A stretch of 64,000 nucleotides of DNA, taken from NCBI GenBank assembly GCA_963662275.1, contig OY759316.1:1920001-1984000 (forward strand), in the 5' to 3' direction. A model generated the notes under the pieces. It saw only the letters and a program-made list of their open reading frames with translations, did not search any database and had not been told where the DNA came from. This DNA comes from Candidatus Cloacimonadales bacterium. GTDB lineage: Bacteria > Cloacimonadota > Cloacimonadia > Cloacimonadales > DAONDQ01. Made by a program: the position numbers and the translations under genes. Shown here in pieces: positions 1 through 64,000 of this stretch (positions within the stretch are counted from its first letter, which is position 1; the number at the start of each line of letters is the position of its first letter).

Positions 1-3000
1 ATACAGCCATCTGAATTTAAAATTACTTCAAATGTTTCAAAATAACCTGAAGTGTAATAATGCGAGTAATTCTGATACTCAATAATCACTCTGTTGTTTG
101 AAGAATCATCATAAAAATAGATATGTGCATCCGAAGTTTCAGCGCTTAGATCTTCCCAGTATGCCGCGATGAGATTGTTAGGTTCGTTTGCATCAGGGAT
201 TGGGTAACTGTCAATATCAGAACCATTATAACCTGTGTTAAATGTCAGTAGCCCATTCGTTGATATTTGTACTTGATTATAGGAGCTATTGAAGTAAGGA
301 AAATTAAAAGGCATATCCATTATTTTGTATCCATCATCTGAGTCTCCATAATCGAGCCACCAATTGGTTATAATCTCTGTTCCTACAGATGATATGTCTA
401 TCCAATTAAATGCAGGTCCTCCATCCTGATCACTATCGATCCACGAATAAGTATAACTTCCCGGTACACCGCTACCCCTTGTAGAAATCGTGCTATTCCT
501 GCTTGAACTTGCATCTACACTGATGGAATAATTCACTGGCTGATCGCTTGTATTTTCGATTGATAGAGGTATGCTTGCCTGATCACCAACATAAAGTGAT
601 TGTGTAATGGAAGTAGGGGTTATATTCAATGAATTACTTTGATAATATGCTAAAATAAACTGACCGGTTGTCATTATATCATTGAATGTGGCAGTATTCA
701 TTGATGCATTTACAGAGATAGCAGATGAGACTAATAGCCAGCTTGCATCAGAACTACTGCTACGAGAGTAAAGCTTGATATCATTTGGTTTGCTCTGATT
801 TGTCATGGTCAGGTCTTCATTCAAGGTAAAAGTTAGATTCGCAGAAAAAATACCTGCACCGAAACGATTCATTTCCCAATACTGGTCATCATAAACGGAA
901 GTTACTTCAGTTGGATTGACATTTGGACTGCCATTCAGTTTTGCGACGGTTAATCTTGCATCATTTGCGGTTGTGAAGAAGGAACTTAGTCCGGTTCCTG
1001 TAAATGTTACAGTACCTGTAGCTTCAGTTTGTGAATTAGAGATACCTACTGAAAATGGCAGGGTTGAAGTAAGCCAGTTTTCATTACCCATATTGATCAT
1101 AGTTCCGTTGTTGATAGAAACAAAATCGTTTAATTGAGTTCCAGTCGCTTCATTGAATTGCCAATAACTTACCAGACCAACCTCTGTACCAGTCAAAGGA
1201 AGGTACATTCTTTCCCTTATTTGGTCATCTGTCCTTACTACATTCCAGATCCGCACTTCATCCATTGAACCATTGAAAAGCTGGTTCGTATTTGTACCGG
1301 AACCAATCACTTTATCACTGCTGTTGTTGATGAATGCATAAGCATCATCGCTCAATAGTGTCTGCAAGACACCGTTAACATAAATCTTATGAGTACCTGC
1401 TCCTGTTCCGGAACGTGTATATGCGATATGAACCCATTCACCGGTTGATATGGCATTAACATCGGTTTGGGCAACCCAAGTATTAACTCCGCTTACTGCC
1501 ACCCTTCCAGTTCCTCCTCCGCCAGTGCCAATCTCTAATTGGAAGGAACCGGGTTGGTTATTTTTTCTGGTTGAGAAGATACCATATCTTCCAGTAAGAT
1601 TGTTCGGCTTTATCCAGGCTTCAATTGTCAGAACACTTCCCACATCGAAACAACTGCTATTCCCAAGATTGATATATTCATTGCTGCCATCAAATATAAG
1701 GGCAGTTCCAACAGTACTGCTTGTTGTTGGATAACTTCTGCAAACCAGGAATTGACCTGTATTTGATATACCGGAGAAAGTTGCCTGGTTTGAATCTGCA
1801 TTGACACTTATCGCAGAAGTAAGGATTAGCCAGCTACCATCAGAGTTGCTTTCACGAGAATATAGCCTGATTTGGTTTGGATGGGATTGATCATCTGCAG
1901 TTAAGTCTTCGCTTATAGTAAGTGTCATATTTCCATTGAAAGAACCTGTCCCATAGCGATTCGCAATCCAATACTGGTTATCAAACACTTCATTTACACC
2001 TGTTGGAATCAGATTTGGATTTGTGTTTAACTTAGTAACTGTAACTGATGCTGAATTATGTGCGGTGTAATTCATGGAAAAGTCTGTTCCTGTGAAAGTG
2101 ACAACACCTGTAGCTTCTGTTTGGGTATTGGATATTCCACTTCCAAATGGTACAGTAGATGTAATCCAATTACTATTTGACATGTTATTGAGAGTTCCCA
2201 TACGACAGTTAGCAGCATCTGTAGCAATTGTTCCTGAGCTTTCATTGAATTGCCAGTAATTCTCTAGTCCGGTCTCAGTTCCGTTTAGAGGTAAATACAT
2301 ACATTCCCGAATTTGCTGTTGTGTCCTTGCACAATTCCAGATGCGTACTTCATCTATTTTACCATCGAGAGTTTCCGAGGAATCACTGAATTTGAAATTG
2401 CCATCTAGCGAGTATAATCCACCAGTAATGGTTGAACTTTTTAATAAATTGCCATTCAGGTAGAGTTTCATATTTATGCCATCGAAAGTGCCTGCAACGT
2501 GCATCCATTCCCCGGTTGTCAATACACTGTCTGCTCGCAGGGAAAGGAATGTACCATCTGCTTTTTTTAAGTAAAAATGTAAGGACCTATATCCACCTTC
2601 TCCAGATGCGTCATATCGAATCACAGCAACTTCAGGACTGACTGCTACGTATCTCTGTATTTCACCTGCCTGGAGTGTGTTATGATAAATCCAAGCTTCG
2701 ATTGTGATTGCTGTGCGTGATGTATTGATACCTGTTCCACTTACATAATCATCGGTTCCATCAAAAGTAAGACAATTGCTCATCGTGGTTCCAGGAGCTT
2801 TGAATTCTTCATAAGCACCCATCTCGATTCTACCGTTAATGATACGACTGCCTCCTCCTATATCATAGGCACCAACTGTTGTTGTTGTGGTAGTTGGGTC
2901 TCCGGTATTGATACAGGGTGATGCCATTAAAAGATCATAGGGATTCAAGCCTGAACCAACAAATTGGGGATTGGAATTAATATTATTTTCGTAAGTACCT

Positions 3001-3908
3001 GAATATCCGGATACCTGTGAAAGCAAATTTTCCAATCCACCCTGTACATCGCTATAATATACATTGGGATTGTTATGATCTATTCCAAATATGGCCAAAT
3101 TGTAATCCGAATTCCCATAAATTATAGTATTTCTGATGATAGGGGAGGAATTGCTACTGCATCTAATTCCACAATTCGTATTATTTACAACCGAACAATT
3201 CAGGATCGTTGGATTTGATGTACTAAGATATATTCCACCACCATATTGTCCAATGGTTGCCGTATTATTGTATATAAGCAGATTTTTCAGAATAGCATTG
3301 GAGTCGATACGTATTGCCCCTCCCATTGTAGCTGTATTGTTTTTGAACACACAATTAGAAAGATTGATTAACGATACCGCACTAATATAAATTGCTCCAC
3401 CGGCACCCCCGGGAACAGTTGCTGTATTATTTTGAAACGTGCAATTGGAGATCAGTAATTTGCTGAAAGCGTAAACAAATATTGCCCCTCCCCGGGCGTT
3501 CATACTTGTACCGGTTGTTTTTCCGTATTCCAGTGTACAATAAACGATTTTTGAGGAATCATTGGTTGCTGGGGTATTATCAAATATGATTCTATTCCAG
3601 CCGGTAGTATGATCATTATTAGTAAAAGTGATCAAGTTGGAAGAATTGCCTACAGCCAGGAGCCTGCCATTGACCTTTAGGTAGTAATGTCCCTGGAAGG
3701 ATACTTTAATTCCTGGATTGATTGTAAGCGTTATTCCATTGTTCACTGTGATATCACCAGTTACCCGTATAGAATCGACGCCAGACCATACAGTATTGGA
3801 TGATATTGCCCCAGAAGCGTTGATATAAGTTGCTTGGAGCATAAGAGGAAATACCATAACCAACATTGTAATAAAGAAAAGTAAATAGATGCGATTTTGT
3901 TTGAACAT
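1..3908 (-). CDS. Secreted modular protein (beta-helix, 2x LamG, nidogen-like); array gene 7 in transcription order, 3' end outside the window
   Basis: Not in the ORF track because there is no stop in the window. ATG at 3908 with AAGGAG RBS reads MFKQNRIYLLFFITML, paralogous to 4107..8603 and 23401..26937. The same frame reads EVILNSDGC at position 3. Confidence 0.9.
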   Translation of the reverse strand, partial: MFKQNRIYLLFFITMLVMVFPLMLQATYINASGAISSNTVWSGVDSIRVTGDITVNNGITLTINPGIKVSFQGHYYLKVNGRLLAVGNSSNLITFTNNDHTTGWNRIIFDNTPATNDSSKIVYCTLEYGKTTGTSMNARGGAIFVYAFSKLLISNCTFQNNTATVPGGAGGAIYISAVSLINLSNCVFKNNTATMGGAIRIDSNAILKNLLIYNNTATIGQYGGGIYLSTSNPTILNCSVVNNTNCGIRCSSNSSPIIRNTIIYGNSDYNLAIFGIDHNNPNVYYSDVQGGLENLLSQVSGYSGTYENNINSNPQFVGSGLNPYDLLMASPCINTGDPTTTTTTVGAYDIGGGSRIINGRIEMGAYEEFKAPGTTMSNCLTFDGTDDYVSGTGINTSRTAITIEAWIYHNTLQAGEIQRYVAVSPEVAVIRYDASGEGGYRSLHFYLKKADGTFLSLRADSVLTTGEWMHVAGTFDGINMKLYLNGNLLKSSTITGGLYSLDGNFKFSDSSETLDGKIDEVRIWNCARTQQQIRECMYLPLNGTETGLENYWQFNESSGTIATDAANCRMGTLNNMSNSNWITSTVPFGSGISNTQTEATGVVTFTGTDFSMNYTAHNSASVTVTKLNTNPNLIPTGVNEVFDNQYWIANRYGTGSFNGNMTLTISEDLTADDQSHPNQIRLYSRESNSDGSWLILTSAISVNADSNQATFSGISNTGQFLVCRSYPTTSSTVGTALIFDGSNEYINLGNSSCFDVGSVLTIEAWIKPNNLTGRYGIFSTRKNNQPGSFQLEIGTGGGGTGRVAVSGVNTWVAQTDVNAISTGEWVHIAYTRSGTGAGTHKIYVNGVLQTLLSDDAYAFINNSSDKVIGSGTNTNQLFNGSMDEVRIWNVVRTDDQIRERMYLPLTGTEVGLVSYWQFNEATGTQLNDFVSINNGTMINMGNENWLTSTLPFSVGISNSQTEATGTVTFTGTGLSSFFTTANDARLTVAKLNGSPNVNPTEVTSVYDDQYWEMNRFGAGIFSANLTFTLNEDLTMTNQSKPNDIKLYSRSSSSDASWLLVSSAISVNASMNTATFNDIMTTGQFILAYYQSNSLNITPTSITQSLYVGDQASIPLSIENTSDQPVNYSISVDASSSRNSTISTRGSGVPGSYTYSWIDSDQDGGPAFNWIDISSVGTEIITNWWLDYGDSDDGYKIMDMPFNFPYFNSSYNQVQISTNGLLTFNTGYNGSDIDSYPIPDANEPNNLIAAYWEDLSAETSDAHIYFYDDSSNNRVIIEYQNYSHYYTSGYFETFEVILNSDGC

Positions 3909-4106
3909 TTTTTCTCCTTATCGTATATGATTTACTCTTTGTGTAGCAGAACGCCGTTCATGCTGAATCATAAGTAGGGATAGACCCATGTGTCTATCCT
4001 CTGTTATGTAGAGTAGGACGCCGTTTATTCTGAATCTACCTTCTTGCAGAGCAGATGTTGAAATCAATTCAACAACCACCGAAAGCAATTCGGCGTTCCC
4101 TCTGCA

Positions 4107-7100
4107 TCACCTGACAGCCTTAACATAGTAGAACAATTTATTGTTTCCCGTCAAGGAATATGTCCATGTTGCTCTACTTTTTGTGTTCCTATCTTTATTT
4201 CTGCTATTGAAACTACCTGATGAAGTAACATCAATGAATGTTCCATAAGGATCGTTACAAGCGTATACTTTGTAGGAATTTGCAGTAGTGACTGTATCCC
4301 AGCTAAGTTTGACATTCAATCCGATCTTTTCGATGGTCAGATTTTGAGGCGTATTGAGAGCTTGATATGGGTTGACATGCAAATTCACGGGAGTCGTATA
4401 TTGTGGATTAAAAGGTTCATTGCTGGTGATGACGATATTGCTAGTGAAATCACCAGCCCACAATGCTTCTGCATTTAATTGAACGTTTACTTGGTTTGTA
4501 CTATGTGCATTGACTGTTCCAGACCATGTATTCATAGAGACCATTGGGCAGATTTTGATAGCTAAATTGCTATGAATATAGGAAGCATTGTGTACTATTT
4601 GTACTCCTTGGATACCGTCCTGGTTTTCAATGCCGACAGTACAAAGATTATTGAGTGAACTTGCATTCAGATATTGCATCGTGATACAGCCATTTGCATT
4701 CAAAATCACTTCAAATGTTTCATGACAACTGGAATTATCATAGTGTGTGTACTTCAAGTATTCGATGATGATTCTATTGTTTGCAGAATCATTATAAAAA
4801 TAGATATGTGTATTCGAGTTTACATCCATTAAGTCTTCCCAGTAAACCGCGATCAAACTGTTTGGGGTGGCTGTATGAGGTATATTGTTATCATAATTAT
4901 CATTGCCATTATAACCTGTGTCAAATGTCAGTAACCCATTCGTGGATATTTGCACCTGACTATATGAGCTATTGAAGAAAGGAAAATTAAAAGGCAATGG
5001 CATAACTTTGTATCCATCATCAGTGTTGCCATAATCGATCACTCCATTAGTTATGATCTCAGTGCCACAGCCTGCTATATCTAGCCAGTCAAATACAGGT
5101 CCTCCCGTTTGATCACTATCTATCCAAGAATAGGAATAACTTCCCGGTGAACCATTACCTCTTGTTGAAGCAGCGCTATTCTTGCCTGAACTTGGATTGA
5201 CACTTATCGTATAGTTTACGGGCAGATCGCTTATATTCTCGATTGAGAGGGGTACATTTGCCTGATCACCCACGTATAATGATTGAGTTATTGAAGCAGG
5301 CGTTACATGCAACGAGGGACTATGATTATAGGCTAAAATAAACTGACCGGTTGAAGTGATAGCATTAAAAGTAACCGTTTTGAGAGTTGCATTCACAGCG
5401 GAAGCTGAAGCAACGTATTGCCAGTTTGAAATCGAATAGCTGGTGCGACGATAGAGTTTGAAATCAGAGGGAAAATCCTGGTTCTCTGAAGTTAAGTCTT
5501 CATTTAATGAAAATGTCAGATTTGCAGCAAAACTACCAGTACCATAACGATTCATTTCCCAATACTGGGTATCATAAACATGTGAAACACCTGTGGGATT
5601 AACATTCGGACTGCTATTCAATTTTGTAACTGTGAACCTTGCTCCATTTGCTGTTGTAAAGAAGGAACTCAACCCGGTTCCCGTAAAAGTAACTGTTCCT
5701 GCCGTTTCATTTTGCGAATTGGAGATACCCACTGAAAATGGCAGGATTGAAGTCATCCAGTTTTCATTCCCCATATTGATTAGAGTTCCATGATTCGTTG
5801 AAATATTATCGTTTAATTGTGTACCGGTTGCTTCGTTGAACTGCCAATAACTGACCAATCCTGTCTCAGAACCTGTCAATGGCAAATACATGCTTTCCCT
5901 GATTTGATCTGGTGTCCGTGCTACATTCCAGACACGTACTTCATCCATGACTCCATTGAAGAATTGACCCCCTTGAGTACCTGATCCAATCACTTTATCA
6001 CTGGTATTGGAAACAAATGAATAGCTGTTATCATTCGTTATCGTTTGAGATACACCATTGATGTAAATATATTGAACTCCTGCTCCGCTTCCGGGTCCAA
6101 CACCTGCGCGGGTATAAGCAATATGCACCCATTCACCCGTTGTAATGGCATTATCACCAGTTTGAGCATACCACATGCTTACACCTGAGACTGCAACTCG
6201 TCCAGTTCCACCACTTCCCGTCCCGACTTCCAATTGGAAAGAGCCGGCTTGATTGTTAAGCCTGGTGGAGAAAATACCTGTACGTCCAGCTAGACTGTTT
6301 GGTTTTATCCAGGCTTCGATGGTAATATAATCTCCAGTATTGAAAGAACTGCTGTTTCCAACATTGATGTACTCATTGCTGCCGTTAAAAGCCAAGGTTG
6401 TTCCTTTCAAATTGCTGGTTGAAGGATAATTTCTGCATACCACGAATTGGCTGAATTCTGAAATGCCGGAGAACGTTGCCTGGTTTAACGATGCATTCAC
6501 ACTAATGGCAGAAGTAACGATATTCCAACTTCCTTCAGACCCGCTGTTACGAGAATAAAGCCTGATATGGTTAGGATGTGACTGATCATCAGTTGTTAAG
6601 TCCTCGCTCAGGGTAAGAGTCATATTTCCATTGAAAGAACCAGTTCCATATCGATTCACAACCCAATACTGATTATCGAACACTTCATTCATATCTGTGG
6701 GAATAATATTAGGACTTGTATTTATCTTAACAACTGCAACAGATGCAGAATTCTGAGCAGTGTAGTTCATGGAAAAGCCAGTTCCTGCAAAGTTCACCGT
6801 TCCAGTCATTTCCGTTTGTGTATTAATGGACCCGCTTCCAAGTGGTATTGAAGAAGCTATCCAGTCTTCATTTGCCATACTGTTCATTGTTCCACTGCAT
6901 CCTCCGACTATATCCATTACGGTTGTTCCTGTATCGGCATTAAATTGCCAGTAGTTCAATAATCCGGATTCGCTGCCTGTCAGAGGAAGATGCATACTTT
7001 CTCTGATTTGGGATTGTGAACGTGCATAATTCCAGATACGCATTTCATCCATCCTACCGTTGAATGTTTCTCCAGAACTACTGAATGCAAAGCTTCCCGA

Positions 7101-8603
7101 TGGAGTATATAATCCACCTGAGGTAACCGCGCTTTTTACAAGACTTCCATTCACGTATAGTCTAAGATACGTACCGTCATAAGTTCCTGCAATATGCATC
7201 CATTCTCCTGTCACTAGGACACTATCTGCTCTGATGCCAAAACCTGAGCCGTTTGCTTTCTTGATGTAGAAATGCAAAGAGCGATAGCCTCCATAGATAG
7301 TCCCATCATAACGAAGAACTGCCATTTCAGGTTGGAGAGTGATGTATCTTTGTACAGTCCCATCCAAAGTATTATGATTTATCCAAGTCTCTATCGTAAA
7401 TGACGATAGGGAAGTACTAATACCCGAGCCTGTTACATTGTCGCTAACCCCGTCAAACGCCAGACATTTTCCGGCGATAGTATCAGCGGGCTTTACTTCT
7501 TCATAAGCACCCATATCGATTCTACCATTGATAATGCGGTTCCCGCCTCCAATATCATAAGATCCGACAAGTGATGTCGTAGTTGATGGATCTCCTGTAT
7601 TTAAGCAGGGAGAAATGCTCTGGAGATCAAAAGGGTTTAAACCTGAACCAACAAATAGTGGATTCGTATTAATATTGTTTTCATAAGTACCTGAATATTG
7701 TGGGTACTGTGTGATCAAATCTGCTGATCCACCCTGGATATCGCTATAATATATATTGGGATTGCATTCCTCTGATGTAAATACTGATATATCGAAATCT
7801 GAATTTCCATATATAATAGAATTTCTGATGTTAGGTGCCGCATGACTATTGCATCTAATTCCACAACTAGTGTTGTTAACAATTGTACAATTCAGTAAGG
7901 TTGGATTGGCAGCACTAATAAGTATGCCACCTCCATACTGGCTCATGGTAGCTGTATTATTGTAGATCAGCAAATTTTTCAGAATCGCATTGGAATCAAT
8001 CCGTATTGCACCTCCCGCTGTTGCTGTATTGTTCTTGAATACGCAATGCGTAAGATTGATTAACGATGAACTGCTAATATACATCGCTCCACCAGCCCCC
8101 CCTGGAACGGTTGCCGTGTTATTTTGAAATGTGCAATTGGAAATGAGCAGCTTGCTAAAATAGTAAACAAATATTGATCCTCCCCGAGCATCGTCAATCC
8201 CTGATCCGGTCGCTTTTCCGTATTCCAAAGTACAATAGACGATTTTAGAGGAATCATTGGTTGCCGGGGTATAACTAAATATGATTCTATTCCATCCTGT
8301 TGCATGATCATTATTAGTAAAAGTGATCATGTTGGATGCATTGCCTACAGCCAGGAGCCTGCCATTGACCTTTAGAAAGTAATGCCCCTGGAAGGATACT
8401 TTGATCCCCGGATCGATGGTAAGAGTGATTCCACTGTTTACTGTGATATCACCTATTACCCGCACGGAATCCACTCCTGACCAAATCGTGTTTGTAGCTA
8501 TTATTCCTGAAACGTCCATAGACGTTGCCTGGAGCATAAGAGGGAGCATCATAGCCATCATTGTAATGAAGAAAAGTAAATAGATTCTCTTTAACTCTAA
8601 CAT
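4107..8603 (-). CDS. Secreted protein: right-handed beta-helix, 2x LamG-like jellyroll, nidogen-like domain, C-terminal FYYVKAVR domain
   Basis: 1498 aa ORF, signal peptide, AAGGAG RBS, beta-helix motifs (FQNNTA..GGAI, IDMGAYE), LamG motifs (WMHIAGTYDG, MDEMRIWN), LPFNFPFF..ISTNGLLTF. Confidence 0.9.
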   Translation of the reverse strand: MLELKRIYLLFFITMMAMMLPLMLQATSMDVSGIIATNTIWSGVDSVRVIGDITVNSGITLTIDPGIKVSFQGHYFLKVNGRLLAVGNASNMITFTNNDHATGWNRIIFSYTPATNDSSKIVYCTLEYGKATGSGIDDARGGSIFVYYFSKLLISNCTFQNNTATVPGGAGGAMYISSSSLINLTHCVFKNNTATAGGAIRIDSNAILKNLLIYNNTATMSQYGGGILISAANPTLLNCTIVNNTSCGIRCNSHAAPNIRNSIIYGNSDFDISVFTSEECNPNIYYSDIQGGSADLITQYPQYSGTYENNINTNPLFVGSGLNPFDLQSISPCLNTGDPSTTTSLVGSYDIGGGNRIINGRIDMGAYEEVKPADTIAGKCLAFDGVSDNVTGSGISTSLSSFTIETWINHNTLDGTVQRYITLQPEMAVLRYDGTIYGGYRSLHFYIKKANGSGFGIRADSVLVTGEWMHIAGTYDGTYLRLYVNGSLVKSAVTSGGLYTPSGSFAFSSSGETFNGRMDEMRIWNYARSQSQIRESMHLPLTGSESGLLNYWQFNADTGTTVMDIVGGCSGTMNSMANEDWIASSIPLGSGSINTQTEMTGTVNFAGTGFSMNYTAQNSASVAVVKINTSPNIIPTDMNEVFDNQYWVVNRYGTGSFNGNMTLTLSEDLTTDDQSHPNHIRLYSRNSGSEGSWNIVTSAISVNASLNQATFSGISEFSQFVVCRNYPSTSNLKGTTLAFNGSNEYINVGNSSSFNTGDYITIEAWIKPNSLAGRTGIFSTRLNNQAGSFQLEVGTGSGGTGRVAVSGVSMWYAQTGDNAITTGEWVHIAYTRAGVGPGSGAGVQYIYINGVSQTITNDNSYSFVSNTSDKVIGSGTQGGQFFNGVMDEVRVWNVARTPDQIRESMYLPLTGSETGLVSYWQFNEATGTQLNDNISTNHGTLINMGNENWMTSILPFSVGISNSQNETAGTVTFTGTGLSSFFTTANGARFTVTKLNSSPNVNPTGVSHVYDTQYWEMNRYGTGSFAANLTFSLNEDLTSENQDFPSDFKLYRRTSYSISNWQYVASASAVNATLKTVTFNAITSTGQFILAYNHSPSLHVTPASITQSLYVGDQANVPLSIENISDLPVNYTISVNPSSGKNSAASTRGNGSPGSYSYSWIDSDQTGGPVFDWLDIAGCGTEIITNGVIDYGNTDDGYKVMPLPFNFPFFNSSYSQVQISTNGLLTFDTGYNGNDNYDNNIPHTATPNSLIAVYWEDLMDVNSNTHIYFYNDSANNRIIIEYLKYTHYDNSSCHETFEVILNANGCITMQYLNASSLNNLCTVGIENQDGIQGVQIVHNASYIHSNLAIKICPMVSMNTWSGTVNAHSTNQVNVQLNAEALWAGDFTSNIVITSNEPFNPQYTTPVNLHVNPYQALNTPQNLTIEKIGLNVKLSWDTVTTANSYKVYACNDPYGTFIDVTSSGSFNSRNKDRNTKSRATWTYSLTGNNKLFYYVKAVR

Positions 8604-8643
8604 TGTTCTCTCCTTATCGTTTTAATACTATCACTTAGAACAG

Positions 8644-8887
8644 GACGCCGTTCCTGCTTTCTGCATTCGAACTTCGCACTTCGAACTTCGCACTTCCCTT
8701 GACGCCGTTCCTGCTTTCTGCATTCGAACTTCGCACTTCGAACTTCGCACTTCCCTTGACTCCGTTCCTGCTTTCTGCATTCGAACTTCGCACTTCGAAC
8801 TTCGCACTTCCCTTGACGCCGTTCCTGCTTTCTGCATTCGAACTTCGCACTTCGAACTTCGCACTTCCCTTGACGCCGTTCCTGCTT
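8644..8887. repeat. 57-bp tandem repeat, 4 full copies plus a partial (REP arm + TTCG(A/C)AC heptamers)
   Basis: Unit GACGCCGTTCCTGCTTTCTGCATTCGAACTTCGCACTTCGAACTTCGCACTTCCCTT at 8644, 8701, 8758, 8815, partial at 8872. Confidence 0.92.
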
Positions 8888-8992
8888 GTTATATTTTCTT
8901 GCAGAGCAGAACTCTTAATCCCTCCCTTTACAAAAGGGAGGGAAATCGGTCTTCTCCTACAAGCTACAAGCTATCAGCTACAAGCTTCTGCA

Positions 8993-11900
8993 TTACCTCA
9001 CTGCCTTTACATAGTAAAACATCCTATCGATTCCTGCTGTACTCGAAGTCCAGGTAGCTCTACTCTTCATACCTTTATCTATATTTCTGCTGAAAGTACC
9101 TGAAGATGTGGCTTCAACAAATGTGCCATTAGGACTATTACAAGAGAATATCTTATAGGAAGTGGCTCCGCTGACTGCATCCCAGCTGAGTTTAGGATTC
9201 GAACCCTGAAGTTCTAAAGTGATGTTTAGAGGTATATCAACTGATAACGGATTTTGACGGACAAGGATAAATTGCCCTTCTGTGCTTATCGATTCAAAGG
9301 TTACCTTGTTATCAGCAGAATTGACCGAACTGGCAGAAGCAAGCAATGTCCATCCGCCTGATGATCTGCTTGAACGTGTGTAGAGTTGGATATTCCCTGG
9401 ATTTGATTCCTCACTCGGATAAATGTCTTCATTGATCGTAAAAGTAAGGTTTGCTGAGAAACTGCCTGTACCATAGCGATTCATTACCCAATACTGATTG
9501 TCAAAGACAGTATCAACACCTGTAGGAACAACATTTGGACTGCTGCTCAACTTAGATACTGTGAATCGTGCTCCATTAACCGTGGAAAAGTAGGAACTCA
9601 ATCCTGTTCCTGTGAAGGTTACATACCCAAGGGCTTCAAATTGTGAATTCGAAACTCCTGAGCTAAATGGAAATACAGATGTTATCCAGTTTTCATTTCC
9701 CATATTCATCATTGTGCCGTTGATAAGTGTTATATAATCGTTTAAGATTGTTCCTGATGCTTCATTACATTGCCAATAGCTAATCAATCCCGTTTCAGTA
9801 CCTGTTAATGGAATATACATATTCTGACGAATTTGATCTTCTGTCCGCGGTACACTCCATACCCGAATTTCATCCATAGCTCCGTTGAATAATTGTCCGC
9901 CACTAGTCCCGCCCCCGATCAGTTTATCGGATGAGTTAGCCACAAATGAATAGCTGTTTGTCGTCGTGATTGTTTGAGATACACCATTCACGTAGATAGA
10001 TTGTAATCCACTCTCACCGCCTGTTCCTAAACCACTCCGAGTGTAAGCTATATGAATCCATTCACCTGTAGTAACAGCATTATCTCCAGTTTGAGCTACC
10101 CAAGTATTAATACCGCTAACTGCTACACGCCCGGTTCCTCCTGAACCTCCTCCCACTTCCAACTGGAAGGAACCGCTTAAATTGTTCAGTCTTGTGGAGA
10201 ATATACCTGAGCGTCCCGCCAAACTGTTTGGTTTTATCCAGGCTTCAATGGTTATATAATCTCCTGTATTGAAAGAACTGCTGTTCCCAAGATTGACATA
10301 ATCGTTCACACCATCGAAGGTCAGAGCTGTTCCGTTTAAATTGCTAATTGTCGGATAATTTCGACATATCAGGAATTGCCCTGTATCTGATATTCCATAG
10401 AAAGTTGCCTGGTTCAGCGATGCATTCACACTGATAGCAGAAGCAATGACTCCCCAGTTTCCATCAGAACCTCTGCTGCGATAATACAGCCTGATCTGGT
10501 TCGGATGAAGCTGGTCATCAACAGTCAGGTCTTCACTCACAGTCAGCGTCATGTTTCCATTGAAAGTACCGGTTCCATAGCGACTCACTATCCAGTACTG
10601 ATTATAGAAGACTGCATTGACAGCCGTGGGAATAAGGTTCGGATTGGTGTTTAGTTTGCTGACCGTAACAGAAGCTGAGTTATGCGCTGTGTAATTCATA
10701 GATAAGTCTGTGCCTGTGAAGGTGACTACGCCTGTAGCTTCGGCGTGTGTATAGCTTACACCGGTGCCAAAGGGTGTAGATGAGACAACCCAATCCGCAT
10801 CCATCATATTGTTTAGTGTGCCATCGCATCCGCCGATTACATCCGGGACGGACGTTCCCATTGACTTGTTGAATTGCCAGTAATGCAGCAAACCGCTTGC
10901 TGTGCCGGATTGACTGTGATGCATTGATTCTCTGATTTGGGTGGCAGAGCGGGCATAGTTCCAGATACGCATTTCATCCAGCTTACCGCTGAGGGTTTCA
11001 GTGCTTCCTCCGAAACGGTAAGTTCCGGTGGGTGCATACAAACCGCCTGCGGGTACGGAACTTTTTACCAGAGTACCATTGAGGTATAGTTTAAGGTTCG
11101 TTCCGTCATAAGTGCCGGCGATATGCATCCATTCTCCGGTTACCAAGACGCTGTCTGCTCTCAGACTCGCCAGACTGCCATTGCTCTTCTTGATATAGAA
11201 ATGCAGGGAACGGTAATCTCCGTAGGTTGTCCCATCATAACGCAGCACTGCCACTTCCGGTTCGAGAGTGATGTAGCGTTCCACTATGCCTTCGGGTATC
11301 ACACTGTGATTAACCCACAACTCAATGGTAAAAGCGGATAGAGCAGTGTTTATGCCTGTCCCGGTAACGTTGTCTCCTGTGCCATCAAATTCCAGACAGT
11401 TGCCGGCGATAACTTCCGGTCCGATTGTGGTGAAAGACCGGATGGGACAGTTTGATGCATTGCCTCCTGAATTGTAGGGAACGATCTGCCAGTAATAGAC
11501 GGTGTGAGGAGCTAACAGCGTTGTGCAATAGTAACTGAGATTTGCACCCATATCCAGGTTGTTGGCGATATTGGTGGGCGAAGCAGTGCCATTTCCGTCC
11601 GTACCAAAGTATAGCTTGTAACCGGTGGGATTGCCACTGCCATCAGCCCAGGTCAGGGTGGGGTGCAGGATTATATCTGTTGCGATATCGACAGGGTCAA
11701 CCAAAGTCGCCGGATCAGGAGGAATCTCATCTATTACAATCTGGTCAAGCTTGATCCAGTCAATAGTAGATTCGGTATCTATCATTCGGAAGGCGATGTA
11801 TTGGGTGCCCTCATATTCTGAAAGATCGAGGGTTAGCTGAGTCCAGGTGGTGGGCATGTTACTTACTGAATTATAGAACGCCAGGGTAGTAGTAAAATCT

Positions 11901-13939
11901 GAGGGGGAATTCGCATTGGGCGAGATCTGAACTTTGAGGCTTGGACCGTATTGTGCCCCCTTGAGCAAGAATTTCAGGCGGTAATTTCTTGTACCCAGGT
12001 TCAGCGCAGGTGTTATCAGCAAATGATTGCCTCCATTGCCGGAGTCTTCGGCAAAAGCTATATAGCTGCCACTGATAACATCATATTGTGCCCTGTACCA
12101 GGGGTGATCACCGCTGGTGGATAGCTGGTTCCAGTTATCAGGTGCAGAAGGTGAACCTTGCCAGTTTCCTTCAAAATCTTCGTTATATGGGAAGCTGCTT
12201 ATCACAGGCGAGGCATCGGTGCTGGCTGAAACTGTTGGTGCAATGCCATCGGTTTTAAAGTCTATGCTGCTGGCTGAGTTTGCATAAGGGTAGATCACAA
12301 AATCATAACTGGTTGAGTAACTCAATCCAGAAAACGAATAGGTGTTTGTCCCGGCATGATGGTCTACGTTCACTGCTCCGTTATTATCTGTCCAGTTATT
12401 GTCATCGGGAACAGGAATGCCATCTGCAACAGTAGTATAGGTTCCGCCAGCCTTTTTAGCCAGGATCAGGTATCGGATTGGAATAACCTCCCCTGTCGAT
12501 CCGGTCCAACTTAAAGTTATAGAGCGATAATTATGACCTGATGCAACAAAGGAAGTGGGGAAATTAGACGGCTCAGTACTCAGGGTCAGTGGCGGTCCGG
12601 CAACGTCATCAATATGAAGATAGAACCCATTGAGTGTAATTGCCTGAATCGCAAGATAGATATTCTGCCCTATAAAGGGGGTAAGGTCATAAGAGTATTG
12701 GAAATAGGTTGCACCAGGCGACTGGTTTGAGCCTAATGTAGTTGCGAACGACGTTATTTGATTGTCGGTGGTGGATAGCTTTACATTAAAACATTCCGGA
12801 CGAGTGTCACTCTGGTTCCTGGACCAAAAAGAGAACACATGGTTAGCTTGGGTAGGTGCCACCCGGGGAGTGACCAACCAGTCATCGTGAGCATAAACAT
12901 CATTATACTCAATCGATGCGTAAGCATTTCCCGAGTGTTGACTATAACTTGTTGACCGAAACCAGGTGTTGAGATCACCTTCATTATATACAGTCCAACC
13001 TGATGGCGGGAAAGCGCTCCCCTCAAATCCTTCGGAAAACCAACTACCGGAAATCCCTACCGATGTTTCCGGCACAGGTGTAGAAGTCAAAAAGTTGATA
13101 TTAGTACCGTAATTCGTATACGGATAGATTCTGATGCTACAGACATCACCCACTGAGAAACCGGAAAAAATATAAGTATTAGTTCCCGCTGCATGTGATA
13201 CGTTTCTTGCCAGGTTGCCATTAGACCAGATGGTGTCATCAGAAACCGGTGTTCCATCGGCGACATTGGCATAGGAACCAACGGTGTTTTTCACCAGGAT
13301 AAGGTATTTAATGGGAAGTTGAGTTCCGGTAGAGCCAGTCCAACTCAAGGTGACTGTATCGGCACTGGTTTGGAATGCCGTAAAATTCGTGACGTGGTTG
13401 CTTGGCTCGGTTTCCCAGGCTAAGGGCGGACCGCTGATATCATCGATAAACAACTGCCACATGTCACGAGAAATTGCTTGTATAGCCACATATACATTTT
13501 GTCCCACGTAGGCATTAAGGTCAAAGGAATACTGCTGAAAATCAGTACCGGGAACCAGATTGCTCCCCAAAGTCACAGTAAAATTCGCCTTTTCTATTCC
13601 GGTAGTGGAGAGCTTGACGTTGAATACCTCGGGAAATTCCATATCTTCGTTGGCTGCCCAAAAAGCGTAAGTGTGATTTGAGGCAGTGGGAGCAAGTCTA
13701 TGCGAAATCAGCCAATCATCGTGGGCATTCGCCTCAAAAAGGATAGATGCGCTATATGAACCGGAATGGCTACGCGCATTGGTACGTTCCCAGGTGTTAG
13801 GGTCTCCTGCGTTTATAACGGTCCAACCATCCGGGGGGAAAGTCGTGCCTTCGAACCCTTGTGAAAGATCAACCGAGAATAACGTTACCACCATTGTTGA
13901 AAATAGGAATAACAATAGTAAGAAAAGTGTTTTTTTCAT
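8993..13939 (-). CDS. Secreted protein: cleaved-adhesin/choice-of-anchor-J-like domains, FN3-like domains, 2x LamG, C-terminal FYYVKAVR domain
   Basis: Start moved to ATG 13939 (MKKTLFLLL) with AAGGAG RBS. Repeated FEG..FPP.GW..HDDWLI.P motifs and two LamG blocks. Confidence 0.9.
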   Translation of the reverse strand: MKKTLFLLLLFLFSTMVVTLFSVDLSQGFEGTTFPPDGWTVINAGDPNTWERTNARSHSGSYSASILFEANAHDDWLISHRLAPTASNHTYAFWAANEDMEFPEVFNVKLSTTGIEKANFTVTLGSNLVPGTDFQQYSFDLNAYVGQNVYVAIQAISRDMWQLFIDDISGPPLAWETEPSNHVTNFTAFQTSADTVTLSWTGSTGTQLPIKYLILVKNTVGSYANVADGTPVSDDTIWSNGNLARNVSHAAGTNTYIFSGFSVGDVCSIRIYPYTNYGTNINFLTSTPVPETSVGISGSWFSEGFEGSAFPPSGWTVYNEGDLNTWFRSTSYSQHSGNAYASIEYNDVYAHDDWLVTPRVAPTQANHVFSFWSRNQSDTRPECFNVKLSTTDNQITSFATTLGSNQSPGATYFQYSYDLTPFIGQNIYLAIQAITLNGFYLHIDDVAGPPLTLSTEPSNFPTSFVASGHNYRSITLSWTGSTGEVIPIRYLILAKKAGGTYTTVADGIPVPDDNNWTDNNGAVNVDHHAGTNTYSFSGLSYSTSYDFVIYPYANSASSIDFKTDGIAPTVSASTDASPVISSFPYNEDFEGNWQGSPSAPDNWNQLSTSGDHPWYRAQYDVISGSYIAFAEDSGNGGNHLLITPALNLGTRNYRLKFLLKGAQYGPSLKVQISPNANSPSDFTTTLAFYNSVSNMPTTWTQLTLDLSEYEGTQYIAFRMIDTESTIDWIKLDQIVIDEIPPDPATLVDPVDIATDIILHPTLTWADGSGNPTGYKLYFGTDGNGTASPTNIANNLDMGANLSYYCTTLLAPHTVYYWQIVPYNSGGNASNCPIRSFTTIGPEVIAGNCLEFDGTGDNVTGTGINTALSAFTIELWVNHSVIPEGIVERYITLEPEVAVLRYDGTTYGDYRSLHFYIKKSNGSLASLRADSVLVTGEWMHIAGTYDGTNLKLYLNGTLVKSSVPAGGLYAPTGTYRFGGSTETLSGKLDEMRIWNYARSATQIRESMHHSQSGTASGLLHYWQFNKSMGTSVPDVIGGCDGTLNNMMDADWVVSSTPFGTGVSYTHAEATGVVTFTGTDLSMNYTAHNSASVTVSKLNTNPNLIPTAVNAVFYNQYWIVSRYGTGTFNGNMTLTVSEDLTVDDQLHPNQIRLYYRSRGSDGNWGVIASAISVNASLNQATFYGISDTGQFLICRNYPTISNLNGTALTFDGVNDYVNLGNSSSFNTGDYITIEAWIKPNSLAGRSGIFSTRLNNLSGSFQLEVGGGSGGTGRVAVSGINTWVAQTGDNAVTTGEWIHIAYTRSGLGTGGESGLQSIYVNGVSQTITTTNSYSFVANSSDKLIGGGTSGGQLFNGAMDEIRVWSVPRTEDQIRQNMYIPLTGTETGLISYWQCNEASGTILNDYITLINGTMMNMGNENWITSVFPFSSGVSNSQFEALGYVTFTGTGLSSYFSTVNGARFTVSKLSSSPNVVPTGVDTVFDNQYWVMNRYGTGSFSANLTFTINEDIYPSEESNPGNIQLYTRSSRSSGGWTLLASASSVNSADNKVTFESISTEGQFILVRQNPLSVDIPLNITLELQGSNPKLSWDAVSGATSYKIFSCNSPNGTFVEATSSGTFSRNIDKGMKSRATWTSSTAGIDRMFYYVKAVR

Positions 13940-14121
13940 GAGTAACTCCTTATTAAATTCTCTCGTTGAGCAGGACACTGTTCCTGCATTTTATCATTTC
14001 TTGCAGTGCAGAACTAACTCTACTCTTCGAATTAGCTCAGAGCAAGCTTAATCCCTCCCTTTACAAAAGGGAGGGAGATCGGTGCTCCAATCTGCTAATT
14101 CTTAACTCTTAATTCTTAATT

Positions 14122-17100
14122 CTACCTCACTGCCTTCACTTTGTAAAACATCCTATCGATTCCTACTGTACTCGAAATCCATGTAGCTCTACTCTTCATA
14201 CCTTTATCTATATTTCTGCTGAAAGTACCTGAAGATGTGGCTTCAACAAATGTGCCATTAGGACTATTACAAGAGAATATCTTATAGGAAGTGGCTCCGC
14301 TGACTGTATCCCAGCTTAGTTTAGGATTCGAACCCTCAAGTTCCAAGGTGATGTTTTGTGGTATATCAACTGATAACGGATTTTGACGGACAAGGATAAA
14401 TTGCCCTACTGTGCTGATCGAGTCAAAAGTTACTTGATTATCGGCAGCATTGACCGAACTTGCAGAAGCAAGCAATGTCCATCCGCCTGATGATGTGCTT
14501 GAACGTGTATAAAGCTTAATGTTCCCCGGATTTGATTCCTCACTGGGATAAATGTCTTCATTAATGGTACAGGTTTGGTTTGCTGAAAAGCTCCCTGATC
14601 CATATCGATTCACGACCCAATACTGATTGTTAAAGACAGTATCAATACCGGTTGGAACGACATTTGGGCCATTGCTTAGCTTGGATACTGTGAATCTTCC
14701 CCAAGTTGTAGATGTAAAGAAGGAACTTAAACCTGTTCCTGTAAAGTCAACAGTACCAGTAGCTTCATATTGTGAGTTCGAAACTCCTGAGCTAAAAGGA
14801 AATACAGAGGTTGTCCAGCTATCATTTCCCATATTCATCATTGTACCGTTGATTAGTCTTACATAATCGTTTAGAATAGTTCCTGAAGCTTCATTACATT
14901 GCCAATAGCTAATCAATCCTGTTTCAGTACCGGTTAAGGGAATATACATATTCTGACGGATTTGGTCTTCTGTCCGTGCTACATTCCATACACGTATTTC
15001 ATCCATAGCTCCGTTGAATAATTGTCCGCCACTTGTACCAGAACCAATCACTTTATCACTTGTATTTGAAACAAATGAAAAGCTGTTATCATCAGACATA
15101 ATTTGTGAAACACCATTGATATAAATATGCTGAATTCCTCCACCACTTCCAGGTCCAACACCAGCACGAGTGTAGGCGATATGCACCCATTCACCTGTAG
15201 AAATGGCATTGTCTCCGGTTTGAGCAAACCACCTACCAACTCCGCTAACTGCAACACGACCGGTTCCGCCTGAGCCTATACCAACTTCCAATTGGAATGA
15301 ACCTGCTTGATTATTTAGTCTGGTGGAGAAAATACCTGAGCGTCCTGCCAGGCTGTTTGGCTTAATCCAGGCTTCAATGGTGATATAATCTCCTGTATTG
15401 AAGGAACTGCTGTTTCCAAGATTGACATAATCATTCACACCATCGAAGGAAAGTGCTGTTCCGTTTAAATTGCTAATTGCCGGATAATTTCTACAGACCA
15501 GGAACTGGCTGCATTCTGAAATACCGGAGAATGTTGCCTGGTTCAGCGCTTCATTCACACTGGTGGCAGTTTTGATAACATTCCAGTTTCCATCAGTATT
15601 GCGTTGGCGTGAATATAACCTGATCTGGTTAGGATGTGCCTGATCATCAGCAGTCAGGTCTTCGCTCACAGTAAGTGTCATAGTCCCATTGAACGAACCT
15701 GTTCCATAGCGATGGACAACCCAGTACTGGTTATCAAACACTTCATCCATTCCTGTGGGAATAATGTTCGGGCTTGTATTGATTTTATTCACAGTTATGG
15801 AAGCCGAATTGTGTATTGTATAATTCATTGAAAGGTTAGTATTTGTGAAAGTCACTACACCAGCAGTTTCCGTTTGAGTATTGCTAACACCACTGCCAAA
15901 AGGAACTGTTGAACCTAGCCAGTCCTCATTTGTCATATTATTCATCGTACCATTACAGTTGCTTATAACATCCAGTACATTTGTTCCTGTTGATTCGTTG
16001 AATTGCCAGTAGTTCAACAGACCGGTTTCCATACCTGTAAGAGAAAGATGCATATTCTCACGGATTTGGGCTTGTGAACGGGCATAATTCCAGATACGCA
16101 TTTCATCCATCTTTCCGTTGAATGTTTCTCCTGAACTACTAAAAGTATAGTTTCCTGATGGGGGATACAAACCGCCCGTTGTTACAGCACTTTTTACAAG
16201 CAATCCATTCACATATAATTTCAAATTAGTTCCATCATAAGTTCCTGCAATATGCATCCACTCGCCGGTTACCAGGACACTATCTGCTCTGAAACCATAC
16301 AAGGAACCACTCGCTTTCTTAATATAAAAATGCAGGGAATTATATTCACCGTAGATTGTTCCGTCATAACGTAGAACTGCCATTTCAGGTTGTAAAGTAA
16401 TGTATCTTTGCACAGTTCCGTTCAGGCTGTTGTGATTTACCCAAGTTTCTATTGTAAAAGCTGTCAGTGAAGGACTAATTCCTGTTCCAGCTACATAATC
16501 ATTACTCCCATCAAAATCAAGAGCGTTACCCGGTATACCATCAGGTGCTGAATGGGTAGTAAAAGACCAAATCGGGCAGTTACTCGCATTTCCGCCTGAA
16601 TTGTAGGGTATAACCTGCCAATAGTATGTCGTATTAAAAGCCATATGTGCCGTTAGCGAATAAGTTAAATTAGTTCCCATATCCAGGTTATTTGCAACAG
16701 ATGTAGGTGGAGTGGTGCCATTTCCATCAGTACCAAAATTAAGCTTATAACCATTGGTGAACCCCCCACCATCTGACCAATTCAATGAAGAGGATACGAT
16801 AACAGCATTTGCAGCATTTGCTGGTGAGACACATACCGCTGGATTAGGCGGTATTTCTTCAATCAGGACATCATCCACCTGATAAGGAAAACCGCTATTA
16901 TCATAATTTCTGAAACCTAAATACTTGATCCCTTCATAAGCGGATAGATCCAAAGTGATTTGGGTCCAGACTGTAGGCATAGTACTACCATTCCAATACT
17001 GAGCTAATGATGTAAAACTCCAGGGATCAGTATTATTATCGCTAATCTGCACTCTCAGCCCTGAACCGCCATTGCTGCCGCCTTTCAGCCAGAATTTCAA

Positions 17101-19050
17101 CCTGTAATTTCTTGTTCCAAAATTCATTGCAGGGGTAATTAGCAGATATTCGCCTGAATTTGCAGCCACAGCTAATGCATCACCATTACTGTTGTATCCT
17201 GTACCATTCCGATTCCAAGGATCTTCACCTCTTACAACAATTTGAGACCAGTGAGTCGGTGCAGGTGGATCCCCTTGCCAATCTGCTTCAAAATTTTGTA
17301 AATAGGGAAAGCTGGTTATAGCGTAGCTATCCGTTGTGACACTTACTGTTGGAACTGCTCCATCATTTTTATAATTTATCAGGATTCCATAATTTGTATA
17401 CGGATATATACGAAAATCATAAGCAGTTGAAGTCGAGATTCCTGTAAATGTGTAGGTATTTGTACCGGCTGTATGGCTTACATTGACTGCTGCATTATTA
17501 TTAGACCAATTGCTGTCATCAGCAACCGGAATCCCGTCTGTAACAGCTGCATAAGACCCGGATCCTTTTTTGGCTAATATCAGGTATTGTATTGGCAACT
17601 GAGTCCCTTCGGAACCCGTCCATGTAAGGGTAATTGAATCTGTACCATGACTCGGAGAGGTAAAATTGGTTGGATAATTAGTTGGCTCTGGTTCAATCGT
17701 TTCCGGAGGTCCGCTAACATCGTCTATATGAAGATAAAGCATGTTGGTTGAGATTGCTTGAAATGCGAGATACACATTCTGTCCGGTATAATCGGACAGA
17801 TCATAAGAATACAATGTATAAGTATTTCCCGGTGCGATTGAACTGGCAAGAGTAACTGTAAAAGCACTGGTTTGGTTCGTTGTTGTAGATAACTTCACAT
17901 TAAATCTGTCTGAATAATTTGAACTACGGTTTCTTGCCCAAAAAGAAAAAGTGTGGCTTGCTGCAGTAGGTGCTAATTTGGGTGTAATTAACCAATCATC
18001 ATGTGCGACAGACGAATCATATCTGATCGTAGCTGAACCGTTTCCTGTGTGAGAGTAATCTTCTACTCGTTCCCAAGTGTTTCCATCCCCTCCATTATAA
18101 ACTGTCCACCCTATTGGAGGAAATGTCGTGCCTTCAAATCCTTCGGATAAATTTTCCCGAACGACTGTGATAGAAGCACTCGGAATCGGAGTTGAAGTTT
18201 TGTAGTCGATGATTGAGCCATAATTAGTATAAGGATAGATGACAAAAGTGTAGAGTGAACCAATTGATACTCCAGTAAAAGTATATGTATTAGTTCCTGA
18301 ACTGTGCTGAACATTCTTGGAAACATTCAAATCTGACCAGCCAGTATCATCAGGAACAGGGATTCCATCAGCAACACCTGCATAAGAACCTGTGTCTTTT
18401 TTTCCTAGAATCAGGTAATTTCCGGGAATCTGAACACCTGTAGATCCTGTCCAGGTCAAGATGATTGAATCACTACCACTTTGGCTTGCAGAAAAGTTTG
18501 TTACATGGTTACTTGGTTCGCCTTCAATATATAGAGGAGGTCCACTAACATCATCAATAAACAATATCCACTCATCAGTTGAGATAGCCTGGATTGCAAT
18601 GTAAACACTCTGTCCCACATAGGCATTTAAATCGAATGAATAATGCTCAAATAGGGTTCCAGGTACCAGATTACTGCCCAGGGTCACAGTGAAGTTAGAT
18701 ACTTCTTTACCTGTTGTTGAGAGTACTACATTGAATGCATCAGGATAATCGGTGCTATGGTTAGCAGCCCAAAAACTATACGTGTGACTGGCAGAAGTAG
18801 GAGAAAGTTTGGGAGTAATCAGCCAATCATCATGTGCAGATGTTGTGAAATTAATAGCCGCGCTATAGGATCCGGTTCTACAAAACGTATTTGAGCGTAA
18901 CCAGGTATCGGAATCTCCACCGTTGATGACAGACCATCCTGCTGGAGGAAAAGTAGTTCCCTCAAAGCCTTCAGATAAGTTTACTGAATACAGCAGTGTA
19001 AAAAAGCCCGATAATAAGAATATGGATATAAGAAATACATCCTTTTTCAT
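14122..19050 (-). CDS. Secreted cleaved-adhesin/FN3/2x LamG protein (array paralog)
   Basis: 1642 aa ORF, signal peptide, AAGGAG RBS, same architecture as 8993..13939. Confidence 0.9.
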   Translation of the reverse strand: MKKDVFLISIFLLSGFFTLLYSVNLSEGFEGTTFPPAGWSVINGGDSDTWLRSNTFCRTGSYSAAINFTTSAHDDWLITPKLSPTSASHTYSFWAANHSTDYPDAFNVVLSTTGKEVSNFTVTLGSNLVPGTLFEHYSFDLNAYVGQSVYIAIQAISTDEWILFIDDVSGPPLYIEGEPSNHVTNFSASQSGSDSIILTWTGSTGVQIPGNYLILGKKDTGSYAGVADGIPVPDDTGWSDLNVSKNVQHSSGTNTYTFTGVSIGSLYTFVIYPYTNYGSIIDYKTSTPIPSASITVVRENLSEGFEGTTFPPIGWTVYNGGDGNTWERVEDYSHTGNGSATIRYDSSVAHDDWLITPKLAPTAASHTFSFWARNRSSNYSDRFNVKLSTTTNQTSAFTVTLASSIAPGNTYTLYSYDLSDYTGQNVYLAFQAISTNMLYLHIDDVSGPPETIEPEPTNYPTNFTSPSHGTDSITLTWTGSEGTQLPIQYLILAKKGSGSYAAVTDGIPVADDSNWSNNNAAVNVSHTAGTNTYTFTGISTSTAYDFRIYPYTNYGILINYKNDGAVPTVSVTTDSYAITSFPYLQNFEADWQGDPPAPTHWSQIVVRGEDPWNRNGTGYNSNGDALAVAANSGEYLLITPAMNFGTRNYRLKFWLKGGSNGGSGLRVQISDNNTDPWSFTSLAQYWNGSTMPTVWTQITLDLSAYEGIKYLGFRNYDNSGFPYQVDDVLIEEIPPNPAVCVSPANAANAVIVSSSLNWSDGGGFTNGYKLNFGTDGNGTTPPTSVANNLDMGTNLTYSLTAHMAFNTTYYWQVIPYNSGGNASNCPIWSFTTHSAPDGIPGNALDFDGSNDYVAGTGISPSLTAFTIETWVNHNSLNGTVQRYITLQPEMAVLRYDGTIYGEYNSLHFYIKKASGSLYGFRADSVLVTGEWMHIAGTYDGTNLKLYVNGLLVKSAVTTGGLYPPSGNYTFSSSGETFNGKMDEMRIWNYARSQAQIRENMHLSLTGMETGLLNYWQFNESTGTNVLDVISNCNGTMNNMTNEDWLGSTVPFGSGVSNTQTETAGVVTFTNTNLSMNYTIHNSASITVNKINTSPNIIPTGMDEVFDNQYWVVHRYGTGSFNGTMTLTVSEDLTADDQAHPNQIRLYSRQRNTDGNWNVIKTATSVNEALNQATFSGISECSQFLVCRNYPAISNLNGTALSFDGVNDYVNLGNSSSFNTGDYITIEAWIKPNSLAGRSGIFSTRLNNQAGSFQLEVGIGSGGTGRVAVSGVGRWFAQTGDNAISTGEWVHIAYTRAGVGPGSGGGIQHIYINGVSQIMSDDNSFSFVSNTSDKVIGSGTSGGQLFNGAMDEIRVWNVARTEDQIRQNMYIPLTGTETGLISYWQCNEASGTILNDYVRLINGTMMNMGNDSWTTSVFPFSSGVSNSQYEATGTVDFTGTGLSSFFTSTTWGRFTVSKLSNGPNVVPTGIDTVFNNQYWVVNRYGSGSFSANQTCTINEDIYPSEESNPGNIKLYTRSSTSSGGWTLLASASSVNAADNQVTFDSISTVGQFILVRQNPLSVDIPQNITLELEGSNPKLSWDTVSGATSYKIFSCNSPNGTFVEATSSGTFSRNIDKGMKSRATWISSTVGIDRMFYKVKAVR

Positions 19051-19372
19051 ACATATCTCCTTGTTTAGATATAATGCAATTCTAATTTTTGTAGCATTAA
19101 ACCTTATTACTTCGGATATTCCTTGAAATCTATTGCTATGAGAGCAACGATAACAAAGAGATTAATACAAATTCATGTATCTTCAAATCTATCTGTTGAG
19201 CAGGTTACCGTTCCTGCTGAATTTCATTGTAAGTCCAGGTTCATCTTGATGCAATTTCTCGCATTCGACTTCGCTCAATGACCGTGAACTCACCCTGAAC
19301 ACTTAATAGAACCCCCTACCCCCCTTCTCAAGGGGGGAGGGAATCGGTGCTCTAATCTTCTAATTCTTAATT

Positions 19373-22300
19373 CTACCTGACTGCCTTCACATAGTAGAAC
19401 ATCCTATCGTTTCCTGCAGTACTCGAAATCCAGGTAGCTCTACTCTTCATACCTTTATCATTCGTTCTACTGGAAGTACCGGATGAAGTGATTTCTACAA
19501 ATGTACCGTTTGGGGTGCTACATGAATAGACATGATAAGATGTTGCTGTACTAACTGTATCCCAACTAAGTTTAGGGTGAGAACCTACAAGATCTAAAGT
19601 GATGTTTTGGGGTGTATCAACTGATAAAGGATTCTGACGGACAATGATAAATTGACCTACAGCGGTGATTGATACAAAGGTTGCTGTGTTGTTGGCTGCA
19701 TTCACAGAGCTTGCAGAAGCCAGCAATGTCCATCCACCTGATGATGTCTTTGATCGCTTATAAAGTTTGAAGTTTGCAGGATCGGCTTCTTCATCAGGAT
19801 AAATGTCTTCGCTGATCGTAAAAGTAAGGCTCGCAGAGAAACTCCCTGAACCATAGCGATTCACGACCCAATACTGATTATCAAAAACTTCATTTACGCC
19901 AGTTGGAACCAGGTTAGGATTGGTGTTTAATTTGGCAACTGTAACGGAAGCTGAATTATGGGCTGTGTAATTCATGGATAAATTTGTCCCTGTAAAGGTG
20001 ACCAAACCTGTGGCTTCTGTGTGTGTGTTGCTTACACCGCTGCCAAAAGGTATCGACGAGGCTACCCAGTCCGCATCCGTCATATTGTTCATTGTTCCGT
20101 CGCATGCACCGATAACATCAGGGACAGTAGTTCCGGATGTTTCATTAAATTGCCAGTAATGAAGCAAACCTGGTGCCGTGCCGGATTGACTGAGATACAT
20201 GTTTTCCCGAATCTGCTGTTGGGTTCTTGCGTAATTCCAGATATGCACTTCGTCCAATTTACCATCCAACGTTTCACCAGATGCACTTAAACTATAGACT
20301 CCTGAGGGTGCATACAAGCCTGCTCCGGCGGAGACTGCGCTTTTAACTAAAATTCCATTAACATATAGTTTCAGATTCGTGCCATCATATGTACCGGCTA
20401 TGTGCATCCATTCTCCGGTTACCAATACGCTGTCTGCCCTGACGCCTAATCCAGAGCCATTGGCTTTTTTAATGTAGAAATGCAGGGAACGGTAACCGCC
20501 GTATATTGTTCCGTCATAACGTAGTACTGCCATTTCAGGTGCTAACGTAACATATCTTTGCACAGTTCCGTTCAGGCTGTTATGATATACCCATGTCTCT
20601 ATGGTAAAAGCACTGAGAGCAGTGTTGATTCCTGTCCCGGTGACATTGTCACCAGTGCCATCGAACTCCAGGCAATTACCGGCAATCGCTTCCGGTCCTG
20701 TGGTGGTAAAAGACCAGATAGGGCAATTGGCAGCGTTGCCCCCAGCGTTGTAGGGGACTATCTGCCAATAATAGACTGTATTGGGAGTCAACTTGGTTGT
20801 GCAATAATAATTGAGGTTTGCACCCATATTCAGATTATTGACCAAGTTGGTCGGTGTGGTGGTGCCGTTGCCGTTCGTGCCCAAATACAGCCTGTAGGCA
20901 TCGGAATTGTCGCTTCCGGCAGCCCAGGTCAGGGTCGGGTGCAGGTTAATATCTGTTGCGATATCGACAGGGTCAACCGGGGTCGCTGGTTCAGGCGGTA
21001 CAACTTCCGAAGCAAAGTGAGGTCCGCTGACATCATCGATAAGCAATTTCTGCCCACCTTGTGTAATAGCCTGTATTGCCACATACACCGCTTGTCCAAT
21101 ATACGCATTCAGGTCAAATGAGAATCGCTGGTAATTATTAATGGGAACCAGATTGCTCCCCAGAGTCACCGTGAAATCCGCTTGGGCATTTCCCGTGGTG
21201 GAAAGCTTCACATTGAATGCACCCATGTTAGTCCCGGAAAGGTTTTGCGACCAAAATTCATAGCTATGGCTGGTAGCATTGGGAGCCAATTGGGGAGAAA
21301 TCAGCCAATCATTGTGGGCAACAGTATCAGAATTCAGAGCTGTGCAGTATAGCCCCGACCTGACCCAATAATCACTTTGATACCATGCGTTACTACCTCC
21401 TCCATTGATGACAGACCAGCCGGCAGGAGGGTAACTCACACCTTCAAATCCTTCTGCAAACCACAAATTGAGAATATTTACCGAGGTTTCCGGCACCGGA
21501 GCAGTAGTTAAATAATTGATTTGCGCACCATAATTCGTATATGGATAGATTCTGATGCCACAGACATCACCCACTGAGAATCCGGACAACGTAATACTAT
21601 TAGTTCCTGCAACATGCGACACGTTTCTTGCCAGGGTGCCATCAGACCAGTTATTGTCATCGGCTACTGGAATTCCATCTGCTACGCCGGCATAGGAACT
21701 GCCGGTGTTTTTTAACTGAACCAGATAATAAAAGGGAGTTTGAGGTCCGGTGGAACCAGTCCAACTTATTGTAATGAGGTCGGCATTGATCTGGCTTGCC
21801 GTAAGGTTTGTTACATGATTGCTGGGCTCGGCTTCCCAGGCTAAGGGCGGAGCGCTGATATCATCGATATACAAACAACACTGTTCTGTAGAAATTGCTT
21901 GAATTGCCACATATACATTTTGTCCCACATAAGCACTCAGATCAAATGAATACATCTGAAAAGCAGTGCCGGGAACCAGATTGCTCCCTAAAGTCACAGT
22001 AAAGTTCGCAATTTCTCTTCCTGTAGAGGAGAGCTTGACGTTGAATGCTTCTAAATATTCTAAATCATCGTTTGCTGCCCAGAATGCGTAATTGTGGTTG
22101 GAGGCACTTGGGGCAAGTCTATGCGAAATCAGCCAGTCGTTGTGGGTATTTGCCGTATATAGTATAAATGCACTGTATGATCCGGAACGGCTACGACTGT
22201 TGGTACGTTGCCAGGTATTGGCATCTCCTCCGTTGATAACTGTCCATCCGGCAGGGGGGAAACTGCTGCCTTCGAATCCTTCGACAAACCCTCCACTGGT

Positions 22301-23188
22301 AATAGTGATTGATATTTCCGGTACGGGAGTATTAGTTAAAAAATTGATTCTTTCGCCGTAATTTGTATAGGGATAGATAATAACACTACAAACATCACCC
22401 AAGGAGAAGCCGGAAAAAGTGCAAGTATTGGTTCCCGTTGTATGCAAAACGTTTTTTGCCATGTTGCTATCAGACCAGTTGCTGTCATCGGAAACCGGAA
22501 TTCCATCGGTTACACTGGCATAGGAACCGCCTGTGTTTTTTACCATGACAAGGTATTTACCGGGTAGTTGAGTTCCTGTAGAGCCAGTCCAACTCACGGT
22601 GATTGCATCGTTGCCGTTTTGACTGGCTGAGATATTTGTTACATGGTTGCTGGGCTCGGCTTCCAATGCTAAAGATGGTCCGCTTACATCGTCAATATAC
22701 AGACTATACATGTTTGTGGAAATTGCCTGTATAGCCACATAGACAGTATGTCCAACGTAAGCATTCAGGTCAAATGAATACAGTTGAAAAGCTGTACCGG
22801 GAATTAAACTGCTCCCCAAAGTTACGTTGAAATCCGCAATTTCTTTGCCAGTAGTGGAAAGTTTTACATTGAAAGCATCGGGATACCCGGAATGATAGTT
22901 TGCTGCCCAGAAAATATAGCTGTGGTTACTGGTAGTGGGAGCAAGTTTAGGCGAAATCAGCCAATCATCGTGGGCATTTTCATAATAATTGATAGTTGTG
23001 CAGTACGTTCCGGAATGGCTACGTGCATTGGTAAGCTGCCATGTATTAGGGTCTCCTCCGTTGATAACTGTCCAGCCATCGGGGGGGAAATTGGAACCCT
23101 CGAACCCTTCGGAGAGATCTACCGCATGCATTAGGGCAAACATCCCTATCGATAAGGTCAGCAATAACAATAATATGACTTTTTTCAT
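19373..23188 (-). CDS. Secreted protein with 3 cleaved-adhesin-like domains and a single LamG (array paralog)
   Basis: 1271 aa ORF, signal peptide, three FEG..PP.GW units, one LamG, FYYVKAVR end. Confidence 0.9.
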   Translation of the reverse strand: MKKVILLLLLTLSIGMFALMHAVDLSEGFEGSNFPPDGWTVINGGDPNTWQLTNARSHSGTYCTTINYYENAHDDWLISPKLAPTTSNHSYIFWAANYHSGYPDAFNVKLSTTGKEIADFNVTLGSSLIPGTAFQLYSFDLNAYVGHTVYVAIQAISTNMYSLYIDDVSGPSLALEAEPSNHVTNISASQNGNDAITVSWTGSTGTQLPGKYLVMVKNTGGSYASVTDGIPVSDDSNWSDSNMAKNVLHTTGTNTCTFSGFSLGDVCSVIIYPYTNYGERINFLTNTPVPEISITITSGGFVEGFEGSSFPPAGWTVINGGDANTWQRTNSRSRSGSYSAFILYTANTHNDWLISHRLAPSASNHNYAFWAANDDLEYLEAFNVKLSSTGREIANFTVTLGSNLVPGTAFQMYSFDLSAYVGQNVYVAIQAISTEQCCLYIDDISAPPLAWEAEPSNHVTNLTASQINADLITISWTGSTGPQTPFYYLVQLKNTGSSYAGVADGIPVADDNNWSDGTLARNVSHVAGTNSITLSGFSVGDVCGIRIYPYTNYGAQINYLTTAPVPETSVNILNLWFAEGFEGVSYPPAGWSVINGGGSNAWYQSDYWVRSGLYCTALNSDTVAHNDWLISPQLAPNATSHSYEFWSQNLSGTNMGAFNVKLSTTGNAQADFTVTLGSNLVPINNYQRFSFDLNAYIGQAVYVAIQAITQGGQKLLIDDVSGPHFASEVVPPEPATPVDPVDIATDINLHPTLTWAAGSDNSDAYRLYLGTNGNGTTTPTNLVNNLNMGANLNYYCTTKLTPNTVYYWQIVPYNAGGNAANCPIWSFTTTGPEAIAGNCLEFDGTGDNVTGTGINTALSAFTIETWVYHNSLNGTVQRYVTLAPEMAVLRYDGTIYGGYRSLHFYIKKANGSGLGVRADSVLVTGEWMHIAGTYDGTNLKLYVNGILVKSAVSAGAGLYAPSGVYSLSASGETLDGKLDEVHIWNYARTQQQIRENMYLSQSGTAPGLLHYWQFNETSGTTVPDVIGACDGTMNNMTDADWVASSIPFGSGVSNTHTEATGLVTFTGTNLSMNYTAHNSASVTVAKLNTNPNLVPTGVNEVFDNQYWVVNRYGSGSFSASLTFTISEDIYPDEEADPANFKLYKRSKTSSGGWTLLASASSVNAANNTATFVSITAVGQFIIVRQNPLSVDTPQNITLDLVGSHPKLSWDTVSTATSYHVYSCSTPNGTFVEITSSGTSSRTNDKGMKSRATWISSTAGNDRMFYYVKAVR

Positions 23189-23400
23189 AACAAACTCCCT
23201 TGTAAATTACAAACAGAATATACTTGTTGGATTACTTTTACAGTATGGACTTCATAGTATAAGTAATTCAGGGAAGGCAGCTTGTCAGAACATCTTCCAA
23301 GATGCCGCTGCAAACCGTCTTCCCCCTAAATCTATCATTCACGTATTTTAACGATGCTTTCACCTAAAGGCAAATGCTCTTTACACTTGATTATATGGTT

Positions 23401-26400
23401 CTACTTTTCCAAAAGAACACCTTGGTCCGAAGCCACAACTTTATAAAACTCGTACTGTGTATCCATAGGCTCATCCCAACTGGTTCCAGGATGGCGCAAT
23501 CCGATAATAGTCCATTCATTCAATGGGGCATAGGGGTTATTGGAAGCATAAACGTTGTAAACATTGGCGTTGGGAACGGCATCCCAGGATATCCTGATAT
23601 TTCCGCCATTCTTAACGATATGCAGGTTCTGGGGTGGAGCCAATGTATCAACCTGGTTGAAGGCAAGCATGAACTGTCCGTCAACTGTGATATCGTCAGC
23701 TGTAATTGTGTTATTAGGCAGACTCTGAACATGCGCCGCACCGTATAATGTCCAGGCTCCATCAGATGAGCTTGCCCGGTGGTAAACCTTGAATTCGCCA
23801 TCAATACTTGTATAAGGGGTTATGTCTTCTTGAAGGTGAAAGGTAAGGTTGGTGCTGAAGCCCTGCGTACCATAATTATCCATTATCCAGTATTGGCGGT
23901 CAAACACAATATCCTCGACGGGTAGAAGAACATCCTGGTCGCGTATGATGGTGGCGGTGACAGGAGCTCCGTTTTGAACTGTGTAGTTTGCAGAAAGGTC
24001 CACACCAGGGAATTCAACAACTCCAACTGTTTCCAATGTGGAAAAAACAGAACCCGTTCCGAAAGGAATGCCAGAGGAAGTCCAACTAGCTCCACCAAGC
24101 AGATAATAGGTATCGGACATGTTCACTAGTGTTCCGTTATTGGAAGAAATGCCGTCTTTTAGCTTTAATCCCAAACCTTCATTGAATTGCCAATAGCTTA
24201 GAAGTCCTGATTCACTTCCTGTCAGAGGAAGATACATCGTCTCACGGATAGCTTGCTCGCTAAGAGATACTTCCCAAACCTTGACTTCATCCATCAGCCC
24301 GTTATAGAGCTGACTTCCGCTGGCTCCTGATCCAAGCAATTTGTCATCGTTGTTGGCTGTGAATGAATAATTGGCATCTGATATCAGCGTTTGTAGAACA
24401 CCGTTGACATAGATCTTATGCGTTCCAGCTCCTGGACCTGAACGGACATAAGCGATATGATTCCATTCTCCTGGTGTAATGGCATTATCACCCGTCTGAG
24501 CAACCCATGTGCTGACACCGGAAACTGCAATGCGGTTAGTTCCACCACTTCCATTTCCCACCTCAAGCTGGAATGATCCTGCCGCATTATTAAATCTAGT
24601 GGAAAATATCGCTTGCCTGCCGTTCAGGTTGGTGGGTTTAACCCATGCTTCGATAGTAACAATATTGGACAGTCCCAGGGATGAAGCATTGCCCAGATTG
24701 ATGTAATCGTCGATTCCATCAAAGTTAAGAGCAGTGCCAGCATTTGAATCTATCTGATTCGCTATTCTTGCTATCAGGAATTGACTGAAACTTCCAATGC
24801 CGGTGAAGCGTGCTTTGTTCAGTGCTTCATTTACTGAATAGGCGGAAGTGATTAGCGTCCAGTCCCCATGGGAATTGCCTTCCCTGGTAAAGAGCTTAAT
24901 TAGGTTAGGTTTACTTTGATCATTAGTGGTCAGATCTTCGTTAGGTACCAATTCCATGTTTACGTTGAAAGTTCCTGACCCATAGCGTTCAATGATCCAG
25001 TATTGGCTGTTAAAATAATCACCTGCATCTGCGGGAAGAATATTCGGTGCACAGTTCAGCTTTGTGGCAGTGATTGATGCAGTGCCATGAGTAGTGTAGC
25101 TCATAGTTAGACCTATTCCTGTAAAAACCATGGTTCCGCTACTTTCAGCCTGGGTATAGCAAACTCCGCTGCCAAAAGGAATACTTGAGCCAACCCAATC
25201 TGCGTCTGTCATACCGTTCATCGTGCCATTACAACCACCGGCTATGTCCAAAACAGAAGTTCCTGAGCTGGCATTGAACTGCCAGTGGTTCAGCAACCCG
25301 GCTTCACCACCTGTAAGAGGTAAGTGCATATTCTCACGTATTTGTGCTTCGGTACGAGCATAATTCCAGAGACGCGTTTCATCCAGTTTACCGTCTAATG
25401 TCTCTCCCCAGGAGCTTAAGCCATATGTACCAGAGGGTGGATACAGCCCACCGCTCGTTACAGTGCTTTTTACCAGACGTCCATTCACATATAATTTCAG
25501 ATTCGTACCGTCATAGGTTCCTGCTACATGCATCCACTCACCAGTCACAAGCACGCTATCTGCTCTTAAGCTAATTCCCGACCCGTTTGCTTTCTTAATA
25601 TAGAAGTGCAAAGAGCGATAGCCTCCGTAAACAGTGCCGTCATAACGCAAAACAGCAACTTCAGGCTGAAGTGTGACATATCTTTGAACAGCTCCTGGAA
25701 GGCTGTTATGGTATACCCAGGTCTCTATAGTAAATGCCGATAAGGAAGTGCTGATACCTGTGCCAGAGACATTGTCTTCAACCCCGTCAAATTCCAGGCA
25801 GTGCCCTGCGAAAGTATCGGCAGGCTTCAGTTCCTCATATGCTCCCATATCGATACGTCCATTGATAATACGGTTCCCTCCACCGAAGTCATAGATACCA
25901 ACTGTGCTTGCTGTAGTAGCAGGATCACCTGTATTGATACAGGGAGAAATGCTCTGGAGGTCAAAAGGATTCAAGCCCGAACCAACAAATAGTGGATTCG
26001 TATTCATATTATTTTCGTAAGTACCCGAATATTGTGGGTACTGTGTAAGCAAATCTGCCGATCCCCCCTGTATATCGCTATAATATATATTTGGATTACT
26101 ATGTTCTGTTACAAATACTGATATATCGAAATCCGAATTTCCATAAACAATAGAATTTCTGATGTTCGGGGCTGAACTGCTTTTGCATCTAATTCCGGAA
26201 TTCGTGTTGTTAACAATTGAACAATTCAGTAAGGTTGGATTGGCCTCACTAATTAATATGCCACCTCCATACTGGCTCATGTTAGCTGTATTATTGTAGA
26301 TAAGCAGATTTTTTAGAACAGCATTGGAATCGATGCGTATCGCCCCTCCCGCTGCTGCTGTATTGTTCTTGAACACGCAATTCATAAGATTGATTAATGA

Positions 26401-26937
26401 TTGCGGGCCGATATATATTGCTCCACCGGCACCGCCAGAAACGGTTGCCGTGTTATTTTGAAATGTGCAATTGGAGATTAGCAACTTGCTGAACATATCA
26501 ACGAAGATTGACCCTCCTCGAGAGTCGTCAATCCCTGATCCGTCAGCTTTTCCGTATTCCAATGTACAATAGACGATTTTTGAGGAATCATTTGCTGCCG
26601 GTGTATTATCAAATATGATTCGATTCCAGCCGGTAGTATGATCATTATTAGTAAAAGTGATCAAGTTGGATGCATTGCCTACTGCAAGCAGTCTGCCATT
26701 CACGTTTAACGAGTAATGTCCCATGAATGAGACTTTAATACCTGGATTGATGGTAAGAGTCACTCCATTATTCACTGTAACATTTCCGGTTACTCTGACT
26801 GAATCGACACTGGACCATGTTGTGTTTGCGGCTATTGTTCCTGCAAAGTCGATATACGTTGCTTGGAGCATTAGAGGAAATACCATAGTCAACATCGTAA
26901 TAAAGAACAGCAAATAAATACGTTTGTGTTTTAACAT
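23401..26937 (-). CDS. Secreted beta-helix + 2x LamG protein (array paralog)
   Basis: 1178 aa ORF, N-terminus very similar to 4107..8603, divergent C-terminal FYKVVA domain. Confidence 0.9.
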   Translation of the reverse strand: MLKHKRIYLLFFITMLTMVFPLMLQATYIDFAGTIAANTTWSSVDSVRVTGNVTVNNGVTLTINPGIKVSFMGHYSLNVNGRLLAVGNASNLITFTNNDHTTGWNRIIFDNTPAANDSSKIVYCTLEYGKADGSGIDDSRGGSIFVDMFSKLLISNCTFQNNTATVSGGAGGAIYIGPQSLINLMNCVFKNNTAAAGGAIRIDSNAVLKNLLIYNNTANMSQYGGGILISEANPTLLNCSIVNNTNSGIRCKSSSAPNIRNSIVYGNSDFDISVFVTEHSNPNIYYSDIQGGSADLLTQYPQYSGTYENNMNTNPLFVGSGLNPFDLQSISPCINTGDPATTASTVGIYDFGGGNRIINGRIDMGAYEELKPADTFAGHCLEFDGVEDNVSGTGISTSLSAFTIETWVYHNSLPGAVQRYVTLQPEVAVLRYDGTVYGGYRSLHFYIKKANGSGISLRADSVLVTGEWMHVAGTYDGTNLKLYVNGRLVKSTVTSGGLYPPSGTYGLSSWGETLDGKLDETRLWNYARTEAQIRENMHLPLTGGEAGLLNHWQFNASSGTSVLDIAGGCNGTMNGMTDADWVGSSIPFGSGVCYTQAESSGTMVFTGIGLTMSYTTHGTASITATKLNCAPNILPADAGDYFNSQYWIIERYGSGTFNVNMELVPNEDLTTNDQSKPNLIKLFTREGNSHGDWTLITSAYSVNEALNKARFTGIGSFSQFLIARIANQIDSNAGTALNFDGIDDYINLGNASSLGLSNIVTIEAWVKPTNLNGRQAIFSTRFNNAAGSFQLEVGNGSGGTNRIAVSGVSTWVAQTGDNAITPGEWNHIAYVRSGPGAGTHKIYVNGVLQTLISDANYSFTANNDDKLLGSGASGSQLYNGLMDEVKVWEVSLSEQAIRETMYLPLTGSESGLLSYWQFNEGLGLKLKDGISSNNGTLVNMSDTYYLLGGASWTSSGIPFGTGSVFSTLETVGVVEFPGVDLSANYTVQNGAPVTATIIRDQDVLLPVEDIVFDRQYWIMDNYGTQGFSTNLTFHLQEDITPYTSIDGEFKVYHRASSSDGAWTLYGAAHVQSLPNNTITADDITVDGQFMLAFNQVDTLAPPQNLHIVKNGGNIRISWDAVPNANVYNVYASNNPYAPLNEWTIIGLRHPGTSWDEPMDTQYEFYKVVASDQGVLLEK

Positions 26938-26970
26938 ATTCTCTCCTTATCTTTCATATGTATTTTCTTC

Positions 26971-27208
26971 GTAGAGTAGGACTCCGTTCCTGCTTAATCG
27001 TTGTAGAGTAGGACGCCGTTCCTGCTTTCTGCATTCGCACCTCGAACTTCGAACTTCCCCTGACTCCGTTCCTGTTTTATGATTTCTTGCAGAGCAGATG
27101 TTGAAATCTGATCAACCACCACCGACATTTCGATACTGCTCAATGAATGAAATTCGGCTTACCTTCTGCTCTGCAATTCTTAATTCTTAATTCTTAATTC
27201 TTAATTCT
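26971..27208. repeat. Intergenic REP-like cluster and TAATTCT heptamer tract
   Basis: Two GTAGAGTAGGAC.CCGTTCCTGCT copies, TTGCAGAGCAGA...TCTGCTCTGCAA stem, TAATTCT x4 abutting the stop codon. Confidence 0.75.
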
Positions 27209-30200
27209 ACCTGACTGCCTTCACATAGTAAAACATCCTATCAATTCCTGTTGTACCGGAAGTCCACGTAGCTCTACTCTTTGTGCCTGCCCCCATATTT
27301 TTACTGTTGAAACTACCTGACGAAGTAACATCGATGAATGTCCCGTATGGATTGCTGCAAGCGTATACATTGTAGGAAGTTGCAGTAGTGACGGCATCCC
27401 AACTGAGTTTGATGTTTTCTCCTATGGTTTCGACTGCCAGATTTTGCGGGGTATTAAGTGCCTGGTACGGATTTACATGCACATTCACTGGAATCGTATG
27501 CTGAGGATTATCAGGTTCATTGCTGGTTATGATTATATTGCTAGTGAAATCACCTGCCCACAATGCATCTGCATTTAATTTAACTATTACCTGGTTTGTA
27601 CTATACGCGTTGACTGTTCCAGACCATGAATTCACAGAGACCATAGGGCAGATTTTGATAGCTAAATTGCTATGAATATAGGAAGCATTACGCACTATTT
27701 GCAGTCCCTGGGTACCATCCTGATTTTCAATTCCAACTGCACAGAGGTTGTTTAATGCACTCGCATTCAGATATTGCATCGTTATACAGCCATCTGAATT
27801 TAAAATCACTTCAAATGTTTCAAAATAACCTGATGTGATATAATGCGAGTAATTCTGATACTCAATAATCACTCTGTTGTTTGAAGAATCATCATAAAAA
27901 TAGATATGTGCATCCCAAGTTTCAGCGCTTAGATCTTCCCAGTATGCCGCGATGAGATTGTTAGGTTCGTTTGCATCAGGGATTGGGTAACTGTCAATAT
28001 CAGAACCTTCATAGCCTGTGTTAAATGTCAGTAACCCATTCGTCGATATTTGTACCTGGTTATAAGAGCTATTGAAGTATGGAAAGTTAAACGGAAGTTG
28101 CATGATTTTGTATCCATCATCTGAGTCTCCATAATCGATCACCTCATTGGTTATGATCTCAGTCCCCAAAGATGAAATATCAATCCAGTTAAACGCAGGT
28201 CCTCCCGCTTGATCACTATCGACCCAGGAATATGAATAACTTCCTGGTGTTCCACTGCCTCTTGTTGAAGCATTGCTATTGTTTCTTGAGCTTCCATTCA
28301 CACTAATCGTATAATTCAGTGGTTGATCACCTGTATTTTCGATTGACAGAGTTGTATTTGCATTGTCTCCGACATACAGGGTCTGAGTTATGGATGTTGG
28401 TGTTATATTCATTGCTGGACTTTGAATATGTCCAATTAAGAACTGACCTGTAGTAGCGATATTATTGAAAGTGACAGTATTAAGATCCGCATTCACTGAG
28501 GTAGCAGAAGCAATTAATTGCCAGTTTGCATCCGAACTGCTTCCTCGTCTGTAAAGTTTGATATCGCTTGGTTTGTACTGGTTCGACAATGTCAGGTCTT
28601 CACTTACAGTAAATGTCAAATTCGCAGCAAAACTACCAAACCCGAAACGATTCATCTCCCAATATTGAGAATCATAAACATTCGTTAAACCGGAAGGTAT
28701 TTCATTCGGGCTACCATTCAGCTTTGTGACTGTAAATCTTGAACCATTTGCAGTTGTGAAGAAAGAACTTAATCCGGTACCAGTAAAGGTGACAGTTCCT
28801 GTTGTTTCATTCTGTGAGTTTGTAACACCTGAAGAAAAAGGTATTGTTGAACTTACCCAGTCTTCATTTCCCATATTAACAAGGGTTCCATTATTCAAGG
28901 AAACATAATCATATGATCTTGTTCCAGTCATTTCGTTGAATTGCCAATAACTAATCAATCCTGTTTCAGAACCGGTCAAAGGCAGGTACATACTTTCACG
29001 GATTTGATCAGGAGTCCTTGCCATATTCCAAATACGTACTTCATCCATAGCTCCGTTGAATAATTGTCCGCCACTTGTACCGCAACCGAGGACTTTATCA
29101 CTTGTATTTGAAACAAATGAATAGCTGTTATCGTCGGATATAGCTTGTGAAACACCATTGATATAGATATGCTGAATTCCTCCACCACTTCCAGGACTCA
29201 TTCCATCACGAGTATAGGCAATATGCACCCATTCACCTGTAGAAATGGCATTGTCTCCGGTTTGAGCAAACCACCTGTTAACCCCGCTAACTGCGACACG
29301 ACCAGTTCCACCTGAGCCTGTTCCGACTTCCAATTGGAATGAACCTGCCTGGTTATTGAGCCTGGTGGAGAAGATACCTGAGCGTCCTGCCAGGCTGTTT
29401 GGCTTTATCCAGGCTTCAATGGTGATATAATCTCCTGTATTGAAGGAACCGCTATTTCCAAGATTGACATAATCATTTACACCATCGAAGGTTAGAGCTG
29501 TTCCGTTTGAATTACTGATTGTCGGATAATTTCGACAGACCAGGAATTGGCTGCATTCTGAAATACCCGAGAACGTTGCCTGGTTTAGCGCTGCATTCAC
29601 ACTGGTGGCAGTTTTTATGACATTCCAGTTTCCATCAGTGTTGCGTGCACGTGAATACAATCTAATCTGGTTAGGATGTGCCTGATCATCAGCAGTCAGA
29701 TCTTCGCTTACAGTAAGTGTCACATTCCCATTGAAAGACCCTGTGCCATAGCGATGGACTACCCAGTATTGGTTATCAAACACTTCATTCATACCTGTCG
29801 GAATAGTGTTCGGGCTTGCATTGATTTTATTCACCGTTACGGAAGCCGAGTTGTGTGTTGTATAACTCATTGATAGGTCTGTGTTTGTGAAAGATACTAC
29901 ACCGGCAGCCTCCGTTTGAGTATTGCTGACACCACTTCCAAAAGGAACTGTTGAACCTACCCAGTCGTCATTTGTCATATTATTCATCGTACCATTACAG
30001 TAATTAATGATATCCAGGACACTGGTTCCTGATGACTCATTGAATTGCCAGTAGTTTACGAGACCTGCTTCCATTCCTGTAAGAGAAAGGTGCATATTTT
30101 CACGTATTTGTGCTTGGGAACGGGCATAGTTCCAGATACGCATTTCATCCATTTTACCATCGAATGTTTCTCCGTAACTGCTCAATGAAAAATTGCCGGA

Positions 30201-32270
30201 AGGTGGATACAAGCTGCTGGAAACTACAGCGCTTTTGATAAGTGTACCATTTAAATACAATTTGAGATTATTCCCGTCAAAAGTACCTGCTACATGCATC
30301 CATTCTCCTGTTACCAGTACACTATCAGCTTTGAATCCAAATAATGAACCATTTTGTCTTTTTATATAGAAATGCAGTGCCTTATAACCGCCATAGATGG
30401 TTCCATCATAACGTAAAACAGCCGTTTCAGGTGCTAGGGTAATGTATCTTTGCACTGTTCCGTTCAGGCTGTTGTGATTAATCCACGCTTCTATTGTAAA
30501 GGCGGTCAGAGAAGTATTAATTCCTGTTCCGGTAACATAATCACCACTTCCATCAAAGTTTAGAGCGTTACCTGGAATACTGACCGGACCTAAGGTGGTA
30601 AAAGACCAAATGGGGCAATCACTTGCATTACCACCGGAATTGTAAGGAACAACCTGCCAGTAGTATGTCGTATTCATAGCCAGTTGGGTGGAAGGGGTGT
30701 ATGATGTACTGGTGCCAATATCCATGTTGCTTGCAATTGATGAAGGTGGTGTTACACCATTGCCGTCAGTACCAAAATTTAACATGTATCCGGTTGGTGA
30801 TCCGGAACCCTCTGCCCAATGTAATGAAATATTACGTATAATATTATTTGCGGCATCGGAAGGTGACACAAGGACAGCCGGGCTGGGTGGAATTTCTTCG
30901 ATCAGGACATCATCAATCATAATAGGTCCGCCTCCAGAACCATACAACCTGAAGGCAATGAACTTTGTTCCTTCAAATGCGGAGAGATCAAGTGTGATTG
31001 GTGTCCATTCCGTGGGCATTTCATCGCCAGTCCAGTAGTCAGCCAACCCGTTCCCGAAACTCGAGGGATCATTGTTATTATTTCCAATCTGCACTTCCAC
31101 AACGTTACCTGGGTCGGTGCCACCCCTAATCCAGAATTTCAACCAATAATCACGTGTACCAAGATTCAACGCCGGTGTGATCAGAAGGTTTTCATCACCC
31201 CATTCTGAAAAAGCCAAAGCTGACCCTGAGCTATTGTATCCAGCACCATTTCTTTCCCAAGGATTTTCACCGCTTACAACAATTTGCGTCCATTGTGCTG
31301 GAGCCGCTGGAGATCCTTGCCAAGCTGCCTCAAAATCCTGTAAATAGGGAAAGCTATCTACATGGTAGAAGGCATCTGTGGTGATGGATACAGTTGGTGC
31401 GATTCCACCGGTTTTGTAATTGATATCACTTGAGGAATTCGTATATGGGTAAATAACAAAATCATATGTGGCTGCAGCCGATAATCCTGTAAAAGTATAA
31501 GTATTGGTTCCAACCGTATGTACAACATTGACTGCTGCATTATTGTCTGACCAATTGCTATCATCAGGTACAGGAATTCCATCTGTAACGGTTGCAAAAG
31601 ATCCAGATCCTTTTTTGGCTAAAATCAGATATTTTATTGGCAACTGGGTTCCAACTGAACCTGTCCAGGAAAGACTAATTGTCGCTGGATCATAACCTGT
31701 AGAGATAAAATTGGTCGGGAAATTGGTTGGTTCCGGGTAAACAACTAAAGAAGGTAATGTAACATCATCTATAAAAAGATAATACATATTTGTTGAAATT
31801 GCTTGGATAGCGACATATATATTCTGTCCGGTATAAGATGACAAATCATAAGTGTAGAAAGTATAATAATAGCCTGGAGTTACTTCAGTGGCAAGTGTAA
31901 CTGAAAAATCACCTGCTTGGTTCGTCAAAGTTGATAATTTTACATTGAACTTCTCGGGAAACTCCATATCCAAATTTTTTGCCCAGAAAGAAAAAACATG
32001 ATTGGTTAAAGTTGGAGTTAATCTTGGCGTAATTAGCCAATCATTATGAGCTGTGAAGTAGTCAAATGCAATAGCTGCACAAGCTGACCCAGTATGAGCA
32101 GGCTCATCAGTGTATCTTTCCCAGGTATTTCCATCCCCGCCATTTAAAACAGTCCATCCTAATGGCGGAAATGTCGTGCCTTCAAATCCTTCGGTAAGTT
32201 CAACAGAATACAACTGAGAAAATGCACTTAACAGCAATGTCAGGCAAATTAGAAAGTGAATTTTTTTCAT
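27207..32270 (-). CDS. Secreted cleaved-adhesin/FN3/2x LamG/nidogen-like protein (first large gene of the array)
   Basis: 1687 aa ORF, signal peptide, GAGGT RBS, FYYVKAVR end. Confidence 0.9.
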   Translation of the reverse strand: MKKIHFLICLTLLLSAFSQLYSVELTEGFEGTTFPPLGWTVLNGGDGNTWERYTDEPAHTGSACAAIAFDYFTAHNDWLITPRLTPTLTNHVFSFWAKNLDMEFPEKFNVKLSTLTNQAGDFSVTLATEVTPGYYYTFYTYDLSSYTGQNIYVAIQAISTNMYYLFIDDVTLPSLVVYPEPTNFPTNFISTGYDPATISLSWTGSVGTQLPIKYLILAKKGSGSFATVTDGIPVPDDSNWSDNNAAVNVVHTVGTNTYTFTGLSAAATYDFVIYPYTNSSSDINYKTGGIAPTVSITTDAFYHVDSFPYLQDFEAAWQGSPAAPAQWTQIVVSGENPWERNGAGYNSSGSALAFSEWGDENLLITPALNLGTRDYWLKFWIRGGTDPGNVVEVQIGNNNNDPSSFGNGLADYWTGDEMPTEWTPITLDLSAFEGTKFIAFRLYGSGGGPIMIDDVLIEEIPPSPAVLVSPSDAANNIIRNISLHWAEGSGSPTGYMLNFGTDGNGVTPPSSIASNMDIGTSTSYTPSTQLAMNTTYYWQVVPYNSGGNASDCPIWSFTTLGPVSIPGNALNFDGSGDYVTGTGINTSLTAFTIEAWINHNSLNGTVQRYITLAPETAVLRYDGTIYGGYKALHFYIKRQNGSLFGFKADSVLVTGEWMHVAGTFDGNNLKLYLNGTLIKSAVVSSSLYPPSGNFSLSSYGETFDGKMDEMRIWNYARSQAQIRENMHLSLTGMEAGLVNYWQFNESSGTSVLDIINYCNGTMNNMTNDDWVGSTVPFGSGVSNTQTEAAGVVSFTNTDLSMSYTTHNSASVTVNKINASPNTIPTGMNEVFDNQYWVVHRYGTGSFNGNVTLTVSEDLTADDQAHPNQIRLYSRARNTDGNWNVIKTATSVNAALNQATFSGISECSQFLVCRNYPTISNSNGTALTFDGVNDYVNLGNSGSFNTGDYITIEAWIKPNSLAGRSGIFSTRLNNQAGSFQLEVGTGSGGTGRVAVSGVNRWFAQTGDNAISTGEWVHIAYTRDGMSPGSGGGIQHIYINGVSQAISDDNSYSFVSNTSDKVLGCGTSGGQLFNGAMDEVRIWNMARTPDQIRESMYLPLTGSETGLISYWQFNEMTGTRSYDYVSLNNGTLVNMGNEDWVSSTIPFSSGVTNSQNETTGTVTFTGTGLSSFFTTANGSRFTVTKLNGSPNEIPSGLTNVYDSQYWEMNRFGFGSFAANLTFTVSEDLTLSNQYKPSDIKLYRRGSSSDANWQLIASATSVNADLNTVTFNNIATTGQFLIGHIQSPAMNITPTSITQTLYVGDNANTTLSIENTGDQPLNYTISVNGSSRNNSNASTRGSGTPGSYSYSWVDSDQAGGPAFNWIDISSLGTEIITNEVIDYGDSDDGYKIMQLPFNFPYFNSSYNQVQISTNGLLTFNTGYEGSDIDSYPIPDANEPNNLIAAYWEDLSAETWDAHIYFYDDSSNNRVIIEYQNYSHYITSGYFETFEVILNSDGCITMQYLNASALNNLCAVGIENQDGTQGLQIVRNASYIHSNLAIKICPMVSVNSWSGTVNAYSTNQVIVKLNADALWAGDFTSNIIITSNEPDNPQHTIPVNVHVNPYQALNTPQNLAVETIGENIKLSWDAVTTATSYNVYACSNPYGTFIDVTSSGSFNSKNMGAGTKSRATWTSGTTGIDRMFYYVKAVR

Positions 32271-32283
32271 TGATTACCTCTTG

Positions 32284-32604
32284 TTATTTCGCTAGATTAG
32301 TTAACTGTAATTTTTTTAATGATATATCTTCAAAATTGCGATAGTTCTTTAGCTTCAATTGTGAGTGATTAGATATCCCATTTTTATATAGATAAATCAC
32401 AAGCCTAGGATACTTTCCGCTAATTTCTTTAATAAAACTATCTGAACAGCTCTGCTGAAATATTACAGCATCTGGCTTGATTTCCTCGAGTATGCGCAGC
32501 GTATCGCTTTGAGAAACAGAGAGGTAGATGCTGGTATTATCCAGATTCGTGAGAAGCTGGATTAGCTTGGTCATTTCTGAAATTTCATGCACTAATATAT
32601 TCAT
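32284..32604 (-). CDS. Small protein resembling a degenerate receiver (REC) domain
   Basis: 106 aa, GAGGTG RBS. MNILV...EIKPDAVIF...KYPRLVIYL is a REC-like beta/alpha pattern without the Asp after beta3. Confidence 0.65.
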   Translation of the reverse strand: MNILVHEISEMTKLIQLLTNLDNTSIYLSVSQSDTLRILEEIKPDAVIFQQSCSDSFIKEISGKYPRLVIYLYKNGISNHSQLKLKNYRNFEDISLKKLQLTNLAK

Positions 32605-32627
32605 GATTTCACCTCAAATACTATATT

Positions 32628-32643
32628 AGCAAATGAAGAGCCA
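32628..32643 (-). promoter_or_regulatory. sigma-54 (-24/-12) promoter of the array
   Basis: Minus strand TGGCTCTTCATTTGCT (GG-N10-GC), 24 nt upstream of ATG 32604. Confidence 0.85.
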
Positions 32644-32726
32644 CATGTGTAACTGTATGTTATTGATAAAGTTAGAATGGCTTTCAAGAAATGGTTATGA
32701 AAGTTAGTACGATAATTGATAATTTA

Positions 32727-32833
32727 TGGTCAAAAATGACCATTCATAATGCGTACTAACTGTAAAACATAGAGGGAAAAAGGATGTAATTAATACAAAT
32801 TAAGAAAGTTATGAATGTGGTCGAAAATGACCA
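32727..32833. promoter_or_regulatory. Two palindromic upstream activator sites (TGGTC-N6-GACCA)
   Basis: TGGTCAAAAATGACCA at 32727-32742 and TGGTCGAAAATGACCA at 32818-32833. The same pair recurs at 52884 and 52975. Confidence 0.75.
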
Positions 32834-33079
32834 GAAAAGTGAATCTATTTGTATATTTGTATTGGAACCAGCATTAAGCTCTGAATCCCATCGGGATGAT
32901 AGATAATAACGCTCGGATTTCAATACGGCATAAGGCATTCAAAAAAGAACTAAAGTCCCAGGCGATGAAAGGTTGATGTGTCCAAAACAAATCAGATTCC
33001 CTTAGGGAAGAAACATATTAACACTGGATTTCAATCCGGTGAGAGGAAGCTGTTCAGCTATTTGTCCTATTTTGATCAT

Positions 33080-33170
33080 GGTACAATTACTATACCATTA
33101 CGGTAGCATTACGGTAAAAAACCGTAATGCTACCGTAATACTACCGTATTGATAAAGTAATGCTCATATG
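33080..33170. repeat. TACCGTA-type palindromic repeat element (second copy at ~57403-57494)
   Basis: Perfect 19-bp stem ATTACGGTAGCATTACGGT-AAAAA-ACCGTAATGCTACCGTAAT (33097-33139). Flanks GGTAC.ATTACTATA and TGCTCATATG are shared with the 57.4 kb copy. Confidence 0.75.
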
Positions 33171-33180
33171 CTGATTGACC

Positions 33181-33395
33181 CGTCAAAATTGGTCAGCGAA
33201 TGGATATCGTCTGCCCACAGAAGCAGAATGGGAATTTGCAGTACGTGGTGGTAATTCCACACATTGCTATACTTTCAGCTGAAGCAATGACATCACTACG
33301 ATGCATACTTCTGCACTGTTTCCAGTCGGAGCTTCTGCAGTTCGACTACCAGCAGCTGCGTTAAAGGCTTTCGTCTTTGTAGGGTTTCCCCCTGA
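33181..33395 (+). pseudogene. Remnant of an FGE-sulfatase (SUMF1/CLec-fold) gene with a DGR variable-region-like 3' end
   Basis: NWSANGYRLPTEAEWEFAVRGG...FS*SND with an in-frame TGA, then after an apparent deletion/frameshift HYDAYFCTVSSRSFCSSTTSSCVKGFRLCRVSP* (33294-33395). Confidence 0.8.
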
Positions 33396-33592
33396 TTATT
33401 GTCACATGTTGGCTTGTAGTTTGGTATTTTGTTATGTTGTCGAGGTTGAAATCCTGCGTCGCGAGATTTTGGAGTTCCAATATTAACCATTTAACTGACT
33501 GTGTTAATATTCATTGACTATTTTATTAGTTGCATTTTCATATAAACATGAAATATAGCCTTCGATCTGATGAGTAAGTTAGGGGGAAGAAA

Positions 33593-35860
33593 TTGGAAGC
33601 TGGTAAGCAAAAACATAACAATATTGATTCTCTGGATATTCTATCGGAAGAGAAACCAGATTATTTGGTACAGAATTTTGATGCTATTAAAGCCCAATTT
33701 ATCGGCGAGATTCAAGAGTCCAGAGTATCATATTTTCTGACAAAGGCTCTTACTTCGCTGCGCAAGTTTGAACAGGCAGAATTATTGGCTATAGACCTTC
33801 TGAGTCAAGCTGTGATCCATAAAGATTATTATATTTTAGTCAGATGCAATATCATCTTGAGCAAATGCTATGATACTAGAGAAACCCTATACAAGGTCAA
33901 GCCCTGTCTGGAATTGGCTGAAGAATACGCTCGGGCTTCTGAAGACTTGGAACTGATTGTCGAAGCATACAGCCAAATGGGCTCTCATTTACATAAATAC
34001 GATTATGATAAACAGGCGATAGAATGTCACAATAAAGCTGTAGTATTGGTAAAAAATACCCGACCTGGTTTGACTACGGTCAATGCTCTAACGCGTATAG
34101 CAAAAATGTATCTTGATAAACAGGATTTTTTGAAAGTAATCGACTATCTGTCCCAAGCATTGGAAATTAGCAGGAAAGTAGGCATTGGCTTTATCCAGCT
34201 ATCCATTATCAACAATCTAGCCACAGCCTACAATAAACTACAAAAGTATGTGCAGGCTGAAGAACTGCTAGAAAAGGCATTAGATACCTGCCGGTCTCAA
34301 AAATTAAGCAGGCAGGAATTGAGTATATTGTTTAACCTCGGAGTTCAGAAAAACTATCAGTTACAGTTTCAGGCAGCGATAGACTATTATGACCAATGCT
34401 CTCATCTTGCCCAAGATCTCAATTTTAGTAATCCTGCCTTTCTTACAGACTTATACAATAATTATGCCAATTGCTACTGGTTGCTGAAGCAGCCGGATAA
34501 AAGCATTGAGTATCTCAATCGGGCGGAGGAAGTAGCCCGGCAGGCAAATAATACCGCCTTGAGCATTCAAATCAATGTGAATAAAACAAACATACTGATC
34601 GAAACCGGTCAATACTCTGAAGCAAAAGATATACTGATATCTGCCGGGAAATATTATAAGGCAAATAAGAACTATGCTAATTTGTTGGTTGTCCAGCGCA
34701 ACCTGGCATTACTCTTTGCCAGGCAAGAGGATTATAAAAAAAGCTTCAAAACCTATCAGGTTACAGATAAGATTTACATGGATTACATTGCCCAGCTTCT
34801 TTCTGAAAAAGCGGATTCACACAAATTACAATTGGATGAGTTAAGAAGCAGATGTGCTCAGCCAATCAGTTCCATTTTTGATGATTGTTCACAAAGCCAG
34901 TTATCTGGAACAGCAGAATTCATCGGACAGAGTGATACTCATAAGAAAGTGCTTAATTCAGCTTTATTGGCTGCCCAGCACATGAATACCAATGTTTTCA
35001 TCATAGGTGAATCTGGTACAGGTAAAGAAGTGATAGCCAATATTATTCATCAAAACAGCATCCGCCGCAGCTATCCCTTCGTGCCGTTAAACACTTCTGC
35101 AATCTCAGCAGGGATTGTAGAAAGCGAGCTTTTCGGACATACCAAAGGGGCTTTCACTGGGGCTCAGAATCAAACAAAGGGCTTCTTTATTCAAGCACAT
35201 AAAGGTACTCTGTTTCTGGATGAAATAACCGAAATGCCTCATGATTTTCAGGCAAAGCTCTTACGTGTTCTGGAATCTCGCAAAATAACCCCAGTAGGCA
35301 GTTCTATAGAGATCCCCTTCGATTGCAGGGTAATCTCTTCCACCAATCGCAATATATATGACTTGCTGCAAACCAATGAATTCAGGATGGACCTCTTCCA
35401 CAGGCTAAATACCATTGAAATCTTCATTCCGCCCCTGCGTGAAAGACCTGAAGATATTGAAATCCTGCTACACTATTTTGTTGATAAATATTCCTTTGTT
35501 AACAAACACAGCATACCACATATCGACCGATCTTTTATTGATCGGCTGCTCAAGTATCCTTTCCCCGGTAATGTGCGTGAACTCAAGAACATTGTTGAAA
35601 GACTATTTATTATGTCCGGCACTTCTGTATGGAATGACCGAGTACTGGACAGTCTCAAATACTCAAGCTATGACACAGTTCACTCGGCATATGCTTATAA
35701 GCAGACCAAAGCCGAAGAAACTGAAATGATAATCAACGCTTTGCTCCATACCAACGGCAAGCAAAAAGACGCAGCAACGCGATTAAAGATGACCGAAAGC
35801 ACACTCTGCCGGAAGATAGCAAAATACCACTTGGAAAGCTATACTCACAAAGGAAAGTAA
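33593..35860 (+). CDS. sigma-54-dependent transcriptional activator (TPR repeats, AAA+, Fis-type HTH)
   Basis: GESGTGKE Walker A, ELFGHTKGAFTGA, LFLDEI Walker B, FPGNVREL, C-terminal HTH, N-terminal TPR-like helices. Confidence 0.93.
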   Translation: MEAGKQKHNNIDSLDILSEEKPDYLVQNFDAIKAQFIGEIQESRVSYFLTKALTSLRKFEQAELLAIDLLSQAVIHKDYYILVRCNIILSKCYDTRETLYKVKPCLELAEEYARASEDLELIVEAYSQMGSHLHKYDYDKQAIECHNKAVVLVKNTRPGLTTVNALTRIAKMYLDKQDFLKVIDYLSQALEISRKVGIGFIQLSIINNLATAYNKLQKYVQAEELLEKALDTCRSQKLSRQELSILFNLGVQKNYQLQFQAAIDYYDQCSHLAQDLNFSNPAFLTDLYNNYANCYWLLKQPDKSIEYLNRAEEVARQANNTALSIQINVNKTNILIETGQYSEAKDILISAGKYYKANKNYANLLVVQRNLALLFARQEDYKKSFKTYQVTDKIYMDYIAQLLSEKADSHKLQLDELRSRCAQPISSIFDDCSQSQLSGTAEFIGQSDTHKKVLNSALLAAQHMNTNVFIIGESGTGKEVIANIIHQNSIRRSYPFVPLNTSAISAGIVESELFGHTKGAFTGAQNQTKGFFIQAHKGTLFLDEITEMPHDFQAKLLRVLESRKITPVGSSIEIPFDCRVISSTNRNIYDLLQTNEFRMDLFHRLNTIEIFIPPLRERPEDIEILLHYFVDKYSFVNKHSIPHIDRSFIDRLLKYPFPGNVRELKNIVERLFIMSGTSVWNDRVLDSLKYSSYDTVHSAYAYKQTKAEETEMIINALLHTNGKQKDAATRLKMTESTLCRKIAKYHLESYTHKGK

Positions 35861-35876
35861 TCACTGTCATGGAATA

Positions 35877-35918
35877 AATTGCATTATGAAATTGCATTTC
35901 ATACTATGCAATGCAATT
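35877..35918. promoter_or_regulatory. TGCA-rich imperfect palindrome, candidate activator binding site
   Basis: AATTGCATT...AATGCAATT with internal ATGAAA/TTTCAT symmetry, ~80 bp upstream of a GG-N10-GC motif. Confidence 0.55.
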
Positions 35919-35997
35919 AATGAGAACAGCCGATCCAACTACTTTTATAACTCATTGAATATAAGGCAATTACGTCAGCATAAATAAAACTGCTCAT

Positions 35998-36013
35998 AGG
36001 TACAGCTTGTGCT
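35998..36013 (+). promoter_or_regulatory. Putative sigma-54 promoter
   Basis: AGGTACAGCTTGTGCT (GG-N10-GC) directly downstream of the bEBP gene. Confidence 0.6.
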
Positions 36014-36026
36014 TCTAATATGGGTT

Positions 36027-36317
36027 ATGAAAACAACAAAGAAAAAAACTGTCATAGTGTCTAAAATTAGCCCCATCTTCGAGAAGATACTCAAAGATGA
36101 AGGTTGCGGTATTTTGGGATTTACTGTTATCTACCCTGAAGACAAGTTCGAAAACATTATTTGTCCTTTCATCTTGAAAAACCGCACGGCTGCTCTCATT
36201 GAAATTGAGCATAAACGACAAGTTTTTCTCAATGATCTTAACAAAGCAAATCCAATCATCTCAACAGATAAACATTCAATTAACATAAAGCCTCGAAAAG
36301 GAGTCTCAAATGAATAA
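36027..36317 (+). CDS. Small hypothetical protein (96 aa) overlapping the next gene start
   Basis: ATG 36027 (MKTTKKK); its stop overlaps the 36310 start region. Confidence 0.55.
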   Translation: MKTTKKKTVIVSKISPIFEKILKDEGCGILGFTVIYPEDKFENIICPFILKNRTAALIEIEHKRQVFLNDLNKANPIISTDKHSINIKPRKGVSNE

Positions 36318-39300
36318 GCATTGCTCTTGGCAAAGGATTTTACCCGTCTTTTTTGTTATCATACTGAGTGGGATCATCCCCTCGCTTTCGTTGCAGCCGT
36401 TGTATGCCCAGACCAATTCGCTTAGTCTGGATCAATCATATACTTCTGGTGCTTTTCAATATTATATGTGGGGCAATTCTACTCTGGAAGTGACAGGGGC
36501 TGGACGTATCACAGAAACTCTGTATATGTATGGAACCAGGATCTTTACGGAGAGACAATATGCCTTATATCAAGGGGCAACCCTAAAAGATGGGCAATCC
36601 TGGCCTGATGATGTGGAGTATACGTCTAATGCCAACAGGTTTGATGCGACCCGCACCACTACCGGATTAGCAGCCGGCACTTACACAGCGATGATTGTGG
36701 TTCAGCAAAGACAAGACGGGACTCCCCACACCTTTCCTGCCAAAATACATTCCATTACCTTGTACGGAGCTCCGGGTATCGGAACTCCAACTCTTACGTC
36801 CAGTACGGCCACATCCCTGACTATATCCGCTACAGCCACCAATATAGGTCATGGTATATCCGGTAGGATAATGGTGGGAAGCACTTGGTACACGGCAACG
36901 GTAACAGGCTCTACATTATCCTATACTGCCACAGGTCTTAGTCCCTATACCAGTTATGCTGTTGATGCTGATGTTACCTCTATCGAAGGCACAGCTGGGG
37001 CTACTGCTACTTCTTTTTCCACACTCGGAGTTGCCCCCACGGTTACTACCCAAAGCGTTTCTGTGATCGCCAGCGCTACAGCTACCGGCAATGGGAGTAT
37101 TACATCTCTGGGTGCACCCAATCCCACTGCCTACGGACATTGCTGGGCTAATACTACCAACCCCACTATTGCCAATAGCTCAAATAACTTGGGTGCTGCG
37201 AGTGCCACAGGAGCCTATATCTCTTCGCTTACAGGCTTAGCTGCCAATACATTGTATTATGTGCGGGCGTATGTCACCAACTCAATCAGTACAACTTATG
37301 GAACTCAGGTCTCCTTTACCACTGCTCCCGGTGCTCCCGGTACTCCGACCAGCACTTATATCACATCTACCGGATTCACGGTAAACTGGACGGCTGCCAC
37401 TGGTGCTACCGGGTATTACCTGGATGTATCTACTTCAGCTTCCTGGGCTTCATATGTGACAGGATACCAAAACCTCCCTGTAGGTAATGTTACAAGCTAC
37501 GCTGTTACCGGTTTGGCTTCTAATACGTACTATTTTTATCGGATAAGAGCTTATAACTCCAATGGAACAAGTGATAATTCTACCAGAATACAGCAAAAGA
37601 CCGGTCCAGCAGCTCCAGCTGCCGGTGCCGCCACTTCAATAACAATCAGTGCTTTTACAGCAAACTGGAGTGCTTCCACCGGAGCAACCAGCTACCGATT
37701 AGATGTCTCCACAGTAAATACTTTTGCCAGTTTTGTCACTGGCTACAATGATTTGAATGTCAGCACAGTATTAACTTATGCGGTCTCTGGTCTTTCTGCC
37801 GGGACTACATATTATTATCGCGTAAGAGCAGTAAATTCAGGTGGAGCAGGCGACAATTCTGCAGTTATAACTGTTGAAACCATCCCAGCAGCTCCGACCG
37901 CCACTGCTGCCACTTCCATTACTACAACGGGATTCTCAGCAAATTGGAGTGCAGTCACGGGTGCAGCCAGCTACAGACTGGATGTTTCAACTGTCAATAC
38001 CTTCGCCAGCTTTGTCACAGGATACAACGATAAGAATGTTGGCTTGGTCGTTACTTCTGCGGTGGTTGGTCTTTCATCTGGCACTACCTATTACTATCGG
38101 TTGAGATCTGTGAATACCGGTGGGACGAGTGCTGTTTCAAACACTATGTCCACTACTACCTACCTGGCTCCCACGGTCACTACCCAGGCAGTTACCGCCA
38201 TTACTGTGGGCACTGCTACCGGTAATGGCAATGTGACAGTCCTTGGTGTACCCAATCCCACTCAGTATGGTCACTGCTGGGCATTGACCTCCAGCCCTAC
38301 AACTGCGAATGCTAAAACCACTCTGGGTGCTAAAAGTACTACTGGTGCCTATACTTCCTCGCTGACCGGACTAACAGCCGGAACACTTTATTTTGTGAGA
38401 GCATATGCCACCAATGCAGCCGGAACAGTTTATGGCAGTGAAGTATCATTTACCACCACGCCAGCTGCTCCTACCGCCACTGCTGCCACTTCTATCACGA
38501 TATCCGGTTTTACAGCCAATTGGTCTGCAGTCACGGGTGCTGCAAGTTACAGGCTGGACGTTTCCACTGTGAGTAGCTTTGCCAGCTACATCACCGGATA
38601 TACCGATAAGAATGTAGCCTCTGTCGTTTCCTATGCCATAGCAAGTTTAACCACAGGTGCTACTTATTACTACCGTGTAAGAGCAGTGAATACCGGTGGC
38701 ACCAGTGCCAATTCCGGTACTATCACCACTATCGTCTATCAAACCCCCACAGTTGTTACTTCGCCGGTTACTGCTGTTACCACCACCTCCGCCACAGGAA
38801 ACGGCAACGTCACTGTCCTGGGTGTGCCCACTCCCACCCAACATGGTCATTGCTGGGCGATTACCTCCAATCCTACTATATCAAACAGTCATACTTCGCT
38901 GGGAGCCAAAATTACTACCGGTGCCTTTACTTCTTCTCTGACCGGACTGCTTGCCGGAACCCAGTACTATGTAGCAGCGTACGCCACCAACGCAGCCGGG
39001 ACATCTTATGATGACGATGCTATATTCGTCACCACTCCTCCGGCTCCTGTAGCCAATGCAGCCACATATATCACATCCACAGGATTTACTGCGAATTGGA
39101 GCGCTGCCACCGGAACCTTCAGCTACCGGCTGGATGTTTCCACTGTAAATACTTTTGCCAGTTGTATCACAGGATACAGTGACCTGACAGTGGGCAATGT
39201 GCTTACCTATGCTGTATCCGGTCTCTCCACCGGAACTACCTATTTTTATCGGGTGAGAGCTGTGAATACGGGTGGAACCAGTGCCAGCTCAAATACTATC

Positions 39301-41088
39301 TCCACTTCTTCCTACCAAACTCCAACCGTCACGACTCAAGCTGTAACAAGTATCACTGCTACAACAGCCACAGGTAACGGCAATGTGACTGCGCTCGGTA
39401 ATCCCAATCCCACGCAGTATGGGCATTGCTGGGGTATTGCGGAAAACCCTACGACTTCCGATAGCAAGACTCAATTGGGAAACAAAACCACAACCGGGAC
39501 ATTCATCTCAGGGCTTACAGGACTGACTGCAGGAACCGAATATTTCGTGCGGGCATATGCCACTAATAGCCAAGGCACTTCCTATGGTAATGAGGTAAGC
39601 TTCGAAACGATACCCGCAGCACCGGTTGCCAATAACGCAAATACCATCACGACAACCGGCTTCACCGCTCTGTGGAATCCAGTTACAGGAGCGACGGGCT
39701 ATCGGATAGACGTTTCAATCTCAATGGGTTTTGGAAGTTATGTAGCAGGATTTGAAAACTTGGATGTAGGCAATATTCTCGGTTATCCAGTCACAGGGCT
39801 GACTGCCGGAACCACCTATTATTACAGGGTAAGAGCCTACAATGCAAGCGGGACAGGTATCGATTCAAATATCATGTCAGTGATTACTAACTCAAACTAT
39901 AATGTTAACATTGATAAAGGCAACATTACAGGTGTCCACATCTTTACTGATGAGACTGATTATGGTATAGACCCTGTCAGCCCTATGGTTTTGCCGGCTG
40001 GTTTCAATGGGACTTTCCATGCAGAAAAGACAGATTATGTATGGGAACTGGCGGTCGGGTCAGATAGCAACATCATCTTAAATCTGGCTGCCGATACAAA
40101 TATTGCTTTTATTGGCACTTACACATACGTTGATCCTGTCAATCCAGGGTTTGTTTACACAGGGGAACCGGATATCCCCATCGTTGCTGTTGCGGTTACA
40201 TTTGAAACCCTGGTCGTTCCTCCACCCACACTGAATCCCGTTGGCGCGGTTGTAATCGTTTTTACCGGAGTTACAGTCAGCGACCTGACGATCTCTGTTC
40301 CAACCGGAATATGGTATGTGATCGCCTATTATAATGATCCGGTAAACGGTGGTCTGGATTGGCATCACGCGAATCCATATCCGGCAAACGGACCTATGGA
40401 TGTTGTATTTTACAATGTACCGTTCGGAACCAAGAGCAATATACCGATCATAATAACCGGTGAAGATGTCACTCTGCCTGTGGAACTATCCTCCTTCACA
40501 GCCAATGTTACGGTAAGCAACTTTGTCCAGCTTGATTGGGTTACACAATCCGAATCAGGTGTCTCAGGTTATTACATCCACCGCAATATCGTAAATAGTT
40601 TGATTGATGCTGTTGTGGTCAGTCCTTTTGTGACTGCCGGCAACACATCAAATGAACAAAGCTATAGTTTCACAGACGATGAAGTAGAGTCCGGCACCTG
40701 GTATTATTGGCTGCAAAACATCGATATGGACGGACAGATGGCATTTCACGGTTCCATCAGCGTTACTGTCACAAAACCAGGTGATGAACCAGTAACACCC
40801 ATAATTCCCAATCTGACCTCGTTAACAAGCGTATTTCCCAATCCATTCAATCCTGTTACCACCATTTCCTTTCATCTTGCTAAATCTGAATATGTAACTC
40901 TGGATATTTTCAACATCAGAGGAGAAAAAGTACGCGCCATTGCTTCTTCTTCTTTTAATGAAGGCACCTACCGCAGCAATTGGAATGGTATTGATGATCA
41001 CGGAATGGCTGTCAGCAGTGGAGTGTATTTCCTGCAAATGACAGCTGGTAAATACCATACTATAGCCAAACTGGTTCTTATGAAATAG
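36310..41088 (+). CDS. Large secreted fibronectin type III repeat protein with FlgD-Ig/T9SS-A-like C-terminal domain
   Basis: 1592 aa, signal peptide, many FN3 units (FTANW...YYYRVRA, GHCW...YYVRAYATN), TLPVELSSFTA and FPNPFNPVTTISF...GVYF terminus. Confidence 0.9.
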   Translation: MNKHCSWQRILPVFFVIILSGIIPSLSLQPLYAQTNSLSLDQSYTSGAFQYYMWGNSTLEVTGAGRITETLYMYGTRIFTERQYALYQGATLKDGQSWPDDVEYTSNANRFDATRTTTGLAAGTYTAMIVVQQRQDGTPHTFPAKIHSITLYGAPGIGTPTLTSSTATSLTISATATNIGHGISGRIMVGSTWYTATVTGSTLSYTATGLSPYTSYAVDADVTSIEGTAGATATSFSTLGVAPTVTTQSVSVIASATATGNGSITSLGAPNPTAYGHCWANTTNPTIANSSNNLGAASATGAYISSLTGLAANTLYYVRAYVTNSISTTYGTQVSFTTAPGAPGTPTSTYITSTGFTVNWTAATGATGYYLDVSTSASWASYVTGYQNLPVGNVTSYAVTGLASNTYYFYRIRAYNSNGTSDNSTRIQQKTGPAAPAAGAATSITISAFTANWSASTGATSYRLDVSTVNTFASFVTGYNDLNVSTVLTYAVSGLSAGTTYYYRVRAVNSGGAGDNSAVITVETIPAAPTATAATSITTTGFSANWSAVTGAASYRLDVSTVNTFASFVTGYNDKNVGLVVTSAVVGLSSGTTYYYRLRSVNTGGTSAVSNTMSTTTYLAPTVTTQAVTAITVGTATGNGNVTVLGVPNPTQYGHCWALTSSPTTANAKTTLGAKSTTGAYTSSLTGLTAGTLYFVRAYATNAAGTVYGSEVSFTTTPAAPTATAATSITISGFTANWSAVTGAASYRLDVSTVSSFASYITGYTDKNVASVVSYAIASLTTGATYYYRVRAVNTGGTSANSGTITTIVYQTPTVVTSPVTAVTTTSATGNGNVTVLGVPTPTQHGHCWAITSNPTISNSHTSLGAKITTGAFTSSLTGLLAGTQYYVAAYATNAAGTSYDDDAIFVTTPPAPVANAATYITSTGFTANWSAATGTFSYRLDVSTVNTFASCITGYSDLTVGNVLTYAVSGLSTGTTYFYRVRAVNTGGTSASSNTISTSSYQTPTVTTQAVTSITATTATGNGNVTALGNPNPTQYGHCWGIAENPTTSDSKTQLGNKTTTGTFISGLTGLTAGTEYFVRAYATNSQGTSYGNEVSFETIPAAPVANNANTITTTGFTALWNPVTGATGYRIDVSISMGFGSYVAGFENLDVGNILGYPVTGLTAGTTYYYRVRAYNASGTGIDSNIMSVITNSNYNVNIDKGNITGVHIFTDETDYGIDPVSPMVLPAGFNGTFHAEKTDYVWELAVGSDSNIILNLAADTNIAFIGTYTYVDPVNPGFVYTGEPDIPIVAVAVTFETLVVPPPTLNPVGAVVIVFTGVTVSDLTISVPTGIWYVIAYYNDPVNGGLDWHHANPYPANGPMDVVFYNVPFGTKSNIPIIITGEDVTLPVELSSFTANVTVSNFVQLDWVTQSESGVSGYYIHRNIVNSLIDAVVVSPFVTAGNTSNEQSYSFTDDEVESGTWYYWLQNIDMDGQMAFHGSISVTVTKPGDEPVTPIIPNLTSLTSVFPNPFNPVTTISFHLAKSEYVTLDIFNIRGEKVRAIASSSFNEGTYRSNWNGIDDHGMAVSSGVYFLQMTAGKYHTIAKLVLMK

Positions 41089-41110
41089 AAAAACCCATAA
41101 TTTGTTAATG

Positions 41111-41146
41111 CATAGCCCGTAATCTGGTTACGGGCTATGTTGTTTT
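41111..41146 (+). terminator. Intrinsic terminator
   Basis: CATAGCCCGTAA-TCTGG-TTACGGGCTATG 12-bp stem followed by TTGTTTT. Confidence 0.8.
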
Positions 41147-41361
41147 AAATAGAAATAGCTCATAAACTACACGACAACTCTACCAATTCTAAGTAAAATA
41201 ATTCTGCATAACTATACATGTCCTCTCTTCTTCGCTTATAGATGGACATCTGAGCAATCATTTTCCTTGACCTGAGATGTGCAGAGAAATGTATTTGGTA
41301 AGATTATTAATTAAAACGATTATAATTATGCATGTGACGATCTCTAAAAGGAATAGATACT

Positions 41362-44300
41362 ATGGCGGAAGCAATATTCAAACAGTACCTTGCCAATCTG
41401 CAAGCTACCCTGAATCAGGGTGATGCCCGGGAAGAGAGCTTTTATGAACATGTCAAGACCCTACTCCTGCAATTTGCTGAGCTTACAAACAAGAAAAAGC
41501 CGGATATCACGATTCTACCCAAAGCTACCGAAGCCGGGAATCCGGACTTTCGTGTATGGGATGGTAAAAACCACATAACCGGTTATATTGAAGCCAAAGC
41601 CCCCAGTGTGTTCCATCTTGACCAGATCGAAACTTCAGAACAGTTGAAGCGTTATCTGAAAGTCTTTCCCAATCTGATCCTGACTAATTTCTATGAGTTT
41701 CGCCTTTATCAGCATGGTATTATGATTTGCACTGCTATGATTGGCAGAGCATCCAATGCCATTACTTTGCATAAAACTCCCCCGCTGGAGCAAGCAGAGC
41801 AGTTTAGCTACCTTTTAGAACGTTACTTTGCCTTTTCACTGCCTTCTATCAATAACCCCAAGTCACTTGCCAAGGAGCTTGCCAAACGCACCCGTTTCTT
41901 GCGGGATGAGATTATCGCTATCGAACTGGCTGAGGAAGAGAGACAGGGAAAGAAAGTCCTACTGGGCTTCTATGATTCTTTCAAACGATTACTGATTAAT
42001 AAACTGACCCATGAGCAATTTGCCGACCTGTATGCCCAAACACTAACCTACGGCATCTTTGCAGCCCGCACCAAGTCTGAAGGTGAATTCAACCGTGAGT
42101 TGATTTACAAGTATATCCCTAATACACTTGGTGTGCTGAAAAGCATCTTTAAGTTTATCTCTTATGACGAACCGCCCAAAGCACTCGAGGTTTTGATAGA
42201 CGACATTGCTGAAATCCTCTGCGTGACAGACATCAAAAAGATACTGCATGCCTATTACAAAGAAGGTAAAGGCAGTGATCCCATCATCCATTTCTATGAG
42301 ACTTTCCTCTCGGAATACGACCCGACTCTCAGGGAAAAGCGGGGAGTATATTACACACCTGAACCTGTGGTGCGCTACATCGTCAAATCCATCCACAGCA
42401 TCCTCAAATCTCATTTTAATTTGAAAGACGGACTGGCAGACAGTGCTGTCACTCTGCTTGACCCGGCTGCCGGTACCCTTACCTTTCCGGCAGAAGCCAT
42501 CAAACTGGCTGTGCAGGAATATACAGGCAAGTACGGCTCCGGAAGTATCAAACAAATGATCAGGAATCATATTCTCCCGCATTTCTATGCCTTGGAACTG
42601 ATGATGGCACCCTACACAGTTGGACATCTGAAAATCAGCTATCTGCTGGATGAATTGGGCTACCAGATGACTGAAGATGAGAGGTTCAAACTCTACCTGT
42701 CGAATACGCTGGAAAAGGATATACCTATTCAATCAGAATTAGCTTTTGCACACGAGATTACAGAAGAATGCCTGCTTGCCAATAAGGTAAAACAGGATGA
42801 GCCGGTGCTGGTAATCCTTGGTAATCCGCCTTATAGTGGTATGAGTGAAAACAACAACCCCTGGACCGAGCAACTGCTCAAACAGGATTTGGACGGTGCA
42901 ACCAGTTACTACAAAGTGGATGGAATGCTATTGGGAGAAGCAAATCCCAAAATGCTGCAAGATGACTATGTGAAGTTTATCCGTTTTGCCCAATGGAAGA
43001 TACACAAGGCAGGTAAAGGCATTGTGGGAATGGTAACGAACCACAGCTATATAGATAATGCCACCTTTAAAGGCATGAGACAAAGCCTGATGCATACCTT
43101 TGACCAGATCTATGTCTTGGATTTGCACGGCAACAGCACCAAGAAAGAAACCGCTCCCGATGGCAGTAAAGACGAGAATGTATTTGATATCAGGACAGGG
43201 GTAGCCATCTTACTTATGATAAAAGACGGCACTGCTGAAAAGAGATTTTATCATGGAGATTTGTATGGACTTCGGTCTGCCAAATATGATTGTCTGAATG
43301 ATAATAGCATTGATAGCTTTGAATATACGTTAATCAATCCCAAGCAGCCGTTTTATCTCTTCAAACACTTATCTGATGATAAAGCTCATTATTTAAGTTG
43401 GGATAAAGTCAATGATGTATTTCCTATAAACAGTGCCGGTATTCAAACTGCAAGAGATAACCTGACTATTCAGTTTGATAAACATATAATGCTAAACACA
43501 GTCAATCAGTTTACTAAACTCGATACTGAAACTGCACGGCAGGCTTATGAATTGGGTAAAGATTCGAGAGATTGGAAAATTGATTTAGCCCAAAAAGACT
43601 TAAAGGAATCAGGACTTAATTCTGATAATATAAAACCTATTCTCTACAGACCTTTCGATATCAGATTTACTTACTATACCGGCAAGTGTAGAGGATTTCA
43701 TAGTATGCCAAGAAATGAGGTCATGCAGCACATAAAGAACAACAATTTAGGTTTAATTCTGGGCAGACAGGGTCAGGTAGTGGGCTCAGATTATTTATGG
43801 AACTTGGCTTATATTACTTCAAGTATGATTGATTATAATGTGTACTATCGGGGTGGCGGAGTTTTATTGCCATTGTATCTGCATCCCGATTCACATTCAG
43901 ATGATCTCTTTGCAGCACAGGAAACGCAAGTTAATATCAAACCGGAACTGCTTGAAGAATTCGCTAAGCAGGACTTATCGGCAGAAACCATCTTCTATTA
44001 TATCTATGGCACTCTTTATAGCAATATCTATCGGGAACGTTATGCAGAGTATCTCAGGATAGATTTCCCTCGCATTCCTTTCACCAAAGACACCCAGCTT
44101 TTCAAGCAAATGGCAGTATATGGCAAGCAGATAGTAGATTTGCACCTGATGCAGAGCAGTGAACTGGACACACCCATAGCGAAGTATCAGGGCAACAGCG
44201 ATAATGACAAAGTGGAACATGTAAGCTATGACGAGTCACAAGGACGCATCTATATCAATCAGGATAAGTACTTTGAAGGCATCAGTCCGGAAGTATGGAA

Positions 44301-44484
44301 CTATCACATCGGTGGTTACCAAGTACTGCACAAATACCTCAAAGACCGCAAGGGCAAAATCATGGATGATCCCATCTACTATTGCCGTATAGTAACCGCT
44401 CTGAGTAAAACAATTGAGTATCAGAATAAGATAGACGAGATATATGAGGAATTGGAAGCAAGTTTGGAACGCCTCACCCCGTGA
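41362..44484 (+). CDS. Fused restriction endonuclease/N6-adenine methyltransferase (type IIG/ISP-like, no helicase)
   Basis: N-terminal PDF...IEAK (PD-(D/E)xK), GVYYTP, LDPAAGT motif I, GNPPY motif IV, C-terminal specificity-like region (YRPFD, DFPRIP). Confidence 0.88.
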   Translation: MAEAIFKQYLANLQATLNQGDAREESFYEHVKTLLLQFAELTNKKKPDITILPKATEAGNPDFRVWDGKNHITGYIEAKAPSVFHLDQIETSEQLKRYLKVFPNLILTNFYEFRLYQHGIMICTAMIGRASNAITLHKTPPLEQAEQFSYLLERYFAFSLPSINNPKSLAKELAKRTRFLRDEIIAIELAEEERQGKKVLLGFYDSFKRLLINKLTHEQFADLYAQTLTYGIFAARTKSEGEFNRELIYKYIPNTLGVLKSIFKFISYDEPPKALEVLIDDIAEILCVTDIKKILHAYYKEGKGSDPIIHFYETFLSEYDPTLREKRGVYYTPEPVVRYIVKSIHSILKSHFNLKDGLADSAVTLLDPAAGTLTFPAEAIKLAVQEYTGKYGSGSIKQMIRNHILPHFYALELMMAPYTVGHLKISYLLDELGYQMTEDERFKLYLSNTLEKDIPIQSELAFAHEITEECLLANKVKQDEPVLVILGNPPYSGMSENNNPWTEQLLKQDLDGATSYYKVDGMLLGEANPKMLQDDYVKFIRFAQWKIHKAGKGIVGMVTNHSYIDNATFKGMRQSLMHTFDQIYVLDLHGNSTKKETAPDGSKDENVFDIRTGVAILLMIKDGTAEKRFYHGDLYGLRSAKYDCLNDNSIDSFEYTLINPKQPFYLFKHLSDDKAHYLSWDKVNDVFPINSAGIQTARDNLTIQFDKHIMLNTVNQFTKLDTETARQAYELGKDSRDWKIDLAQKDLKESGLNSDNIKPILYRPFDIRFTYYTGKCRGFHSMPRNEVMQHIKNNNLGLILGRQGQVVGSDYLWNLAYITSSMIDYNVYYRGGGVLLPLYLHPDSHSDDLFAAQETQVNIKPELLEEFAKQDLSAETIFYYIYGTLYSNIYRERYAEYLRIDFPRIPFTKDTQLFKQMAVYGKQIVDLHLMQSSELDTPIAKYQGNSDNDKVEHVSYDESQGRIYINQDKYFEGISPEVWNYHIGGYQVLHKYLKDRKGKIMDDPIYYCRIVTALSKTIEYQNKIDEIYEELEASLERLTP

Positions 44485-44714
44485 GGTGGCACAACGCACC
44501 CCGTGAGTTGCGAATCTGATGTGTACAAGACGCTTATATATAAAAAAGATGACTATATTCTTCATATTTTGAATTAATTTGTGTAAGTTTAGAGATTATT
44601 GCAAAGAAAGAAGCTGAGTGATTTACGGAAGATGTACAACGCACGGGGTGCGTTGTGCCACCTGACGGGGTCAGGCGTTCCGGTGGGAGCACAACGCACC
44701 CCGTGCGTTGCGAA
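44466..44714. repeat. MITE/REPIN-like element with 45-bp inverted repeats
   Basis: 44466-44510 and 44637-44681 are reverse complements with 3 mismatches; a third partial copy lies at 44689-44714. Confidence 0.75.
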
Positions 44715-44759
44715 CCTTATTTGATGTGGCAAAGCGGAATTTGCCACCCTATGCTTTAG

Positions 44760-45383
44760 TTACCTGAATTTAATTGGTATAAAGGGCAGTGATTCATTCT
44801 GTTCCCATGTTTCTAACACATCCCGGTTGTATTTTAGCTGTTTTTGATATTCCTTTCTCATAGTTTCAAATTCAGGGATAAATGATTCATGCTGCAATTC
44901 CTTTATTTTTTTGATGAGTGCTTCCAATTCCAAGCACTGAAGTTGCCAGGACAACTTGTTTAGAATCTCCTATTTACTGGTTATAGCAACAGCTAATCCA
45001 CCTGTCGCAAAAGCACAACGTTCATCATCGAAGAAATGATAAGGTCCAATATTAATGAATGTTTCACATTCTCCCATATCAACCGGATAACCAATGAAAC
45101 TGAAATAGTAATCATCAAAACCTTCCCAGCGAGTATCAACCAGTTTCTTAGATTTCACAAACTTTGCCAGAACATTCGAGAAAAAATCATAATCCAGATT
45201 AATCTTTATTGGTTCCTTGGTTAGAATAAAGTCACCTTCGCTGAAGTAGTTATGTTGACCAATGCGAACTGAATAAAAAGGATCGGGGGAACTGAAATCG
45301 TACATGAGGTGGACATTCACACTTACTTCTAAGAACTCAATCCACATGGATTCATCTTCGTAAATTATAGATTTTTTCTTCAT
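44760..45383 (-). pseudogene. Hypothetical gene interrupted by one in-frame TAG (44970-44972)
   Basis: ATG 45383 with GAGGT RBS. The 44760..44954 ORF is in frame after the TAG (ITSK*EILNKLSWQ). Confidence 0.55.
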
Positions 45384-45792
45384 AATTACCTCTTTTGTAT
45401 TTGCAATACAGGTGACGAAGGTTGTCAATAACAAACTGATGGTAGGTATGGCAGAAATACGATATTCAATGTTTTAACATACCCGCTGAAGTGGGTGCTA
45501 CCTCTTGGAGTTCAACTTGCCAAGATGACTTTAAAATGACAAGAATGTAATACGCAAGTTAGACTTCAAGCCTGAATTTGACTCGTTTCTAACTGGGGTG
45601 AAGTCCAATTTCCCTGTTAGCTAAGTGGTTACTTATAGTTTTGCTTGGGAAAATGAACTCCAAATTCCCAGCGGTGTCCAGTCGGGTTTGAAGTCCGAAT
45701 TTCCTATTACTTGTGTATTCATAATAAATTCGAAGGAAATTTGAACTCCAAATGCTCAGGTTTATACTTCAAATATTCATTTTCACTACAGT

Positions 45793-48700
45793 TTAATCAG
45801 TTGATGCTACAACACGGTAGAATTTCTTGCTTATTCCTACAGAATTTGTCGTCCATGTAATCCTAGTTCTGGTTCCGTTATTATCCCGCTGGTATGCACG
45901 ACTGCTCCGAATAAACTGCTCAGTAGAAGCATACTTAGAGCCTGTATTAATAGCAGAAGTTCGGGCAGAACTAAACACACCTTGTGAAGAGATATTAGTG
46001 AAAGTCCCATTCGTTGAGTCAGACGCAATGATTTTATATGAACTTGCCCCACTAACGCTATCCCAACTGATTTGAATTAACGGATCGTTCGCTGTAATCG
46101 TTATGTTTTGTGGTGTTCCGACAGAGTCTTGTCCAGCGTAAGCAATGATATACTGGCAGAAAGAGGTAATAGAATTGAACGTTACAGTATTAGCATCGGC
46201 ATCAACAGCATAAGCCTGAGTTGCCAAAGTCCATGCAGCATCTGAACTGCTGCTTCGGGTATACAATTTGAAATATTCGGGATGTGATTCATCTGCAACG
46301 GTGACGTTTTCATTCACTGAGAAAATCAGATTTGCATTGAAGCTCCCTGAGCCATAACGATTAACTATCCAGTATTGTGAATCATATACAATTATAGATC
46401 CGCTTGGATTGAGATTGGGTGCCTGATTCAATTTGGTAACAGTAACAGAAGCGCCATCATAGCTATCATAATAGATGAGAAGTCCAGTACCTGGAAAGCT
46501 GACATTTCCACTGATTTCTTCACGGGTATAAGTATTACCCTGTCCGAAGGGAATTGTTGAGGAGCACCAAGAACCGCTGCTCATATTGGTCAACGTTCCA
46601 TTTAAACCGGAGATAAGTTCATTTGCAGAAGAACCGCTATTATCATTGAACTGCCAGTAGGCAACCAAACCTGTTTCATTCCCTGATAATGGTAAACTGG
46701 CATTTTCCCTGATTTGCTGCGCAGATAGGGCAACATTCCATAATCTGACTTCATCCATTAGTCCTTTGTATAATTGGGTCCCACTGGTTCCGGAACCAAT
46801 TACCTTATTACTTGTATTATTCACAAAGGTATAATTAGCATCCGAGATAAGAGACATCTCCTGACCGTTAACATATATTTTATGAGTTCCTGCTCCGGTG
46901 CCGCTTCTTGTATAGACAATATGATTCCACATACCGGGTGTAATGGCATTATCATTAGTCTGGGCTACCCAGGTGCTTAATCCTGAAACAGCAACTCTGT
47001 TTGTGCCACCGCTTCCAATCCCAATTTCCAGTTGGAATGATCCGGCGGAATTATTGAATGCGGTGGAATAGATTCCTTGCCTTGTAGTCATTATATCAGG
47101 TTTTACCCATGCCTCCAGGGAAAGGACATTGCCAGCATTTAGAACAGTGCTGTTTCCAACATTTATATAATCATCTGTTCCATCAAAAAGCAAGCAAGTT
47201 CCGGCTACACCTTCCGGACCTGTGCCTTGTGCCACAGAGAATTCACTGAATGAGGAAAGTCCTGTTAATAAGAACGTCCTGCTACTTACATTTTGGGTTG
47301 CAGTTGTGGTAATATCTGTCCAGTCAGATAAGGGATTATTTCTCTTCAAAAGTCGGACAAACTGATAATCGGCAAGCGGGATATTGGAATAATTGATAGA
47401 CAGATTGGCTGTAACGGTACCTGTTTTAAAAACACCCCAGACTGCATCAGCTCTCTGGGTTATATTCCCGGGAAAAGTCTCTGAGTCAATAACATCGGTA
47501 CCGCTTCCGGTATAATAAATCCCCAGGAAATTGCTGTTATCGGGTGTTGTTGTGATTGTAAGTGTCATTTGCTTACCTGTACTGCCGATACTTGTTGGAG
47601 TTGCAGTCCGTACAGAAGTTCCCAGCACACCCATAGAGACACTCGAATGAACCCAGCTAAAGTCTGACATATTATTCATCGTTCCGTTATACCCGTTACC
47701 GCTTAGATCAGAAACAACACTTCCGGTCACATTATTGAAGTTATAATACATCAAAAGATTAGTTGTGGGAGGTGTGGCAAATTTACACATATTATCCTGA
47801 ATCTGAGCCTGTGTACGGGCTGTATTCCACACTCTGAATTCATCCAGCTGACCATTAAAGAAACTTGACCCTGCTCTGTAACCTATCGTAAGGGGAGGAA
47901 CAGGTGCTATCCAGGGATTAACTGTTGACGTGACCAGGCTGCCATTTACATATAACTGTGAAGTAACTGCCATTCCTGCTTTAATCCAGGTTACAGCACA
48001 GTGATACCATGTATTGGTGTTCAGAGTTGAATAGATAAGAGAATTGCCTGAAGAACCAATCCAGACATATAACCTATTACTTGCTATAGTACAATAAAAG
48101 TTGGATGAGCCACTTGTTTCAGACCACAAATATCCTCCGGAGATATCATTCGCTTTAAACCAGAACTCAATCGTACCCTGGTTGGGAAGTGTGACCGGAA
48201 TTGTAATATTATCATCATTCCCATCAAAGTCAAGAGCGTTATTTAGTCGGTATGGCGTAGAGAATTCAGTGTCAGCTCCGTATCCTGTCCCGACCGCATT
48301 GGTGGCATAAGCGTGGACATGATACCTGGTATCATGTGTCAAACCTGTTAAATTGCCTGTGAAAGTACCTAATCCGGCGCCATTGGTTGTATGCAGTCCA
48401 TCTACCGTGGGATTAGCAGAAGTACTCCAGCAAATGCCTCTGGCTGTAACTGCTTCTCCGTTTTCGGAGGTAACGCTTCCTTCACAAATTGCTGCTACTG
48501 TATCTATCAATGAGATGGTATTGGTTGTTACTGTGGGCACATCATCGGTTGTAAAGGATAACTCCTCACCATAGCCTGTTCCTACTCCGTTTTTGGCATA
48601 AGCCCTGACGTAGTATTTTGTACCCTTAGCAAGTCCTGTTATTGATGCAGAGAAAGTTCCTGTACCTGTCCCGCAATAAGTTTGAGTATCTGTTATTAAA

Positions 48701-50277
48701 GGGGTAGGGGATGTTTTCCAACACACTCCTTTTTCGGTAATACTGTTGTTTCCATCGCTCGAAATAGTACCTCCGCTTCTGGCGGATCTATAATCTACAT
48801 TCGTAATTGCAGTTGTGCTGATTGTTGCAAAAGTGTCTGTAGTAAACGACAGTTCATTACCATATCCTACACCGATGCCGTTAATTGCATAAGCCCTGAT
48901 ATAATATGTTGTAGAGTGACTCAATCCTGTTATCGATGAACTAAAATAAGTAACACTACTCCCATCATTGGTGTGGGGATCTGTTACTGTGGGATTGTGA
49001 CTGGTACTCCAACAGACACCCCTCGAATAAATATATGAACCATGGTCATTCATTAAGTATCCACCGCTAGTCGCAGTTGTAACGCCAATATTTTCAATTG
49101 GACGGGTAGTTATACTGGGATAATTAGCCAGGATAAAACTCTTCTCTGTACCATATTTCGTCGTTAATTGGTCTGTTACGTATGATCGCACATAATAGGT
49201 GATTTCTGAAGTCAGGTCAGTCAGATTTGTAGTATAATGCCCGGGAACTGTTCCATAGTGTGTGTGCGAGCCGGAGATGGTCGGGTTTGGAGAAGTACCC
49301 CAACAGATACCATAGGCACTGAATGTGAGCAAAGAGTTTGGTTCTAAGGTTGCTCCAGATGTTGCAGATGAATTTGTCATAGCAGTAATGTCATCTGTAT
49401 TGATAACAGAACTTACCTCATAATGCACAATAGTAGAATGATGTTTTCCTATCAGCATGTCAAGATAACCATCATGGTCAATATCTGCAAAACAAGGTGC
49501 TGCACAAGCCAGGACTTCGGTATTTGAGAAATTAGTACTGGCAAGAGTAAATGTGTTCGAATTAACTGAGTTTTGAATATACTGATAGGTAAAACCATCA
49601 TAGTTACCCACAAATAAATCCAGAAAACCATCATTATTGTAATCTGTTACATAAGGAACAGATTCATTACCGATATCGATACCATTAAAATTGTTGGTTA
49701 CTAATACAAAACTCGAGGAATTATGTGCAGTTTGTTCAAAATGCGTTATCACTCCGCTACTCTCTCCAACTAACAAATCAAGCCTGCCATCACCATCCAG
49801 ATCACAGAAGAAAGGGTTGGCAGCTGAACCGACATAGAGACTACAAAAGTCATTGGTCACAAGTGTGAAATCAGATGAATTAGGTGCACTTTGCCTGTAA
49901 TAATAAAGATATCCTCTCTGACCTGAATAACTGTTCCCTATAATCAAATCAAGCAGTCCATCACCATCAAAATCTGTGATAGTGGGAGAAGGATATGATG
50001 CAACTACTATCCCGCTAAAAAAACTGGAGCGCTCCACAAAGGTCAAAGAGCCATAACTGCTTTGCTCCCAATGAGCTAATTTGTTACCACTGATTCCACC
50101 GAATATCAGATCAATAAGTCCATCATGATCCAAATCCGTCAGACAAGGTTTGGAAGCCATTACCGAATAACTAATATTCGAAAAGCTGTTCGTAACCAGG
50201 TTGAAATCACCTGCATGAAGGTTGGATATAAAAATTAAAAGTGCAATCAGGCAGTATCCTTTAGTAATTTTGCTCAT
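45793..50277 (-). CDS. Secreted FG-GAP/VCBS repeat + FN3 + 2x LamG protein with FYRVVA C-terminal domain
   Basis: Start ATG 50277 (MSKITKG) with GGAGG RBS. D.D.DG..DL..G repeats, FN3 YYVRAYA units and LamG motifs. Confidence 0.9.
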   Translation of the reverse strand: MSKITKGYCLIALLIFISNLHAGDFNLVTNSFSNISYSVMASKPCLTDLDHDGLIDLIFGGISGNKLAHWEQSSYGSLTFVERSSFFSGIVVASYPSPTITDFDGDGLLDLIIGNSYSGQRGYLYYYRQSAPNSSDFTLVTNDFCSLYVGSAANPFFCDLDGDGRLDLLVGESSGVITHFEQTAHNSSSFVLVTNNFNGIDIGNESVPYVTDYNNDGFLDLFVGNYDGFTYQYIQNSVNSNTFTLASTNFSNTEVLACAAPCFADIDHDGYLDMLIGKHHSTIVHYEVSSVINTDDITAMTNSSATSGATLEPNSLLTFSAYGICWGTSPNPTISGSHTHYGTVPGHYTTNLTDLTSEITYYVRSYVTDQLTTKYGTEKSFILANYPSITTRPIENIGVTTATSGGYLMNDHGSYIYSRGVCWSTSHNPTVTDPHTNDGSSVTYFSSSITGLSHSTTYYIRAYAINGIGVGYGNELSFTTDTFATISTTAITNVDYRSARSGGTISSDGNNSITEKGVCWKTSPTPLITDTQTYCGTGTGTFSASITGLAKGTKYYVRAYAKNGVGTGYGEELSFTTDDVPTVTTNTISLIDTVAAICEGSVTSENGEAVTARGICWSTSANPTVDGLHTTNGAGLGTFTGNLTGLTHDTRYHVHAYATNAVGTGYGADTEFSTPYRLNNALDFDGNDDNITIPVTLPNQGTIEFWFKANDISGGYLWSETSGSSNFYCTIASNRLYVWIGSSGNSLIYSTLNTNTWYHCAVTWIKAGMAVTSQLYVNGSLVTSTVNPWIAPVPPLTIGYRAGSSFFNGQLDEFRVWNTARTQAQIQDNMCKFATPPTTNLLMYYNFNNVTGSVVSDLSGNGYNGTMNNMSDFSWVHSSVSMGVLGTSVRTATPTSIGSTGKQMTLTITTTPDNSNFLGIYYTGSGTDVIDSETFPGNITQRADAVWGVFKTGTVTANLSINYSNIPLADYQFVRLLKRNNPLSDWTDITTTATQNVSSRTFLLTGLSSFSEFSVAQGTGPEGVAGTCLLFDGTDDYINVGNSTVLNAGNVLSLEAWVKPDIMTTRQGIYSTAFNNSAGSFQLEIGIGSGGTNRVAVSGLSTWVAQTNDNAITPGMWNHIVYTRSGTGAGTHKIYVNGQEMSLISDANYTFVNNTSNKVIGSGTSGTQLYKGLMDEVRLWNVALSAQQIRENASLPLSGNETGLVAYWQFNDNSGSSANELISGLNGTLTNMSSGSWCSSTIPFGQGNTYTREEISGNVSFPGTGLLIYYDSYDGASVTVTKLNQAPNLNPSGSIIVYDSQYWIVNRYGSGSFNANLIFSVNENVTVADESHPEYFKLYTRSSSSDAAWTLATQAYAVDADANTVTFNSITSFCQYIIAYAGQDSVGTPQNITITANDPLIQISWDSVSGASSYKIIASDSTNGTFTNISSQGVFSSARTSAINTGSKYASTEQFIRSSRAYQRDNNGTRTRITWTTNSVGISKKFYRVVASTD

Positions 50278-50432
50278 TCTATTCCTCCGGAATTCTCGAA
50301 TCTGAATATGTTGAACGAAGCTGCAAGCAGCAGTACCGTTCGCAGTAAACTCGTGTTTCATGCATTTAAACTATTGATATACTGAACCCTCACTAAAAGC
50401 ATACTTACCCCCAAAATTAACTGGAGGTAAGT

Positions 50433-51305
50433 ATGGAATCATACGAAGTTCGCTTTTTAGAGTGCCTTGATCTTCGAGGCGTGTCCCGAGAGACAAAATA
50501 CAATTACATCAGACAAGTCACTTCTTTAGCATCATATTATGGTCAAGACCCCGGCACACTATCTATTGAACAGGTAAGAACATATTTTGTCTACCTGCAT
50601 AACGTCAAGAATTATAGTCCTCAGAGTTTAAAATCAGCCTATTATGGCATCAGATTTTTTTTCATCCATGTTGTTGGTTTCAGGCAAGAGGATTTTACCT
50701 TTTTTAAGGCAAAGATTGAGCACAAACTTCCTGTGATTCTGACCACAGACGAAGTTAGAATGCTTATCTCCCGCATTCATACTTATGATTATCGACTCTT
50801 ACTGACTCTTACCTATCAATGCGGATTAAGGATTTCGGAAGCAGTCAAGATTAAAATAGCCGATATCAACCGGGAATTGATGACCATCACGGTAAGGCAA
50901 TCCAAAGGCAACAAAGACAGGTCAATACCTCTGCCTGAAAAATTGTATCAGGAACTCCGGGAATATTGGAAAACCCATCAGAACAGACAGCTTTTATTCC
51001 CGAGCAGAAGCACCAGACAGGCTGATATTAACAGAATGACAACCTCGAACCAGATTTCTGTCCAAACTCTTCGGTCAGCTCTGAAGTCAGCCTTAAAGGA
51101 GACACGCATCCCTAAGCATGTAACCTGTCATACACTCAGACATTCTTATGCCACACATTTATTGGAAGCAGGTGTCAGTATCATCATCATCAAAGACTTG
51201 CTCGGGCACGAAAGTCTTAGAGCGACCATGGTATACGTGCATTTGACTAACGTTTCCCGAGAGCAGTCATGTAAAATCATCAATGAACTGATGAATAAGA
51301 TGTAA
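50433..51305 (+). CDS. Site-specific tyrosine recombinase/integrase
   Basis: GLRISE, KGNKDR, HTLRHSYATHLLEAG, LLGH...T..Y catalytic motifs. Confidence 0.93.
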   Translation: MESYEVRFLECLDLRGVSRETKYNYIRQVTSLASYYGQDPGTLSIEQVRTYFVYLHNVKNYSPQSLKSAYYGIRFFFIHVVGFRQEDFTFFKAKIEHKLPVILTTDEVRMLISRIHTYDYRLLLTLTYQCGLRISEAVKIKIADINRELMTITVRQSKGNKDRSIPLPEKLYQELREYWKTHQNRQLLFPSRSTRQADINRMTTSNQISVQTLRSALKSALKETRIPKHVTCHTLRHSYATHLLEAGVSIIIIKDLLGHESLRATMVYVHLTNVSREQSCKIINELMNKM

Positions 51306-52448
51306 ATGGATTTTAGCAGGATTCTCAAAAACAACCTGTCCGAGTATCTGGAAAAATATGGAAACCAGTCACCGGAAAGCCATTTAAGAGCGATCAGAGA
51401 TATTCTCCTTTGCCGGACACCTGAACTGGGCGGAGAAGTCTATTTATGCCAGGAATGTGCGGAACTGCATTATTCCTATCATTCCTGCAAAAACCGTCAC
51501 TGCCCGAAGTGTGGCCGTAATGATTCAGCGAAATGGCTGGAAAAGCAGCTTGCCAAACTGCTGCCGGTTAAGTACTTCATGGTAACTTTCACCATACCCC
51601 GGGAACTGCACAAAACATGCCTGTCAAATCAGAAACTGCTTTATGATCTTCAGTTCAAAGCATCATCTGAAGCCTTAAAGACATTGCTTTCAGATCCCAA
51701 ATATGCCGGTGGCGTTTCAGGCTTTACCGGGGTACTTCATACCTGGACAAGGCAGCTTGAATATCATCCTCATATTCATTATATAGTCCCCGGCGGAGCT
51801 TGGAATAAAGAACGAAAGGAATGGCAAAAAGCAGGCAATAAGTTCCTGATTCCGGTCAAAGCTCTTTCGGTGATTTACCGGGCAAAATTCCGTGATTTGC
51901 TTCGACTGGAAAATCAGCATCTGTTTGGTCGGATATCCCCGCTAGTCTGGCAGCAAAAAGAGTTTGTCACAGACTCCCGACCCGTCGGAAAAGGTCGGGA
52001 GGCTCTGACTTATTTGGCCAATTATGTGTATCGGACCGCCATCACCAACAATCGCATCCTTTGGGAAAAGGACGGGCTGGTAACCTTTAAATACAAGCCG
52101 GCAGGTTCAGCTAAATTCGCCTTTAAAAGCGTCGACTCCGTGGAGTTTATCAATAAGTTCCTGATGCATGTTCTGCCGCAGGGATTTCAGAAAATCAGAT
52201 ACTACGGATTTCTCAGTCCGGCGGCAAAATCTGTCTGGGAGATGGTCAACAGCTTTTTCCCAGCAAAGTCCGATTCTAATGACAAGAATCAGACAGCTAA
52301 AACTTTTGTAATTCCCAAATTTGAAAAAGACCTCTGCCCTAATTGCAAATCAAAGATGACACAGCATGCTTCAATTACCGGAAAACCAAGATCACCGCCT
52401 TGGTCGCTGTTGTTTTTGGCAAATTGCTTTGATGGCGGTAAACTGTAA
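51306..52448 (+). CDS. IS91-family (Y2 HUH) transposase with N-terminal zinc-binding domain
   Basis: SCKNRHCPKC, TFTIP, LHTW..HPHIH (HUH), YLANY (YxxxY), HVLP.GF..IRYYG. Confidence 0.92.
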   Translation: MDFSRILKNNLSEYLEKYGNQSPESHLRAIRDILLCRTPELGGEVYLCQECAELHYSYHSCKNRHCPKCGRNDSAKWLEKQLAKLLPVKYFMVTFTIPRELHKTCLSNQKLLYDLQFKASSEALKTLLSDPKYAGGVSGFTGVLHTWTRQLEYHPHIHYIVPGGAWNKERKEWQKAGNKFLIPVKALSVIYRAKFRDLLRLENQHLFGRISPLVWQQKEFVTDSRPVGKGREALTYLANYVYRTAITNNRILWEKDGLVTFKYKPAGSAKFAFKSVDSVEFINKFLMHVLPQGFQKIRYYGFLSPAAKSVWEMVNSFFPAKSDSNDKNQTAKTFVIPKFEKDLCPNCKSKMTQHASITGKPRSPPWSLLFLANCFDGGKL

Positions 52449-52784
52449 GTTAATTTTACCGACGGGATTGTCTTGCCTAAATTATAGAAACAACCGAAAT
52501 ATTACAGGCAATTTGCTAAAATACTTGAAAACAATATCAGCCCATACACAAAAAGTCTGATCTCAAAGTGATTTGATAACTTCTGAAAAGAAAATCATCT
52601 CTTCCATTGGTAAAAGACTCTGCTAAAATTGTAAAAATCCAATTCAACCCAAGAAATCTTCAAAAAGCAATTTCCAAATACATATTCAAAATCACCCTGC
52701 TACTTGAGCTTGTTCAACAGCATATCCAATCATGTCTATGATGGGAAATGCTTATTATGTTATACTTCATTATTTAAGTATATG

Positions 52785-52800
52785 AGCATTTTAGATGCCA
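52785..52800 (-). promoter_or_regulatory. sigma-54 promoter, probably the native promoter of 45793..50277
   Basis: Minus strand TGGCATCTAAAATGCT (GG-N10-GC), with the same upstream architecture as 32628-32643. Confidence 0.8.
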
Positions 52801-52883
52801 AAGCCATATATGCATTCCTTTCAGTAGTTTATATTTCGTATCGTTAATTTATATCAGGATTTTACTGTATTTCCTGTTATAAA

Positions 52884-52990
52884 TGGTCATTATTGACCAG
52901 TATGTTTTTACTTTTTGAAGGAGAGATCCTCAAATATCAATTCTAAGACTCTCTGAGCGAGTAAGATAGTGATATGGTCGATAATGACCG
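52884..52990. promoter_or_regulatory. Two palindromic upstream activator sites (TGGTC-N6-GACC)
   Basis: TGGTCATTATTGACCA at 52884-52899 and TGGTCGATAATGACCG at 52975-52990. Confidence 0.75.
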
Positions 52991-53157
52991 GAGAATTGAA
53001 TATGTTGGTTTATTTGTATTTGAACCTTGGTTAAGCTCTGAATCCCATCGGGATGAAGGATAATAACGAAAGTCGTTCATGGAATTGCTATTTGCCCTGG
53101 ATCTTCTGAAGTGCCAAAGAAGAAAAGAGCATCAAACTCTCCGACACTAAAGTGCCA

Positions 53158-53397
53158 CCTCCCTTCATCTGAAGGGAGGAATTCAGCAGGAACGGCGTTC
53201 AGGGACGTACGAAGTGCGAAGTGCGAAGTACGAATGCAGAAAGCAGGAACGGCGTCCTACTCTACGCGGCAGACAGTAAGATCGGCATCTTACTCCACAG
53301 CTCAGCAGGAACAGATTCATACCCTATACAGCAGACAGTAAGATTGGCATCTTACTCCACAATTTAGAAGAGGATAGACACATGGGTCTATCCCTAC
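53158..53397 (-). repeat. Cluster of REP-like hairpins
   Basis: Minus-strand GTAGAGTAGGACGCCGTTCCTGCT, two copies of GTGGAGTAAGATGCC.ATCTTACT, GTAGGGATAGACCCATGTGTCTATCC (also at 3974-3999), and a CCTCCCTT..AAGGGAGG hairpin. Confidence 0.75.
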
Positions 53398-55943
53398 AAT
53401 TCTTCTTCAGATAAACCGTATTTCTTGATTTTACGTTCAATGACTTTACGATCTACTTTCAGAAGATTAGCAGCTTGCACACGGTTAAACCCGGTAGCTC
53501 TCAGGGTATTCAATAACATCAATCTTTCCATATCCTGGAGCGGGATGATGTCCTGCATAATATCAGCCCCGTCTTTTTTAACAGGGATGAGAAAATTCTC
53601 CAAATGCAGTGTGGAACTATTAGTGACTAGCACAGCTCTCTCCACCATATTCTTCAATTCACGTATATTACCCGGGTAGTCGTAATTCATCAAATGGGGG
53701 AGAATATCCCTATCAATTTTATTGATCTTCTTATTCAAAGCATTGGAAGACAAGCCAACAAAATGCTCTAATAATAAAGGAATATCTTCTTTATGTTCCC
53801 TCAGGGGTGGAATGTTAATGACAAAGATTGCCAGCCGGTGATAGAGATCACGTCTGAATTCAGATGAATTGACTTTATCTATCAGGTTGAGGTTTGTTGC
53901 GCTGATGATCCTGACGTCTATTGGTATTTCCTTATATGAGCCAACTCTGATAATGCTTCTTTCTTCCAAAACACGGAGCAGCTTTGCCTGTTGCTCATGA
54001 GATAGATTACCTATTTCATCCAGGAATAAAGAGCTTTTATTGGAAATTTCAAACCAACCTATCTTAGCGGTGTTTGCCCCAGTAAAAGAATCTTTCTCAT
54101 GCCCGAAGAACTGGCTTTCAAACAGAGCTTCCGGTACGGCAGAGCAATTAACTGCATAGAAGTGTTGTTTTGCCCGTTTGCTGCTGGCATGGATGTTACG
54201 GGCTACAATTTCCTTACCTGTCCCTGTTTCACCTGTGATAAGCACATTTGTCTTATCTGAATGCGCTACGAGGGTTATCATTTCAATGATCTTACGAATA
54301 GACTCACTCGTCCCAATCAGAGTAGTCTTGATATCCTTAGTCAATTCATCAGATACGAAGTTATAACGTATTTCACTATTATGTAGTTTATCGAGAGTAT
54401 CCTGGAGTTTAGCTTTCTGCTTTTCTATTTCCTGGTTCTTTGCTTCCAGTTCGAGATTCCTCTGACGGTATAATTCTGCTTCCCTTTCTTTCTTTTCGGT
54501 TTCATATTTCGTCTGCATCTCTGCTATTTTGGTAACACTATCTTCTTTTACAAGCTTATCCTTTTCTTCACTGTATTGCAGAAGAGCTCGACAGGCTTTT
54601 TCATATTCATGTTTCAGTAAATAAATCTCATAATAACGATGATGTATTTCTATATACATTTTTTCATATTCATTTTCATGAATCAGCTTTTCTGCTTTTT
54701 GCAATATAGAAAGGGCTTCGTCGCTTTTTTCATTTTGAATCAGAACTTGAACCATCTGTATTTCAATGCTGGCTTGCTGAAACTGTTCTTTTATTTCTAC
54801 AGCTATTTTATGTGCATTATCCAAATATTCCATTGCCTTCTGATAATCTTTGAAATATGTTGAATAGATGATACCGATATTCTCCAATACTATGGTCATA
54901 TTTGATTTATCACTAATTTCCTCTGCCAGTTCCAGAGATTTAATAAAACAATCAAAAGCTTCCTGATATTCTTCCCGTTCTAAATAGATATTTCCAATGT
55001 TATTCTGGAGCATGGATTTTTGATTGATATCACCAATCGCTTCAAAATGAGTTAGTGCTTTTGTGTAATATTCAAGTGCAGTGTCCAGATCCCCGAAATC
55101 CTTATAAAATACTCCCAGGTTCAGCCAATTGGTTGCAAGGCTGTTCATGTCCTTTAATTCCTCTTTAATTCTAGTGGACTTTAAGGAATATTCGATTGCT
55201 TTTTCCAGATTGTTCATCTTATGATAAATAACAGCAACGGCATTCAAGTCCATGGCAATTTGCTTCAGGTTATTCGATTTTTCATAATAAGCAATACATT
55301 CAAATTTTAAATTCAAGGCTTCCATTAATTTACCTTGTGCATTCAAATAATTTGCCATATTACTCAAAGCCAAATATTCCAGATCGATTCTACCGAGCTT
55401 TTTAAATCCCTTTATTGCTTCATTTACGCATGAGATAGAAAGATCAGTATTTCCACGGGAATTATGCAGAACCCCCAGGTTCATGTATATACCAGCAACT
55501 TCCAATGTATCTTTTCTTTTCTTGAATGTCACCAGTGCTTTTTGAAAGAATGAAATAGCCAAGTCCAAATGGTTCATTCGCCAGTGCAATCTCGCCATCA
55601 TATTGTAAACCTGGTGAATAAACTCATAATCATATCCATGGGAAGTTATTGTGAGCAATTGATCTAGAATCGATAGTGCTTCATCTATATCAAACATGAG
55701 AAAATGGCATCTGCCAAGAAGGTGCAATATTTCCATTTGCTTATCGAACAAAGTATTTGCTTGCGCAAGTTTCAATGCCCTTTGGAGTCTATCCATACAT
55801 ACCGGACATTTATCCTTATCCGGCTTATCCGGTTCAGGGCATTTTTCCATAAGCTTTGAAAGATCGGATAGGAAAGAAACCTCTGGTTTCTGGGTTCGAC
55901 CAGCTTTTTTATTCATAATATTTCCTATATTGCTGGAGTTCAT
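53394..55943 (-). CDS. sigma-54-dependent transcriptional activator (TPR repeats, AAA+, HTH) with variant DSFTGA loop
   Basis: GETGTGKE, FFGHEKDSFTGA, LFLDEI, YPGNIREL, HTH and many TPRs. The true start may be 55916. Confidence 0.92.
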   Translation of the reverse strand: MNSSNIGNIMNKKAGRTQKPEVSFLSDLSKLMEKCPEPDKPDKDKCPVCMDRLQRALKLAQANTLFDKQMEILHLLGRCHFLMFDIDEALSILDQLLTITSHGYDYEFIHQVYNMMARLHWRMNHLDLAISFFQKALVTFKKRKDTLEVAGIYMNLGVLHNSRGNTDLSISCVNEAIKGFKKLGRIDLEYLALSNMANYLNAQGKLMEALNLKFECIAYYEKSNNLKQIAMDLNAVAVIYHKMNNLEKAIEYSLKSTRIKEELKDMNSLATNWLNLGVFYKDFGDLDTALEYYTKALTHFEAIGDINQKSMLQNNIGNIYLEREEYQEAFDCFIKSLELAEEISDKSNMTIVLENIGIIYSTYFKDYQKAMEYLDNAHKIAVEIKEQFQQASIEIQMVQVLIQNEKSDEALSILQKAEKLIHENEYEKMYIEIHHRYYEIYLLKHEYEKACRALLQYSEEKDKLVKEDSVTKIAEMQTKYETEKKEREAELYRQRNLELEAKNQEIEKQKAKLQDTLDKLHNSEIRYNFVSDELTKDIKTTLIGTSESIRKIIEMITLVAHSDKTNVLITGETGTGKEIVARNIHASSKRAKQHFYAVNCSAVPEALFESQFFGHEKDSFTGANTAKIGWFEISNKSSLFLDEIGNLSHEQQAKLLRVLEERSIIRVGSYKEIPIDVRIISATNLNLIDKVNSSEFRRDLYHRLAIFVINIPPLREHKEDIPLLLEHFVGLSSNALNKKINKIDRDILPHLMNYDYPGNIRELKNMVERAVLVTNSSTLHLENFLIPVKKDGADIMQDIIPLQDMERLMLLNTLRATGFNRVQAANLLKVDRKVIERKIKKYGLSEEEL

Positions 55944-56193
55944 ATTTTATTTAATTTTAATCTCGATTCATATCAGTTTTTATCATACAATTATTAAATA
56001 TCAAATACTGAATTCTTCTGTCAAGAAAAAGCTCATTCAGATGATTTGCAGCTTATGGTGATAGCTTTATTTTGTTCAGTTTATATGAACCTGATATCTG
56101 TTATCTGTCACATATTACCATCTGCCACCACCATTCCTATTGACAAAATATTCTGCCATATAGAAGTTTCATCAAAAAACCTTTGGAGGAATC

Positions 56194-57147
56194 ATGAAGC
56201 GAATCCTGGTGATTGGTGCCGGTGGACAAATCGGTTCTGAACTCGTACCATATCTGCGTAATATCTACGGAACTGACAATGTCATTGGATCTGATATCAA
56301 TGCAGCTTGTTGTAGTGAATTGGCAATGCAGGGACCATTTGAGATTTTTGATGTTTTGGATATGAATGTACTTACTGACATCGTTAAAAAACACAAAATA
56401 GATGCAATATTCAACTTGGTTGCAATGCTATCCGCCAAAGGTGAAGCGAATCCACAGATTGCCTGGAAGATCAACATGGGTGCGTTGAATAATTGTCTGG
56501 AAGCTGCTCGAGAAAATAAATGTGCTATCTTCACACCAAGTTCCATCGGAGCTTTTGGGCTTAGTACTCCTCATGATAATACTCCCCAGGACACAATCAT
56601 GCGTCCGAATACGATATATGGTGTATCCAAAGTCGCTGCTGAACTGTTAAGCGATTACTATTTCCAGCGTTTCGGAGTGGATGCTCGGGGAGTTCGTTAT
56701 CCCGGCATTATTTCCAATGTTACTCTTCCCGGTGGTGGAACTACGGATTATGCAGTTGAAATCTATTATGAAGCTATAAAAAATAAGAAATATACTTGCA
56801 ATCTGAAAGCAGGAACCTTCCTTGATATGATGTACATGCCTGACGCTCTTAGAGCATGTGTAGAACTTATGGAAGCAGATCCCTCAAAGTTTATCCATAG
56901 GAATTGCTTTAACGTTACTGCGATGAGTTTTGAACCTGAAATGATAGCCGCTTCCATACGCAAGTTCATTCCTGAATTCAAGATGGATTATGATGTCAAT
57001 CCTGTGAAACAGGCAATTGCTGATAGTTGGCCAAATAAGATGGATGATTCCGCTGCCACTGCTGAATGGGGCTGGAAACCGGAATATGATTTGGATAGGG
57101 TTACGGAAGACATGCTGAAGGTACTCAAATCGAGAATTATAAAGTAG
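56194..57147 (+). CDS. NAD-dependent epimerase/dehydratase family protein, L-threonine 3-dehydrogenase (SDR type)
   Basis: GAGGQIG, PSSIGAFG, YGVSK, PGGGTTDY, MMYMPD motifs; GGAGG RBS. Confidence 0.88.
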   Translation: MKRILVIGAGGQIGSELVPYLRNIYGTDNVIGSDINAACCSELAMQGPFEIFDVLDMNVLTDIVKKHKIDAIFNLVAMLSAKGEANPQIAWKINMGALNNCLEAARENKCAIFTPSSIGAFGLSTPHDNTPQDTIMRPNTIYGVSKVAAELLSDYYFQRFGVDARGVRYPGIISNVTLPGGGTTDYAVEIYYEAIKNKKYTCNLKAGTFLDMMYMPDALRACVELMEADPSKFIHRNCFNVTAMSFEPEMIAASIRKFIPEFKMDYDVNPVKQAIADSWPNKMDDSAATAEWGWKPEYDLDRVTEDMLKVLKSRIIK

Positions 57148-57757
57148 CTCCGCCTTCAGACGGTTGGTCAATTGCGAGTAGGGGTTTGCGGTAGTAAACC
57201 CTTCTGGAGCGCCGATTCCTCTAAGACGAACGATTGGCAGAAAATATATTAAAGAAGCATCATAACTGATGATTTTGACGATTGAATTCCTCATTCCAAT
57301 AGAAAAGAATTCGGAGTAGTAGTCACAGATTCTATAAGATCGGAATCTTATGCCACAAGATATACCAAGTTCATACTAATCTCATACTAATTTCTTGAAA
57401 CAGGGTACGATTACTATAGCAATACGGTAGGAATACGGTTTTTTACCGTAATGATACCGTATTGCTACCGTATTGGTACCGTAGTGCTCATATGTGTATT
57501 GGTAAAGCAAGACGCCGTTCTTGCTATCTGCGTGGTAGCTCATCCTTTAGGCTTGGTGGAAATGACTTCAGGCGTTGATTGCTTTGCAGAAGGTTCTAGG
57601 TGTTAGGTGTTAGGTGCTAGCTCAGAGCAGACCAGACAAGAGCAGACCAGAACTAGCTCTCCCGGCCACCCTCCCTTTGCAAATGGGAGGGAACGGAGCA
57701 GATTTACTGCCTCAAAACCCTTCTGCGATTTTTAGTTATTAGTTTTTAGCTTTTAGT

Positions 57758-58876
57758 TTATCTAATTCTTTTCCGGAAAGTAAGAACGCTTGTAGTAAAA
57801 ATGGTAATACCGATCGCAGCCATGGGTATAGCTGAAGTTAATAAGTCTGATAGTGAACTTCCTTTCTCAAAGACACTTCGCATTATATATATGAAGTAAC
57901 GCATTGGATTGATAAGCGTAACTCGTTGCATAACAAGAGGCATATTCTCAACAGGAACGAAAAGACCACTCAAAAGAATCATGAAAAGCATAAAGAACCA
58001 GGAAACAAACATAGCTTGCTGCTGTGAGTTAGTGATAGTAGAAACAAGCAATCCCAATCCCAATGTCGTGAAGAAGAAAATAGAAGCGAGAAATGCAAGC
58101 AATAGATAACTTCCCTGCATATGGATGCCGAATACTACTTGAGCTACGAGAAGTACTACCATCATCTCAAAGAGACCAAGCAGCAGGAATGGAATGAGCT
58201 TCCCCAGCAACAGTTGATACTTCTTCAAAGGTGTGACCAGAAGCTGCTCTAGTGTACCGATCTCCTTCTCACGGACGATATTCATAGACGACATCATGAG
58301 TGTCAGGACGGTCAGCAGGATGACGATAAGACCAGGTACCATGTATTGCGAACTGTTGAGATTCTCATTGAAGCGCATCCTGTCCTGGATTTGCACCATA
58401 TGTAATACAGGCTTGGGCATGTTTTTCGGTAAACCTGGATTAGTCATGGCAAATTGAGTCAGTATTCTATCCATATTGCCCATGGCAATCATTGCTGAAT
58501 TGCCATCGAGACCATCTGCAATGATCTGGAGGGATGGCTGTTGTAAACGATTCAAGTCTCTCGAAAAATTGCTGGGAATGACCAATGCAAGCTGTGCTTT
58601 CCAATTATGAATCATTTTCGAATATAACTCTGGGTTTGATTCCACTCCAACAACATCAAACCGATCCGTATGAGAAAAGGATTCAATCAATTGCTGACTA
58701 TACATTGAACGATCCTGGTCAGCGATGACAAGTCTCACATGCTTCACATCCGTAGTCACAGCAAAGCCCATAATCAGCATTTGAATCAGGGGCATACCGA
58801 AGATAATCATCAGCATTTCTCTTGTACGAAAGATTTGGGTGAATTCCTTTTGAAGAACGTAAAATAATCTATGCAT
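57758..58876 (-). CDS. ABC-2 transporter permease (YbhR-like)
   Basis: KEF.Q..R, REKEIGTLEQLLVTP, multiple TM helices. Confidence 0.9.
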   Translation of the reverse strand: MHRLFYVLQKEFTQIFRTREMLMIIFGMPLIQMLIMGFAVTTDVKHVRLVIADQDRSMYSQQLIESFSHTDRFDVVGVESNPELYSKMIHNWKAQLALVIPSNFSRDLNRLQQPSLQIIADGLDGNSAMIAMGNMDRILTQFAMTNPGLPKNMPKPVLHMVQIQDRMRFNENLNSSQYMVPGLIVILLTVLTLMMSSMNIVREKEIGTLEQLLVTPLKKYQLLLGKLIPFLLLGLFEMMVVLLVAQVVFGIHMQGSYLLLAFLASIFFFTTLGLGLLVSTITNSQQQAMFVSWFFMLFMILLSGLFVPVENMPLVMQRVTLINPMRYFIYIMRSVFEKGSSLSDLLTSAIPMAAIGITIFTTSVLTFRKRIR

Positions 58877-58884
58877 TTGAATCC

Positions 58885-60015
58885 TTAACTGTGCGTTTTA
58901 AATCGTTTCCAGGCGATTGTGAGCATGAATGAGGACATGATGACCAAACATATAGCGGGGAAAGACAACTCAGCCAAAGTATTGCCTTTGATTAGGATTC
59001 CCCTGATGATCATGAGGAAATACCGCGCTGGTACAAAGTAGCTCATACCCTGCAGTATCACGGGCATGGAACGTATCGGGAAGATAAACCCTGAAAGCAT
59101 CAGTGTTGGCAACAGCGTTGCTACAAGGGCAAACATCAGAGCTGTCTGCTGTGATTTGGCTATCGTTGAGATTAGTATTCCCAGCGAAAGGGCTGTAATG
59201 ATGTATAAAAGTGTTAAAAAGACACAGAGGATGAGAGAACCATTAAAAGGAACCTGGAACAGGAATATTCCTACACAAAGTACTAGGCAGGCATCCAGGA
59301 AAGCTAAAAGAATATAGGGCATTACTTTCCCGAAGATAATCTCTTCCGAACGGATGGGGGAGACGAGTATCTGTTCCATTGTGCCTAATTCCTTCTCCCT
59401 GGCAAGTGCTATACTGGTCAGTAATGCAGAAATCATGACAAGCAGCATCGCCAGGATACCGGGAACAAAGAAGTAAGAGCTTTTCAAATCGGGATTGTAC
59501 CAAACACTATGGCTGATACTAAAAGGTAGCTCCGGCTGTATTGACGGTTGTAGCACTGACTTCAGGCGGTATTTCGAATTAAACGAATTGATTACTCCCA
59601 AACTGTATATCTTCACCAGGTTTGCTGCATTCGGATCAGAAGCATCAATCAGCAATTGAACATCGGTTAAAGCTATACGTTGGAAGCTTTCACTGAAATC
59701 CTTCGGAATGATGAGGATTGCATTCGTCTTCCCTGAAAGAAATGTTTGCTCTACAACAGAGATTGGATCTTGGGTCATAATCACATGAAAGTACTTACTG
59801 CCTTGGAATTCCTCAATCAATTGCTTGGAAGCCATGGAATGTTCCATATCAATGACTTGCATTTGCACCGTCTGCAGTTCCATATTTAAGGCATAACCGA
59901 AAATGATGAGTTGGAATATCGGCAATAGAATAACAACAGCTAATGTCATTTTATCGTTGATGATATGGATGAACTCTTTGTGCATTACGGCAAACATTCG
60001 TCTGTTAAACAGCAT
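58885..60015 (-). CDS. ABC-2 transporter permease (YbhS-like)
   Basis: Start at ATG 60015 (MLFNRR); WYNPDL, REKELGTMEQILVSP. Confidence 0.9.
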   Translation of the reverse strand: MLFNRRMFAVMHKEFIHIINDKMTLAVVILLPIFQLIIFGYALNMELQTVQMQVIDMEHSMASKQLIEEFQGSKYFHVIMTQDPISVVEQTFLSGKTNAILIIPKDFSESFQRIALTDVQLLIDASDPNAANLVKIYSLGVINSFNSKYRLKSVLQPSIQPELPFSISHSVWYNPDLKSSYFFVPGILAMLLVMISALLTSIALAREKELGTMEQILVSPIRSEEIIFGKVMPYILLAFLDACLVLCVGIFLFQVPFNGSLILCVFLTLLYIITALSLGILISTIAKSQQTALMFALVATLLPTLMLSGFIFPIRSMPVILQGMSYFVPARYFLMIIRGILIKGNTLAELSFPAICLVIMSSFMLTIAWKRFKTHS

Positions 60016-60763
60016 GATCCTGTTCCTTTTCACGCGTTTGGACAAGTGATATAAATACATCCTGCATGGAAGTCTTTTTCATTTCCAGTTTCAGGTTTCG
60101 CGGGTTATCGAGGGCAATTGTCTGACCATCCTTCATAATGAGCACTCGATTGCAATATTCAGCTTCATCCATGAAATGCGTGGTAACAAATATCGTCTTA
60201 CCTTCATTCGCCCTTTCATAGATGATATCCCAGAAGTTTCTGCGTACCTGGGGATCGACACCAGAAGTCGGTTCATCGAGGAAAAGGATAGGTGGATTAT
60301 GTAAGAGAGCGCAACCCAATCCAAGACGTTGTTTGAAGCCAATTGGCAGGGAGGCGATTCTTCGTTTCTGAATATCTTCAAGTTTTAAGAGAGATATGAT
60401 TTCCTGCTTTCTAGCTGCCAATTCCTTGCCATGTAATCCATAAATCCCACCAAAGAACGTGAGGTTTTCCAAAACTGAGAGATCATCATAGAGAGAAAAC
60501 TTTTGGCTCATGTAACCAATATTCTTCTTGATCATTTCACTCTGGGTACGAATGTCATAACCAGCAACAGTACCGGAACCGGAAGTTGGTTCCAGCAAAC
60601 CGCAGAGCATTCTTATCAATGTCGTTTTCCCTGCGCCATTAGCACCCAGGAAACCAAATATCTCACCTTTTGTTACTTCCAGGTTAACCTTGTCCACAGC
60701 GGTGAATTTGCCGAATTTACGAGTGATGTCGGTGGTTGTTACACTTAATTCAGATGTTTTCAT
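60005..60763 (-). CDS. ABC transporter ATP-binding protein
   Basis: GANGAGKT, YMSQKFSLY, LDEPTSGVDP. Confidence 0.92.
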   Translation of the reverse strand: MKTSELSVTTTDITRKFGKFTAVDKVNLEVTKGEIFGFLGANGAGKTTLIRMLCGLLEPTSGSGTVAGYDIRTQSEMIKKNIGYMSQKFSLYDDLSVLENLTFFGGIYGLHGKELAARKQEIISLLKLEDIQKRRIASLPIGFKQRLGLGCALLHNPPILFLDEPTSGVDPQVRRNFWDIIYERANEGKTIFVTTHFMDEAEYCNRVLIMKDGQTIALDNPRNLKLEMKKTSMQDVFISLVQTREKEQDHAV

Positions 60764-60883
60764 GTGAACTTCCCTGGAAATTGGTTTTCGCTACCGAATA
60801 TGAACATGTCGATTCTGAAGTCCACATGCCCTTTAAGCAAGATATTCAAAGCAAATGAGTTTGGGCATATGAACTCCAAAATC

Positions 60884-61807
60884 TTAGTTTTCATGAGTGT
60901 TATCTCCCATTGTGAGGAACACATCTTCCATGGAAGCAGCAATGGGTTCAAAACTTATTAAATTTGAATTGCTGCGTGTTTTGAAATCTTCCCACATCTC
61001 ATTAGTTGGATTGTTCTTGAACGCCAAATGCAGTGAATCACCGAATAATTGAATAGAAACAATATTCTTCTCTCCAAGAAAGAAATCACGCATGGTATGA
61101 ATATCCTTGGCGATCACAGAATAAAGCGAATAAGGGTATTGTTTGATGATTTCAGCAGGTTTTCCTTCCGAGATATTGATACCGCCCCTAATCAAGGTAA
61201 TCTTTCCGCACTGCTCCGCTTCTTCCATATAAGGGGTGGAAACCAGCATTGTGGTTCCCTGACGGTTGAGTTCATGCAGAATTTCCCAGAATTCATAACG
61301 GGACACCGGGTCGACACCAAAGGTCGGTTCATCCAATATCATGATGGCTGGCTCATGCATGAGATTACATGACAATGCCAGCTTTTGCTTCATACCACCG
61401 GATAATTGTCCCGCCTTTCTTTTTCTGAAAGGTCCTAGGCGAGAGAATTCATAGAGATTCTCCATTCTTTGCTTTTGAAGAGAACGATCCACTTGAAATA
61501 AATCCGCAAAGAAACGTAAGTTCTGTTCAACCGTTAAATCCTGGTAGAGAGAAAAACGCTGTGGCATATAACCTAAAATATTTCGAATGGAAGCTGAGTG
61601 TTTACAGACATCCATATCTCTGACAGTCATTGTGCCTTTATCAGGTTTGATCAATGAACATAACATGCGCATCAATGTGGTCTTACCTGAACCATCAGGA
61701 CCAATCAGTCCATACAGGCATCCTTTTTCCACTTGCAGGGAAAAGTCTTGCAAGGCTTGATTGGCTTCAAAGTTCTTCGAGATACTCTCAATCGAGATAT
61801 CAATCAT
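60884..61807 (-). CDS. ABC transporter ATP-binding protein
   Basis: GPDGSGKT, LSGGMKQKL, LDEPTFGVDP. Confidence 0.92.
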   Translation of the reverse strand: MIDISIESISKNFEANQALQDFSLQVEKGCLYGLIGPDGSGKTTLMRMLCSLIKPDKGTMTVRDMDVCKHSASIRNILGYMPQRFSLYQDLTVEQNLRFFADLFQVDRSLQKQRMENLYEFSRLGPFRKRKAGQLSGGMKQKLALSCNLMHEPAIMILDEPTFGVDPVSRYEFWEILHELNRQGTTMLVSTPYMEEAEQCGKITLIRGGINISEGKPAEIIKQYPYSLYSVIAKDIHTMRDFFLGEKNIVSIQLFGDSLHLAFKNNPTNEMWEDFKTRSNSNLISFEPIAASMEDVFLTMGDNTHEN

Positions 61808-62706
61808 TTGGTTATTTCCGGGTTCGGTAGCTTCACTTCCACAGGCATACCCTGTTTCAGGATAACATTGGGATTCATGACTTTGACTTTCACGGCATAA
61901 ACAAGAGAGGAACGAGTCTCAGGAGTTAAGACGTTCTTTGGTGTGAATTCAGCGACAGTGCTTATCCATTGTATCTGTCCCTTATATTCTTTGTTGTCAC
62001 CTTCCGTAAGAATCGTGACTTCCTGTCCCATTTTCAGGGAATTCAGCAGTTTAACAGAAACATAAACCTTCACATTCAATTCTCTCGTATCGACGATCTG
62101 CACGATGTTCCCAAGGGGAGGAATTGCTTCCCCCGGCTGGTAGTAGAGGGTGGTTATTGTTCCTGTCGAAGGAGACTTGATAATTGAATCACGAAGCTTT
62201 TTCTGAATTGAAGCTATTTGCGCATCCAGTTGTTTTATGTTTCCTTGGATTTGCTTCAAGTTTTCGGTGCTGTTGTAATAAACCGAAGTGATCTTTTCCT
62301 TTTGATTGGTGATATCATCCACCGCTTGTTGGGAAACAGCTTGGGTTTGATATAGCTGCTGAGTTCGGGTGTATTTTTCATTCACATATTTTATGTCTTT
62401 ATCTGCTTGAATGACATTGGTTTTTGCGATCATCTCATTAGCAGCAAGTACAGACTGGTTGGCTTGAAGCTGCTGCAATTGGTAGTGAAGGTCTTCCGTG
62501 TCGATAATAGCAATTGTAGAATCTTTTTGAATGAATTGTCCTTCATCAACCAGTACCTGGTTAATTTTTCCTCCTGTAAGTGCTGGTACCTGTATTGTTA
62601 CACCATCGAGAGTACCGGAATAGACAAGTTCTTTCGTTTTGTGAGAACATGCAGAAAGAATCAAAATCAAGAGTACTGAGAAGAAGGGTATAAGAGGCTT
62701 TGTCAT
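61804..62706 (-). CDS. HlyD/YbhG-like periplasmic adaptor (lipoprotein)
   Basis: LSAC lipobox, lipoyl-hairpin pattern, AEFTPKNV.T...R..LVY.VK, LKQGMP. Confidence 0.9.
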   Translation of the reverse strand: MTKPLIPFFSVLLILILSACSHKTKELVYSGTLDGVTIQVPALTGGKINQVLVDEGQFIQKDSTIAIIDTEDLHYQLQQLQANQSVLAANEMIAKTNVIQADKDIKYVNEKYTRTQQLYQTQAVSQQAVDDITNQKEKITSVYYNSTENLKQIQGNIKQLDAQIASIQKKLRDSIIKSPSTGTITTLYYQPGEAIPPLGNIVQIVDTRELNVKVYVSVKLLNSLKMGQEVTILTEGDNKEYKGQIQWISTVAEFTPKNVLTPETRSSLVYAVKVKVMNPNVILKQGMPVEVKLPNPEITK

Positions 62707-64000
62707 TATTGTCCTCCAGTGCCGAATTTTCCAGTTAAAATATCCATCTGGAGCTGATATGTAATGAGATTGATGTATTGTTGCTGTAGGTTCAGTTGAG
62801 ACTCAGTGAGTATCTTTTCGCCAGTGCTCAGGTCGAGTGCGGTCACTTGGTTTTCCCTGAAACGGTCTTGAAGCATTTTGTATCTTTCTGCTTCCTGTTC
62901 TACAAGTCTATTCTGCAGGTTGATTTGATCAAAAGACAATTCCATATTCTTATAAGTTTCAGTAACCTGTTGCTCAAGATTCTGCAGAGCCTGCTTCTCT
63001 TGTAAATCCAATCTTGTTCTTTCAATGTGCTGTTGTTCGACTTTACGATAATTTGCTTTCCAGTTCCACACTTCCCATTGAAATCCCACACCAACGTTAT
63101 AGTAATTCATCCATTCCGTGCTAAATGAATTAGTCCCTGGTTTTGCTTCATGATATGTAAATGAGCCAACTAGTTGAGGATACAATGCTGCTTTTTGAAT
63201 TTTGATCAGGTTATCTTGCAGTTTTTTCTGAATTGAAATCTGCTTGATCTCAATATTCTTGTTTCTTGCTAATTCCATGAAGATTGACATTGAGCCCCAT
63301 GCCATTGGTCTCCTCGAGAGTTCAAGAGTTGTTGGGGCATAAGTATGGGTATCATCATTGATGAAATTATTGAATTTGAGAAGAAGAATGTCCTCTGATT
63401 GCTGGGAACGTCTTATCTGAGTATCAATGGAAAATATTCTGTTAGATACTTCCAAAGTATCGAAAGGAACTGCTTGTTTCGCAATAAGCAATTGCTTCTC
63501 AAACATAAGCTGGTTCAATGCCCTTTCACGGCTTTGCTGCAAAATGTCACGGGAGAGTCTTGTCGCCTGGATTTGTAGATAAAGAGACCCGACACCCAGA
63601 CGAAGCTGATTGCGTGTGCTTTCCATCTGGTTCTTCTGCGCTAAGTACTGGTTCTGGCTCATTTGGTAAGATTCTCTTACCCTGAAACCTGCAAACAGCA
63701 CTTGTTGAATACTGACATTCGCATCATAACGTTCCTTGGATTGCATCACTAATGCTGGTAAGGGAGTAAATTGAAGTCCGGCTTCCTTCGAATTATACGA
63801 ATAAGAACCATTTGCTAATATTGTTGGATAGTAAGAAGCATTCTTGATTTCTTTTTCTAGTTCCATGCTTTCAAGTTTCTGGTTCATTTGCTGGATGGTC
63901 AGGTTTTGCGTTGCTGCTTTATACATCGCTTCTTCCATCGAGATGGCAATGGCTTCAGCAGCGAACAAGCCGGGTAAAACCAATAACATCATCAGAGAAA
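62706..64000 (-). CDS. TolC-family outer membrane efflux protein (5' end possibly beyond the window)
   Basis: 428 aa ORF with two YP-containing TolC repeats, at the head of the HlyD/ABC operon. Confidence 0.85.
   Translation of the reverse strand, partial: SLMMLLVLPGLFAAEAIAISMEEAMYKAATQNLTIQQMNQKLESMELEKEIKNASYYPTILANGSYSYNSKEAGLQFTPLPALVMQSKERYDANVSIQQVLFAGFRVRESYQMSQNQYLAQKNQMESTRNQLRLGVGSLYLQIQATRLSRDILQQSRERALNQLMFEKQLLIAKQAVPFDTLEVSNRIFSIDTQIRRSQQSEDILLLKFNNFINDDTHTYAPTTLELSRRPMAWGSMSIFMELARNKNIEIKQISIQKKLQDNLIKIQKAALYPQLVGSFTYHEAKPGTNSFSTEWMNYYNVGVGFQWEVWNWKANYRKVEQQHIERTRLDLQEKQALQNLEQQVTETYKNMELSFDQINLQNRLVEQEAERYKMLQDRFRENQVTALDLSTGEKILTESQLNLQQQYINLITYQLQMDILTGKFGTGGQ

Follow-up and report, generated by a model that had tools for sequence, protein, structure and literature searches.

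The inverted repeat analysed here is part of a mobile element with two enzyme genes, for which we propose a relay between the two enzymes through a folded single-stranded circle. In this reading, to which we give a probability of roughly 60%, an IS91-family HUH transposase would excise the element and a tyrosine recombinase would insert it. The repeat is terminal on the left side of the element and subterminal on the right. Positions refer to the window, i.e. the whole stretch of 64,000 nucleotides that was analysed, unless the label of another record is given. The element comprises the following features:

50310..52761, plus strand: whole mobile element between two GTT triplets, one GTT being common to the target (13 genome copies; breaks in contigs from public runs).
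50310..50312, plus strand: left GTT, present in 13 of 13 copies; the crossover by the recombinase is proposed to fall between G 50310 and T 50311, a register deduced from relatives.
50313..50316, minus strand: terIS-type tetramer (GTTC on the minus strand; family variants GTTC, CTTG, GTCC) with the proposed HUH termination nick between 50313 and 50312.
50313..50322, plus strand: left arm of the conserved outer stem with bulged G 50317 (relatives' ends).
50320..50331, no strand: the left end's own palindrome, terIS-like; 28 of 28 called left ends have an own hairpin.
50433..51305, plus strand: tyrosine recombinase of 290 aa, integron-integrase-like without the IntI insertion (R133, K158, H233, R236, H259 and Y268 intact).
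51306..52448, plus strand: IS91-family Y2 HUH transposase of 380 aa (HUH 154-158, YxxxY 236-240, zinc cysteines; NF033538).
52707..52718, plus strand: right arm of the conserved outer stem and core of the repeat, ending in the R''-like box GTTCAAC at 52712-52718 (relatives' ends).
52720..52751, no strand: inner hairpin, the loop of which holds the T/C variation at 52735 (copies and relatives).
52752..52761, plus strand: T-rich linker and right GTT, oriIS-like; the HUH enzyme is proposed to make its initiation nick on the minus strand immediately outside 52761 (copies and relatives).

The complete genome contains 13 near-identical copies of the element (99.96-100% identity). All of them start with GTTGAAC at 50310, and on the right side 12 of 13 pass the hairpin (52720-52751) and a 7-nt linker and reach the GTT at 52759-52761, the 13th ending 7 nt short. 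Contigs from public runs break at the same boundaries, 50310 and 52762 (at most 3 samples from 2 studies, among which the source may be included). No circle junction was listed in 4 contig sets of such runs, a result of no weight because contigs lose rare forms. Two flanks in these contigs, at 50309 and 52762, were not found in this genome and suggest further insertion sites in the population. The sole recurring difference between the copies is T or C at 52735 in the loop of the inner hairpin (7 versus 6 copies). One copy (G000 2003829-2006282), the only one inserted into a long reading frame (311 aa), also has a 1-nt deletion near element position 52611, outside the genes. The right end of the odd copy (G000 2046490-2048937) terminates after TTATT; this would fit a cryptic bottom-strand nick displaced inward by 5 nt, to a position behind ACAT and before AAT, with subsequent entry between A and TT, and a local deletion would account for the short end equally well. 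Insertion sites lie outside any reading frame of at least 60 aa in 12 of 13 cases. A search of the genome at E<=1e-3 detected no one-ended or partial copies, and a hand count of the copies revealed no replication-strand bias (8 versus 5).

In the window, the element is located about 30 bp upstream of the start of a large protein with FG-GAP, fibronectin III and LamG domains (45793-50361, minus strand; likely start near 50280), between the gene and the promoter region. The listed 1522-aa frame of this protein has a wrong start inside the element. The neighbourhood further contains a type ISP restriction-modification-like protein of 1040 aa (41362-44484, plus strand) and a TPR-rich sigma-54 activator of 849 aa (53394-55943, minus strand) with short tandem repeats downstream at about 53200-53360.

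The two arms quoted in the initial annotation (50309-50333 on the minus strand and 52697-52719) gave one exact match each, with 0 expected. The one mismatch and the two single-base bulges between them were reproduced in the alignment and in the fold, and GTTCAAC, CTTG and GTTC are present in both arms. Using two 100-nt windows placed 2.36 kb apart, 1 of 3000 random genome placements equalled the score of the inverted repeat. The right arm had been taken as the terminus of the element, but 12 of 13 copies extend to the GTT ending at 52761, and the right boundary is located 42 nt beyond this arm. In a circle, the hairpin and linker of 40 nt (52719-52758) separate the two arms. The distal stretch of the repeat is the left end's own palindrome at 50320-50331, with a different loop in the close relatives L211, L214 and L216, and both the mismatch and the second bulge fall within the part that is not conserved in relatives.

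The transposase start directly adjoins the recombinase stop (coupled stop/start), and both enzymes are intact as judged by their conserved residues. The six catalytic residues of the recombinase listed above are invariant in 35 aligned sequences, and the HUH histidines, the YxxxY tyrosines and the zinc cysteines of the transposase in 40 of 40 aligned transposases, IS91 TnpA included. The transposase scores 363 bits with NF033538 (cut-off 125). The best family match of the recombinase is the integron integrase TIGR02249 (180 bits, short of the cut-off of 265), and its closest solved structure, by sequence and by fold, is the IntI4-attC complex 2A3V. Compared with 2A3V about 32 residues are missing, which correspond to the IntI-specific insertion in the catalytic domain. 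Both the integron-like recombinase group and its missing IntI insertion are noted in the available part of Smyshlyaev et al. (10.1101/542381). A host integron integrase as integrating enzyme was rejected, since none is found over cut-off in this genome.

Among 80 metagenome loci the transposase lies behind the recombinase in 70, and 9 of the remaining 10 have at most 160 bases left. On viral contigs, the gene pair was present in 2 of 80 loci. The relative L234/L263 has no recombinase gene; it resembles a truncated copy from a recombinase-bearing family (L297, 93%) and was set aside as uninformative. Of the loci with enough flank for calling ends (57), 29 gave full ends, and 28 were kept after L102 had been dropped for its shifted register; the uncalled loci include contigs ending too soon and ends without GTT. 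The left ends of these relatives consist of GTT, a tetramer, one base, five more pairing bases and a palindrome of their own, and the right ends of five bases, the complementary tetramer, AAC, a long hairpin of free sequence, a short T-rich linker and GTT. Pairing between the two ends amounts to 0.93-1.0 across 12 pairs and to 0.11-0.39 beyond (28 called ends), the high values being inflated because pairing served to call the ends. The tetramers covary (left/right, n=28: GAAC/GTTC 12, CAAG/CTTG 5, GGAC/GTCC 5, other 6). With ends called independently (n=26), 13 pair at 4 of 4 positions and 6 at 3 of 4, with a mean of 2.9 versus 2.2 for crossed pairs, and an unguided repeat test placed 12 of 49 loci within the top 5% of cross-controls. 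The comparison of homologous termini that had been suggested at the outset thus revealed a conserved and covarying core of 12 pairs, but the positions of the bulges are not conserved. The single left-arm bulge is found at position 8 in 12 of the 28 called ends, at position 7 in 3 and at position 4 in 1; it shifts even among close relatives (positions 4, 7 and 8). As this bulge is absent in the other 12 ends and the second one is unconserved, two extrahelical bases are not a trait of the family. In L221-L224 and L256 from rhizobial plasmids, a sequence starting with GTGTGCCC interrupts the bottom strand of the left end immediately behind the terIS palindrome. We take this start to be like the 5' end of a group II intron; class C introns interrupt attC hairpins in like manner.

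In the lowest-energy fold of the joined ends AAC and GTT are paired in 24 of 28 cases for the top and in 25 of 28 for the bottom strand. The folding z-score of the junction is -8.1 for the window's element (median -4.7). Folding energies show no strand bias, and the bottom strand folds more stably than the top in no more than 15 of 28. In 25 of 28 called ends a second TT/AA box was detected close to where the inner stem begins; in 22 of these 25 its distance is 3-5 nt to AAC and 7-9 nt to GTT. The window's own element has an A-A mismatch in this box and is among the 3 of 28 not scored. The inner bulges differ in side and place among relatives, with no fixed extrahelical base. For comparison, the R box of attC has the consensus RYYYAAC...GTTRRRY, the central unpaired spacer measures about 5 and 6 nt, and the extrahelical bases are located on the loop side. 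The bulges of the repeat, which had been likened to those of attC, sit on the outer R-box side and are unconserved, so that this likeness does not hold. According to the available text of PMC11641012, attC consists of two inverted boxes around an unpaired spacer. Since the joined ends are predicted to present likewise two inverted boxes around an unpaired spacer, they would follow the attC plan, but with a longer spacer and no fixed extrahelical base. The repeat is the outer, R-box side of this predicted attC-like fold.

Four active members of the IS91 family have a cleavage set of GTTC, CTTG, GTCC and CTCG-type tetramers (PMC13181058, available in part). On the minus strand the left tetramers are of this IS91 type in 28 of 28 called ends (GTTC, CTTG and GTCC variants), which suggests that the HUH enzyme cleaves there. 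An annotated IS91 copy begins with CGAG-TAGGCAGC and finishes with CCTATCGAT before GAAC, and the family of this element begins with GTT-GAAC-TAAGCCGC and finishes with CCTTAATTC-GTT. By eye, GAAC may answer to the CGAG of IS91 and the right GTT to GAT; profile support is weak, the IS91-end profile being placed weakly on the left (1.5 versus -1.6 bits) and inconsistently on the right. Both ends have hairpins of their own, the terIS-like and the oriIS-like end are distinct, and the right side ends without a terminal inverted repeat. The flank beside the oriIS-like end reads GTT-AnnY and not a GTTC/CTTG-type tetramer. It fits the IS91 target rule only if the tetramer is redefined as TAAC, and the junctions of relatives contradict this. 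IS91 inserts only from a bottom-strand single-stranded circle, as stated in the available part of PMC13181058.

The targets in this genome read WGTTAnnY in 12 of 12 intact copies, matching the R box (background frequencies: A 0.21, Y 0.50). The conspicuous positions are limited to the right box TTAnnY and to TT at -9/-8 (10 of 12 each). In five of them an ACATAA-like box lies 12 nt away across a small hairpin. The 22 distinct rhizobial targets show RCATAA-N6-TTATGY, that is inverted 6-bp boxes with the crossover at the spacer edge, and the complementarity of the boxes is 0.75 at spacer 6 and at most 0.30 at the other spacers from 0 to 15. Inverted boxes around a 6-bp spacer are the layout of a tyrosine-recombinase core site. 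Left-right covariation among these targets beyond the consensus is slight (0.75 versus a shuffled mean of 0.66; maximum printed 0.75). The symmetry with the 6-bp spacer is absent from the targets of this genome (0.33; the best value, at spacer 12, is 0.44) and likewise from the 22 targets of the metagenome set (0.33). A crude attC rule recognised 0 of 13 targets in this genome and 3 of 19 metagenome flanks versus 12 of 405 control GTTs. By eye, attC-looking hairpins that this rule missed lie ahead of close relatives, at L009 1575-1690 and in the left flanks of L214 and L216. Four targets of the element, at G000 2109455, 3040318, 908385 and 463211, are located in a REP-like host palindromic repeat family, and 13-20 empty paralogues span each site. 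On a Clostridium plasmid (L242 / L233) the element has inserted into a long inverted repeat, where it borders the short spacer. In the right flanks of several copies of a third rhizobial subfamily (L253, L256, L260, L268, L307, L234) a second GATTCA-like word recurs about 18 nt past the right end, representing either a longer end or a two-part target.

In the proposed relay, the HUH transposase would nick the bottom strand just outside the right GTT, make a second nick at GTTC, the terIS tetramer on the inner side of the left GTT, and close the displaced strand into a circle. This circle would carry the right-hand triplet, two bases of which stem from the previous target. In the single strand the ends would fold together into the 12-pair outer stem, the AAC/GTT core, an asymmetric loop and an inner hairpin with a second ATT/AAT-type box. 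The recombinase would cut between AA and C, i.e. between G and TT of the top strand, and exchange a single strand with a target that contains GTT; the resulting strand-exchange junction would be resolved by host replication, as happens when integron cassettes enter attG sites. For the insertion of bottom-strand attC into GWT sites, IntI needs a single cleavage (10.1101/2022.09.11.507474, available in part). The assignment of each cut to one of the enzymes is inferred, and so are the single-stranded state, the strand and the transfer of the relatives' mechanism to the window's element. A single-stranded circle made by the HUH enzyme and a recombinase acting on the folded junction had already been suggested in the initial annotation; the junctions of relatives support this part, but its geometry was wrong, as the ends do not meet at the repeat. 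Of the two outcomes named there as refuting the idea, a boundary at another place was observed, and missing conservation of the bulges was largely observed.

Several observations speak against the single-stranded relay. The recombinase is devoid of the IntI insertion, which is said to be needed for DNA recognition by IntI, and spacers of 3-5 and 7-9 nt are not attC-like on the cut strand. On the same side stand the targets of this genome and of the metagenome set without 6-bp-spacer symmetry, the A-A mismatch in the second box of the window's element, the even folding of both strands, the yield of full ends (29 of 57 loci), the unguided repeat test (12 of 49 loci), the weak profile placement of IS91 ends, the left dinucleotides of rhizobial copies that match no sibling (2 of 5, see below) and the distance of the relatives in which the registers were seen. 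The same relay with the recombinase acting on a double-stranded circle would accommodate the missing insertion, and also the lack of a folding strand preference (15/28), the unconserved bulges and the resemblance of the rhizobial targets to ordinary duplex core sites; the fold would then serve the HUH enzyme in end joining and origin recognition and merely resemble attC. We nevertheless consider this variant unlikely: at a distance of 6 bp from the crossover, the junction in duplex form offers no inverted box (about 2 of 6 positions match here), whereas in the fold such a box is perfectly paired and covaries between both ends, and IS91 itself, according to the available part of PMC13181058, inserts from single-stranded circles only.

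Since GTT is present at both ends and in all intact targets, the crossover is not placeable in this genome, and the registers were seen in rhizobial relatives. The set comprises 31 junction rows, all from 16 plasmid records; the rows are not all independent, as two tandem junctions were counted on both sides and some sites are common to several strains. The first base of the right triplet is the element's A in 31 of 31 rows, and that of the left triplet is variable (A10, C9, G7, T5; n=31). A constant first base on the right and a variable one on the left place the entry after base 1, which is the IntI position. Bases 2-3 of the triplet deviate from TT in 9 right and 5 left ends of the 31 rows. 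In 3 of 3 testable cases the left non-TT dinucleotide equals the right dinucleotide of a sibling with zero differences (CT of L269 to L266, TC of L266 to L271, GT of L261 to L251), the first two forming a chain L269 -> L266 -> L271 on one plasmid and the third lying within one strain. The chance of such a match is 0.009 if the dinucleotides arose by point mutation and 0.0006 if any dinucleotide is allowed; the remaining 2 of 5 have only TT siblings among the plasmid records searched. In a second subfamily the left GA of L247 equals the right GA of L238 (1 difference), and three identical copies have the right triplets CAA, CAT and CTT with left CTT. The third rhizobial subfamily, with a constant left ATT, gives no register. 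In the head-to-tail copies L288/L292, L301/L305 and L247/L243 the junction is visible in place. Because two bases pass from the right flank to the left end, the exit would lie after base 3 at both ends, where the IS91 enzyme cuts behind its tetramer. The rhizobial junctions thus fit a circle that would be excised at the position used by IS91 and would integrate at that of integrons, between G and TT. The transposases of these decisive relatives are only about 33-41% identical to that of the window. A recombinase stagger as in Tn916-type coupling, with a coupling length of about 6 bp, was rejected as source of the inherited bases, which are two in number and lie outside the 6-bp spacer.

A single fixed register, whether of the HUH enzyme or of the recombinase, predicts one constant side, but both sides vary. 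We favour the two-enzyme relay over fixed boundaries because identical rhizobial copies vary on both junction sides. Plain IS91 transposition, in which the HUH enzyme would perform all steps with a new tetramer (TAAC at target and origin, CAAC at the terminus) and the recombinase would resolve multimers or act as a regulator, is consistent with all intact junctions of this genome, with a layout and coupled stop/start like those of orf121-tnpA and with the tandem copies in relatives. It is improbable in view of the rhizobial copies, since it predicts a fixed boundary per end, provides no route for right-flank bases to the left end and leaves the inverted boxes with the 6-bp spacer unexplained; it holds only if the circle is opened again by the HUH enzyme two bases away from the point of closure, or if the window's element differs from its relatives. 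Least probable is a CTX-phage-like logic, in which the recombinase would excise and integrate between G and TT and the HUH enzyme would amplify the excised circle as replication initiator: the GTTC tetramer, which IS91 requires (PMC13181058, available in part), does lie beside the oriIS-like end in the circle alone, a variable RnnT taking this place in chromosomal copies, but left bases 2-3, predicted to be constant, vary and match the right flanks of siblings, and apart from the short palindrome the left end by itself forms no attC-like fold.

The pair of recombinase and IS91 transposase genes is already known from print. We found no published account of these ends, of the mechanism or of the role of the recombinase; subscription papers, ISfinder and TnCentral pages and bioRxiv supplements were outside the search and may hold one. 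The two-enzyme mechanism, for which the evidence comes from relatives, thus appears to be undescribed in the literature searched. Recombinase-bearing IS91 elements are common and include close kin of integron integrases; among 8000 scored sequences, 5849 recombinase matches reached E<=1e-20, not all of which need be of the IS91-paired kind. Somewhat short of an even chance, in our estimate, is the wider idea that these are widespread minimal elements in which the HUH enzyme excises and an integron-type recombinase integrates with cuts two bases apart, every copy recording the target of its donor; the R box of attC (RYYY-AAC) would then be an IS91 nick site plus the start of oriIS, and the elements living models of an ancestor of integron cassettes before the IntI insertion domain. 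The carry-over of two bases is a sharp and cheap test of the two-enzyme mechanism and lets transposition lineages be read from genomes, a link between IS91 nick sites and attC cores bears on the origin of integrons, and a compact system inserting single-stranded circles could serve as a tool.

Like the IS91 family (IS91, IS801, IS1294, IS1294b), the element has a Y2 HUH transposase, a terIS-like left palindrome behind a GTTC/CTTG/GTCC tetramer and a hairpin on the oriIS side, and makes no variable target duplication. Unlike IS91, which has orf121 at this position, it carries a recombinase as upstream gene; a triplet is common to both ends, the ends pair together, the base group beside oriIS is not GTTC/CTTG, and in relatives the registers of exit and entry differ by two bases. 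The element is a member of the subgroup of IS91-family elements that carry an integron-like tyrosine recombinase gene upstream (10.1101/542381, available in part) and have the same two-gene layout and end anatomy. For this subgroup the text consulted states neither the ends nor a target rule nor what the recombinase does. Annotated pairs of recombinase and IS91 transposase are found on rhizobial, Clostridium, Herpetosiphon and Photobacterium plasmids and in ISShvi3, which is reported beside attC as a cassette-like structure in the available part of PMC9229058.

With integron cassettes (IntI, attC/attG) the element shares IntI4-attC as closest structure, the crossover between G and TT in relatives and two inverted boxes around an unpaired spacer in the predicted single-strand fold, and its dispersed GTT targets resemble attG sites as described in the available part of 10.1101/2022.09.11.507474. 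It differs from them in that the recombinase lacks the IntI insertion and stays below the TIGR02249 cut-off, the site forms only when the ends are joined, the cut-strand spacer is 7-9 nt long, no extrahelical base is conserved, and the element carries its own enzymes. The CTX phage combines a HUH replicase and a single-stranded site that folds; it relies on XerCD of the host at dif and produces particles. In both the CTX phage and SE elements a tyrosine recombinase exchanges one strand and replication finishes the reaction, and SEs have no HUH enzyme (PMC9345347). Unlike both, the window's element has many targets.
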